From: Gemmatimonadales bacterium
GTDB taxonomy: Bacteria; Gemmatimonadota; Gemmatimonadetes; Gemmatimonadales; GWC2-71-9
Length of the DNA: 49,274 nucleotides
Direction of reading: 5' to 3'
Assembly: GCA_038321865.1 (NCBI GenBank)
Contig: JBBQFH010000026.1
Location: 1 to 49,274, forward strand
The position numbers and the translations under genes are program-made. Positions within the stretch are counted from its first letter, which is position 1. The number at the start of each line of letters is the position of its first letter. Below, in pieces: positions 1-49,274 of the stretch. The notes below the pieces were generated by a model. That model ran no database searches, was not told where the DNA came from, and worked only from the letters and a program-made list of their open reading frames with translations.

Positions 1-1353
1 GTCCGGCGCCCCCGACGGTATCTCGGTCTCGTCATCGCCGGCGGCGCCGGCGGTCGCCGTGTGGGCCAGCTGGACCGCCGCCGTGGCGATGTCCATTACG
101 TCGAACTCCTCGGACAGCGCCTCGACCACCACGCGGAAGCCGTCCAGGCCGTCGGCCAGGATCAGGTCCCGAATCGACGCGCGGGTCACGTCGAGCCGGC
201 GAGCCCGCACGTCGAGCACGGTCGGAACCTTCGCGATCTCGATCCGCTGTCGCGTGACCTGCTCGATGTTCCGCAGCAGACGGTGCTCGCGAGGCTCAGC
301 CAGGGTGATTGCAACGCCTTCCCGGCCCGCCCGGCCGGTCCGACCGATCCGGTGCACGTACGCCGCCGGCGAGGCCGGCACGTCGAAGTTCACCACGTGC
401 GTGAGCTGATCGATGTCCAGTCCGCGGGCGGCCACGTCGGTGGCGACCAGCAGGTCGATCGCGCCCGCGCGCGTGCGCTTCATGACCCTGTCGCGCTGGT
501 CCTGCGTCATTCCCCCGTGCAGCGCTTCGGCCCGATAGCCCCGGGCAGCGAGCGTCTCGGTCAGCGAGTCCACTTCGGTTCGGGTCCGGCAAAAAATGAG
601 AGCCAGCGCGGGTGACTCGAGGTCGAGCACGCGACCCAGCGCCGCCACCTTGTGGGCGCGGGGCAGCACATAGGCCGTCTGGCGGACCTTGGGCAATGCG
701 CCCGCGGCCGTGCGCTCGTTGGGGATGAGCACCCGAACCGGATCGGTCAGGTGGCGCTCGGCGATCGCCGCGATGCGCTTGGGGATGGTGGCCGAGAAGA
801 GCGCCGTCTGCCGCTCGGCCGGAGCGGCGCTGAGGATCAGCTCGAGCTCCTCGGCGAAGCCCATGTCGAGCATCTCGTCCGCCTCGTCCAGGACGACGGT
901 GCGCACCGCGGAAAGGTCGAGCGTGCTGCGGCGGATGTGGTCGAGGGCGCGCCCGGGTGTGGCAATGACCACGTGCACACCACGGCGGAGCGCATGAATC
1001 TGGCGGTTGAATTCCTGACCGCCGTAGATCGGCACGGTGATCGTGCCCAGCGGCCGCCCGTAGCGGTGGAAGGCCTCGGCCACCTGCATGGCGAGCTCCC
1101 GGGTCGGCACCAGTACGAGGAGCGCCGGGCGTCCGGGCGCGGGCTTGCCGTCGGGAAGATTCTGCAGGAGCGGGAGCGCGAACGCCGCGGTCTTGCCGGT
1201 GCCCGTCGCCGCCTGGCCCAGCAGGTCGCGGCCGGCCAGGAGCGGCGGAATCGCTTCCCGCTGGATCGGCGTGGGCTCCTCGTAGCCGAGCGTCGTAAGC
1301 GCGGCGACGAGGGGGCCCGACAGTCCGAGATCGGAGAAGGATGTGGTGGCCAT
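1..1353 (-). CDS. DEAD-box ATP-dependent RNA helicase (DeaD/CsdA-like); C-terminus runs off the window
   Basis: Not in the ORF track because there is no stop in the window. Manual minus-strand translation from ATG 1353 gives MATTSFSDLGL...GYEEPTPIQ (Q motif), AATGTGKT (Walker A), VLDEADEM, FSAT and HRIGRTGRAG (motif VI). Confidence 0.93.
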   Translation of the reverse strand, partial: MATTSFSDLGLSGPLVAALTTLGYEEPTPIQREAIPPLLAGRDLLGQAATGTGKTAAFALPLLQNLPDGKPAPGRPALLVLVPTRELAMQVAEAFHRYGRPLGTITVPIYGGQEFNRQIHALRRGVHVVIATPGRALDHIRRSTLDLSAVRTVVLDEADEMLDMGFAEELELILSAAPAERQTALFSATIPKRIAAIAERHLTDPVRVLIPNERTAAGALPKVRQTAYVLPRAHKVAALGRVLDLESPALALIFCRTRTEVDSLTETLAARGYRAEALHGGMTQDQRDRVMKRTRAGAIDLLVATDVAARGLDIDQLTHVVNFDVPASPAAYVHRIGRTGRAGREGVAITLAEPREHRLLRNIEQVTRQRIEIAKVPTVLDVRARRLDVTRASIRDLILADGLDGFRVVVEALSEEFDVMDIATAAVQLAHTATAGAAGDDETEIPSGAPD

Positions 1354-1397
1354 ACCGCAATATAGACCGGGCCGTTCCAGCGTCTGGCGGCGGACTT

Positions 1398-1838
1398 CTA
1401 CTCGAACAGCGCCCGGTACTGCCCGTACCCCTCGGCCTCGAGCCGATCGGCCGGGATGAATCGCAGCGACGCGGAATTCATGCAATAGCGTTGACCGGTT
1501 GGCGCCGGCCCATCGTCAAAAAGGTGGCCGAGGTGCGAGCCTCCCTGTACCGAGCGCACCTCGGTGCGGGTCATGAACAGTGCGCGGTCGGTCTTCGTAG
1601 TGATGTTCGCCGGAGCAAGTGGTCGCGTGAAGCTGGGCCAGCCGGTGCCGGAGTCGAACTTGTCGCGAGAGCTGAACAACGGCTCGCCCGACACGACGTC
1701 CACGTAGAGTCCGTCGGCATGATTGTCCCAGTATTCGTTCCGGAACGGGGCTTCGGTCCCCTCCTCCTGGGTGACGCGATACTGCAGCGGCGTGAGTTTC
1801 TGTCTGAGATCGTCAGGATCGGGCTTCACGAAGGTCAC
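1398..1838 (-). CDS. msrB: Peptide-methionine (R)-S-oxide reductase MsrB
   Basis: C-terminal part of ORF 1398..2423: [46 protein letters not shown] start at 1838 preceded by AAAGGAAA. Confidence 0.95.
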
Positions 1839-2012
1839 GTTCGGTTTCCTTTCATCCTTTGCAGGGTTGCTGGATGTGACGCGTGATGCCTGAACGCATT
1901 CAGCCCGAAAAAGGTTCTCGCTCACGATCGCCGCACAACGTGTGCGCAAGCCGGGACGTATGACGTCAGCTACTCGGCAACTTTCCACGTGCAATCGAAT
2001 ACGGAGGCGGGC

Positions 2013-2576
2013 ATGCGGCTCTCTTTGCTGGTCGGCGCGCTGTGCGCGCTCGCCCTCGCCACGCCGGCGTACGCGCAGGCGGGCGGCATGGGAGGGGGGA
2101 TGGAGGGAATGGGGGGCGGACGCGGCCTTCGCCAGCGCGGCGACCGCCCCATGATGCCAACCGACGAGCAGATCGACGGGCCGCCGACGCCGGAGACGAT
2201 GCACCAGCTGTTGTCGCTCGATGAAACCCAGCTGGCGAGATACCGCCACGGATACGACTCGCTCATGGCGGAATCGCGCGCCGAGCGGGACAGTGCCCAT
2301 GCTGCGGTCAAGGCGCTGCGTGACGGGTTCGGCTCCGCCAGCCGCGACGCGGCCCGGGCCCGGGCGGGCGACATGCACCGGATCAGTGAGGACTTGGCCA
2401 AGCGGGACGACACGTTCGATCATTCGCTCAAGACGATCCTCACGAAGGGTCAGCAGAAACAGTACGACAAGTGGAAGGATCAGAACCGGAAGGACGCGGA
2501 AGAGAAGCAGCGCGATGAAATCCGCGCCCGCATGAGTGGCGGCGGCCGCAGGTCAGGCGGCGTGCCGAGCTTCTGA
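2013..2576 (+). CDS. Secreted helical protein, Spy/CpxP-like
   Basis: GGAGG RBS; signal peptide ([21 protein letters not shown]); Gly/Met-rich segment; LxxxQ motifs (LDETQ, LTKGQ); charged helical body. Confidence 0.6.
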
Positions 2577-2584
2577 CGCGGCCA

Positions 2585-3586
2585 TCAGCGGAGCTGGTCA
2601 TCGGTGCACTGACGGGGAGTCTTGTCCGGGCGCCAGCGGAGCAGCCGCGTTCCGTGCCGGAAGCGCCCCCCTGAAACGTGATCGTAGGCCACTTCGACCA
2701 CCAGCGTCGGCCGAAGCGGCTCCCACTCAGCCGATCGGTCGGTACTCCAGCGGCTGGGACCACCCGGCGCCCGCCCGGTGAAACCGGGCGGCTCGATCAG
2801 CGGCTCCAGCCGGCGGGTGATCGCGGTGCGCTCCGCCGCAGCGATGCCCGACGTAAAGCCGACGTGGTTGAGGGCGCCGTCCGGGTCATAGAGGCCCAGC
2901 AACAGCGAGCCGACCGATCGGCTCTTGCTCCCGTAGCGAAAGCCGCCGACCACGCAGTCGGCGGTGCGCTGCCGCTTCACCTTGACCATTCCGTCACGCT
3001 CGCCGGCCCGGTAGGCGCACGCGAGCTTCTTGGCCACGACGCCGTCCAGATCGCCGTTCCCGCCCCCGGCCAGCCATTTCCGCGCCGTCGCCAGTGATCG
3101 TGTCGCGCGGGACAGCGCGACTGGCGTGCCCGGTCGAACAAACCGCTTCGCGAAGGCCTCCAGAGCCGGACGGCGCTCGCTCAGCGGTGCCTCGATGAGT
3201 GACCGGCCGCGCTCGTCCACCAGCAGATCGAATATCTCAAAGCGAGCCGGATGCCGCTCCACCAGCGTCTGCACCCGACTCGCCGCAGGGTGGATGCGGA
3301 GCAGCAGCTCATCGAACGAGAGCCGGCCCTCCACCGGAATCACGATCTCACCGTCCAGGACGCAGACCTTCGCGCCAAGTCCGGCGACGGCCGCCACCAC
3401 ATCCGGGAAGTAGCGCTCGAGCGGCTTCTGCGCCTTCGACTGAAGCCGGACCTTGCCACCATCCTTGAACGCCACGCAACGGAACCCGTCCCACTTGGGC
3501 TCGTATTGCCAGCCCTTCCCCTCGGGAAGCGCGTCCTGGCTGCGGGCTTCCATCGGCGCGACCGGATACTTCACCGACAGCGTCAC
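2585..3586 (-). CDS. ligC: ATP-dependent DNA ligase, LigC type
   Basis: YEPKWDGFR (KxDG adenylation motif), LDGEIV, FDLL, DGVVAK, KVK, and the LigC-like OB tail PGGPSRWS...RFRHG...WRPDK. Confidence 0.88.
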   Translation of the reverse strand: MTLSVKYPVAPMEARSQDALPEGKGWQYEPKWDGFRCVAFKDGGKVRLQSKAQKPLERYFPDVVAAVAGLGAKVCVLDGEIVIPVEGRLSFDELLLRIHPAASRVQTLVERHPARFEIFDLLVDERGRSLIEAPLSERRPALEAFAKRFVRPGTPVALSRATRSLATARKWLAGGGNGDLDGVVAKKLACAYRAGERDGMVKVKRQRTADCVVGGFRYGSKSRSVGSLLLGLYDPDGALNHVGFTSGIAAAERTAITRRLEPLIEPPGFTGRAPGGPSRWSTDRSAEWEPLRPTLVVEVAYDHVSGGRFRHGTRLLRWRPDKTPRQCTDDQLR

Positions 3587-4512
3587 GACGCGTCCTCCAG
3601 GCGAAAACGGCCGCGGCCAGCCAGGAGCGGCTTCCAGAGATCCCCCAGCTTCGCCACGCGCGCCGGGACGGTGCGGATGGTGAAGTCGGCAATCTCGACT
3701 CCGGCGGCGACCTCGTCCCAGGTGACCGGGGTGGACACGGTTGCGTCGGGCAGCGGGCGCACCGAATAGACCGAGGCGAGCGTGCGCCCCCAGGCATTCT
3801 GATTGTAGTCCACGAGGACGCGCCCCCGTGGCCGCTTGGCGATCCGGTACTCGGCCGTCACCAGCTTCGCATGGTTCTGCTCGAATTGCTTGGCGAACCG
3901 CTTCGCGAAGGTCCAGACCTCCTTCTGGATCGGCCCGCGCACGATCGGAACGTAGATATGGATGCCGGAGGAGCCGGTGGTCTTCGCCAACGGCTTCATG
4001 CCCATCGCACAGAGCTCGTCGCGGATGAGGAGGGCGGTCTCGCGCACTCGCGCGAAGCTCGCGCCGTCCCCCGGATCGAGATCGAAGTTCAGACAGTCAG
4101 GCCGGTCGACGTCGTCACACGGCGCGTACCACTGGTTCAGATCGACGCAGCCGAGATTCACGAGCCAGAGCAGCGACGCGAGATCCTGCGCGAGCGGGAA
4201 GGCGATCAGGCTGGCCGACTTGTGCATCACCTCACAGGTCTCGACCCACTCCGGTGCCGATGCGGGAGTGCGCTTCATGAAGAAGTATTTGCCGTGAATG
4301 CCGTTGGGGTAGCGCTTCATCGTGACACCGCGGTCCATCAGATGAGGCAGCAGCCAGGGGGCGATATCGGCGTAATACTGCAACAGATCCCGCTTGGTGT
4401 ATCCGCGTTCGGGAAAGTAGACCTTGCCGAGGTTGGTCAGGTGAACCGTGTGGGTGCCGGAGCGGACGTCGGTGTCGCCGCTCGGTGGCAGCACGATGGC
4501 CCTAGGCTTCAT
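3583..4512 (-). CDS. Stand-alone LigD-type primase-polymerase domain (Prim-PolC-like)
   Basis: LTNLGKVYFP, RYPNG, FFMK, FDLDP (DxD), KTTGSSGIHIY, VLVDYNQN, YSVRP, STPVTW. 4-nt overlap with the ligase start. Confidence 0.9.
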   Translation of the reverse strand: MKPRAIVLPPSGDTDVRSGTHTVHLTNLGKVYFPERGYTKRDLLQYYADIAPWLLPHLMDRGVTMKRYPNGIHGKYFFMKRTPASAPEWVETCEVMHKSASLIAFPLAQDLASLLWLVNLGCVDLNQWYAPCDDVDRPDCLNFDLDPGDGASFARVRETALLIRDELCAMGMKPLAKTTGSSGIHIYVPIVRGPIQKEVWTFAKRFAKQFEQNHAKLVTAEYRIAKRPRGRVLVDYNQNAWGRTLASVYSVRPLPDATVSTPVTWDEVAAGVEIADFTIRTVPARVAKLGDLWKPLLAGRGRFRLEDAS

Positions 4513-5106
4513 TGGGCGGCCTTGGTATGGGCTCGGGCGAGGCTGCGTAACGTGGTAGCGACGGGAGCATAGGCGAGTTCGCGATCCTCACGCACGGCGC
4601 GAAGCAGAATCGAGCCCCGGCTCATGTCTCCGCGGCCCACGAAAGCGATGGGGAACAGGAGGCGAGCACCCAGCGCCTCGACCAGCACGTCCACGTATTT
4701 CCGGGTGGCAATGCTGCCGAGCAGCACGGCCTGGCCATCAACCAGGGCCAGGTCCCGCCGCATGGGCTCGCGGTAGCGGGGATCGCCCTCGTGAATGTCG
4801 ACGGTGCCGAACTCCCTCAGATCCCCGAGTCCCACCATCGTCGTGGCCGGAAGCAGCCCTCTGCCGGATGTGATGACGAGGGTCCGCCCGGGATCGCCGG
4901 ACGGAACGGCGAATCGCTGGGAGTAGGCCAGCTTGCCGCGGAAGTACAGCCCGCTCAGAAAGCTGAATACCTCTCCCAGTGCAGCTCCCTCCGCGCGGAT
5001 GCGCTGGGCGAGCGGAAAACGCCCGGTCGTCGAAGAGGTAGCCGGCGCGCTTCCCTCCACAATGGGCGGGCGACAAGAGGAACGTGGTGCTGGGGGCCGC
5101 GGTCAT
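4509..5106 (-). pseudogene. Frameshifted conserved hypothetical protein, possibly YaaA/DUF328-like
   Basis: The N-terminus MTAAPSTTFLLSPAHCGGKRAGYLFDDRA (frame of ORF 4738..5127) and the body FPLAQRIRAEGAALGEVFSFLSGLYFRGK... (frame of ORF 4509..5060) join at GCG-T-TTT-CCG near 5016-5022. The stop overlaps the polymerase ATG. May be a sequencing error. Confidence 0.6.
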
Positions 5107-5166
5107 GGCTCCATGGTGGCGCCTCACCCGCGGTCGGTGCCGTGGGGCGAATCACGCCGACGAAGC

Positions 5167-5194
5167 TTGAGTTTCGGGATTTGTTCGGTATTTT
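5167..5194 (+). promoter_or_regulatory. Sigma70-like promoter of the radical SAM gene with an overlapping 11-bp-spaced direct repeat
   Basis: TTGAGT-N16-TATTTT. TTCGGGATTT at 5173 and TTCGGTATTT at 5184. Confidence 0.45.
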
Positions 5195-5221
5195 GGGGGT
5201 GGCCCTCCACGAGGATATGCC

Positions 5222-6490
5222 GTGCCCAACCTGCCGCTTGACCAGAAGATCGCCATGCTCATGGCGGAAGCCACGGACGACCACGACGCGTCCCGGCCCG
5301 CCCGGCTGCCGCCACGCCTTCGTCATGCCGACGAGGTCGGCGCGCTCCGGCCCATCAACATCCGCGACCTTCGGTACGGCCGCGGCCGCACCCGGCTGCT
5401 CCGGATCCTGATGACAAATGCATGCAGCTTCAATTGCCACTACTGCCCCATGCGCCGCGACCGGCAGATGCCTCGCACCCTACTCAAGCCGGAAGAGCTG
5501 GCACGCATTTTCGCCGGGGCCCTCCGGCGCGACTGGTGTGACGGCCTCTTCGTGACGACGGGGATCCCGGGGCGTCCCGTAAAGGTGATGGATGATCTGA
5601 TCACCGCGCTTGAGCTGATCCGTGAGCGGGACCACTTCGGCGGCTACGTGCATGTGAAGATCGTTCCGGGCGCCGATTCGGCCCAGGTGGACCGTCTGAC
5701 CGAACTCGCCAACCGGGTGTCGGTGAATCTGGAGGCGCCGTGTGGAGCGAGCCTTGCGCGGATCGCCCCGGAGAAGAATCTGGACCTGACGCTCGGCGCG
5801 CTCGAACGCGCGCGAGCCCAGGTGTTGCGGCGGCGGGCCGAGGAGCGTGACGGCCGGCCGCGCGACCGACTGCACCCGGGCGGCACGGCAGGCATGACCA
5901 TGCAGTTCGTGGTCGGCGCAACTCCGGACAGTGACCGTACCATCATGGAGCGTGTGGCCGGCGTCTACGCCGGCGGCGGCATGCATCACTCCCAGTTCAG
6001 CGCGTTCCGTCCCATCCGCGACACGCCGATGGATGGCGTGCAGGCTGCCCCGGCGCTCCGCGAGCACCGGCTCTACCAGGCCGATCACCTGATTCGTGAT
6101 TACGGCTTCGCCGCCGAGGAGGTCGTCTTCGACGAGGGGGGCAATCTCCCGCTGGCCACGGACCCCAAGGCGGCGTCCGCGCTGGCCAATCCGGACCGCT
6201 TTCCGGTGGAAGTACGCACCGCCTGCTATGAGGAGCTGATCCGGGTGCCCGGCATCGGGCCGGGCACGGCCCGCCGGATCGTCGCGGAGCGAGGCGCCAC
6301 AACCATCGGCACGCTCCGTGACCTCGGCAAGCTTGGCGCCGTGACCGGTCGGGCCGCTGGATTCATCACGATCGGCGGGCGACGGGTGCAGACGATCCGC
6401 TGGGAGGAACAGATGGGTTTCTGGTCCGAGGCGGATCAGGCCGGGCGCCCACACCTGCTCTACGGCGTGAGCCCCGGCACGTTCCGATGA
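5222..6490 (+). CDS. Putative DNA modification/repair radical SAM protein with helix-hairpin-helix (TIGR03916-like)
   Basis: CSFNCHYC (CxxxCxxC), GLFVTTG, GYVHVKI, REHRLYQADHLIRDYGF, DPK, FPVEV, and HhH motif RVPGIGP. Confidence 0.88.
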   Translation: MPNLPLDQKIAMLMAEATDDHDASRPARLPPRLRHADEVGALRPINIRDLRYGRGRTRLLRILMTNACSFNCHYCPMRRDRQMPRTLLKPEELARIFAGALRRDWCDGLFVTTGIPGRPVKVMDDLITALELIRERDHFGGYVHVKIVPGADSAQVDRLTELANRVSVNLEAPCGASLARIAPEKNLDLTLGALERARAQVLRRRAEERDGRPRDRLHPGGTAGMTMQFVVGATPDSDRTIMERVAGVYAGGGMHHSQFSAFRPIRDTPMDGVQAAPALREHRLYQADHLIRDYGFAAEEVVFDEGGNLPLATDPKAASALANPDRFPVEVRTACYEELIRVPGIGPGTARRIVAERGATTIGTLRDLGKLGAVTGRAAGFITIGGRRVQTIRWEEQMGFWSEADQAGRPHLLYGVSPGTFR

Positions 6491-6646
6491 GGGGACCCAA
6501 ACGATTCCGGGGGTCGCCTGTACAACGATTCGCAGGCTGACTGAAATGCGCGGGGCCAGAGGCCGCGGGCGGTAGGTCGTGATTGCCGCTGCTCCCCGAT
6601 GAGAGCAGATTCCGATCAGAACGCTCACTGATCGAGGCAACGCGAC

Positions 6647-9600
6647 GTGGCAACTGTAATTCCGCCGTCCAAACGCGGCGGGCGCCTGGGCCGGCTCATG
6701 AAGGGTGGGGCTTCGGCGTCGGACCGGGAGCGCGCGGGAGATCGGCGGGTCGGCCCATTTCGCGGCCAGCTCCTCGGCGCCGAGGGACTCGCGGCCCACG
6801 CGCGCGCGCTGGGGATCCGCCAGCGATTCATCCCGGCCGACCTTACCTCCCGGCGCTGGCTCCGCCGGCTCGATGCCGGCCCCCTCCTCGGCCGGCTTGG
6901 CGACACCGAGCGGCTCCTGGAAGAAACGCGTGACGCGCTGACGGACGCGGTCGAGCGGGGCGTGGACATCAGCTCAGCCGGCGATTGGCTGCTCGATAAT
7001 TTCTACGTCGTGCAGGAGCACATTCGCGAAATCCGGCAGAACCTGCCGAGTGGGTACTACCAGGAACTTCCCAAGCTCGCCGACGGACCCCTCGCCAACT
7101 ATCCCCGGATCTACGAGCTCGCCATCGAGCTCATCGCCCATACGGAAGGGCATCTCGATTTCGAAAACATCGGGCTGTTCGTCCGCGAGTTCCAGTCCGG
7201 CGCCGTGCTCAACATGGGCGAGCTGTGGGCGGTCCCGACGGTGCTCCGGCTCGGGCTGGTCGAAAACATCCGGCGCCTGGCGCTGCGCGTCATGCAGCGG
7301 CTGGAGGAGCTCGAGTCGGCCGACAGCTGGGCCGAGCGGCTGCAGGAAGCCAGCCGCACGTCGCCCAAGGCGCTGACCGACGCGCTGGGCAAATTCGTGG
7401 ACGATCACCCTCCGCTCACGCCGATCTTCGTCTCGCGGCTGTTTCAGCAGATCAGAGCCTACCAGGCGGAGTTTCGCAAACTGCTCTGGCTTGAACAGTG
7501 GATCGCGGAGGAGGCGCTCAGCGCCGATGATGCCGTAACGCGCGCCAACCAGCGCCTGGCGCTGACACAGGTGATGATGGCGAACCACCTGACCAGCCTC
7601 CGGAGAATCTCCCGCCTGGACTGGGACGTCTTCTTCGAATCCCAGAGCGTTACGGAGGCGGCGTTGCGGCGCGACCCATCCGGTCATTACGGCCGCATGA
7701 CGTTTGAAACGCGCGACCGGTATCGGCATGTCGTCGAGGACATTGCCCGCCGGGCGCGGGCGTCGCAGGAAGACATCGCCCGGCGCGCGGTCGAGCTGGC
7801 GGCGCGCCACCGCGGCGCGAGCGGGGCGGCGGAGCCGGGAGAACCGTGCGGCCGCGAGGCGCACGTCGGTTTCTACCTCATCGCCGCGGGGCGGCCGGAG
7901 CTGGAGCGGGAGGCCGGCTATCGCGCGGGGCGCCGCGAGCGCATGTATCGCGCCATCGTTGCGCATCCGAACACCGTGTATTTCGGGGCGGCACTGATTT
8001 TCAGTCTGGCGCTTCTGACCGGACTGTTCGCCGGCATCGCCGGGCTGTCGGCCGGCGCCCAGGCACTGTTGCTGGTGCTCGCGCTTATCCCCGCGAGCGA
8101 GATCGCCATCGGCACGGTAAACCAGCTGCTCACCCTGCTGCTGCCGGCGTCCCGGCTTCCCAAGATGGACTTCCAGGAGGCGGGGATCCCGGAACCGCTC
8201 CGGACGGTCGTCGTCGTGCCGACGCTGCTGCCGAGCGTGGACGTCGTCCGGGACCAGCTGGAACACCTCGAAGTGCAATACCTCGCCAATCGGGAACCCC
8301 ATCTTCACTTCGCCATTCTGAGCGACTTCACCGACGCGGCGACCGAGCATCGAGCGGACGACGGCGCGGTACTGGACGCGGCCATCCAGGGTGTCCGCGC
8401 GCTCAATGAGGCGTACGGCGATGGCTCCGAGCGCACGTTTTACCTGTTCCACCGCCCCAGGCAGTGGAATGCGCGGCAGGGTGTGTGGATGGGCTGGGAG
8501 CGGAAACGCGGCAAGCTGTCGCAGTTCAACGCCTTTCTTCGGGGCGGTCCGGTTGCGCCGTTCACGACGGTGGTCGGGGACGCGGAGCGGCTGCGTGGCG
8601 CCAAGTATGTCGTCACCCTCGACTCGGACACCACGCTCCCGCACGGCGCGGTCGAGCTGCTGGTCGGCACGCTGGCACACCCGCTGAATGCCGCGGTCTA
8701 TGATCCGGCGGCCGGGCGAGTGGTGCGCGGCTACGGCATACTGCAGCCCAGAGTCGGGGTGGCGATCGCGAGCGCCTATCGTACCCGCTTCGCCGCCATC
8801 CACTCCGGTCATCCCGGCGTCGACCCCTACACGACCGCCGTCTCCGATGTGTACCAGGACCTTTACGGCGAAGGCAGTTTTACCGGCAAGGGGATCTACG
8901 AAGTCGACACATTCGAGCGCGCCACCAAGGGCCGCTTCCCCGAGAATGCGCTGCTGAGTCACGACCTGATCGAGGGCGCGTTCGCCGGTGCGGCGCTGGT
9001 GACGGACGTTCAGCTGTTCGACGACTACCCCGCCACCTATCTGACGCACGCCCGGCGGAAGCACCGCTGGATCAGGGGTGACTGGCAGCTCCTGCCCTGG
9101 CTGCGTTCCCGCGTCGCGTCCGCCGGCGGGCGTGAGCTGAATCCGCTTTCCACCATCTCACGATGGAAAATCCTGGACAATCTGCGCAGGAGCCTGATCG
9201 AGATCAGTCAGGTGGCGCTGCTCATCGCGGGCTGGGTCCTGCTTCCGGGTGTGGCAGCGCGGTGGTCCGTGATCATGCTGGCGGTGATCGCGTATCCGTG
9301 GCTGCTCGGTCTCCTGCTCGCGATCGTCCGGCCGCCGAAGGACCGATCCTGGCGGGGCTACTACGCCGCCGTCGGCCGGGACGCCGTGACCAGCGTCCAG
9401 CAGCTCGCGCTCGCCGTGATCTTCCTCCCTCATCAGGCGGCCGTTTCGGCGGATGCGATTGTCCGGACACTGTACCGCCTGCTGGTCAGCCGGAAGCGGC
9501 TGCTCGAATGGGTCACCGCGTCTCAGGTCGAACGAGGCGCGTCGAAGCTGCAGCATTCGGTCTGGCGCCAACTGCTGCCGGCGATCGTCATCGCGCTTGC

Positions 9601-12600
9601 CGCGCTTGGCCTGGCGGCCTGGCATGGCGCGCAGTATGCCGCGCTGCCGTACGCGCTGCTGTGGATCGCGTCGCCGGTTGTTGCTGAGGCGCTGGTACGG
9701 CCACCGACGCAGCGCTCGCGCAACGTCGCGGCGGGCGACCGGGACCGCGCGCTCCGTTACGCGTTGCTGCACTGGCGGTTTTTCGAGCAGTTCGTCTCCG
9801 ATGCGACGCAGGGTCTCGCGCCGGACAACTTCCAGGAAACACCGGAGCCCGTTGTCGCGCACCGCACGTCACCGACCAATATCGGGCTCCAGCTGCTCTC
9901 CACCGTGACGGCGCGCGATCTCGGATTCATCACCACCGAAAGCATGATCGAGCGCCTCGAGCTGGTGTTTCGGGCGCTCGAGCGCATGCGCCGCTGTCGC
10001 GGCCATTTCTACAACTGGTACGATCTGCGCGATCTGCAGGTGCTCGAGCCGGCGTACGTCTCGACCGTGGACAGCGGCAACCTGGCAGGCCACCTGATCG
10101 CCCTGAAGCAGGCCTGTTTGCTGCCGCCGCCGCCGACCGGTCCTGCCACGCGCGATGCGCTCCGTGCGGGGGTCGGTCTGGCGCTCGCGGCCCTGACTCG
10201 CGCCGCGGCTGCAGACGGCAGCGATCCGGCGCTCCTCGCAGCCACCGGCCATCTGCGCGCGGCCAGGAAGGAGCTCGGGCCCGCAGCCGGATGGGAGAAC
10301 GGCGCGCCGCCATCACTGGACGCCTTCACGGCGCAGGTGAAGCTGGCCCAGGACGTGGCGGCCACGCCGGTGGACCCTGAGGGCGAGACGCTGTGGTGGA
10401 TCCGCTGGACCCTCGCACGGGCCTCATCGGCGGGGGCGGCCTCCGCCGAGCAGGAGGCGGAGCAGCGCACGCGCCTGGGGCTGCTGGCCAACCGCGCGCA
10501 CGAGTACGCGCTGCGCATGGATTTCGGCATGCTCTTCGACCGGCGGCGCAAGCTGTTCTCGATCGGACATCAGGACGCGACCGGTACCCTCGACAACTCG
10601 TACTACGACCTGCTGGGCTCCGAGGCCCGGCTGGCCAGTTTCTTCGCGATCGCGAAGGATGATGCGCCCACCGAGCACTGGTTCCGCCTGGGCCGCAGCC
10701 TGACCGTCGAGGGTGGCGACGCGGCGCTGGTGTCGTGGAGCGGCAGCATGTTCGAGTACCTGATGCCGGTGCTGGTCATGCGCTCGCTGCCGTTCACGCT
10801 GCTCGATCAGACCCACCACAGCGCCGTCGAGCGGCAGATCGCCTACGGACGCCACATCGGCCGGCCCTGGGGGATGTCCGAATCGGCGTACAACGTGCGC
10901 GACCGCCACGGCACCTATCAGTATCGTGCGTTCGGCGTGCCCGATCTCGCGCTCAAGCAGGGGTTGAGCAAGGACCAGGTGATTGCGCCCTACGCGACGC
11001 TGCTGGCGCTGCTGATGCTGCCGGATGCCGCGATGGCCAACCTTGCCATGCTCGAGCGGGAAGGCGCGCTCGGACCCTACGGGTTTCGTGACGCGATCGA
11101 CTATACGCGCGTCGCGCCTGACGAGCGGCTCACGGTCGTCGGCACCTATATGGCGCACCACGTCGGCATGGGCCTGGTCGCGCTGTGCAATGCCCTCATC
11201 GCCGGGATCTGGCAGGACCGCTTTCATGCCGATGCGCTCGTGCGGTCGGCCGAGCTGCTGCTGGGCGAGCGGATCCCGCGCCGGTTCGTGGCCCAGGACG
11301 CCCAGCCGGACCTGACGGCCGGCATCCGCGATCGGGGCGACCGCGAGCGCGAGCGTCCGACCGTGCGCGAGTTCCAGTCGCCGGATACCGCACAACCCCG
11401 GGTCGCGCTGCTTGGTGCGCTTCCGTATACCGTGCTCATCACCAACGCCGGCGGCGGATCTACCCGATTCAATCATCTGGCGGTCACGCGCTGGCGGTCG
11501 GATTCCACCCGCGACAACTACGGCCAATGGATTTACGTCAAGGACCTGGCCGATGGCCGACTCTGGTCCGCGGCGCACCAGCCGGTGTGCCGGCCGGCCG
11601 ACAGCTACCTCGCACTCTTCGCATCCGACCGCGTCACCTTTCACCGCCGAGATGGGGAAATCGAGACGCGGATGGAGATCGCGGTCGTACCCGACGACCG
11701 CGCTGAGGTCCGCCGGATCACGATCACCAATCATGCGTGGAGCCAGCGGGTGCTCGAGCTCACCAGCTACGGTGAGATCGTCCTGGCGCCGCAGGACGCC
11801 GACCGGGCGCATCCCGCCTTCGGGAACCTGTTCGTCGAGACGGAGTGGATCGCAACCCACAACACGATTCTGGCGAGCCGCCGCCCCCGTTCGGCGCAGG
11901 AAGATCGGCTCTGGTGCGCCCACGTGGCCGCCGTCGAGCGCGGCAGCGAAGGCCAGGTCACGTACGAGACGGATCGAGCCGCGTTCATCGGCCGGGGCCG
12001 GAGCACCGCCAATCCGCTGGCGACCGACGATGGTGCGGAGCTGGGCGGGGCCACCGGGCCGGTGCTGGACCCGATCTTCGCGCTGCGGGTGCGGGTGACG
12101 GTCCCCCCGGGCAAGTCGGTGCGCGTTGCCTTCACGACGCTGGTGCAGGGCGACCGCGACCGCGCGATCGAGCTGGCTGACCGGTACAACGATCTGTACG
12201 GCGCCCAGCGCGCCCTCGACCTCTCGTGGACCCGCTCGCAGATGGAGCTGCAGGACATCGGCGTCTCCCCGTCGGACGCGGCGCTGTTTCAGCAGCTTGC
12301 CGGGCACCTGATCTTCCCGCACCCCGCACTGCGTGCCACGCCTGAGGAGCTGGAGCGCAACACGCGCAGCCAGGACGCGCTCTGGACCCACGGCATCTCG
12401 GGCGACCTTCCCGTGCTGCTCGCCACGATCGATTCGGCCGATGGGCTCGCGACGGTACGACAGCTGCTCTCCGCGCACTACTACTGGCGGCTGCATGGGC
12501 TCGGCGTCGACCTCGTGATTCTCAACACGATGCCGCCGACCTACCTGCAGGAGCTGACCGACCAGTTGTTGAGCACCGTGCGCGGCTCAACCGAGGCGGG

Positions 12601-15253
12601 CCAGATCGATCAACCCGGCGGCGTGTTCATTCGCCGGCAGGACCTGCTGCAGCCGGACGACGTCGCCCTCCTCCGTGCCGTGGCCCGCGCCATTGTCGTC
12701 TGTGACGGCCTGGGCATCGACAGCCTGCGTGATCTGCCCGATGCCCCGGTGGAGTACCCGGCAGACCTGGTGCCGCAGGGCGGTGCCATCGCGGCCCGAC
12801 GCCTGCGCAGCATTACGGCACCGGGAGCTGAGGCCGCGGCACCCGCCGCGCTTCTCACATCGTTCAACGGGCTGGGCGGACTGACACCGGAGCTGAATTA
12901 TGAAATCCGGATGGAAGGCGCGGTTCTTCCGCCGGCCCCCTGGGCCAACGTGATTGCCAACCCGGCAGGCGGCTTCCTCGTCACCGAGCAGGGCGGAGGG
13001 TACAGCTGGACCGGGAACAGTCATTTTTTCCGGCTCTCGCCCTGGCAGAACGATCCGGTCTCGGACACGCCTGGCGAGGTGATCTATCTGCGCGACGAGG
13101 AGACCGGCGACTTCTGGAGCGCCACGGCGGCACCGATTCGCCACGAGACCCCCTACGTGGTACGGCATGAGGCGGGCGCGTCCGTATTCCGTCACGAGCA
13201 CACGGGCATCGCGACCACGCTGACGCTGGGGATGGCCCCGGAGGATCCCGTCAAGATCGCGCGGCTGGTGCTCGAGAACCGCGGTGCCTCCCCGCGGCGG
13301 CTGACCGTGACGAGCTACGTCGAATGGACGCTCGGCGTGTTCCGCGAGCGCACCGAGCACGATGTGCGGACCCGCTTTGACCGGGCCAGCGGCGCCATCT
13401 TCGCGCAGAACTCCTTCGAGCGGATGTTCGCCGATCAGGTCGCGTTCAGCTGGATGAGCGGCACACTCGCCAGCCACACCGCGGACCGTCGGGAGTTCAT
13501 CGGCCGGAACGGCAGTGCAGCGAGCCCGGACGGCCTCCGGCGCCAGCGGCTGGCGGAGCGCACCGGTGTGGAGCTGGACCCCTGTGCCGTCCTCCAGAGC
13601 GGCATCACGCTGGCGCCCGGCGCCCGCGCCGAACTCGTGGTGCTCCTGGGCTCGGCCACCGGCGACGACGCCGCACGGACGCTGATCGACCGCTACCGCG
13701 ACGTCGGGGCGGCGGGCGGCGCCGTGCGTGCCGCCGGCGAGCGGTGGGGCCACCGTCTGTCCACGATCGTGGCGGCGACACCCTCGCCGGAATTCGACGC
13801 GCTGCTCAATCGCTGGACGCTCTATCAGGCACTGGCCTGCCGGATGTGGGCGCGTTCGGCACTGTACCAGTCGAGCGGGGCCTTCGGCTTCCGTGACCAG
13901 CTGCAGGACGGCATGGCGTTCGTATACGCCGAGCCGGGTGTCACCCGCCAACACATCCTGGTTGCCGCCGGGCGCCAGTTCGTCGAGGGTGACGTACAGC
14001 ACTGGTGGCACGTCCAGAACGGCCGGGGCATCCGCACCCGATTCTCCGACGACCTGGTCTGGCTGCCCTACTGCGTGGATCACTATGTGCGCGTCACCGG
14101 CGACGCCACCGTGCTCGATGAGGAGGCGCCGTTCCTCCGCATGCGGCTGCTGGCCGACGGGGAGGATGAGCTGTACGACCTGCCCCAGGACTCGGGCGAG
14201 CGAGGCACGGTGTACGAGCACTGCGTGCGCGCGCTGAGGAAGGCGGTGACGTTCGGCCCCCACGGCCTGCCGCTGATCGGGTCGGGTGACTGGAACGACG
14301 GCATGAATCGCGTCGGCAACGAGGGGCGGGGGGAAAGCGTCTGGCTGGCGTGGTTCCTGATCGACACGCTGCGCCGTTTCGCCGAGCACGCCGACGGCCG
14401 CGGGGACAGCGCGGCTGCGGCCGAGTTCCGTCAGGCGGCCGACCGGTACGTCGAGGCGGTGGAGCGGGATGGCTGGGACGGGGCATGGTACCGGCGGGCC
14501 TACTTCGACGACGGCACTCCCCTCGGCTCATCGGCCAATGAAGAGTGCCGGATCGATTCGATCGCGCAGAGCTGGAGCATCATCTCCCGCGCGGGACAGC
14601 CGGAGCGGAGCGCGCAGGCGATGGCCTCGTTCAACGGGCAGCTGGTCGACGAGCAGGCGCGGCTGCTGATGCTCCTCACACCCGCGTTCGACCGCATGCC
14701 GCACGATCCGGGGTACATCAAGGGATATTTGCCGGGCGTCCGGGAGAACGGAGCCCAGTACACACACGCCGCGTTGTGGGCCGTGCTCGCGACGGCGATC
14801 AGCGGCGACGGCAACCGCGCGTTCGACCTGTTCCAGATGCTGAACCCGCTGATGCACGCCCGAACGCCGGCTGAAGTCGCGACGTACAAGGTCGAGCCGT
14901 ACGTCGTCGCCGCCGACGTCTATACCGCGCGCCTGCACGTCGGCCGAGGCGGCTGGACCTGGTATACCGGATCGGCGAGCTGGATGTACCGGGTGGCGCT
15001 GGAGTCGATCCTCGGGTTCCACAAACAGGGTGACGTCCTGACGCTCGATCCCTGCGTGCCGAAGGAATGGGACGGATTCTCGTTGACCTACCGGCACGGG
15101 GCCACGACCTACGCCATTACGGTCCGGAACCCGGAGCACGTCACACGGGGCGTGCGCGCGGTGCGGATGGATGGGCAGGCGATGCCGGAGGGGAGGATCG
15201 TGCTGGCCGACGACGGGCGGCGGCGTGAGATCGAGGTCGAACTGGGCGGCTGA
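6647..15253 (+). CDS. ndvB: Cyclic beta-1,2-glucan synthase (NdvB/ChvB/Cgs; GT84 + glucoamylase-like + GH94 domains)
   Basis: 2868 aa. WLLDNFY, GWERKRGKL, TLDSDT, SHDLIEG, RWIRGDWQ, RTSPTNIG, SWSGSMFEYLMP, YQSSGAFGFRDQLQD, GDWNDGMN, ENGAQYTH, GGWTWYTGSA; several TM segments. Confidence 0.93.
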   Translation: MATVIPPSKRGGRLGRLMKGGASASDRERAGDRRVGPFRGQLLGAEGLAAHARALGIRQRFIPADLTSRRWLRRLDAGPLLGRLGDTERLLEETRDALTDAVERGVDISSAGDWLLDNFYVVQEHIREIRQNLPSGYYQELPKLADGPLANYPRIYELAIELIAHTEGHLDFENIGLFVREFQSGAVLNMGELWAVPTVLRLGLVENIRRLALRVMQRLEELESADSWAERLQEASRTSPKALTDALGKFVDDHPPLTPIFVSRLFQQIRAYQAEFRKLLWLEQWIAEEALSADDAVTRANQRLALTQVMMANHLTSLRRISRLDWDVFFESQSVTEAALRRDPSGHYGRMTFETRDRYRHVVEDIARRARASQEDIARRAVELAARHRGASGAAEPGEPCGREAHVGFYLIAAGRPELEREAGYRAGRRERMYRAIVAHPNTVYFGAALIFSLALLTGLFAGIAGLSAGAQALLLVLALIPASEIAIGTVNQLLTLLLPASRLPKMDFQEAGIPEPLRTVVVVPTLLPSVDVVRDQLEHLEVQYLANREPHLHFAILSDFTDAATEHRADDGAVLDAAIQGVRALNEAYGDGSERTFYLFHRPRQWNARQGVWMGWERKRGKLSQFNAFLRGGPVAPFTTVVGDAERLRGAKYVVTLDSDTTLPHGAVELLVGTLAHPLNAAVYDPAAGRVVRGYGILQPRVGVAIASAYRTRFAAIHSGHPGVDPYTTAVSDVYQDLYGEGSFTGKGIYEVDTFERATKGRFPENALLSHDLIEGAFAGAALVTDVQLFDDYPATYLTHARRKHRWIRGDWQLLPWLRSRVASAGGRELNPLSTISRWKILDNLRRSLIEISQVALLIAGWVLLPGVAARWSVIMLAVIAYPWLLGLLLAIVRPPKDRSWRGYYAAVGRDAVTSVQQLALAVIFLPHQAAVSADAIVRTLYRLLVSRKRLLEWVTASQVERGASKLQHSVWRQLLPAIVIALAALGLAAWHGAQYAALPYALLWIASPVVAEALVRPPTQRSRNVAAGDRDRALRYALLHWRFFEQFVSDATQGLAPDNFQETPEPVVAHRTSPTNIGLQLLSTVTARDLGFITTESMIERLELVFRALERMRRCRGHFYNWYDLRDLQVLEPAYVSTVDSGNLAGHLIALKQACLLPPPPTGPATRDALRAGVGLALAALTRAAAADGSDPALLAATGHLRAARKELGPAAGWENGAPPSLDAFTAQVKLAQDVAATPVDPEGETLWWIRWTLARASSAGAASAEQEAEQRTRLGLLANRAHEYALRMDFGMLFDRRRKLFSIGHQDATGTLDNSYYDLLGSEARLASFFAIAKDDAPTEHWFRLGRSLTVEGGDAALVSWSGSMFEYLMPVLVMRSLPFTLLDQTHHSAVERQIAYGRHIGRPWGMSESAYNVRDRHGTYQYRAFGVPDLALKQGLSKDQVIAPYATLLALLMLPDAAMANLAMLEREGALGPYGFRDAIDYTRVAPDERLTVVGTYMAHHVGMGLVALCNALIAGIWQDRFHADALVRSAELLLGERIPRRFVAQDAQPDLTAGIRDRGDRERERPTVREFQSPDTAQPRVALLGALPYTVLITNAGGGSTRFNHLAVTRWRSDSTRDNYGQWIYVKDLADGRLWSAAHQPVCRPADSYLALFASDRVTFHRRDGEIETRMEIAVVPDDRAEVRRITITNHAWSQRVLELTSYGEIVLAPQDADRAHPAFGNLFVETEWIATHNTILASRRPRSAQEDRLWCAHVAAVERGSEGQVTYETDRAAFIGRGRSTANPLATDDGAELGGATGPVLDPIFALRVRVTVPPGKSVRVAFTTLVQGDRDRAIELADRYNDLYGAQRALDLSWTRSQMELQDIGVSPSDAALFQQLAGHLIFPHPALRATPEELERNTRSQDALWTHGISGDLPVLLATIDSADGLATVRQLLSAHYYWRLHGLGVDLVILNTMPPTYLQELTDQLLSTVRGSTEAGQIDQPGGVFIRRQDLLQPDDVALLRAVARAIVVCDGLGIDSLRDLPDAPVEYPADLVPQGGAIAARRLRSITAPGAEAAAPAALLTSFNGLGGLTPELNYEIRMEGAVLPPAPWANVIANPAGGFLVTEQGGGYSWTGNSHFFRLSPWQNDPVSDTPGEVIYLRDEETGDFWSATAAPIRHETPYVVRHEAGASVFRHEHTGIATTLTLGMAPEDPVKIARLVLENRGASPRRLTVTSYVEWTLGVFRERTEHDVRTRFDRASGAIFAQNSFERMFADQVAFSWMSGTLASHTADRREFIGRNGSAASPDGLRRQRLAERTGVELDPCAVLQSGITLAPGARAELVVLLGSATGDDAARTLIDRYRDVGAAGGAVRAAGERWGHRLSTIVAATPSPEFDALLNRWTLYQALACRMWARSALYQSSGAFGFRDQLQDGMAFVYAEPGVTRQHILVAAGRQFVEGDVQHWWHVQNGRGIRTRFSDDLVWLPYCVDHYVRVTGDATVLDEEAPFLRMRLLADGEDELYDLPQDSGERGTVYEHCVRALRKAVTFGPHGLPLIGSGDWNDGMNRVGNEGRGESVWLAWFLIDTLRRFAEHADGRGDSAAAAEFRQAADRYVEAVERDGWDGAWYRRAYFDDGTPLGSSANEECRIDSIAQSWSIISRAGQPERSAQAMASFNGQLVDEQARLLMLLTPAFDRMPHDPGYIKGYLPGVRENGAQYTHAALWAVLATAISGDGNRAFDLFQMLNPLMHARTPAEVATYKVEPYVVAADVYTARLHVGRGGWTWYTGSASWMYRVALESILGFHKQGDVLTLDPCVPKEWDGFSLTYRHGATTYAITVRNPEHVTRGVRAVRMDGQAMPEGRIVLADDGRRREIEVELGG

Positions 15254-15258
15254 TCGCG

Positions 15259-16815
15259 TCAGCCCGCCGGGCGCCTGATCTGCCCGGCGTACTTCCCCGG
15301 TGCCGACGCACGCCGATCAAGTACCTGACGAACCGCTGTCGCGAGCTCGAGCGGCGTGAACGGCTTGCTCAGCGTCGGTGCTGACGCGTCGGTAAGGTGG
15401 GCGGCCACGAGGGTTTCGTCGTACCCGGTCATGTAGAGCACGGCCGGATGCGGGTCCCGGAGCCGCAGCCGCTCGACCAGTGCCGGGCCGCTCATGCCCG
15501 GCATGACGATGTCGGTTACGATCAGATCCACCGGCCGCTCGGACTCGGCGAAGACCACCATCGCGGCACCCGCGCCCGCCGCCATCTCGACCGCATAGCC
15601 ATACTCTCGCAGCGTCCGTGCGGCGAGCTCCGCGAGATCGGCGTTGTCATCCACCACCAGCAGCATCTCGGTCCCACGCAGGTCACGCCCAGGGTCGATC
15701 GCGTCCGGCAGGGTCGGGGCGGGCGCCTGCGGCAGCGTGATACGAAAGACGGTGCCTCTGCCGGGTGCGGTGTCGACCTCGATCGTGCCGCTCGACCTCT
15801 CGACGATGCTGAACACGGTGGACAGCCCAAGCCCGGTGCCCCGGCCCTGTGGCTTCGTCGTGAAGAACGGCTCGAACAGTCTGCCCCGGGTACGGGCATC
15901 CATGCCATGCCCGGTGTCCCGGACGGTCAGGACGGCGCGGCCCGCGGGTGCGTCCTCGAAGGCGCTGATGCTCAGCGTGCCGCCCTCCGGCATCGCGTCC
16001 CGCGCGTTCACCGCCAGGTTGATCAGCACCTGCGAGAGCTGGCCGCGATCCCCCATGACCCACACCTCCGCGATCGCGGGCTTGACCTCGAGGCGGATGT
16101 GCTCGCCAAGCAGCCGGCGCAGCAACACGGCGGTTTCGCTCACGATGGCGGCGAGGTCGACTGGGCCGGTATGCACGCGCTGGTGCCGGGTGAACGCCAG
16201 CAGTTGTTGCGTGAGCCGGCCCGCCCGCTCGGTGGCTTGTTGAATGCCCAGTACGTCTTCCTGCGCCGGTGACAGCGGGTCAAGTGAGCGGCTGAGAAAG
16301 CCGCTGAAGCCGGCGATGATCGTCAGGATATTGTTGAAATCGTGCGCCACGCCGCCGGCCAGCTGCCCTAGCGCCTCCATCTTCTGCGCCTGACGGAGCT
16401 GATCCTCGACCGCACGCTGCTGGGTGATGTCGCGCTTGATGGCCGACGCACCGATCAGTTCGCCGGTCATGTCCCGCACTGGCGACAACGTCAGCGATAC
16501 GAGGATGCGCTCCCCATCCTTCCGCATCCGCGTGGTCTCGTAGTGCGCGACGTGCTGGCCGGCCCGGATCCGCGCCAGAATGCCGTGCTCCTCGTCGTGG
16601 AGATCATCGGGAATCAGCTTGAAGACCGACGCCCCGATCATTTCGCTCGCGCTGTATCCGAAGATCCGTTCTGCGGCGGGGTTCCAGCTGAGAATGGTAC
16701 CGTCGAGGGTTTTGCTGACGATGGCGTCGTCGGATGACGCGATGAGCGCGGCGAGAAAGTAAGCGCCCGACCCCGCGGGCGGCGGCGAGCCGGAGTCAGG
16801 CCCGACGGCGGTCAC
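15259..16815 (-). CDS. PAS-domain hybrid sensor histidine kinase/response regulator
   Basis: PAS (WNPAAERIFGY), H-box AHDFNN, N-box NLAVNARDAM, DTGHG, FEPFFTTK, GTGLGL, and receiver domain (VVDD, TDIVMP, KPF). Confidence 0.93.
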   Translation of the reverse strand: MTAVGPDSGSPPPAGSGAYFLAALIASSDDAIVSKTLDGTILSWNPAAERIFGYSASEMIGASVFKLIPDDLHDEEHGILARIRAGQHVAHYETTRMRKDGERILVSLTLSPVRDMTGELIGASAIKRDITQQRAVEDQLRQAQKMEALGQLAGGVAHDFNNILTIIAGFSGFLSRSLDPLSPAQEDVLGIQQATERAGRLTQQLLAFTRHQRVHTGPVDLAAIVSETAVLLRRLLGEHIRLEVKPAIAEVWVMGDRGQLSQVLINLAVNARDAMPEGGTLSISAFEDAPAGRAVLTVRDTGHGMDARTRGRLFEPFFTTKPQGRGTGLGLSTVFSIVERSSGTIEVDTAPGRGTVFRITLPQAPAPTLPDAIDPGRDLRGTEMLLVVDDNADLAELAARTLREYGYAVEMAAGAGAAMVVFAESERPVDLIVTDIVMPGMSGPALVERLRLRDPHPAVLYMTGYDETLVAAHLTDASAPTLSKPFTPLELATAVRQVLDRRASAPGKYAGQIRRPAG

Positions 16816-16891
16816 GGGTTCACACCCATCGGCCCCATCGACGCTGGGCTTCGGTGAAGCATCCGGTTGTCATTGGCATCGAGCATCTCGC

Positions 16892-16920
16892 AAGCTAGGG
16901 GGGGGTACCAGGAGCCGCAA
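16892..16920 (-). promoter_or_regulatory. Sigma70-like promoter upstream of the histidine kinase, with a C8 tract in the spacer
   Basis: Minus strand reads TTGCGG-ctcctggtaCCCCCCCC (17 nt)-TAGCTT. Confidence 0.45.
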
Positions 16921-17005
16921 CGCCGTCACGCTTGACGCCGGCGGCATATGGCGCGATATCGGCTGTATCCGTCCGCCATTTCTTCCTCAAGCCCACGGCG
17001 TACCC

Positions 17006-18937
17006 ATGCCCCGCGCTCTGCGCCTTGCCGCCAGCACGTGCTCCGCGATCGCGATCCTGATGCTCCCGGCGCCCGCACGCCGTCCGATCGCCTCACCTGC
17101 ATCTGGCATCCTCGTCAACGACAATCGTCATCCGGCCGGACACCTCCACGCCGGAGTGCTGACGCTGCGGCTCGAGGCCGGCGTGGGCACTTGGCGCCCC
17201 GAGGGCCCGGACGGCGCCCGGCTGAGCGTGGCCGCGTTCGGCGAGACCGGCGGTCCGCTCCAGAACCCCGGACCGCTGGTCCGCGTCCCCTCCGGGACCG
17301 AGATCCGCGCGACGGTGCACAACGCACTCACGGTGCCGCTCTGGATCTACGGAATGGGCACCGCTCGCGGGTATGGCGCAGACAGTTTCGATGTCGCTCC
17401 CGGGGCCACGCGCGAGCTTCGCTTCCGGCCCACCGACCCCGGGGTCTACTACTACTCCGGCCGCACCACGCACGGTCCGGTCTTCGGTCGCTCGGCGGAC
17501 GACAGCCAGCTCAACGGCGTGATCGTGGTCGACCCGGCGGGGACGGCGGCCGCCCCCGACCGCATTTTCGTGATCTCGACCTGGTTCACGGTCGATTCCA
17601 CCTCCCGAAGCGGGCTCGGCCCCGATCCCACCCTCGCCTTCAACGGGCTGAGCTGGCCCCACACGGAGTCTCTCACCGCCGCCCAGGGCGACTCGCTCCA
17701 CTGGCGCTTCGTCAATGTGACGCCGTTTGAGCATCCGCTGCACCTGCACGGCTTCTACTTCCGGGTGGACGCGAAGGGTGACGGCGTGCGTGATACCATC
17801 TACGCCCCCGCCGACCGCCGGCTGGGCGTGACGGAAGTCGTGCTCCCGAATCAGACGATGAGCCTGACCTGGGCACCGACCCGCGCGGGTAACTGGATTT
17901 TCCACTGTCACTTTGCCAGCCACATTGCGTCGGCCGCTGCACTCGAGGCCGACCGGCGCATGCCGGTCATCGCCGCCGGCACCCAGCAGCATTCGATGAC
18001 GATGCCGGCTCTGGGCGCACACGGTAATCCGATGCACCACAACATGGCCGGCCTGGTGCTCGGCATCCGGGTGTCGCCGAAGGGGCCGCAGAACGTTCCG
18101 AGCGGGGTCGCGCGCCCGATCCGTCTGATCATCCGTTCGCGCGCGTCGGTGTACGGCGATTATACCGGGTACTCCTACGTCCTCGGCGGCTCGCCGGCCG
18201 AGGCCGACCCGACCGCCATGCCCGTGCCGGGACCGACGCTCGAGTTGCGGCGGGGCCAGCTCGTCGCGATCACGATCATCAACCGCTCACACGAAAACGC
18301 GGCGATTCACTGGCACGGGATCGAGCTGCAGAGCTTTCCCGACGGCGTCGCGGGCTGGAGCGGGAATGGGAAACAGACGCTGCCGATGGTGGCGCCAGGT
18401 GACTCGCTCACGGTCCGCTTCGTGCCGCCGCGTGCCGGCACCTTCATGTACCACTCGCATTCGAACGAGTTCCAGCAGATCGGATCGGGCCTGTACGGCG
18501 CGATCGTGGTGACCGACTCGGCGCGACCCGACCCGGCCACCGATCGGGTCCTCCTGTTCAGCGACGACGGTCCGACGATCAATTTCTTCCGGCCGCCGCC
18601 ACCGGCGCTGCTCAACGGCCGGCCACTGGCCGACACCCTCACGCTCAAGCCCGGCGTCCCACAGCGGCTGCGCCTCATCAACATCCGCACCGACTACATC
18701 CTCGGGCTTGGGCTCGTCGCCGGTGGCCGGCCGCTCCAGTGGCGCGAGCTCGCCAAGGACGGCGCCGATCTGCCGGCTGCCCGCACGGGCGCGCGCCCCG
18801 CCTACGTGGTGCTCGCCCCGGGTGAGATCATGGATGTCGAAGTCACCCCGCCGTCCGACGGGTCTGCGTCGCTCAGCGTCACGCTGCCGACATCCCCGCC
18901 GTCCGAGCCGACGCTGGTGCCGATAGCGCTGCGTTAG
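17006..18937 (+). CDS. Multicopper oxidase family protein, secreted, atypical motif order
   Basis: Signal-like N-terminus, two PGP motifs, HPLHLHG, WIFHCH, IHWHG, FMYHSH. Confidence 0.88.
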   Translation: MPRALRLAASTCSAIAILMLPAPARRPIASPASGILVNDNRHPAGHLHAGVLTLRLEAGVGTWRPEGPDGARLSVAAFGETGGPLQNPGPLVRVPSGTEIRATVHNALTVPLWIYGMGTARGYGADSFDVAPGATRELRFRPTDPGVYYYSGRTTHGPVFGRSADDSQLNGVIVVDPAGTAAAPDRIFVISTWFTVDSTSRSGLGPDPTLAFNGLSWPHTESLTAAQGDSLHWRFVNVTPFEHPLHLHGFYFRVDAKGDGVRDTIYAPADRRLGVTEVVLPNQTMSLTWAPTRAGNWIFHCHFASHIASAAALEADRRMPVIAAGTQQHSMTMPALGAHGNPMHHNMAGLVLGIRVSPKGPQNVPSGVARPIRLIIRSRASVYGDYTGYSYVLGGSPAEADPTAMPVPGPTLELRRGQLVAITIINRSHENAAIHWHGIELQSFPDGVAGWSGNGKQTLPMVAPGDSLTVRFVPPRAGTFMYHSHSNEFQQIGSGLYGAIVVTDSARPDPATDRVLLFSDDGPTINFFRPPPPALLNGRPLADTLTLKPGVPQRLRLINIRTDYILGLGLVAGGRPLQWRELAKDGADLPAARTGARPAYVVLAPGEIMDVEVTPPSDGSASLSVTLPTSPPSEPTLVPIALR

Positions 18938-20208
18938 CGAAAGCGGATGCCATCCTTGAAGACCGCGCTCACCCGCCGGAGCGCGGACACGTCTCGCGTC
19001 GGATCCCCGCCTACCGCGACCAGGTCGGCGAGCATCCCGGGGGCGAGGCGGCCCACGCGGTCATCGACGTGGAACGTCCGGGCGTTGCCGCTCGTCGCGG
19101 ATCTGAGCGCCGCCAGCGGCGTCATCCCGTACTCGACCATCAGCTCCAGTTCACGCACGTTTTCGCCGTGGGGAAATACCCCGACGTCGCCGCCGAAGCA
19201 GATGTTGACGCCGGCGTCCAGCGCGGCGCGGAAACTGGCGTGCTTCTCCGTCACGTCCGCTGGCACCTCACCTTGCCCCTTGATCCATCCCGCGAAATAC
19301 TGCGCATAGGCTTCCCCCGCGGCCAGTGTCGGGCACAGCGTGACGCCGTGCTGCTTCATCAAACGAAAGATTTCCGGGGTCCCCGCATCCCCGTGCTCCA
19401 CCGTCTCGACTCCCGCGAGCACCGCCCGGCGCATGCCCTCGGCGGTGCTCGCGTGCGCCACGACCGGCCGGCCGTAGCCGCGCGCGGCCTGGACCAGCAC
19501 CCTGAGCTCCTCCGCGGTGAAGGTCGCGATGGCCTGGCCGCCCGGACCGGCCGAGTAGTCCGCGTAGACCTTGATCCAGTCGGCACCGCGACCGATCTGG
19601 CTTCGCACGACTCGGGCAATCTCCTCCGCCCCGCTCGCCTCCTCGGCACCCTGGGGCGGATCGAAGGCATAATTCGCCCGGCGAGGGCCGTAGGCTCCCG
19701 TCGCGACGATCGCCCGGGTCGTCACGATCATGCGGGGCCCCGGAACGATCCCGCGCTCGATCGCGCGCTTCAGTTGCACGTCGTTGTCCAGCGCCCCTTC
19801 GGTGCCGAGATCGCGTGTGGTCGTGATCCCGGCGCGCAGTGTCGCCGCGGCGTGGGCAACCGCTTCCGCCATTCGGTACCCGAGCGGCTCCTTGAGAACC
19901 TGGTCATCCCACAGGGTTTCGTTGTACGGGTGGAGGAACAGGTGGGAATGGCCCTCGATCAGGCCGGGAATGAGCGTGGTGCCGGGAAGCGCCACCCGCT
20001 CCGCCCCGGCGGCGTCGATCCGCGCGGCCGGCCCAACCGCCTCGATGCGCCGGCCGTGCAGCAGCACCGCCCAGCCGCGCTCGGGAGAGTCGGCGATCCC
20101 GTCCCATACCGCGTCTGGCAGGAGCAGCGTGCGCCTGGCCGAATCGCTTCGGACCTGTGCGCCCAGTCCAGCCGGCAGGAGGAATAGCAGCAGCAGAGCC
20201 CTGGACAT
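18934..20208 (-). CDS. Metal-dependent amidohydrolase (Xaa-Pro dipeptidase-like), secreted
   Basis: PGLIEGHSHL (HxH), GITTTRDLG, WIKVY, VAHA, VEHG, GGDVG, ADLVAV. Signal peptide MSRALLLLFLLPAGLGA. Start could be 20214. Confidence 0.88.
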   Translation of the reverse strand: MSRALLLLFLLPAGLGAQVRSDSARRTLLLPDAVWDGIADSPERGWAVLLHGRRIEAVGPAARIDAAGAERVALPGTTLIPGLIEGHSHLFLHPYNETLWDDQVLKEPLGYRMAEAVAHAAATLRAGITTTRDLGTEGALDNDVQLKRAIERGIVPGPRMIVTTRAIVATGAYGPRRANYAFDPPQGAEEASGAEEIARVVRSQIGRGADWIKVYADYSAGPGGQAIATFTAEELRVLVQAARGYGRPVVAHASTAEGMRRAVLAGVETVEHGDAGTPEIFRLMKQHGVTLCPTLAAGEAYAQYFAGWIKGQGEVPADVTEKHASFRAALDAGVNICFGGDVGVFPHGENVRELELMVEYGMTPLAALRSATSGNARTFHVDDRVGRLAPGMLADLVAVGGDPTRDVSALRRVSAVFKDGIRFR

Positions 20209-20333
20209 GTGCATCGCCTTGGCGTGTTCGGGTTGGAAGGGTGTCGGACCGTCGAAGTTGCCGCCTCCGGGGCCGGGGCGCCAGCACGAGACTGCAGCGT
20301 TGCCCGGCTCGCCGGGCGCGACCACATTCCTGC

Positions 20334-20792
20334 ATGCATGTCCGCGTTGCGCTCCGGGCCGACGAAGCGGCCATCCTTCCGCTCACCGATCGCCTCGCCG
20401 ATTTCCCGCTTCCGCCGGGTCGGACCGCGCGCGAGATCGCGGTTGCCGACCATATCATGCTCCGCGCGCAGCTCGCCGCGCCGGCTGCCGACGTGATCTT
20501 CCTCGTCGCCGAAGATGCCGGAGCCGTGGTCGGCACCGTATTCGCCAACACCCGGCAGGACTACTTCACGGGAGCCCCTCACGCCTACGTCGAAGTATTG
20601 GCGGTGGCGGAGGCGGCGGCGGGACGCGGTGTTGCACGTCTCCTGATGGGAACCGTCGAAGGGTGGGCGCTGTCGCGCGGCTGCGGCAAGATCGAGCTGT
20701 CCGTCTTCGCGGCGAACGAGCGTGCACGCGGGTTCTACGAGCACCTCGGGTACCAGCCGGAGCTCGTCCGTTACGTGAAGCGGTTCGCGTAG
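20334..20792 (+). CDS. GNAT family N-acetyltransferase
   Basis: LAVAEAAAGRGVARLLM (acetyl-CoA loop), LSVFAANERARGFYEHLGY. Confidence 0.88.
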   Translation: MHVRVALRADEAAILPLTDRLADFPLPPGRTAREIAVADHIMLRAQLAAPAADVIFLVAEDAGAVVGTVFANTRQDYFTGAPHAYVEVLAVAEAAAGRGVARLLMGTVEGWALSRGCGKIELSVFAANERARGFYEHLGYQPELVRYVKRFA

Positions 20793-20833
20793 TTCAGCCG
20801 GCCGGCCGACACGGACCATCTGCAGATCATCCG

Positions 20834-20878
20834 GGTGTTCGGACCGGTCCCGACGGAGGCGGACCGGCCGAGAACACC
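20834..20878. terminator. GC-rich hairpin between convergent genes
   Basis: GGTGTTC..CCGGTCC pairs with GGACCGG..GAACACC between the GNAT and lipoprotein stops. No strong U-tract. Confidence 0.4.
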
Positions 20879-20884
20879 TTCTGA

Positions 20885-21334
20885 TCACGGGTCGAGCGTA
20901 AACGTCGCCGTTCGGTTGGGATCGGCACCGCCCGCCAGGAAATCGCAGTCCCGCCCGCCGTAGGTCCCGGTGAGCTTGCCGTTGCTGATCGTCGCGGTAC
21001 CGCTGAGTGTCCCGCCGCAGCGGCTTGCCGGTGGGGCGGGATTGAGCGTGACGGTGAACGTCAGCGTCCCGTTCGCCACCGTTCCGGCGACGGTGCCCGA
21101 GTCGGCATAGGTGGTCGTGATCGAATCGGCATAGCTTCCGGTCACGGTCGTGCCGGTCTCCGTCAGGTTCATCCGGAGAAACGGACCATAGATTCCCCCA
21201 CCCTTGTTCTCGCTGATCACTCCGTGCCAGTTGCCCGTGAAGCTGCCGCCGCCGGGCCCGGTGCTGTCGCTGCTGCATCCCGCGACGGCCGTGGCCAGCA
21301 GGGTGATGAGGAGTGGCATCGTTCTGGGCTGCAT
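20885..21334 (-). CDS. Hypothetical lipoprotein (small beta-rich, Thr/Gly-rich)
   Basis: Lipobox VAGC after a hydrophobic signal; beta-strand pattern; two further Cys. Start uncertain. Confidence 0.7.
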   Translation of the reverse strand: MQPRTMPLLITLLATAVAGCSSDSTGPGGGSFTGNWHGVISENKGGGIYGPFLRMNLTETGTTVTGSYADSITTTYADSGTVAGTVANGTLTFTVTLNPAPPASRCGGTLSGTATISNGKLTGTYGGRDCDFLAGGADPNRTATFTLDP

Positions 21335-21453
21335 GGCATTCTCCGGTTGGATTGGTTGAAGGGTCCCGAAATCGGCCGTATCTTGGGCAGCCGGTCTCAA
21401 TCCGCCCTCACCTCGCCCTTACCTCGATGCTCCGGGACCCGATTCCTGTGCCG

Positions 21454-24174
21454 ATGCTGCGTTTTCGCACGCTCGGAGGGCTGGACATCGAAGGCGGATC
21501 CGGGAACGCTCCGGCCGCCGTCCTGGCGCAGCCGCGGCGCACCGCGCTCCTCCTCTACCTCGCGTTGGCGCCGGGATACGTGCGGCGCGACGAACTCGCC
21601 GCGCTCTTCTGGCGGGATAGCGACGCGGCTCACGCCCGCGGGTCGCTGAGCCAGGCACTCCATTTCCTCAGGCGGCAGCTGGGTGACGACGTGATCTGCA
21701 CCCGCGGCGCGGAGGAGGTCGGGATCGACCGTTCCGTCCTCGCAACCGACGCCGTTGAGATGATTGCGCTGCTCGAGGCCGGAGAGAACGCCGCCGGACT
21801 CGCTCTCTACCGCGGTGAGCTGGCCCCGGCGTTCCATCTCTCCGATGCCCCCGAAATCGAGCAGTGGCTCGACGGCGCGCGTGCCGAGCTGCGTGGACGG
21901 GCCGCGCGGGCGGCTGCACGCCTGCGAGACTCCGCGGCGGCGCAGGGCAATCTCGATCACGCCGTTCGCTGGGGGCGCCAGGCGCTCGAGCTGGCGGCGT
22001 ATGACGAGGCGGCACTCTGCGCGCTGCTGACCACGCTCGACCGCGCGGGGGACCGCGGTGCCGCGGTGGCGGCCTACGACACCTTCGCGACCCGCCTCGC
22101 CACCGATCTCGACGTAGCTCCGTCACCGGAAACCCAGGCGGTCCTGGCCCGAATTCGCGAGCGGAGCACCGGCCGCACCTCGGACCCCGCCGTGAATCCC
22201 GGCATCATCGCCGCAAACGAATTGACGGATTGGCGCCCGGCCCGGGGATCGCGGCGCCTTACGATTCTTGCCGCCCTGGGGGGAGCCGGGGCGCTGGCGC
22301 TGCTAGCGGCCCTCGCGACCAGCTCCGCGGCGCCCCGCGTCGCCGCGGGCGACAGGATCGCCGTGCTCCCGTTCGCCGTGGCAGGCGACTCGGCGCTCGG
22401 CTACCTGCGCGAGGGAATGGCGGACCTAGTGAGCACCCGGCTCGAAGGCCTCGGCGCCGCGCAGGCGATCGACCCCAGCGCACTGTTCGGCTGGCTTCGA
22501 TCCTCCCCCGGCGCACCCGATCCCACCTTGGGCCGGCGCGCGGCGGAGCGGTTTTCCGCCACGGCCTTCGTGCTGGGACGGGTGGTGGAGGTGGGGAACC
22601 GGGTCGACGCGCGTGCGGCGCTGTACGACCAGCGCGGATCACTGATCACGAGCGCATCGGCCAGTGGCGGACGCGGCGAGGTCGACCGCATCGCCGCGCA
22701 ACTCACCCGGGCGCTGGTCGCGGGAGGCATGACTTCGCCTGGCAACCGGCTCGCTCGCATCGCCGTCCTGGGCAGCGAGTCAGAACCTGCGCTCCGTGCG
22801 TATCTCGAAGGAGAGCGCGCCCTGCGGGCAACGCAGTACGCGGCGGCCGCCGACGATTTCCGCCGCGCCGTCGCCGCTGATTCGATGCTCGCACTCGGCT
22901 GGTTTCGCCTGGGCACCGCACTCGAATGGATCGCCGCGGGGGGTCCGGAGCGGCGTGCGGCACTCGAGCGCGCACGCCTGCTCTCCGACCGGCTCAGCGA
23001 GCGGGAGCAGCTCCTGCTACGGGGCTTCTACGCCTACAGCTATGGATCGCTCGCCGAGGCGGAGGATCTCTTCCGGCGGCTGGTGAGGCAGTATCCGGAG
23101 GATCTCGATGCGTGGTATGGCCTGGCGGAGGTGGAATTCCACGGCGGCGCCTTCCGCGGCCGGCCTGCGATCGAAAGTGAGCGCGCCTTTCGGGAGATCA
23201 TTTCTCTCGACCACGACAATCTCGACGCTCGCCTCCACCTCACCCGCATCCTCGCGCTGAAGCATGATTCGGCGGGCCTCGATTCCCTGCTGGCGACCAC
23301 CTTGCCGCTTCTGACCGAAGGGGACGATCAGGCGATCCGCCTCCGGCTCCTCAGGGCATATGCCTTCGGAACGCGGGCATTGCAGGATTCTCTGCTCGGG
23401 ACGCTGGCGTCGGTCGCCGATCTCGATCTCGGCACTATCGCCGCCAGCCTGGCGACGATGACCGGCAATTACGACGGGGCGGCCCGGGTCGCCGCGCTTC
23501 TCCTGGCGCCTTCCCGGACACCTCGGGCACGGCTCACCGGCAGAATCCAGCGCACCTTCGACGCGCTCGCCTCGGGCTCGTGGTCCCGGGCACAGACCGA
23601 GCTGTCGGCGCTGGCCTTGCTCGATCCCGAGACCGCGATCCAGCTCGGTGGTGCCACCGCCGCGCTCCCATTTGCCGTCATGCCGCCGGCCGAGCGTGAC
23701 TCGATCGAGGCGCTCGTCCGCGCATTCAACCCGGTCCAGCCACCTTCCGAGCTTTGGCGCTCGGCCTTCGGCACGATCGAACCAGTGCGCCGCGCCCAGC
23801 GGCTCTGGCTGCTCTCCGTCATCGCCACGCGCCGGGGGGATGCCCTCGCCGCCGGTCGCTGGGCCGACTCGCTGCACTCGGCCGCCGACTCGATCGCGCG
23901 GGAGTGGGGCCTGGAGCAGACCGCGCGCGCGACCGCGCTGCTGAGCCGCGGCCGGCCCGCTGATGCGCTGGCGATGCTGGAGACCATCCGGCGTACCGGC
24001 TCGCTGTCGTCGTTCCCGCGCACGGTCCTGTACACCCATGCGTTTGAGCGATCGGTGCGCGCCACCGCCTATGAGCAGCTGGGGCGCAGGGAGGAGGCGG
24101 CCGCCTGGCGGCGCACCTATCGATCGTATCTCTCACTGGCGGATCTGCCGTTCGAGCGGGGGAGCCGCGAGTAA
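21454..24174 (+). CDS. Membrane-anchored SARP/BTAD transcriptional regulator with TolB-N-like and TPR sensor region
   Basis: LRFRTLGGLDI, ALLLYLAL, RRDELAALFW, SLSQALHFLRRQLG, LYRGEL, DVAPSPET; TM segment; RIAVLPF; TPR-like helices. Confidence 0.85.
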   Translation: MLRFRTLGGLDIEGGSGNAPAAVLAQPRRTALLLYLALAPGYVRRDELAALFWRDSDAAHARGSLSQALHFLRRQLGDDVICTRGAEEVGIDRSVLATDAVEMIALLEAGENAAGLALYRGELAPAFHLSDAPEIEQWLDGARAELRGRAARAAARLRDSAAAQGNLDHAVRWGRQALELAAYDEAALCALLTTLDRAGDRGAAVAAYDTFATRLATDLDVAPSPETQAVLARIRERSTGRTSDPAVNPGIIAANELTDWRPARGSRRLTILAALGGAGALALLAALATSSAAPRVAAGDRIAVLPFAVAGDSALGYLREGMADLVSTRLEGLGAAQAIDPSALFGWLRSSPGAPDPTLGRRAAERFSATAFVLGRVVEVGNRVDARAALYDQRGSLITSASASGGRGEVDRIAAQLTRALVAGGMTSPGNRLARIAVLGSESEPALRAYLEGERALRATQYAAAADDFRRAVAADSMLALGWFRLGTALEWIAAGGPERRAALERARLLSDRLSEREQLLLRGFYAYSYGSLAEAEDLFRRLVRQYPEDLDAWYGLAEVEFHGGAFRGRPAIESERAFREIISLDHDNLDARLHLTRILALKHDSAGLDSLLATTLPLLTEGDDQAIRLRLLRAYAFGTRALQDSLLGTLASVADLDLGTIAASLATMTGNYDGAARVAALLLAPSRTPRARLTGRIQRTFDALASGSWSRAQTELSALALLDPETAIQLGGATAALPFAVMPPAERDSIEALVRAFNPVQPPSELWRSAFGTIEPVRRAQRLWLLSVIATRRGDALAAGRWADSLHSAADSIAREWGLEQTARATALLSRGRPADALAMLETIRRTGSLSSFPRTVLYTHAFERSVRATAYEQLGRREEAAAWRRTYRSYLSLADLPFERGSRE

Positions 24175-24182
24175 CCTGAGCG

Positions 24183-24590
24183 TTACACGTCGTAATCCAG
24201 CTCACAACTCGCGCCGTCCTTCGTCGAGGCGAGTCGGCCGGTGCCCCGGATGCCGGCCAGATCGCCGGTGCCCGAGCCCTCCAGGATCGTGAGGGCCGAG
24301 GTCGCGGCGCCTTTCTCGAAGGTGCCCCCTTCCTCCATCACGAACGTTCCCGGCACCCCATTCAGCCGTCCCGTTACCCGCAGCAGCCCCACGTAGCGTG
24401 CGCGCGACCCGTGCGGGTCCTTCGCGTCGACGTACGAGTAGAACATCAGATATTCGACAGCCGCTTGACCATCGAGCGCCCCGCTGAAGGCGAACGTGAC
24501 CGATGCGCGGGTCGTTTTCACGTCGGACGAGATCTGGTCCAGCGTCGTCTCGTCCCACTTGATGGGCTTGAATGCCGCACTGGCTTTCAT
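24183..24590 (-). CDS. DUF3224 family protein
   Basis: FSGALDG, EYLMFY, YVGLLRVTGRLNG..GTFV, GSGTGDLAGIRG; GGAGGG RBS. Confidence 0.8.
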   Translation of the reverse strand: MKASAAFKPIKWDETTLDQISSDVKTTRASVTFAFSGALDGQAAVEYLMFYSYVDAKDPHGSRARYVGLLRVTGRLNGVPGTFVMEEGGTFEKGAATSALTILEGSGTGDLAGIRGTGRLASTKDGASCELDYDV

Positions 24591-24626
24591 CGGTCCCTCC
24601 CGGTTGAACTGAATATATCTTCCCGC

Positions 24627-25077
24627 ATGCAGCTTCTCGCGCTCTCCGGCAGCCTTCGCGCGGCGTCCTCGAACACCGCCCTGCTCCGCGCCGCCGCCGG
24701 CCTCGCCCCGGCCGCAGTGCCGATCATCCTGTACGACCGGCTGGGCGAACTGCCTCACTTCAGTCCTGACCTCCAGGACGACCTGCCTCCGGCCGCCGTG
24801 TCCCTTCGGGCGGCGGTCGCCCGGGCGGATGGACTGCTGATTTCCTGCCCCGAATATGCCCACGGCGTGCCCGGCTCGTTCAAGAACGCGCTCGATTGGC
24901 TCGTGGGCGGGCCCGAGTTTCTCAACAAGCCGGATCAGCGCGGCGGGATCGCACACGCTGCCACTGCTGAGCGGAATCGTGGACGAGGCGCGGATCGTGA
25001 ACGACCGGGCCGTGTCCGACGACATCCGGGCGGCGCTGGCCAGATTCATCGCGGAAATAGGTCGTGGCCCGCAATGA
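24627..25077 (+). pseudogene. NADPH-dependent FMN reductase with internal deletion and frameshift
   Basis: LSGSLRAASSN, LPHF and PEYAHGVPGSFKNALDWL..KP, then the frame breaks at about 24931. The family-like C-terminus (TLPLL..IVND..IRAAL) resumes in another frame and ends at 25077. Confidence 0.7.
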
Positions 25078-25167
25078 TTGCGTGAGCGTCCTCACTGTAT
25101 CGGTGCCCCGGGGCGGCTAATGTGTCCCCGCGCCATCCGACCACTCACCCGGAGCGATGAGGAGCCC

Positions 25168-25668
25168 ATGGAACTCGATACGCTGCAGTCGCTGTACATA
25201 GATGAGCTGAAGGACCTTTGGAGCGCCGAGAAGCAGATCCTCCGGGCCCTGCCGAAGATGATTAAGGCGGTCACCCACCGTGACCTCAAGCGCGCCTTCA
25301 CGACCCACGAACGTCAGACGCGGCAGCACGTCGCCCGGCTCGAGCGCATCTGCAAGCAGCTCGGCGTGAGCCCGCGGGGCAAGAAGTGCGAAGGGATGGA
25401 AGGGTTGCTCAAGGAAGGCTCCGGCCTGATTCGCGAGCGCCCTGAAGCCGATGTGCTCGATGCCGGCCTGCTGTCCGCGGCCCAGCATGTGGAGCATTAC
25501 GAGATGGCCGGCTATGGCACCGTCCGGACCTGGGCCCGGCTCCTCGGCCGGAACGATCAGGCGGACGTGCTGCAGCAGACGCTGGACGAAGAGGGCGAGA
25601 CCGACCACCTTCTGACAGACCTGGCCGAACGGCTGATCAACGTAGAGGCGATGAACGACGAGGACTGA
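25168..25668 (+). CDS. Ferritin-like DUF892 (YciE/YciF family) stress protein
   Basis: ELKDLWSAEKQ, HERQT..HVARLE, KCEGMEGLLKEG, AQHVEHYEMAGYG, TLDEEGETD; GAGGAG RBS. Confidence 0.92.
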   Translation: MELDTLQSLYIDELKDLWSAEKQILRALPKMIKAVTHRDLKRAFTTHERQTRQHVARLERICKQLGVSPRGKKCEGMEGLLKEGSGLIRERPEADVLDAGLLSAAQHVEHYEMAGYGTVRTWARLLGRNDQADVLQQTLDEEGETDHLLTDLAERLINVEAMNDED

Positions 25669-25844
25669 ACGGGAACAACTGCAGGGATCCCGGTGACCAG
25701 GGTCGTGTCGCCGGCTCCCTCATCCCCCCGCCTGCCAGTGGTGGCGACCTACCAGCCGGTGGGGCCCCAGGCGGCCAGCGAAGATCCGCTCTGACCGCTG
25801 CGGCGGGTCTCGCGGATCGGACGGAGGATGGTAGCTTGAACTCC

Positions 25845-26279
25845 ATGTCAACCTTCGCATCGACTCGGCGCGACTTCCTCTCCGGATGCGCTGCGGCGCT
25901 GGTCATCCGCCTCGGCCCGGTCCGGCTCCATGCACGCTGCGGGGCAGAACTCGGGCCGCGGCGTGCGCCGCATCCAACCCCGCGCCCCGGCATCGACGGA
26001 TCGAAAGTCCTGTCTGTCGAAAAGCTGACCGATACGCCGGACGCAATTCCGGCCTTCGAGGCTGCCCGCAAGGTCCCCCAGATCCTCGACGGCATCCGTT
26101 GCCACTGCGGTTGTGCCGACCTCAAGGGCTTTTATTCGCTGCTCAGCTGCTACGAAGGGGACGGCATGGCGCGTATGTGTGTGATCTGCCAGGGTCAGGC
26201 CCGGCTGGCGGCCCGGCTCTTCGGCGCGGGACGCTCGCTGGATGAAATTCGTGCCGCGATCGATGCGAGGTTTGGATGA
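25845..26279 (+). CDS. Tat-exported Cys-rich protein, PCYCGC-motif-like
   Basis: Twin-arginine motif TRRDFL; LDGIRCHCGC, LLSCY, CVIC, IRAAIDARF. Confidence 0.75.
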   Translation: MSTFASTRRDFLSGCAAALVIRLGPVRLHARCGAELGPRRAPHPTPRPGIDGSKVLSVEKLTDTPDAIPAFEAARKVPQILDGIRCHCGCADLKGFYSLLSCYEGDGMARMCVICQGQARLAARLFGAGRSLDEIRAAIDARFG

Positions 26280-27160
26280 GGGGCGTCCCGCTTGCATTGG
26301 CGCTGACCATCTGGTCGGCCGTGCCTCTTGCGGCCCAGATCCGCGCAAGCGAGCGCGCCCGCACGACCCAGGTCGTTGACGGGACGACGATCACCCTGGA
26401 CTACGCCCGTCCGCGCGTGCGAGGACGGCCGCGGGTTTTCGGCGGCGCCGTCAAGTGGGGTGAAGTGTGGACCCCGGGCGCCAACATGGCTACCACGCTC
26501 GAGACCGATCACGACATCACCGTCGACGGCCATGCGGTTCCCAAGGGTAAGTATTCGGTCTGGATGGTCCTGGACAGCGCGACACGCTGGACCATGGTGC
26601 TCGATACCCTCTGGGAGCAATACCACGAAGACCGGCCGCCCGCCCGCGCCGGTCAAATCCGCTGGCCGATCACACCCGCCTCTGCTCCGCTCACGGAGGC
26701 GCTGACCTGGACCTTTCCCGAGATTACGGCGACCGGCGGCACCCTCCGGATGGCGTGGGCAGATCGAGCGGTCTCGCTGCCGTTCATGGTGCCGGCCAGT
26801 CACCCGGTGACCACCGCGAGCGGCGAGGCGGCGCCGCTGGTCGGCCGGTACAGGGTGAACTGGGTCAAGCCGGACGGGTCAGCCGATTCGTGGAATGCCG
26901 GCCAGACGCTGGAGGTGACCTACGAGAAGGGTGCCCTGCTGGGCCGCTGGAATCCAAAACTTTGGGGCCCGGACGACAGGACGTACCTGATCCGCCTGGC
27001 ACGCAGCTGGTTCACACCCGGATTCATCGAGCACGGCCAGGTGGTGGACGTATTTACCGAGTGGGTCCTCGAGTTCGATGTCGCCGACGGCAGGGCGGCG
27101 GGCTTCGAAGTCCGTGGCGAACGCGACGACCTCTGGGCCAGAGGGGTGCGGATTCCGTAG
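26276..27160 (+). CDS. DUF2911 domain protein, secreted
   Basis: Signal peptide; ITLDYARP..RGR..FG..V.WG.VWTPGANMATT; VPKGKYSVW. ATGA overlap with the upstream gene. Confidence 0.85.
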   Translation: MRGVPLALALTIWSAVPLAAQIRASERARTTQVVDGTTITLDYARPRVRGRPRVFGGAVKWGEVWTPGANMATTLETDHDITVDGHAVPKGKYSVWMVLDSATRWTMVLDTLWEQYHEDRPPARAGQIRWPITPASAPLTEALTWTFPEITATGGTLRMAWADRAVSLPFMVPASHPVTTASGEAAPLVGRYRVNWVKPDGSADSWNAGQTLEVTYEKGALLGRWNPKLWGPDDRTYLIRLARSWFTPGFIEHGQVVDVFTEWVLEFDVADGRAAGFEVRGERDDLWARGVRIP

Positions 27161-27169
27161 CCCGCGCCG

Positions 27170-28714
27170 CTAGCGTGCACTCTTCCTCGGCATTCTGACG
27201 TCGCTCTGCGCGGCGTGCCAGACGTATGACGCCATGATCACCGCATTCTTCATCAGGTCCTCCGGCTGGATGGTGTCGTAGAAATCCAGGTTCGTGTGCC
27301 CGCCGGTTCCCGGCACCCGATCCTGCAGGAACTGAAAGCCCGGCAGCCCCGCCTCGTCGAACGACACATGGTCCGTGCTCCCCACGCTCTGGTTCGACAC
27401 GACCGTCATTCCCAGATCGCGGAACGGCTCCATCCACGCCGCAAGCAGGGTGCGCGCCGCCTCGTTCCCCTGCAGATAGATCCCCCGATACTGGCCCGGT
27501 CCGTAATCCTGGTTGAAGTAGGCGAACAGCCGATCGTAGTCCGGCTTCTTCGGCGCGGTGGAATCGTTCGGGTTGCCGAAGTGCTGCTTCACATAGGCGC
27601 GTGAACCCCAGAGTCCCTGCTCCTCGCCCGACCACAGGGCGACACGAATGGTGCGGCGCGGCCGCGCGCCGACGACCTTGAGGATTCGCATCGCCTCGAG
27701 AGCCACGGCGACGCCCGACGTGTTGTCGCTCGCGTTGGGACTCGCATGCCACGTGTCGAAATGCGCGCCGAGCATGACGACTTCGTTCTTGAGGTCACTG
27801 CCGGGAATCTCTCCCACGATGTTGACCGCCTGCTCGACCCGCTCCCCGATGCGATTCCGCACCTCCAGCTCGACCTTCACCGGGATTCCCCGCTTGAGGA
27901 TGCGGTACATCCGGTTGTAATGCTCGGGCGTGATGGCGATCATCGGCGGCGCCGCCGAATCACCGGCGGCGGACCAGCGGTCGGTGCGGGCGCCAGGACG
28001 GGAAAACCCGCGGACGGCGCCGAGCCAGCCGCTCTCGCTCTGCAGCACGGCGACGACGCCCTCCGCCCGATAGAACGCGGCCTTCTCCTCCGGCGTCAGG
28101 AGATCGGGGTTCCGCACGGAGCGCGCCGGCGTGGGGCGCGCCGGTGTGATCACCGTATGTTCGAGCGCGTCGAGCTGCGCGTCGGTGTAGCGCGGCACGC
28201 CATTGGTGAGCGGAGCCAGGTCGATCGCAGCCGGCGGCGTGGAGAGCACCGCCAGCCCCCTGAGCTTGCCACGCCAGGCATCGAGGTCCTGCCGGGTCAT
28301 CAGCTCCACGATCACCGCCTGCGCCACCCGCTTTCCATCGGTCCCCGGCGTGTGCGCGATGGGGTATCCGACCATCGGCGAATAGTCGGGCTCCAGCATG
28401 TGGAGCGAGACGTATTCATTGTCCCAGGCGGCGCCGAAGTCCATGAACGACTCCGCGGCGACGTTCAGCAGGCCGATCCGGGTCATCTCGCTCTTCACCC
28501 AGCCCTGCGCCCGCTGCATGTCGCGGGACAGCGTCAGCCGCGCGCCGAGCACGTCGGTCATGTAGCTCTCCAGATCCATGACCTGGGAGTGCTGGAGTCC
28601 TTCCTCCCGGATCCGGGCGACCATCACCCGGTCGATCGGCACCGGATCGGGCGACACGAACGCGGCGACGACGAGCAGGAGGCTGCAGGCAAGGAGTTTC
28701 GGGCGCAGCGGCAT
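27170..28714 (-). CDS. M28 family metallopeptidase (carboxypeptidase Q-like), secreted
   Basis: LGAHFD, ASDN, WSGEEQG, NQD, TDHVSF, GHTNLD; signal peptide from ATG 28714. Confidence 0.9.
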   Translation of the reverse strand: MPLRPKLLACSLLLVVAAFVSPDPVPIDRVMVARIREEGLQHSQVMDLESYMTDVLGARLTLSRDMQRAQGWVKSEMTRIGLLNVAAESFMDFGAAWDNEYVSLHMLEPDYSPMVGYPIAHTPGTDGKRVAQAVIVELMTRQDLDAWRGKLRGLAVLSTPPAAIDLAPLTNGVPRYTDAQLDALEHTVITPARPTPARSVRNPDLLTPEEKAAFYRAEGVVAVLQSESGWLGAVRGFSRPGARTDRWSAAGDSAAPPMIAITPEHYNRMYRILKRGIPVKVELEVRNRIGERVEQAVNIVGEIPGSDLKNEVVMLGAHFDTWHASPNASDNTSGVAVALEAMRILKVVGARPRRTIRVALWSGEEQGLWGSRAYVKQHFGNPNDSTAPKKPDYDRLFAYFNQDYGPGQYRGIYLQGNEAARTLLAAWMEPFRDLGMTVVSNQSVGSTDHVSFDEAGLPGFQFLQDRVPGTGGHTNLDFYDTIQPEDLMKNAVIMASYVWHAAQSDVRMPRKSAR

Positions 28715-28799
28715 GGCGTGTGGCCTCAGGCGTGGGATGCGGGAACGTCCCCTCCGGCGCAACCTAACGGAAGGCGATGATGCGAGGTTAGTTTCGCCC

Positions 28800-30368
28800 A
28801 TGTCTCCGATCCTCGTCGCCATCGGGTTCGCGCTGCTGGTGCTGACACTGACGGCGGTCGGACGGCGGCTTCCCGTCCCGACGCCGATCCTCCAGGTCGT
28901 CGCCGGCCTGCTGATCGGACTGGTCTCCGGCGACGCGATCCCCTCGCTGCCGCCCGAATTGATCTTCCTCATCTTCCTGCCGCCCATTCTCTGGTCGGCC
29001 GCGTACGGTACGTCCTTTCGCGACTTCAAGGCCAACCTCCAGCCGATCGCGCTGCTCTCGATCGGGCTCGTGCTGGTCACGACCGCGGCGGTCGCGATCG
29101 CGGCCAGGGCGCTGCTGCCCGGCATCCCCTGGGCCGTCGCCGTGGCGCTCGGCGCGATCGTCTCCCCGCCGGACGCGGTCGCCGCCGAGGCGATCATCAC
29201 CCGCCTGCCGGTTCCGCGCCGGGTGATCTCCGTGCTGGCCGGGGAAAGCCTGGTGAACGACGCGTCGGCGCTGACGCTCTACCGAACGGCCGTCGCCGCG
29301 GCGGTCACCGGCTTCTTCAGCCCCGGTGAAGCGCTCGTCCGTTTCTTTCTCGACGCGGGCATCGGCGCGCTCATCGGCCTCTTCGTGGGATGGCTGGTGG
29401 TGCGCACCGTCATCCTCACGCGCGATCCGGTCGCGGAAGTGCTCATCGGACTCATCGGCCCCTACATCGCGTGGATGGTGGGGGAATCGCTGCACGTCTC
29501 GTCGGTACTGGCCTGCGTGGCGGGAGGACTCTACGTCCGGCAGCGGTTCTCCACCGAGGTCGCGCCGACCACGCGCATGCAGTCCAAGGCCGTCTGGGAT
29601 CTATTCACGTTCCTGCTCAACGCGACGATCTTCATTCTCCTCGGCCTGCAGTTCGGGCGCCTCGTCGGCACGGTGCCACGGGGAAGTCTCGCCGGGCTGG
29701 CGGTCGCGGGGCTCGTCATCGCCGCCGTGGCGATCCTGGTTCGGCTGGTCTGGGTGCCGGCATCACTGGTGATTCCCCGCCTGCTCCGGCGCGGCGCCGG
29801 GGCGCGGGAAGCGCTGCCACCGGCGCGGGGCATGTTCCTAGTTGGCTGGACCAGCATGCGCGGCATCGTCTCGCTCGCCGCGGCGCTGAGCCTGCCGGTG
29901 GTGCTGGCCGGCGGTGCGCCGTTTCCCTTCCGGGCCGAGATCATCCTGATCACGCTGGGCGTGATCGTCGTGACGCTGGTGCTCCAGGGCCTCACGCTCG
30001 CACCCCTGATCCGCTGGCTGCGCTTTCCGCCGGATCATGCGCTGGACCGGGAAGAACATTTCGCCCGGGGCGAAGCGCTCAGGCACGGACTGGAAAAGCT
30101 GGAGGACATGGCCGACGAGCCATGGGCCATGGCCGCGGACGTCGCACGACTGCGGCAGGAGCTGCGCGAGCGAATCCAGCGCCACCGGACTGGGCCGCCA
30201 GGCGAGTACGACGCGGAGTGCCGGCTCCGGCGCGGGATCATCAGCGCGGAGCGCCGTGAGCTGGTGCGGCTGCGGAACGAAAACGCGATCTCCGACGAGG
30301 TGCTGAACGAGCTCGAACAGGAGCTCGACCTCGAAGCCCTCAAGATCGGCGCCGGCGGCGACAACTAG
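28800..30368 (+). CDS. Na+/H+ antiporter, CPA1 family
   Basis: FLPPIL, LGAIVSPPDAV, GESLVND, MRGIVSLAAAL, TLVLQGLTL; many TM helices. Confidence 0.92.
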   Translation: MSPILVAIGFALLVLTLTAVGRRLPVPTPILQVVAGLLIGLVSGDAIPSLPPELIFLIFLPPILWSAAYGTSFRDFKANLQPIALLSIGLVLVTTAAVAIAARALLPGIPWAVAVALGAIVSPPDAVAAEAIITRLPVPRRVISVLAGESLVNDASALTLYRTAVAAAVTGFFSPGEALVRFFLDAGIGALIGLFVGWLVVRTVILTRDPVAEVLIGLIGPYIAWMVGESLHVSSVLACVAGGLYVRQRFSTEVAPTTRMQSKAVWDLFTFLLNATIFILLGLQFGRLVGTVPRGSLAGLAVAGLVIAAVAILVRLVWVPASLVIPRLLRRGAGAREALPPARGMFLVGWTSMRGIVSLAAALSLPVVLAGGAPFPFRAEIILITLGVIVVTLVLQGLTLAPLIRWLRFPPDHALDREEHFARGEALRHGLEKLEDMADEPWAMAADVARLRQELRERIQRHRTGPPGEYDAECRLRRGIISAERRELVRLRNENAISDEVLNELEQELDLEALKIGAGGDN

Positions 30369-31342
30369 GCCGAAGGGATGGACTCCGCCGGTGCGGGCTT
30401 CGACGTCGCGCCTTCCGGCAACCGGTCGAAGCGGTCGAGCCGGTCCACGTCGATCGTCAGCGTCTCGTCCACCGATGCGACGAACATGCTGGCGAACGCG
30501 GCGTCCCAGCGCGTTTCCTCCCAGGTATACGACGTCCGCGCGGACACCCGCGCCGCGAACGTATCGTCGAGTCCGGTCGCCACCACCAGAAACTCGGCGT
30601 CGGCCGCGCGCAGCCGGTCGGGCGTGGCCCCGCGCAGCGGGCTGTCGCCATCGATCGGATGCACGATCGTCCAGTGCAGGGTGAAGAATTCGACGACGTC
30701 GCGTTCCAGGGTGAGCTTGTGGAACTGGCGCTTCCGGTTTTCCTCCGGCCCCTCGAACCAGGCGAGGTTGACCTCGACGCGGGTCTCGCTCATGTCGCTC
30801 AGGCCGGCGTTGATGAGGCGGAACATGAGCCCACGGCCGCCCCGGTACGGTGCGACCACGGCGGACTGGCTGAAGCGGACCCGGCTCCGCGGGCGCATCA
30901 GGCGCGCGATCATCAGCCCGCCGCCGGCGATCATGTAGAAGGGGCCCCCGACCGACTCGACCGCCACCAGCCAGTTGGCGGTCGAGCCGATGGCGTGCAT
31001 CGTGCCCGTGCCGACCGTCGTGAAGATCCCGACGCTGAACCCGAAGGCGCGGAGAAAGGGATCGTTCAGTCCCATGAGGTCGCTTCCGGCGACGGCGCCG
31101 GGCCCAAGCGCCAGGTACGCGAGGGCGAATACGCCGTTTGCCAGCAGCTCGATCCCGATGAGCCAGAGCAGGAAGCCGGGCCACGGCATGTCGAGCGCGC
31201 GGCGGTAGAATCGCGCCCACCGACGGGAGCCGAGCCCGTACTTGCGGGTGTTGGGCGTGCCGTCCTTCGAGAGGAATCGGCCGTGGACCTGCTGGGCCGC
31301 CACCTGGCCGAAGCCAAGGTCGTTCAGATCCTGATCTGCCAA
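30365..31342 (-). CDS. Inward-rectifier (KirBac-like) ion channel with non-canonical selectivity filter
   Basis: DLGFG..GRFLSKDGT.N; two TM helices flanking FSVGIFTTVGTG; RPRSRVRFS; LMFRL.N; LHWTIVHPIDGDSPL; ARTSY. AGGAG RBS before TTG. Confidence 0.85.
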   Translation of the reverse strand: MADQDLNDLGFGQVAAQQVHGRFLSKDGTPNTRKYGLGSRRWARFYRRALDMPWPGFLLWLIGIELLANGVFALAYLALGPGAVAGSDLMGLNDPFLRAFGFSVGIFTTVGTGTMHAIGSTANWLVAVESVGGPFYMIAGGGLMIARLMRPRSRVRFSQSAVVAPYRGGRGLMFRLINAGLSDMSETRVEVNLAWFEGPEENRKRQFHKLTLERDVVEFFTLHWTIVHPIDGDSPLRGATPDRLRAADAEFLVVATGLDDTFAARVSARTSYTWEETRWDAAFASMFVASVDETLTIDVDRLDRFDRLPEGATSKPAPAESIPSA

Positions 31343-31400
31343 GCGAGCTCCTCTGGACCGGATAGGCGAAATGTAGCGGGGATCAGCGCGTCCAGATTCC

Positions 31401-32882
31401 CTACATCGGGGGCGCGAGCAGGGCGGCGAGCGCCGTCATCCCCTGGGCCGCCGCCCGGTCCGCCGCCGTCTGTCCCTCCGGATTGCGCACTCCCGGATCG
31501 GCCCCGTGGGCCAGAAACAGCCGGGCGATCTCGATCGCAAGCCCTTCGTCCTCAGCCGGAAGCCACATCAGCGGTGTCTGTCCGCCGCCGCCGATCCGCC
31601 CCAGCTCGGGGCGCTCGGACAACAGCTCACGCAGGCGATCCACCTTCCCTACGAACGCCAGCTCCCACACATCCCGACTGTACCCGGCCAGCAGGTCGAT
31701 CATCGGCTGGTGCCGGTAGTAGACGGCGCGGCCGAGCGGCGACCCATGATACCGCGTCTCGACGGCGTCGATTTCGGCGCCGCGCGCGATCAGCAGCTGG
31801 GCGACTGCGACGGCGTTATGACTGGACGCCACGTGCAGTGCCCGTTCGTTCTCCTCATCCCGCACATCCGGAGAATAGCCGAGATCGAGCAGCAGCGCCG
31901 CCGCGTCGGGTCGGTTCCGCGCAGCGGCGCGGAAGAGCGGGCGCGGATCGGCCAGGTACTCCGGATGGGCCTCGAGCGCGGTCCGCACCGCCTCGGCATC
32001 CAGCCGGAGCGCCGCGTCGGCAAGCAGTTCGACTCCGTCCAGCAAAACATCAGTGCTCCGCGCCCCGTGCCGCAGCAGCAGCTCGGCGATCTCAGCCTGG
32101 CCCGCGCGAACCGCCGCATCGTAGAGCGGCCGCCCCTTCAATCGCCCGCTCCGTCCCGGCGGCGCATCGGGATTCGCGCCGTGATCGAGACACCACTCGG
32201 CGAGCGCGATGTCACCCCGGTCTATCGCCAGCTCCAGGTGCCAGCGGGCCCCGGACCCGTAGCCGCCCATGTCGAGCATGCGCCACTCGGGGTCGTCCCA
32301 GTCGGCGCCCCGGCCGAGCTTGACGGCACGTGCGTGCGCCACGCACAGATACCAGAGCGCATCGGTGCCGAAGGCGATGTCGTAGATGACCTGATCGTCG
32401 TACAGGTTCGCGCCGCGGGCGAGGAGCAGCGAGACCAGTCCATCACGACACTGGTGCGGCGGGCGGTTCTCCTCGCCCTCACCGATGGCGCCGACCAGCG
32501 GCGTGTACCGGCTGCCACCGGCCATGAAGAACACCGTCGGATCGGCGCCGGCGTCGAGCAGGAGCCGCGCGATCGCGACTGCGTTCTCCGTTACCGGCGC
32601 GAGCGGGAGGCGAGTGAAGGCGAGATACAGCAGCGGCTCCCAATCCTTCGGGCCGCCGCGCGCCGTCGCGAGATCCGGACTCTCGCGGAGGGCGCGCTCC
32701 ACGCCGGTGATGTCGCCGGTGACGACCCTGGTGGCGAAGCCTGCCGCCGCGAGCCCGGGATGCTGCTCCAGCAGGCGCATCGCGGTGTGCACCGCGCCAA
32801 CGTGCGCGCTCCGGCCGCGGATATGATGATCGGGACAGGCAGAGCGGAGGAATTGGTCGAGCAGCCGGCCGGCCGGCATCAC
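31401..32882 (-). CDS. Ankyrin repeat protein
   Basis: Repeated TPL/PL..A...G....LL..GAD/N units (YTPLVGAI, ALHVASS, SPLGRAV, QTPLMWL). GTGA overlap with the upstream kinase stop. Confidence 0.85.
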   Translation of the reverse strand: MMPAGRLLDQFLRSACPDHHIRGRSAHVGAVHTAMRLLEQHPGLAAAGFATRVVTGDITGVERALRESPDLATARGGPKDWEPLLYLAFTRLPLAPVTENAVAIARLLLDAGADPTVFFMAGGSRYTPLVGAIGEGEENRPPHQCRDGLVSLLLARGANLYDDQVIYDIAFGTDALWYLCVAHARAVKLGRGADWDDPEWRMLDMGGYGSGARWHLELAIDRGDIALAEWCLDHGANPDAPPGRSGRLKGRPLYDAAVRAGQAEIAELLLRHGARSTDVLLDGVELLADAALRLDAEAVRTALEAHPEYLADPRPLFRAAARNRPDAAALLLDLGYSPDVRDEENERALHVASSHNAVAVAQLLIARGAEIDAVETRYHGSPLGRAVYYRHQPMIDLLAGYSRDVWELAFVGKVDRLRELLSERPELGRIGGGGQTPLMWLPAEDEGLAIEIARLFLAHGADPGVRNPEGQTAADRAAAQGMTALAALLAPPM

Positions 32883-35530
32883 TTCTGGGAAAGCGTCGCG
32901 GGCCAGTTGGCGACCACGGTCAGCGGTACGGCGTTCCGCCGGTCGTCGTGCAGGATCAGGAGCCGGCCATCCGGAGCCATGCTCAGACTCACGATCCCGT
33001 CCGGCGCGCCGCGGACGCGGGCCGGCTTGCCGACGGCCAGCGACGGACCCTCCGAGATCGAAGCGGCCATCAGTTGCCGCGTCGCGTCGATGAAGTAGAG
33101 CGTGTGGCCGTCCGGGCTCCAGGCGAAAGGCGCGGCGGCGTTCCCGCCCTCGGTCAGGGCGCCCTCCTGGGAGACCGGCCAGTGCACCGCGGCGTCCGGC
33201 AAATCCATCACGTACACTTCCGAGCGGCCGCTCTGATTGGAGAGATACGCCACGAGCTTCCCGGTCGGCGCGATGACCGGACTCGATTCGTCAGCCGGGG
33301 TCGCGTAGAGCACTTCCACCGGCGAGCCGGGCGCCGCGAGCGATACCCGCGTGATATCGATTCCGGTGCTGCCTACCTGCCGGGAGCCCAGGGCAAAGGC
33401 GCCGTTCGGCGCCCAGGTCTCGATCGGGCCGACGCCTGGCCCATAGGCGCTGTATGTCGCGAGCTCGCGCCGGTCGGCGGACAGAATGTGCGTGACGCTG
33501 TCGTTGGCGCTCTTCACCGCGATGCGCGTGCCGTCCGGCGACCAGGCCAGGGTGTACGACTGATCCGGTTTCGTCGTCAGCCTGTCCCACGACTCCGTCG
33601 CCGGCGTGTAGATCCAGGCATCCGCCAGCGGGCTCTCCGCCGATGCGCGGTCCACCAGCACCCGCTTGCCGTCGGAGGAAAGGTCGGCCGACAGGTACGG
33701 TCCGGGTGCGCTGGCCGGGGTCTGGGTGCGCGTCGCCGGATCGAACCAGTCCATCTGCCGGTCCTGCCCTCGCGGTCCGCGATATACCAGCAAACCCTCG
33801 ACGACCGAGAAGTTGCCGAGGTACTTGAAGGGCCAGGTCTCGATGCCGGGCACCACCGCAACCGCGTTGCCGGACACCGATGGCCGATCGGGCGAGAAGG
33901 GCTGTGCGAAGACCGCGCCGTCCCGCACGAAGAAGAGGTAGCCTCGGCTGAAGGCGATATTCGACGGCTGGTCGAGTACGCGGTGCGTGTCCCGCGACCC
34001 CAGATCCCCCGCGAGCACCTGCCCCTCCCGGGCCTTGCCGCTGCCCTCGACGAACAGGAAGTGATGGCCATCCGGCAGAAAGTACGGCAGCCGGTGCGTC
34101 ACCTGATCACCGCGAGGCAGGACGGTCACCACCTGAGGCGTGCCGCCGGAGGCGGAGACGCGGTACAGTGGCGTGAACACGTCGGGCGCGTAGAGAATGA
34201 CTCCGTCCGCATTCCACGCACCGCCGCGCCCGTTCAGCGCCGGGGCCAGGTCCCGGACCGTGCCGCTGGCGAGGTCGATCCGCTTGAGCCGGCCCTCAGC
34301 GAAAAAGCCGAGACTCGCCCCGTCGTGCGACCAGAAGGGATAGATCGCGTTGACGGTGCCGGTAAGCTGGCGAGCGGCTCCGGTAGTGAGCTCGCGCACC
34401 CACAGCGCGCGCGTGCCGTTGCACAGAGCCACGAACGCGACCGAGGATCCGTCGGGCGACAGCTGCACCAGGTTGCTCGAGCCGACGTCGGCGAAATCGC
34501 ATGCACCGGCCGGCGCCAGCAGCGACGCCCGAAGCGCCGGCGCCGGCGGCGGGCCGCCTCGATGCAACAGCAGGCCCGCCATCACCCCGAGCGCCGCGGC
34601 GGGCATCCACGCCCAGCGGAGCGCGCCCACCCATCGGCTGGCCGGTGCGGCGGCGGCCCGCGAGCCGCGCGGACGGGTCGCGCGTGTGGCGCCGCTCGCT
34701 CCGTCGCCGCCGAGCGCGGCCCCGAATTCCGCGGCGCTGGCGAACCGGTCCGCCGGCAGCTTCTCGAGCGCCCGGAACACGGCGTCCTCCACCGCGGGCG
34801 GCACGTACTTCCGCTGCATCGTGAGCGATCGCGGCTCCTCGGTCATCACCCGGGCGATGATCGCCTGCGCGGTAGGGCCGGTGAACGGCGGCTCGCCGAC
34901 GAGCATCTCATAGGTGACGCAGCCGAGCGCGTACACGTCGCTTCGCGGGCCGATCTCGCGCTCGCCCATCGCCTGCTCGGGCGACATGTAGTGCGGCGTT
35001 CCCAGGCTCATCCCGGTCTCGGTCATGCGCGAGCCGGCGGTGCTCACCGCCAGCGCAATGCCGAAGTCGGCCACCAGCGCGCTGCCGTCGTGCAGCAGAA
35101 TATTTTCCGGCTTGATGTCCCGGTGGATCACGCCGTGGCGGTGGGCGTAGTCGAGTGCGCCGGCCACCTCGCGGGCCAGGCGCACCGCGTCTTCCACGGG
35201 GAGCTGGTGTTCGCGGGCGATGCGGTCGCGGAGTGACACCCCTTCGACGTAGGGCATCACATAGAAGAGGAATCCGTCGGCCGCGCCGGAGTCGAACAGC
35301 GGGAGGATATGCGGGTGCTGCAGATTCGCCGTGGTCTTGATCTCGCTCAGGAACCGGTCGGCGCCGATCACGGCGGCGAGCTCCGGCCGGAGCACCTTGA
35401 CCGCCACCTTTCGGTCGTGCTTCCGGTCCTGCGCGAGGTAGACCGTGGCCATCCCGCCGGCCCCGAGCTCGCGCTCAAGGACGTACCGGTCAATCAGCGC
35501 GGCGGTCAGGCGATCTGGTGTGGGGAGCAC
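32879..35530 (-). CDS. Membrane Ser/Thr protein kinase with C-terminal TolB/WD40-like beta-propeller
   Basis: GAGGM, VAVK, HRDIKPEN, DFG, GTPHYMSPE; TM; repeated SPDG/WSPDG blades. Confidence 0.93.
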   Translation of the reverse strand: MLPTPDRLTAALIDRYVLERELGAGGMATVYLAQDRKHDRKVAVKVLRPELAAVIGADRFLSEIKTTANLQHPHILPLFDSGAADGFLFYVMPYVEGVSLRDRIAREHQLPVEDAVRLAREVAGALDYAHRHGVIHRDIKPENILLHDGSALVADFGIALAVSTAGSRMTETGMSLGTPHYMSPEQAMGEREIGPRSDVYALGCVTYEMLVGEPPFTGPTAQAIIARVMTEEPRSLTMQRKYVPPAVEDAVFRALEKLPADRFASAAEFGAALGGDGASGATRATRPRGSRAAAAPASRWVGALRWAWMPAAALGVMAGLLLHRGGPPPAPALRASLLAPAGACDFADVGSSNLVQLSPDGSSVAFVALCNGTRALWVRELTTGAARQLTGTVNAIYPFWSHDGASLGFFAEGRLKRIDLASGTVRDLAPALNGRGGAWNADGVILYAPDVFTPLYRVSASGGTPQVVTVLPRGDQVTHRLPYFLPDGHHFLFVEGSGKAREGQVLAGDLGSRDTHRVLDQPSNIAFSRGYLFFVRDGAVFAQPFSPDRPSVSGNAVAVVPGIETWPFKYLGNFSVVEGLLVYRGPRGQDRQMDWFDPATRTQTPASAPGPYLSADLSSDGKRVLVDRASAESPLADAWIYTPATESWDRLTTKPDQSYTLAWSPDGTRIAVKSANDSVTHILSADRRELATYSAYGPGVGPIETWAPNGAFALGSRQVGSTGIDITRVSLAAPGSPVEVLYATPADESSPVIAPTGKLVAYLSNQSGRSEVYVMDLPDAAVHWPVSQEGALTEGGNAAAPFAWSPDGHTLYFIDATRQLMAASISEGPSLAVGKPARVRGAPDGIVSLSMAPDGRLLILHDDRRNAVPLTVVANWPATLSQK

Positions 35531-35616
35531 TGCCTGTACAATACCGCGTGCGGGAGAGGGGCGGAAGCATCATCCCCGGCTGAGGGATCCCCTGCCGGGC
35601 GCCGAGCCGATGGCGT

Positions 35617-35655
35617 AAAACACCGCCGCCGACGGCTGCAGCCATCGGCGGCGGT
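35617..35655 (-). terminator. Intrinsic terminator of the orphan gene
   Basis: Minus strand ACCGCCGCCGATGGC-TGCA-GCCGTCGGCGGCGGT followed by GTTTT, about 30 nt after the stop at 35687. Confidence 0.7.
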
Positions 35656-35686
35656 CAGTACCCGCTTCCACTGCTCCTTCCCGGCC

Positions 35687-36400
35687 TCATGCCGCGGGCC
35701 GGTCCTCCGCTCCGGTCACCGGCGACGTCGCCGGAGCCGGGACTGCTGCCGGCGCACGATCAGGCGCCGGGTGCGGCACGGAGGCGCCGCTGCGGGCGCT
35801 GACCCACGCGCCCAGGGGATCGCTCCCCTTCTCGAACCGGGCCCGATTGAGCCCGTCCATCACCTTCACCGCCTGCACGATCTCCCGTGCCACCTTCTCC
35901 AGCTCGGCGCTGGCGCCGGTGTGAGCCCGCTTGCCGCTGGACGCCTGATCAAGTGCCGCGTCGTACTTCGCGATCAGCTGGCCCAACCCGTTGAGCACCG
36001 TTTCGGACAGGCCGTTCTGCACCAGCACGTCCTTGTTGGCGAGGGCGTCGGCGGCGATGCGACCGGCGGTCGTCCGGAACGCCATGAACGACGTCCCCCG
36101 GCCCATTCCGAACTTCTGCCTGAGCTCCGGCACCTCCGCCGAGGCCACACGGCCGACCCGCGCCACGTGGTCGAGATGCCCCTGCTTCAGCGCGACTCGC
36201 AGGTCGTGCTTGATGCCGGTCGCGGCGTGCTCCTCGATGAGCCCCTCCTGCTGCTTCGCGGCCAACTCCGCCGCCAGGCTGAGCAGCCCTCCGAGACGGG
36301 TCACGGTGGCGGCGAACCCGGTGGTGTCCTCCGGGTGCTCGCGGCTGTGGTCGAACACCCGCTTCCCCATCTCGATCGTCCTACGAATTGTCGCTCTCAT
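35687..36400 (-). CDS. Hypothetical all-alpha-helical protein (no family recognised) with Pro/Ala tail
   Basis: GAGGA RBS before ATG 36400; strong GC3 bias; amphipathic helices; no signal peptide or TM; own terminator. Confidence 0.8.
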   Translation of the reverse strand: MRATIRRTIEMGKRVFDHSREHPEDTTGFAATVTRLGGLLSLAAELAAKQQEGLIEEHAATGIKHDLRVALKQGHLDHVARVGRVASAEVPELRQKFGMGRGTSFMAFRTTAGRIAADALANKDVLVQNGLSETVLNGLGQLIAKYDAALDQASSGKRAHTGASAELEKVAREIVQAVKVMDGLNRARFEKGSDPLGAWVSARSGASVPHPAPDRAPAAVPAPATSPVTGAEDRPAA

Positions 36401-36668
36401 ACGATCCTCACTTGCTGGCCGGCGGCGGCCGGGATCGCGCCGGTGACGATGACGAGGGACTGCTGGCCGAGGGTGCCCGACCTCCATGCGGCCGGGCGCC
36501 CCTAATGCATCGGGCGTGCCATTCGTTGCGCGGCATTCGAGCGGCATCCGGCCCTTTCATTAGATGGAGGGATTCACGATGTTTTCACGCTCGTATTCTC
36601 TTAGTGAGTGTCCCTGATCGAGGACACGCATCGTCCTGTTTCAATCCGATGTTTCGTGCGTACCGGCG

Positions 36669-37163
36669 CGGAAAAACAAAATGGACTCCCGGAATCGGTT
36701 CACGGAGTTGCGGACCACTCCATCGGGAACTCGGATGATCGAGTCGGTATCCCGGATGGGTGAGTCGATGGCGCGGAGGGAAGCGCCGGATACCCGGGCA
36801 GCTGCGTCGGTGTCCCGGATGCACGCATCGGGTGCCCGGATGTTGAGGTCGGGCCCCCGGAAGGAATGCGCGATTGGCCGGAGGAACGTGTCGGGTGCGC
36901 GGAGGAACCGGTGGGCCCCGTGGACGATCGGACGCGGCCGGCGGATCGTTCGCATCGGGTGGCGGAGCCGCCGCAGGGAGGTCCGGCGCAGCATACGGAG
37001 GCACAGACGGTGACGAGGCGCCTTCGGAACGAGCCAATGGCCTCGCGGAGCGAACCGATGGCGGTGCTGACGGAGTCGATGGAGGCGCGAGCTGTCCTGA
37101 AATGGACGTGGATTATTGCGTCGGGTGCCAAATGGAATTTTCGGGAGCGCGGAGCGCCGTGGA
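36669..37163. repeat. Degenerate tandem array with 21-bp period (24 units, last one partial)
   Basis: Units start at 36669 + 21n up to 36984, then 37004 + 21n up to 37109, then 37129 and 37150. 16 of 24 units begin with exact CGGA. A second motif TCGG/ATGG recurs at unit positions 13-16. Confidence 0.85.
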
Positions 37164-37688
37164 TCACGCGGGGGCGATCACCCGGGCAATCGCGCTGATC
37201 GTGTTCCAGTTCCGCGTCGTGACCGGCACCCCGAAGACCCGATCGAGCGCGCCGAGATAGCCGATGGCCTTCATGTGGCGGCGATACAGCCCGAAGACGA
37301 ATCGATGCTCCCGCCCGAGTATCGTCAGCAACCACTCGCCAGCATCGGGAAAGTTTATCGGTCCGGCCGGAGGTGACCGGGGCACGCGCGCGAGCACGCT
37401 GACGAAGGGCACTACGTCAGGCCGCGCGGCGTGCCCCGCGAACGGGTCGACCTCCACCAGTCGGGTGATGTCCCGTCCCTGGCAGATCATGATCTCCGTC
37501 TCGAACGGCAGCCGCCGGGCGACTTCCGCGCGCAGCTCCGACAGACTCACCGGGTGCCGGATCACGAACGTCCCCGCGGCGCCGATGTTGACGGCACCGA
37601 GATGCTGGAGCTCCCGGGCGAGCGCCGCGGGGCGGAAGGTCCGGTGCCCGCCGACGTTGACGCCGCGGAGAAAGACCACGAGCGACAC
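37164..37688 (-). CDS. DUF1697 family protein
   Basis: VVFLRGVNVGG at the N-terminus, TTRNWNT at the C-terminus; GGAGG RBS. Confidence 0.88.
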   Translation of the reverse strand: MSLVVFLRGVNVGGHRTFRPAALARELQHLGAVNIGAAGTFVIRHPVSLSELRAEVARRLPFETEIMICQGRDITRLVEVDPFAGHAARPDVVPFVSVLARVPRSPPAGPINFPDAGEWLLTILGREHRFVFGLYRRHMKAIGYLGALDRVFGVPVTTRNWNTISAIARVIAPA

Positions 37689-37739
37689 CCGTTACCTCCC
37701 ACGAACCCGGTCGTCATTCTGCCGGCGAGGACGACCCCA

Positions 37740-40406
37740 TCACGGTTTCAACTTCGCCTGCAGATCCGCAAACCAGTTGACCACCTCGACCAGCCGAGTC
37801 GTCGGCGCCGCCGCGCCGGGCGGTGCCAGAAACACGAAGCGCCCGTCCCGGGTGACCTCGAATGCCTGGTGGTACCCCGGATGGGCGAAACGCCTCGCGT
37901 CGAACAGCGGCTTCAGCTCAGTCACATTGAAGGTCGTGCCGGCTCCGAGCTCTGCCGCGACGAGGCGACCGGCGTCGTCCATGAAGAACAACTCCCTGCC
38001 GTCCGCCGACCAGACCGGTGACGTCCCCCCGCCGTTGGAGACCTGCCATCGCCCGGCGTCGCTGTTGGGAAACGGCCGGACGAAGATCTGGCTGGCTCCC
38101 GCGTCGCTCGAGGCGTACGCCACCCACCGCCCGTCCGGGGACATGGCGGGCTGGAGCTCGGTCGAGGCGCTGGTCGCCACGCGCACCATGCCTGAATCTC
38201 CGTTCGCCCGCACCGCCAGAATGTCACCGTTGCCCGCCGCGCCGGTCTCGGTGCGCACCAGGATCCATTGTCCATCGTGCGACCAGGTCACTTCCTGGGT
38301 CGCACGGTCGAGGTGCACCAGGCGCCGCTCGCTGCCACCGCCGTCCACAGCGCGGGCGTAGATGTCACCGCCACTGCCGCTGTCCCGCACGAACGCGACC
38401 TCCCGGCCGTCGGGCGACCAGGCCGGGCGGCGATCACGGCCGCTGAAGGTGAGCCGGGTGAAGGGACCCTTGTCCAGCTGCTTGATCCAGATGTCGAGCC
38501 CGGCGCCCGGCGTGCTCACTCCCACCGCGACTCGGCGCCCATCGGGCGACAGCGCGAACGAGTTGAAGTCTCCGGTCCACGACGGATCGAACGGCGCGCC
38601 GACCCCGCCGCGACCCGCCTGCTGCAACGTGACGATGGTCGCGTTCAGCCCGCCGACCGCATACACGACTGTTCCGGATGCGGACCAGGCCAGGTCGGTG
38701 ATCGCGAGGGTCTGCGCCACACCCTGGAGCACCGGCACCGCGGCGCCGCGAACCTCGAGCGTCGACAGGTCGAAGGGCGCCACCAGCGCCACCCCGTCGC
38801 GTCGCACGTAGAGCAGGTGGCCGGACGGCAGGTACCATCCCATCGTGACGTCATTGAGCAGGAGCCGGTGCCGCCCCGACCTGAGGTCGAGGACGTGGAG
38901 CCCCATGGTCACGCAGCCGGAGCCACAGGCTTGAAAGAGCACGCCGCGGGCACGCGGCAGCGGAGTCGGGAGCATCGGCGCCAGACCCTTGAAGTCGCTG
39001 TCCGGCAGGGCGACGGTGACCGCTCCGCCCGACTCGCTCACGCGGCGGAGGCCAAGCAGTGAGAGGTCGGGAAACACCAGTGTGCCGTCATCGAGCCAGG
39101 CGAGACCGAAGCCACCGCCGGCCGAGTCGGCGATGGTGGCGCTCGGCCCGCCCTCTACGCGCACTTTCCTGAGGTGTCCATCGGCCACGTAGGCCAGCCA
39201 GCGGCCATCCGGCGAGAACACCGGGCTGCTCGCGTGGTCGGTGCCCGGAAGCAACTGCGGTTCGAGTGCCTCGCGCCGCTTGATCCAGAGTCTGGCGAGC
39301 GTGTCGCCCACGAAGGCGAGCCGAGATGCATCCGGTGAGAGCGCCAGCGGTGGGCCGGTCAGTATCTCGGTCTGGAGCTGCACGCTGTCGCCCAGCGAGA
39401 TGTAGCGCTGCTCGATGGGACGTGGTCCTGCACTCCGCGCCCGGGCCCATCCCCAGACCCCCAACCCGATGGCCAGCAGCGCCACGGCGCTCGCGAAGTG
39501 GAAACGCCTGCGCCACACGGCGCCGGCCGCGAACGAGCCGGGGCTGGTGGCAGCCAGCCGGGTCGTGATCGCCGGCCCCTGCCCCGCAAGCGCCTCGGCG
39601 AACTGCGCCGCGGTAGCGAACCGGTCGGCCGGAAGTTTCTCCAGCGCGTGCAGCACCGCCGCTTCCACCTGCGGCGGCACGCTCCGCCGCTGGATGGCAA
39701 GCCGCCTCGGCTCCTCGGTCATCACCCGCGCGATGATCGCCTGCGCGGTGGGACCGGTGAACGGCGGTTCGCCAGCCAGCATTTCGTACGTGACGCAGCC
39801 CAGGGCGTAGACGTCGCTCCGGGCGGTGATCTCGCGCTCGCCCATCGCCTGCTCGGGACTCATGTAGTGCGGGGTGCCGAGCGACATGCCGGTCTCGGTC
39901 ATCCGGCTGCCGGCCTTGCTTGCGGCCAGCGCAATGCCGAAGTCGGCGACGAGCGCGCTGCCGTCGTGCAGCAGGATGTTCTCCGGCTTGATATCGCGGT
40001 GGATGACGCCGTGGCGGTGAGCGTAGTCGAGCGCGCCCGCCACCTCGCGGGCGATCCGGACCGCGTCGTCCACCGGGAGCTGGTGCTCCCGCGTGACGCG
40101 GTCGCGGAGCGAGATCCCCTCGACATACGGCATGACGTAGAACAGGAACGAGTCGGCTTCGCCGGAATCGAACAGCGGCAGGATGTGCGGGTGCTGAAGA
40201 TTGGCCGTGGTCTTGATCTCGGCCAGGAACCGCTCGGCGCCGATCACGGCGGCCAACTCGGGCCGGAGCACCTTGACCGCGACCTTCCGGTCGTGGCGGA
40301 GGTCCTGCGCCAGATAGACCGTCGCCATGCCACCCGCACCCAGCTCGCGCTCGAGGCGGTAGCGGTCGGCGAGCGCGGCGGTGAGCCGTGCGAATGCGTC
40401 GGTCAT
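37740..40406 (-). CDS. Membrane Ser/Thr protein kinase with TolB/WD40-like beta-propeller
   Basis: Intact Hanks motifs (GAGGM, VAVK, HRDIKPEN, DFG, YMSPE); TM; SPDG repeats; VVNW terminus. Confidence 0.93.
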   Translation of the reverse strand: MTDAFARLTAALADRYRLERELGAGGMATVYLAQDLRHDRKVAVKVLRPELAAVIGAERFLAEIKTTANLQHPHILPLFDSGEADSFLFYVMPYVEGISLRDRVTREHQLPVDDAVRIAREVAGALDYAHRHGVIHRDIKPENILLHDGSALVADFGIALAASKAGSRMTETGMSLGTPHYMSPEQAMGEREITARSDVYALGCVTYEMLAGEPPFTGPTAQAIIARVMTEEPRRLAIQRRSVPPQVEAAVLHALEKLPADRFATAAQFAEALAGQGPAITTRLAATSPGSFAAGAVWRRRFHFASAVALLAIGLGVWGWARARSAGPRPIEQRYISLGDSVQLQTEILTGPPLALSPDASRLAFVGDTLARLWIKRREALEPQLLPGTDHASSPVFSPDGRWLAYVADGHLRKVRVEGGPSATIADSAGGGFGLAWLDDGTLVFPDLSLLGLRRVSESGGAVTVALPDSDFKGLAPMLPTPLPRARGVLFQACGSGCVTMGLHVLDLRSGRHRLLLNDVTMGWYLPSGHLLYVRRDGVALVAPFDLSTLEVRGAAVPVLQGVAQTLAITDLAWSASGTVVYAVGGLNATIVTLQQAGRGGVGAPFDPSWTGDFNSFALSPDGRRVAVGVSTPGAGLDIWIKQLDKGPFTRLTFSGRDRRPAWSPDGREVAFVRDSGSGGDIYARAVDGGGSERRLVHLDRATQEVTWSHDGQWILVRTETGAAGNGDILAVRANGDSGMVRVATSASTELQPAMSPDGRWVAYASSDAGASQIFVRPFPNSDAGRWQVSNGGGTSPVWSADGRELFFMDDAGRLVAAELGAGTTFNVTELKPLFDARRFAHPGYHQAFEVTRDGRFVFLAPPGAAAPTTRLVEVVNWFADLQAKLKP

Positions 40407-43039
40407 CGGCGCACTGCCGCCCGCCGATCGTGCAGCAGGTTCTCGAACACATTGTGCACCCCGACCAGGGCGGACCGGCCGCGGCCGCCGCTGACGAGGA
40501 TGAAATGGCCGCCATCCGGCGCGACGTCGTACTCGCGAAAGTCTCCGCCATCCATGAATGACCCGGCGAAGAGGGCGCGGCGCCCGGTGACGGCGAACGT
40601 GGCACCGGCGTCAACCGCGGCGGTCATCAGGCTGTCACCGGCGCGATAGTACAGCTCCCGTCCATTGGGCGACCACACGGGCTCCGCGCCGCCCTGCAAG
40701 GAAATCGACATCCGTGCGCCGAGTCCCGGATACGGCCGGACGTACACCTCCGTGCGTCCGGTCTCGTCGGACTGATAGGCGAGCCAGCGCCCGTCGGGAG
40801 AGAGCGCCGGGGCCCGCTCGCCGAAGCTGCCGGGGAGGAGTAACACCGACGCGGGAGCGGAGTCGAAGGCGAGCCGGCGTATTCCCGCCCGGTCGCTGGC
40901 ATCCTCCGTGTAGATCAGGCTGCGGCCGTCAGGGGTCACCGATCCTCCGAAGCGCGATCCGTTGGCCACCATGAGGCTGTCCGGGCGCCCGCTCCCGTCC
41001 GATGCGATCCACCACAGGTCATCGTTGCTCGAGTAGACCAGGCGACGACCGTCCGGGGTCCAGATCGGGCGGTTGCTGATGCCGTCGGTCGTCAGGCGCG
41101 ACCAGGTGTACTGGCTGAGATCGACGACCCACACATCCCTGGTCAGCGTCGTGGGATCGGTGATGCCGACCGCGAGTCGCCGCCCGTCAGGTGAGATCCG
41201 CGGATTGGAGAAGATGCGCGGCTCGCCCGGGACGCGGCTCACCTGTCCCGTGCGCGAAACCAGGAGCAGGGTGCGCCGGAGCGCGCCGCCCCCCTGGGAG
41301 TAGATGATCGCGCCCGAACGCGAGACGGCTGCGCGGGCCGCGAACACGTCCGGCTGGGAGACGTCACGGGCGATGGTGACCGGGGGACCGGTCGGCTGCA
41401 CGCGCTTCTTGTCGAAGGGCACGGCGAGCAGGCTGCCGCCCGGCGTGCCCACCACGACGAAACCCGCATCCACCCATTGTGATGAGAACCCCGGCTGGTC
41501 GAAACGGGTGATATGGCCCGTCCCGAGATCGAGGGCGGCAAGGCGGCTGCTGGTCCCGGTGAACAGGCTGAACAGCACGGTGCGGGTGTTGGGCAGCAGG
41601 ATGGGCGCGCGATACGCTTCCGTGGGGGTGCCGGGATTGGCCAGCTCGCGCGGATGTCCGCCGCGCGCCGGCACCGACATGAGCACCCGCGAGTTCACGT
41701 TGCCGGGCGGGGCGGTGTGATACCGCACGGTATCGTCGGTTCCCCAGTCGTACTGGTAGCCCGGGCAGGAATCGCAGATGACGACTGGTGAGCCGCCGGC
41801 GAGCGACACCTTGAGCAACCGGGCATTCTCGGTGAAGCCGAGCCAGCTGCCGTCGGGCGAGAAGAACGGGGAGCTGCCGCGGGCGCCGCCGGGGACCAGT
41901 ACCGGCTCGAGCTGGTCCAGCGAGCGAACCATGATGCCGACACGGGAGAGATAGGCGAACTTCGATCCGTCGGGGGCGTATGCCAGCTGGGCACTGCTCG
42001 CATCGTTGACGGCGGTGCTGTCGGTCAGCGGAATCTGGTAGCGCACGACGGGAGGCACCGGACGCTCGCCCGGGGACGAGGTCGCCCGGCCGGCGGCGAG
42101 ACCGAGCGCGATACCCGCCGCGCCGACCGCGAGCAGCGCCAGCGCACCGGGCCGTCGCGACGTCTTGGGCGCGCTCCGCATGACGGTGGTGCGCGTCCGC
42201 GTCAGGCTGCCATCGGCCAGCGCCGCCCCGAACCCGCTTGCCGTCGCGAAGCGGTCCGCCGGCAGCTTTTCGAGCGCGTGCATCACCGCGGCCTCGACGT
42301 GCTCCGGCACCGCCTTCCGCTGGGCCGAGATCCCGCGCGGCTCCTCGGTGATCAGCCGCGCGACGATGGCCTGCACCGTCGGCCCGGTGAACGGCGGCTC
42401 CCCGACCAGCATCTCGTAGGTGACCGCGCCCAGCGCATAGACATCGCTCCGCGCGTCGATCCCCCGCTCCCCCATCGCCTGTTCCGGCGACATGTATTGC
42501 GGCGTGCCGAGGGACAGGCCGGTCTGCGTCATCCGCTGGCCGGCGGCCGTCTGGACCGCCAGCGCGATCCCGAAGTCGGCCACCAGCGCGTGGCCGCCCT
42601 GGAGCAGGATGTTCTCGGGCTTGATGTCGCGGTGGATCACACCGAGCCCGTGCGCGTACCCCAGCGCGTCGGCCACCTCGCGCGCGATGAGGATCGCATC
42701 GTCGATCGGCAGCTGCCGCTCCCGCTCGAGCCGCGTGCGCAGCGTCTCGCCGGTGACCAGCGGCATCACGTAATAGAGGAGGCCGTCGGCATCGCCCGAG
42801 TCGAGCAGCGGGAGGATGTGCGGGTGCTGCAGGCGCGCGGTGGTCCGGATCTCGGACAAAAACCGCTCGCTGCCCAGCGCCGCACCGAGGTCGGGATGCA
42901 GCACCTTGATCGCGACGTCGCGCTCATGCCGGAGGTCATGCGCGAGGTAGACCGTGGCCATGCCACCCGCACCGATCTCACGCTCGATGCGATATCGGTC
43001 GGCGAGGGCGGCGGCGAGGCGACCGGCGGCGTCGCTCAT
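40403..43039 (-). CDS. Membrane Ser/Thr protein kinase with TolB/WD40-like beta-propeller
   Basis: Intact Hanks motifs; TM; SPDG/TPDG repeats. Confidence 0.93.
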   Translation of the reverse strand: MSDAAGRLAAALADRYRIEREIGAGGMATVYLAHDLRHERDVAIKVLHPDLGAALGSERFLSEIRTTARLQHPHILPLLDSGDADGLLYYVMPLVTGETLRTRLERERQLPIDDAILIAREVADALGYAHGLGVIHRDIKPENILLQGGHALVADFGIALAVQTAAGQRMTQTGLSLGTPQYMSPEQAMGERGIDARSDVYALGAVTYEMLVGEPPFTGPTVQAIVARLITEEPRGISAQRKAVPEHVEAAVMHALEKLPADRFATASGFGAALADGSLTRTRTTVMRSAPKTSRRPGALALLAVGAAGIALGLAAGRATSSPGERPVPPVVRYQIPLTDSTAVNDASSAQLAYAPDGSKFAYLSRVGIMVRSLDQLEPVLVPGGARGSSPFFSPDGSWLGFTENARLLKVSLAGGSPVVICDSCPGYQYDWGTDDTVRYHTAPPGNVNSRVLMSVPARGGHPRELANPGTPTEAYRAPILLPNTRTVLFSLFTGTSSRLAALDLGTGHITRFDQPGFSSQWVDAGFVVVGTPGGSLLAVPFDKKRVQPTGPPVTIARDVSQPDVFAARAAVSRSGAIIYSQGGGALRRTLLLVSRTGQVSRVPGEPRIFSNPRISPDGRRLAVGITDPTTLTRDVWVVDLSQYTWSRLTTDGISNRPIWTPDGRRLVYSSNDDLWWIASDGSGRPDSLMVANGSRFGGSVTPDGRSLIYTEDASDRAGIRRLAFDSAPASVLLLPGSFGERAPALSPDGRWLAYQSDETGRTEVYVRPYPGLGARMSISLQGGAEPVWSPNGRELYYRAGDSLMTAAVDAGATFAVTGRRALFAGSFMDGGDFREYDVAPDGGHFILVSGGRGRSALVGVHNVFENLLHDRRAAVRR

Positions 43040-45714
43040 CGCTTCGCCTTTGCCTGCAGCTCACTCAGCCAGTTCTCGACCACCACGATCGCCCCGGCCT
43101 GGTCGTTGCTCGCGCCGGCCAGACGGGCCATCAGGAAGCGCCCGTCCCGCGCCACATCCCACGGGGTGTACCAGTTGGATTCGGCACCGAGCAGCGCGTC
43201 GCGGACGTGGAACAGGACCACCGGCGCGGCGACCTCGATCATGGCGCCCGCGGTGATCCGGGCGGACATCATGTCGTGGCTGCGGTTCAGATAGAACAGC
43301 TCAGACCCGTCGCGAGACCAGAGCGGCGCCACGCCACCGCCGCTCGAGACCTGGCGCTTGCCGGCCTCGGTGTTGGGAAACGGCCGCACGAAGATCTCCG
43401 TCCGGCCGGTCTCGTCCGACTGATACGCCATCCACTTGCCGTCAGGCGACAGCGCGACCGCCTCCTCATCGAACTCGGTCGAAAGCACCGGCACCGGCAC
43501 GGTGTCGATGCCGAGCCGCAGCCCCATGATGTTGCGGCCGCCCGAGACCGAGCCGACCGAGCCCTGCCGGATTACCAGCCACCGGCCGTCCGGCGACGTC
43601 ACCGCTTCGTCCATCGTCCCCTTTACCAGCAGCGAATCCGTCCCGGTTCCATCGGCGCGGTGGCGGTAGATCCCGCCCGGCCGCCGGACGCCGACGAAGG
43701 TGATGTACTGATTATCCGGGGTCCAGCGCGGCCGGTTATCCGGCAGCGGGTCGAAGGTGACCCGGTACGCGGCGCCGCTGGGGAGCGGCTTCACCCAGAT
43801 GTCGTCGCCCGCCTGGGTGGAGAGGCCGATGGCGACGCGCGATCCGTCCGGCGAAAGTGCCCATCCGTGGTTGTTGGCGAGCAACGTGAGCTGAAACGTC
43901 CAGCTGCTGTCCACCGGTGCTTCCCGGCCGTTCCGGTCCACCCACACCATATCGAAGGTGCGACCCGCGCTGGTCGCCCCGCCGGTCATCACGATGAGCG
44001 TCCCCGATCTGGAGACGTGGAACTGCTGGGTGCCGGCGCTGTTCAGGAGTTGCTCGCCAAGGGCGACGGCGGGGCCGGCGAGCCGCAGCCGCTTGAGGTC
44101 GAAGGGCGCCGTGAACAGGCCACCCGCCTCGTTGCTGTAGAGGAGGTGATCGGGCCCGAGAAAGGCGCCGGCGGAGGCGCTGGCCACCACCGGGTGCGCC
44201 GCCCCGCCCGACAGGTTGACCGCCCAGAGGTCACTGGTCGCGCAGCTCGCGTTACAGGACTGAAACAGCACCCCGTGCCCGCCGGGAAGCGCAGAGGGAA
44301 GCAGCGAGAGCGTCGAGTCCGATTTCCAGAGCGGTGACGGCGTGCCGCCGGCGGCCGGGATGCGCATCAGCCCCGCCGCGCCCCGGAGGGGGTAGACGAG
44401 GGTCCCGTCATCGAGCCACGCGACGCCGTATTCGGTCGCGACATTGTCGCTGGCGAGCAGCACGGGTGCGCCACCGCTGACCGCCACCTTGCTGAGCCGG
44501 CCGTTGGTGATGAACCCGATCCAGCCGCCGTCCGGCGATATCGTGAAGCATGACGCGCCGACGGTGCCGGGAACCGGTGTTGCGGCGTAGCTGTCACGCC
44601 GCTTGAGCCAGAGCTGGTTTCCGCCCTCCGACGGCCCGATATACACGATGAAGGAGCCATCAGGCGCGGGCTCGGGCGTCTGCGAGCCGGGAATCATCGC
44701 CTGGGACGGAGGCAGCGAGAGCCCGTAGCGGATGACCGGCGCCGTCGGCCGGGGGCGAAGCCAGCCCCACAGCGCGGCGATCAGCAGGAGCAACGCGAGC
44801 GCTGAGACCGCCAGCAACCGCCGGGACGACCCGGGTGTGCCCGTCCACGATGGCGCGCCGGTGACATCGTCGCCGCGATAGGCCGGATCATGGAGCGCCT
44901 GGGAAAACTCCCGCGCCGTGGCGAACCGATCGGCCGGCAGCTTCTCGAGCGATTTCCCCACCGCCGCCGCGACGTTTGCCGGCACCGACTTCCGCAGCCG
45001 CGTCACCGGCTGCGCGTCCTCGGCGATGATCTTCATGATGATCTGCTGCGCCGAGCCGCCGAGGTGCGGCGGCTCGCCGGCCAGCATCTCGTAGAGCACG
45101 CTGCCGAGCGAGTAGATGTCGCTCCGCCCGGTGAGATCCTTGTCGGCGGTGGCCTGCTCGGGACTCATGTAGTGCGGCGTGCCGAGACTCATGCCGGTCT
45201 CGGTCATCCGGCCGCCGGCGGCGGCGGAGAGCGCGAGCGCGATGCCGAAGTCGGCCACCATGGGGCGGCCATCGTGCAGGAGAATATTTTCCGGCTTGAT
45301 GTCGCGATGGATCACGCCGTGGCGGTGGGCGTAGTCGAGCGCGTCGGCCACCTCTGACGCGATCCGCACCGATTCATCGATCCCCAGCTGTGACTCGCGG
45401 TCGAGCTTGCTGCGGAGCGTCTCCCCCTGGATATAGGGCATGACGTAGAACAGAAAGCCGTCGGCGGTGCCGCTGTCGAAGAGCGGGAGGATGTGCGGGT
45501 GCTGCAGCGCTGCTGTAGTGCGAATCTCGACCACGAAGCGGTCGGCGCCGAGCACGGCGGCGAGCTCGGGCCGCAGCACCTTGAGCGCCACCTGGCGGTC
45601 GTGCTTCAGGTCGTGGGCCAGATAGACCGTCGCCATGCCGCCCTGCCCGAGCTCGCGCTCGAGGCGGTAGCGGTCGGCGAGGGCCGCGGCGAGGCGGGGC
45701 GGAACTTCGCTCAT
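43036..45714 (-). CDS. Membrane Ser/Thr protein kinase with TolB/WD40-like beta-propeller
   Basis: Intact Hanks motifs; TM; SPDG repeats. ATG at 45714 overlaps the upstream TGA. Confidence 0.93.
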   Translation of the reverse strand: MSEVPPRLAAALADRYRLERELGQGGMATVYLAHDLKHDRQVALKVLRPELAAVLGADRFVVEIRTTAALQHPHILPLFDSGTADGFLFYVMPYIQGETLRSKLDRESQLGIDESVRIASEVADALDYAHRHGVIHRDIKPENILLHDGRPMVADFGIALALSAAAGGRMTETGMSLGTPHYMSPEQATADKDLTGRSDIYSLGSVLYEMLAGEPPHLGGSAQQIIMKIIAEDAQPVTRLRKSVPANVAAAVGKSLEKLPADRFATAREFSQALHDPAYRGDDVTGAPSWTGTPGSSRRLLAVSALALLLLIAALWGWLRPRPTAPVIRYGLSLPPSQAMIPGSQTPEPAPDGSFIVYIGPSEGGNQLWLKRRDSYAATPVPGTVGASCFTISPDGGWIGFITNGRLSKVAVSGGAPVLLASDNVATEYGVAWLDDGTLVYPLRGAAGLMRIPAAGGTPSPLWKSDSTLSLLPSALPGGHGVLFQSCNASCATSDLWAVNLSGGAAHPVVASASAGAFLGPDHLLYSNEAGGLFTAPFDLKRLRLAGPAVALGEQLLNSAGTQQFHVSRSGTLIVMTGGATSAGRTFDMVWVDRNGREAPVDSSWTFQLTLLANNHGWALSPDGSRVAIGLSTQAGDDIWVKPLPSGAAYRVTFDPLPDNRPRWTPDNQYITFVGVRRPGGIYRHRADGTGTDSLLVKGTMDEAVTSPDGRWLVIRQGSVGSVSGGRNIMGLRLGIDTVPVPVLSTEFDEEAVALSPDGKWMAYQSDETGRTEIFVRPFPNTEAGKRQVSSGGGVAPLWSRDGSELFYLNRSHDMMSARITAGAMIEVAAPVVLFHVRDALLGAESNWYTPWDVARDGRFLMARLAGASNDQAGAIVVVENWLSELQAKAKR

Positions 45715-48398
45715 TTCACCACCCATGCGGCGTCGTCCTTCAGCAATGACTGGATGCGGGGGTCGCTCCGGATTCCGTCGAACAGCGGGTCCAGCTGGAG
45801 CGAGCCTCGCGTGATGAACAACTGGGTGGTCGCGGAGATCGGCGCATGCGCCTGCTCCGTGATCAGGCGGATGGCCTCGTCCCGGTGTCCAAGCAGGAGG
45901 TGAATCGCGACCAGGCCATCCACGCTGCGCGGGCCCTCGCTGGCGTCCCGGGACGCGGGGTTGAGTGCGATGGCCTTCTCACCGGCCTGGATGGCCTCGC
46001 CGGCGCGGCCCTGAATCGCCGCCGCCATGCCGAGGACGATGTAGGCATCGGCCCCACGGCCGAACACGCCGGTGCCGGGCGAACGGGCGAGGACGGCCCG
46101 GGTGAGCTCGGCGGCGGAATCGGCCCGCGCGCGAGCGCTGGCGGGCGACCCTGCCGCGATGTCATTGAGGGCCTGGTTGAGCAGACGCTGCGGCCGATCG
46201 AGCGCCCGGACATCGCGGGCGTGGCTGAATGCGGCCGTGGACGAGTCGAAGTAACGGGCATAGCGCGCCAGAGTGGCCTCCATCACCGCTCTCAGTTCAG
46301 GCGAAACTCCGGCCGGGAGCGACGCGATCATGGCGCGTCCCGAGCCGGTGTCCCCGCGGCCGATCACGACCGAGGTAAACAGCCACACATTCGCCCCATC
46401 GTTGGTCGGATCCATGATCAGCGATCGGCGCAGCACTTCCTCGGCCTGCGTGTATCGCCGGGTCATCAGATAGGTGTACCCCATGTCGCTCAGCGCGCCG
46501 GGATTCCTCGGATCGAGCTCGATCAGCTTCCGCTCGGCATCGAGCGCCTGATCCGTCCGGCCCCGGCGGCGGGCGATGTACCCGACGCCGGCCACCGCGT
46601 CGGCGTCGCTGGGCCGGGCCACGGCTACGGCCCGGAAGAGGGCAAGTGCGGCGTCGAAGTCCGCGCGCGCGTAATAGGAGTAATAGGCCTGGGCGATTCG
46701 GGTCTCGGGCGCTGATGGTGCCAGCGCCACGGCCCGGTCGAGGGCAGTCCGTGCGGGCAACGTGTCGGTGGTCGACCCACTCCGCACCTTCCAGCTCCGG
46801 GCGGCCGCCAGGCCGGCCCAGGCCTGCGCAAAATTCGGATCCAGTGCGACCGCTCGGCCGAACGCGTCGGCGGCCCCGCTGTCCGCGAAGGTCCCGCCGC
46901 GATTGGCGAAGATCCCCTGCCCCCGATGATACCAGTCGAGTGCCTCGAGATTGTCCGTCGGCGCCCTTCGGGTCGCGGCCACGTCGGTGCTGGTGAAGCT
47001 CGCCCGGAGCGCCTGCGCCACGTTGTTCGCGATATCGCCCTGAATGGTGAAGATGTTCTGGGCCGAGACCTCGCGATCGTACGACTCGGCCCAGATCTGC
47101 CGATCGGTCGGTGCATCCACCAGCTGCACCGTGACGCGCACCTGGCTCCCCGACCGCTGCACCTGGCCCTGCAGCAGGCTCTGCACCCCCAGCTCCGACC
47201 CGATCTGACGGGTGCCCTTGGTGGTGTGCCGGTATTCCTGCACCGAGTTGCGCGAGGTCACCTGCAGCGCGCCGATGCGCGTCAGGTCCGTCAGGATCTC
47301 GCTCTGCATGCCGTCGGCGAACGCCGCGTTGCCGCTGTCGCCGCCGACGTTCTCGAAGGGAAGCACCGCCACCGAGCGCGCCCCCGCGGCGTCGGCCGCG
47401 CTGGCGGCGCCACGACCGGGGGCCCGGGTGAGTGCGAAGGCCGCGACCGCGAGCAGCACCAGTCCAACGGCGGCCATCGCCCATCGCGGCACGCGACTCA
47501 GCGGCGCCTCGGTCGGAACGACCGCGGCGACCGGCGCCGTGGCGGTCGGCGTCATCCCGCCGCTCGGCGTGGCCAGCGGCTCCAGCTGCGCCAGCATCTC
47601 CTCCGCGTTCTGCCACCGGTCGGCCGGCCGCTTCTCCAGCGCCTTCATGATCACGTTGGTCAGCGCCGCCGAGAGCGAGGGCCGGTGGCTGCTCAGGAGC
47701 TCCGGCGCCTGCATCACGTGTGCGGCAAGCACCTGCTGCGGCGACGAGCCGGTGAACGGCGGCCGGCCGGCCAGCAGCTCGTAGCCCATGACGCCCAGGG
47801 CATAGATGTCCACTCGGTGGTCGAGGTGCGGATCCGCGCTGGCCTGCTCCGGCGCCATGTACGCCGGCGTACCCAGCGCCACGCCCAGGGTGGTGAGGCG
47901 ATTCTGGCCGCTCGCTTCGTTCACCGCCTTGGCGACGCCGAAGTCCATCACGAGAGCATGACGGCCGGAGAGCATGATGTTCTCCGGCTTGATGTCGCGG
48001 TGCACCACGCCCCGGCTGTGGGCGTAGCCCAGCGCGTCGGCGATCTCCGAGAGCAGGCGGACGGCCTCGTGCACGGGGAGCTCGCCCTGGCGCGAGAGGC
48101 GCTCCCGCAGCGATTCGCCGTCGACATACGGCATGACGTAATAGAGGAATCCGTCGGCGCTGCCCGAATCGAAGACGCCGAGGATGTGCGGGTGCTGCAG
48201 GCGCGCGGCGATCTCGATTTCCTGCATGAACCGGTCGGGGCCGAGCGCGGCGGTGAGATCCGGGCGCAGCACCTTGATCGCCACCTGGCGGCGGTGCCGG
48301 ATGTCCTCGGCGAGACAGACCGTCGCCATCCCGCCCTGGCCGAGCTCGCGCTCGAGGCGGTAGCGGTCGGCGAGGGCCGCGGCGAGGCGCTCGATCAC
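45711..48398 (-). CDS. Membrane Ser/Thr protein kinase with TolB-N-like and TPR sensor region
   Basis: Intact Hanks motifs (YMAPE); TM; SVAVLPFEN; IWAESYDR; TPR helices; LDPLFDGIRSDPR terminus. Confidence 0.93.
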   Translation of the reverse strand: MIERLAAALADRYRLERELGQGGMATVCLAEDIRHRRQVAIKVLRPDLTAALGPDRFMQEIEIAARLQHPHILGVFDSGSADGFLYYVMPYVDGESLRERLSRQGELPVHEAVRLLSEIADALGYAHSRGVVHRDIKPENIMLSGRHALVMDFGVAKAVNEASGQNRLTTLGVALGTPAYMAPEQASADPHLDHRVDIYALGVMGYELLAGRPPFTGSSPQQVLAAHVMQAPELLSSHRPSLSAALTNVIMKALEKRPADRWQNAEEMLAQLEPLATPSGGMTPTATAPVAAVVPTEAPLSRVPRWAMAAVGLVLLAVAAFALTRAPGRGAASAADAAGARSVAVLPFENVGGDSGNAAFADGMQSEILTDLTRIGALQVTSRNSVQEYRHTTKGTRQIGSELGVQSLLQGQVQRSGSQVRVTVQLVDAPTDRQIWAESYDREVSAQNIFTIQGDIANNVAQALRASFTSTDVAATRRAPTDNLEALDWYHRGQGIFANRGGTFADSGAADAFGRAVALDPNFAQAWAGLAAARSWKVRSGSTTDTLPARTALDRAVALAPSAPETRIAQAYYSYYARADFDAALALFRAVAVARPSDADAVAGVGYIARRRGRTDQALDAERKLIELDPRNPGALSDMGYTYLMTRRYTQAEEVLRRSLIMDPTNDGANVWLFTSVVIGRGDTGSGRAMIASLPAGVSPELRAVMEATLARYARYFDSSTAAFSHARDVRALDRPQRLLNQALNDIAAGSPASARARADSAAELTRAVLARSPGTGVFGRGADAYIVLGMAAAIQGRAGEAIQAGEKAIALNPASRDASEGPRSVDGLVAIHLLLGHRDEAIRLITEQAHAPISATTQLFITRGSLQLDPLFDGIRSDPRIQSLLKDDAAWVVK

Positions 48399-49274
48399 TT
48401 CGCCAGCGCCGTGACGGCGGCGACCCAGATGTCGCTCTGGAAATCGCTCAGCGTGAAGTAGAGCCAGCCGGCGTACTCGGCCACACCGGAACTGGCGGAA
48501 CTGTGCGCCCGGCCCGGCTCGTCGAACCGAATCACGTCGCGAACCGAGCCGTCGCCGAGTGAAATGGCGGTGACCCGTGCGCTTCGCGGGAGCGCACCGC
48601 GCCGGACCAGGTACCCCGTCCGCCCGTCACTCGAGACTGCCATCCCGCTGTTCCACTCCGCCAGCAGCTCCCGCAGGTTCATGGCCGGTGCGGCGAATGG
48701 CCGGAACGTGCCGCCATCCGCCGGCTGCACACCAAAATGCCCCGTCGAGTCGACACCGATCAGCGCCGTCCCCCGATCCGCCCACGCGAGCGCCAGTCGT
48801 CCGCCCGGCAGCGCAAGCGCCGCCGGCATGCTCCATCGGCCCTGATCGTCCCGTGTGGTGATCCGCAATTCCTGGCGGCGCAGGGAGAAGTTGCCCCACA
48901 CGATGCGGCGGCCGTCAGGCGACCACGCGGCATTTCGCTCGTCCGGCGTGGTGCCGGGCGAAAGGGGAACGGCCTTCCCGCCCCCGGCCGCGACGACGTA
49001 GATCCGCCGATGTCCTCCGATAATGGCGTGGTACGCGACTTCGCTGCCATCGGGCGAAGGCCACGGAGCGAACGACGGGTTCGAGTCTCTCGTCAGGCGC
49101 TCGATCGCGCCGCCCGCCAGCGGCATCCGAAAGATCTGCATCACGCCCTCGCGGTCCGAATCGAACACCAGCCACTTTCCGTCGCCGGAGATGCGAAGCG
49201 CTTCGATCGTCTGGCGGTCGGTGGTGACCGGCACGGCACCGTTGGTCGATACCGACCCGCTCGCGGGCACCGGC
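48395..49274 (-). CDS. C-terminal TolB-like beta-propeller of a protein starting beyond the window (probably another receptor kinase)
   Basis: SGDGKWLVFDSDR, PSPDG, WSPDG, SDIWVA. Stop overlaps the next kinase GTG. The kinase domain is not visible. Confidence 0.75.
   Translation of the reverse strand, partial: PVPASGSVSTNGAVPVTTDRQTIEALRISGDGKWLVFDSDREGVMQIFRMPLAGGAIERLTRDSNPSFAPWPSPDGSEVAYHAIIGGHRRIYVVAAGGGKAVPLSPGTTPDERNAAWSPDGRRIVWGNFSLRRQELRITTRDDQGRWSMPAALALPGGRLALAWADRGTALIGVDSTGHFGVQPADGGTFRPFAAPAMNLRELLAEWNSGMAVSSDGRTGYLVRRGALPRSARVTAISLGDGSVRDVIRFDEPGRAHSSASSGVAEYAGWLYFTLSDFQSDIWVAAVTALAK

Follow-up and report, generated by a model that had tools for sequence, protein, structure and literature searches.

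How does a stretch of DNA between two genes keep a strict step of 21 bases while its letters change from one step to the next, and what might read it? This question is raised by a locus in Gemmatimonadales bacterium (GenBank assembly GCA_038321865.1), on a 49,274-nucleotide stretch of contig JBBQFH010000026.1, the whole of which is called the window here. The sequencing run that contains this DNA is a sediment metagenome. At 36669-37163, about 23 repeats at 21-base steps (24 units were tabulated) occupy the gap between the stop codon of a DUF1697 gene (37164) and the control region of a minus-strand gene (36400-35687).

The array is confirmed as real and lies far above shuffled sequence. Its core (36669-36983) consists of 15 degenerate 21-bp units in which CGGA, or TCCG on the strand of the gene, recurs in strict phase. 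All 13 CGGA positions listed in the preliminary description, from 36669 to 36963, were found in exact 21-bp phase, and the exceptions are as claimed there (CGGG at 36795 and TGGA at 36921), leaving 13 of the 15 core units exact. The autocorrelation proposed as a check gave single-base values of 0.52, 0.46, and 0.50 at lags 21, 42, and 63, with 0.23-0.36 at other lags. The best phased 4-mer occurs in 0.87 of the units, compared with a maximum of 0.38 in 500 shuffles. The array is the strongest 21-bp signal of the whole window, and the array statistics gave no 7-bp or 10/11-bp sub-period. Tandem Repeats Finder, another check proposed, missed it at score 30.

No two of the 24 tabulated units are the same, as had been stated, and the first 15 share a mean pairwise identity of 0.47. 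A second motif, TCGG or ATGG at positions 13-16, is exact in only seven of the first 15 units, and positions 15-16 are conserved in 13 of them. The distal units (36984-37163), which adjoin the DUF1697 stop codon, are more decayed and contain two one-base phase slips. The second motif in these units (37025-37067, 37109, and 37129) agrees with the slips, but the distal part is weak and makes their exact placement impossible. A Logan contig over 36362-37800 carries the same letters without gaps; it perhaps comes from the same sample, and thus is not an independent reading of the slip region.

The surroundings of the array are best explained as a self-contained cassette, made up of the array, a palindrome, a sigma-54-type promoter motif, the gene of a helical protein, and a terminator-like hairpin. 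The palindrome, TGTC-N10-GACA (18 bp, 36609-36626), lies some 120 bp upstream of the putative start of transcription and is a candidate activator site (UAS); it matches the consensus given for the GlrR site (PMC3045617). A sigma-54-type -24/-12 motif, GG-N10-GC, is found on the minus strand at 36505-36521. It is followed on that strand by a putative 5' leader of about 95 nt (36401-36495) with a GAGGA ribosome-binding motif at 36409-36405; the leader region can be aligned with that of the C65 paralog, and its folding is not above that of shuffles. The orphan-family gene itself (35687-36400, minus strand, 237 amino acids) is followed by a GC-rich hairpin and T tract (35615-35654, minus strand), and similar hairpins lie 3' of the paralogs. 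The cassette is situated within a cluster of Ser/Thr kinase-propeller genes and an ankyrin-repeat gene (31401-43039), in which stop and start codons of the kinase-propeller cluster overlap at 32879/32882 and 40403/40406. The DUF1697 gene (37164-37688, minus strand) was rejected as a partner of the array and is taken as a neighbour only: in the eight loci of DUF1697 homologs, no 21-bp array attains z 6.

Judged by its letters, the putative promoter core is of conventional sigma-54 design. The GG-N10-GC motif is present in all five paralogs of the genome and at a fixed place in 71 of 98 homologous loci, with other spacings in 0-3 loci each and the reverse strand in two. The genome encodes RpoN and ten strong matches to activator domains of the enhancer-binding type, and the palindrome at 36609-36626 falls within the span, about 80-150 bp upstream of the start, that is expected of an activator site. 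Exact TGTC-N10-GACA occurs in 18 of 98 upstream regions, none of 93 downstream and three of 95 far upstream; if one mismatch is allowed, the counts are 37/98, 5/93, and 15/95. A sigma-70 promoter was also sought, and none was found.

The partnership with the adjacent orphan gene that had been proposed for the array is supported by its relatives. When 401 genomes of the same bacterial family were searched with a profile, 104 had the gene (332 matches), and a search of clusters gave at least 2,755 cluster representatives at 50% identity for the gene family. The 99 loci analysed are the best-scoring matches only, after four duplicates, two partial hits, and two unrelated loci were dropped; they come from one bacterial family and are related, hence not statistically independent. 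A 21-bp array at z 6 or more stands upstream of the gene in 74 of the 96 loci with enough flank, and downstream in three of 90, with a background of four in 300 random windows. In the other 22 of 96 loci the signal is below z 6, and these include paralog C3, which retains the promoter motif. Relatives of the protein carry Gemmatimonadota or Gemmatimonadaceae as their label.

Besides this gene, the genome encodes four paralogs of it; the sigma-54 motif precedes all five copies, while the arrays are strong in three, weak in one, and absent in one. Of the 67 sigma-54-like sites in the genome, five have an upstream 21-bp signal of at least z 6, and the top four of these stand at the promoters of four of the five paralogs. 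Twelve distant homologs from five genomes of another family all have 21, 42, or 63 as the top upstream period (ten clearly, two weakly), and a sigma-54-like motif occurs in only two of the 12; the nine that were aligned are 17-23% identical to the window protein. Since the distant homologs keep a period of 21n, mostly without a sigma-54-like motif, the array follows the gene and belongs to the gene family more than to a promoter type. Neighbouring genes are unconserved (100 fragments fall into 91 clusters), and the distribution of the gene is patchy and multi-copy. The preliminary reading is thus supported on the gene partnership and the phased DNA, but it overlooked the sigma-54-type motif, the palindrome, the five paralogs, and the divergence of unit sequence between loci.

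Several single loci depart from this layout. At paralog C3 (G000:C3 27771, L019) the sigma-54 motif is present and the array undetectable; in L010 the promoter motif is near-identical and the array strong. L014 is a truncated homolog of 79 amino acids that has the promoter motif without an array. At G000:C5 ~25490-25900 (in L005), there is a strong 21-bp array with neither a family gene nor a sigma-54 motif. Over 175 bp it is 71% identical to the array of the C33 paralog, and the ORF that it precedes encodes 188 amino acids, has an HEXXH-like motif, and finds no match in Pfam. Degenerate 21-bp repeats at G000:C3 ~52450-52900 (in L006) directly follow an integrase-like gene, presumably of the integron-integrase type, and similar integrase fragments adjoin three homologous cassettes. 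Pyrimidine-rich 7-bp tandem repeats lie downstream of the homolog in L040 and L053.

What persists between loci is the spacing, whereas the unit sequence is locus-specific and replaceable wholesale. In an unbiased period scan of 65 robust loci, 58 had a period of 21, 42, or 63, and the others gave 41 twice, 20, 64, 8 twice, and 18. Four of these exceptions were inspected, L092, L021, L043, and L067, and proved to be arrays of 41, 41, 20, and 64 bp in the usual upstream position, clearest in L092 and L043. Such non-triplet periods average 20-21.3 bp per unit and fit two helical turns rather than seven codons. The unit consensus differs locus by locus, and unit similarity is at background below about 65% protein identity. 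Neither a strand-specific motif common to the loci nor a dyad within the units was found; phased CG, TC/GA, and AT steps are enriched, with the same bias genome-wide. In L082 and L101 the proteins are 93% identical and the arrays dissimilar, one a near-perfect 42-mer and the other a degenerate 21-mer, and L075, when compared with L047, has 63-bp higher-order units. The homogeneous arrays of L034 and L036 have an apparent inverted likeness that was judged compatible with chance.

By prediction, the gene encodes a basic helical bundle of elongated shape. In the AlphaFold model (pLDDT 93, pTM 0.80) there are two long helices, of 60 and 56 residues, and a shorter helix comes before each of them. 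The two halves of the protein align weakly (E 6e-4, probability 30%), as a weak two-fold repeat within it. Family members tend to be basic, with a median pI of 9.6 and a net positive charge in 91% of 97, though the median net charge is only +4. Arg/Lys columns are conserved, and His160, His78, and Trp199 strongly so. Searches of Pfam, the PDB, and folds gave no match that names a function and no recognisable DNA-binding domain. DUF6261 (PF19775) has no profile match to the protein or its alignments; a genome-wide search for the family matched no control either. The PQLLE family (NCBIfam NF052641) matches 37 of 110 alignment members weakly, with E values up to 0.1 and 9e-8 at best, and not the window protein; the term is absent from the literature searched.

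Arrays of sites upstream of promoters are known from other systems. Sigma-54 promoters with upstream sites are described for GlrR/QseF at Escherichia coli glmY (PMC3045617) and NorR at norVW (PMC2831303), where the same sources state that several upstream sites and flanking DNA matter. The present cassette resembles them in combining a -24/-12 motif with a TGTC-N10-GACA palindrome at enhancer distance. Unlike glmY and norVW, which have about three sequence-defined sites, it has 10-30 units beyond the palindrome that are unlike the palindrome and differ by locus, and arrays persist in homologs without the sigma-54 motif. [quoted passage not shown] The spacing of about two helical turns upstream of a promoter is shared with the arrays studied here, which however are direct repeats without a dyad, have a period of mostly 21, and lie well away from the core promoter.

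Plasmid centromere and iteron arrays, such as parC and sopC, are phased direct repeats beside the gene of their binding protein, and the cassette likewise has a phased direct-repeat array beside the gene of a likely binding protein. It differs in that no NTPase or Rep is found among the neighbours, the protein has no RHH or HTH match, the units are only about 47% alike, and the cassettes are chromosomal and multi-copy; the locus has no plasmid match. The array lacks the defining features of enhancer arrays (copies or half-sites with a dyad), centromeres or iterons, RNA arrays, and coding repeats. The literature searched, which includes few subscription papers, yielded no description of this module, and the array is a real and apparently unpublished variant of multi-site upstream DNA arrays.

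Whether the array could instead be translated or act as RNA was already asked in the preliminary description. That it is a decayed or fast-evolving heptad-repeat ORF is now very improbable. The period is mostly a multiple of three, some array frames are heptad-like (here IRAPDAC IRDTDAA), and the plus-strand ORF at 36681-37013 begins with ATG; in P0159 and P0052, database gene calls, probably with over-called starts, run through the heptad-like repeats of the array into the gene. The GC-by-frame amplitude of 68 array cores is 0.205, against 0.179 in column-permuted nulls (p 0.06), and 0.24 in the window array. However, this is far under the values of the adjacent genes (0.41) and of three coding repeats (0.40-0.61), and conservation varies less among the codon positions than in the null. 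The cores have on average 2.6 of six frames open versus 2.4 expected, and the 27 and 32 ATG-started ORFs that span a core likewise match the shuffles (25.6 and 29.7 expected). One-base indels are present within arrays, and the non-triplet periods of relatives (41, 20, and 64 bp) already largely refute a coding origin. A synonymous-excess test was set aside, as it failed on its own positive controls and has no power. The same results speak for phased non-coding DNA, and the array is most likely non-coding. That a divergent promoter or read-through yields, from the array, short RNAs or a repetitive scaffold RNA bound by the protein, as in CsrB or TIGR systems, is improbable too. The units of this locus do consist of two short constant motifs around variable bases, the folding of its core is somewhat better than that of shuffles (z -1.9 and -2.5), and CGGAUG/CGGAGG on its plus strand presumably resembles CsrA sites. 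Yet the array lies upstream of the promoter motif, and in 25 loci, the first of the 51 cores, the folding z averages -0.3 and -0.7; the structured RNA proposed earlier gains no support. A CsrA sponge was rejected, as no CsrA was found in this 90%-complete genome. The loci have no common motif and no match to Rfam. In line with the statement that this is not a CRISPR, no repeat or box motif shared by the loci, no RNA family match, and no cognate protein of a CRISPR, TIGR, or CsrB-type array was found.

Two further explanations accept the array as DNA and differ on its reader. Its units might be weak sites that together form a lattice for an activator acting in trans, a sigma-54 enhancer-binding protein or a response regulator, that would nucleate at the palindrome and spread upstream as BvgA does on its six weak sites 22 bp apart (PMC7250471). 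The position of the array directly upstream of the GlrR-like palindrome and sigma-54 motif suits such a lattice, as do tandem palindromes 21 bp apart in L065 and L070. Similarity of operator to array peaks at offsets 0 and -1 in 20 non-independent loci, a weak hint of shared register, and GGA/TCC is phased in 12 of 51 loci versus 4.9 expected, a weak hint of enrichment; the phase of array and promoter could be compared in three usable pairs only. We regard an activator lattice as unlikely, since the units lack a dyad and do not score as operator copies (mean z 0.01; half-sites -0.12), the palindrome occurs in only 37 of 98 loci even with a mismatch, only one other sigma-54-like site of the genome reaches z 6, and the distant homologs with arrays are mostly without the motif. 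A near-neutral minisatellite, with fixed-step duplication tied to the gene or its movement and no reader at all, has a small chance of being the answer. It would account for the wholesale turnover, the homogeneous and seemingly young arrays of L034 and L036, the 42- and 63-bp higher-order units, the many substitutions between arrays of close relatives, the detached copy at C5, and a patchy, multi-copy gene in unconserved context. It is at odds with an upstream-only position and a period of about 21 that persist across proteins 17-23% identical, and with decayed arrays that hold phase over ten or more units; moreover, genes for a recombinase, transposase, or reverse transcriptase do not regularly adjoin the homologous cassettes.

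The explanation that we tentatively prefer is a DNA lattice read by its spacing, most likely by the product of the cassette itself. Because the array tracks the gene across promoter types, the cassette's own product suggests itself as the reader, and the basic charge of the protein with its conserved Arg/Lys columns fits this role. The array would then be the far-upstream, non-coding part of the cassette, on which the spacing of about two turns may allow the basic helical protein to load cooperatively along one face of the helix. Tandem duplication of a local 21-mer would generate the units and point mutation would erode them, with selection on spacing rather than on sequence. A separate sigma-54 activator would bind the palindrome and fire the promoter, and occupancy of the lattice may tune expression or organise the local DNA. 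Against such lattice reading stand the lack of a recognisable DNA-binding domain, the median charge of only +4, the dissimilar arrays beside 93%-identical proteins (L082 and L101), which argue against base-specific recognition, the absence of a common strand-specific motif and of a dyad, the C5 array without a family gene, and the 22 of 96 loci below z 6.

DUF6261 and related helical families of Bacteroidota, Verrucomicrobiota, and Myxococcota are possible relatives of the protein. The Atlas points to them weakly, through clusters that contain DUF6261 (0.85-0.87) and, for a distant homolog, through predicted-structure neighbours (TM 0.63-0.69 over about 200 residues), with similar predicted folds in Bacteroidota and Verrucomicrobiota. 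That widespread two-part modules exist in several phyla, in which a rod-shaped helical protein without a known DNA-binding domain polymerises on a lattice set by helical spacing and not by sequence, with the period inherited and the letters rebuilt by tandem duplication, is possible but doubtful.

In known cis-regulatory arrays, sequence is conserved because a protein reads the bases. Here, spacing is conserved while letters are replaced even between near-identical genes, and the family concerned numbers 2,755 clusters or more at 50% identity. If the protein reads spacing, this would be a new mode of DNA recognition or promoter architecture. The idea is directly testable with one small soluble protein and a 500-bp fragment and, if true, would reveal what a large family without a name does, in a phylum of soils and sediments that is abundant and little studied.
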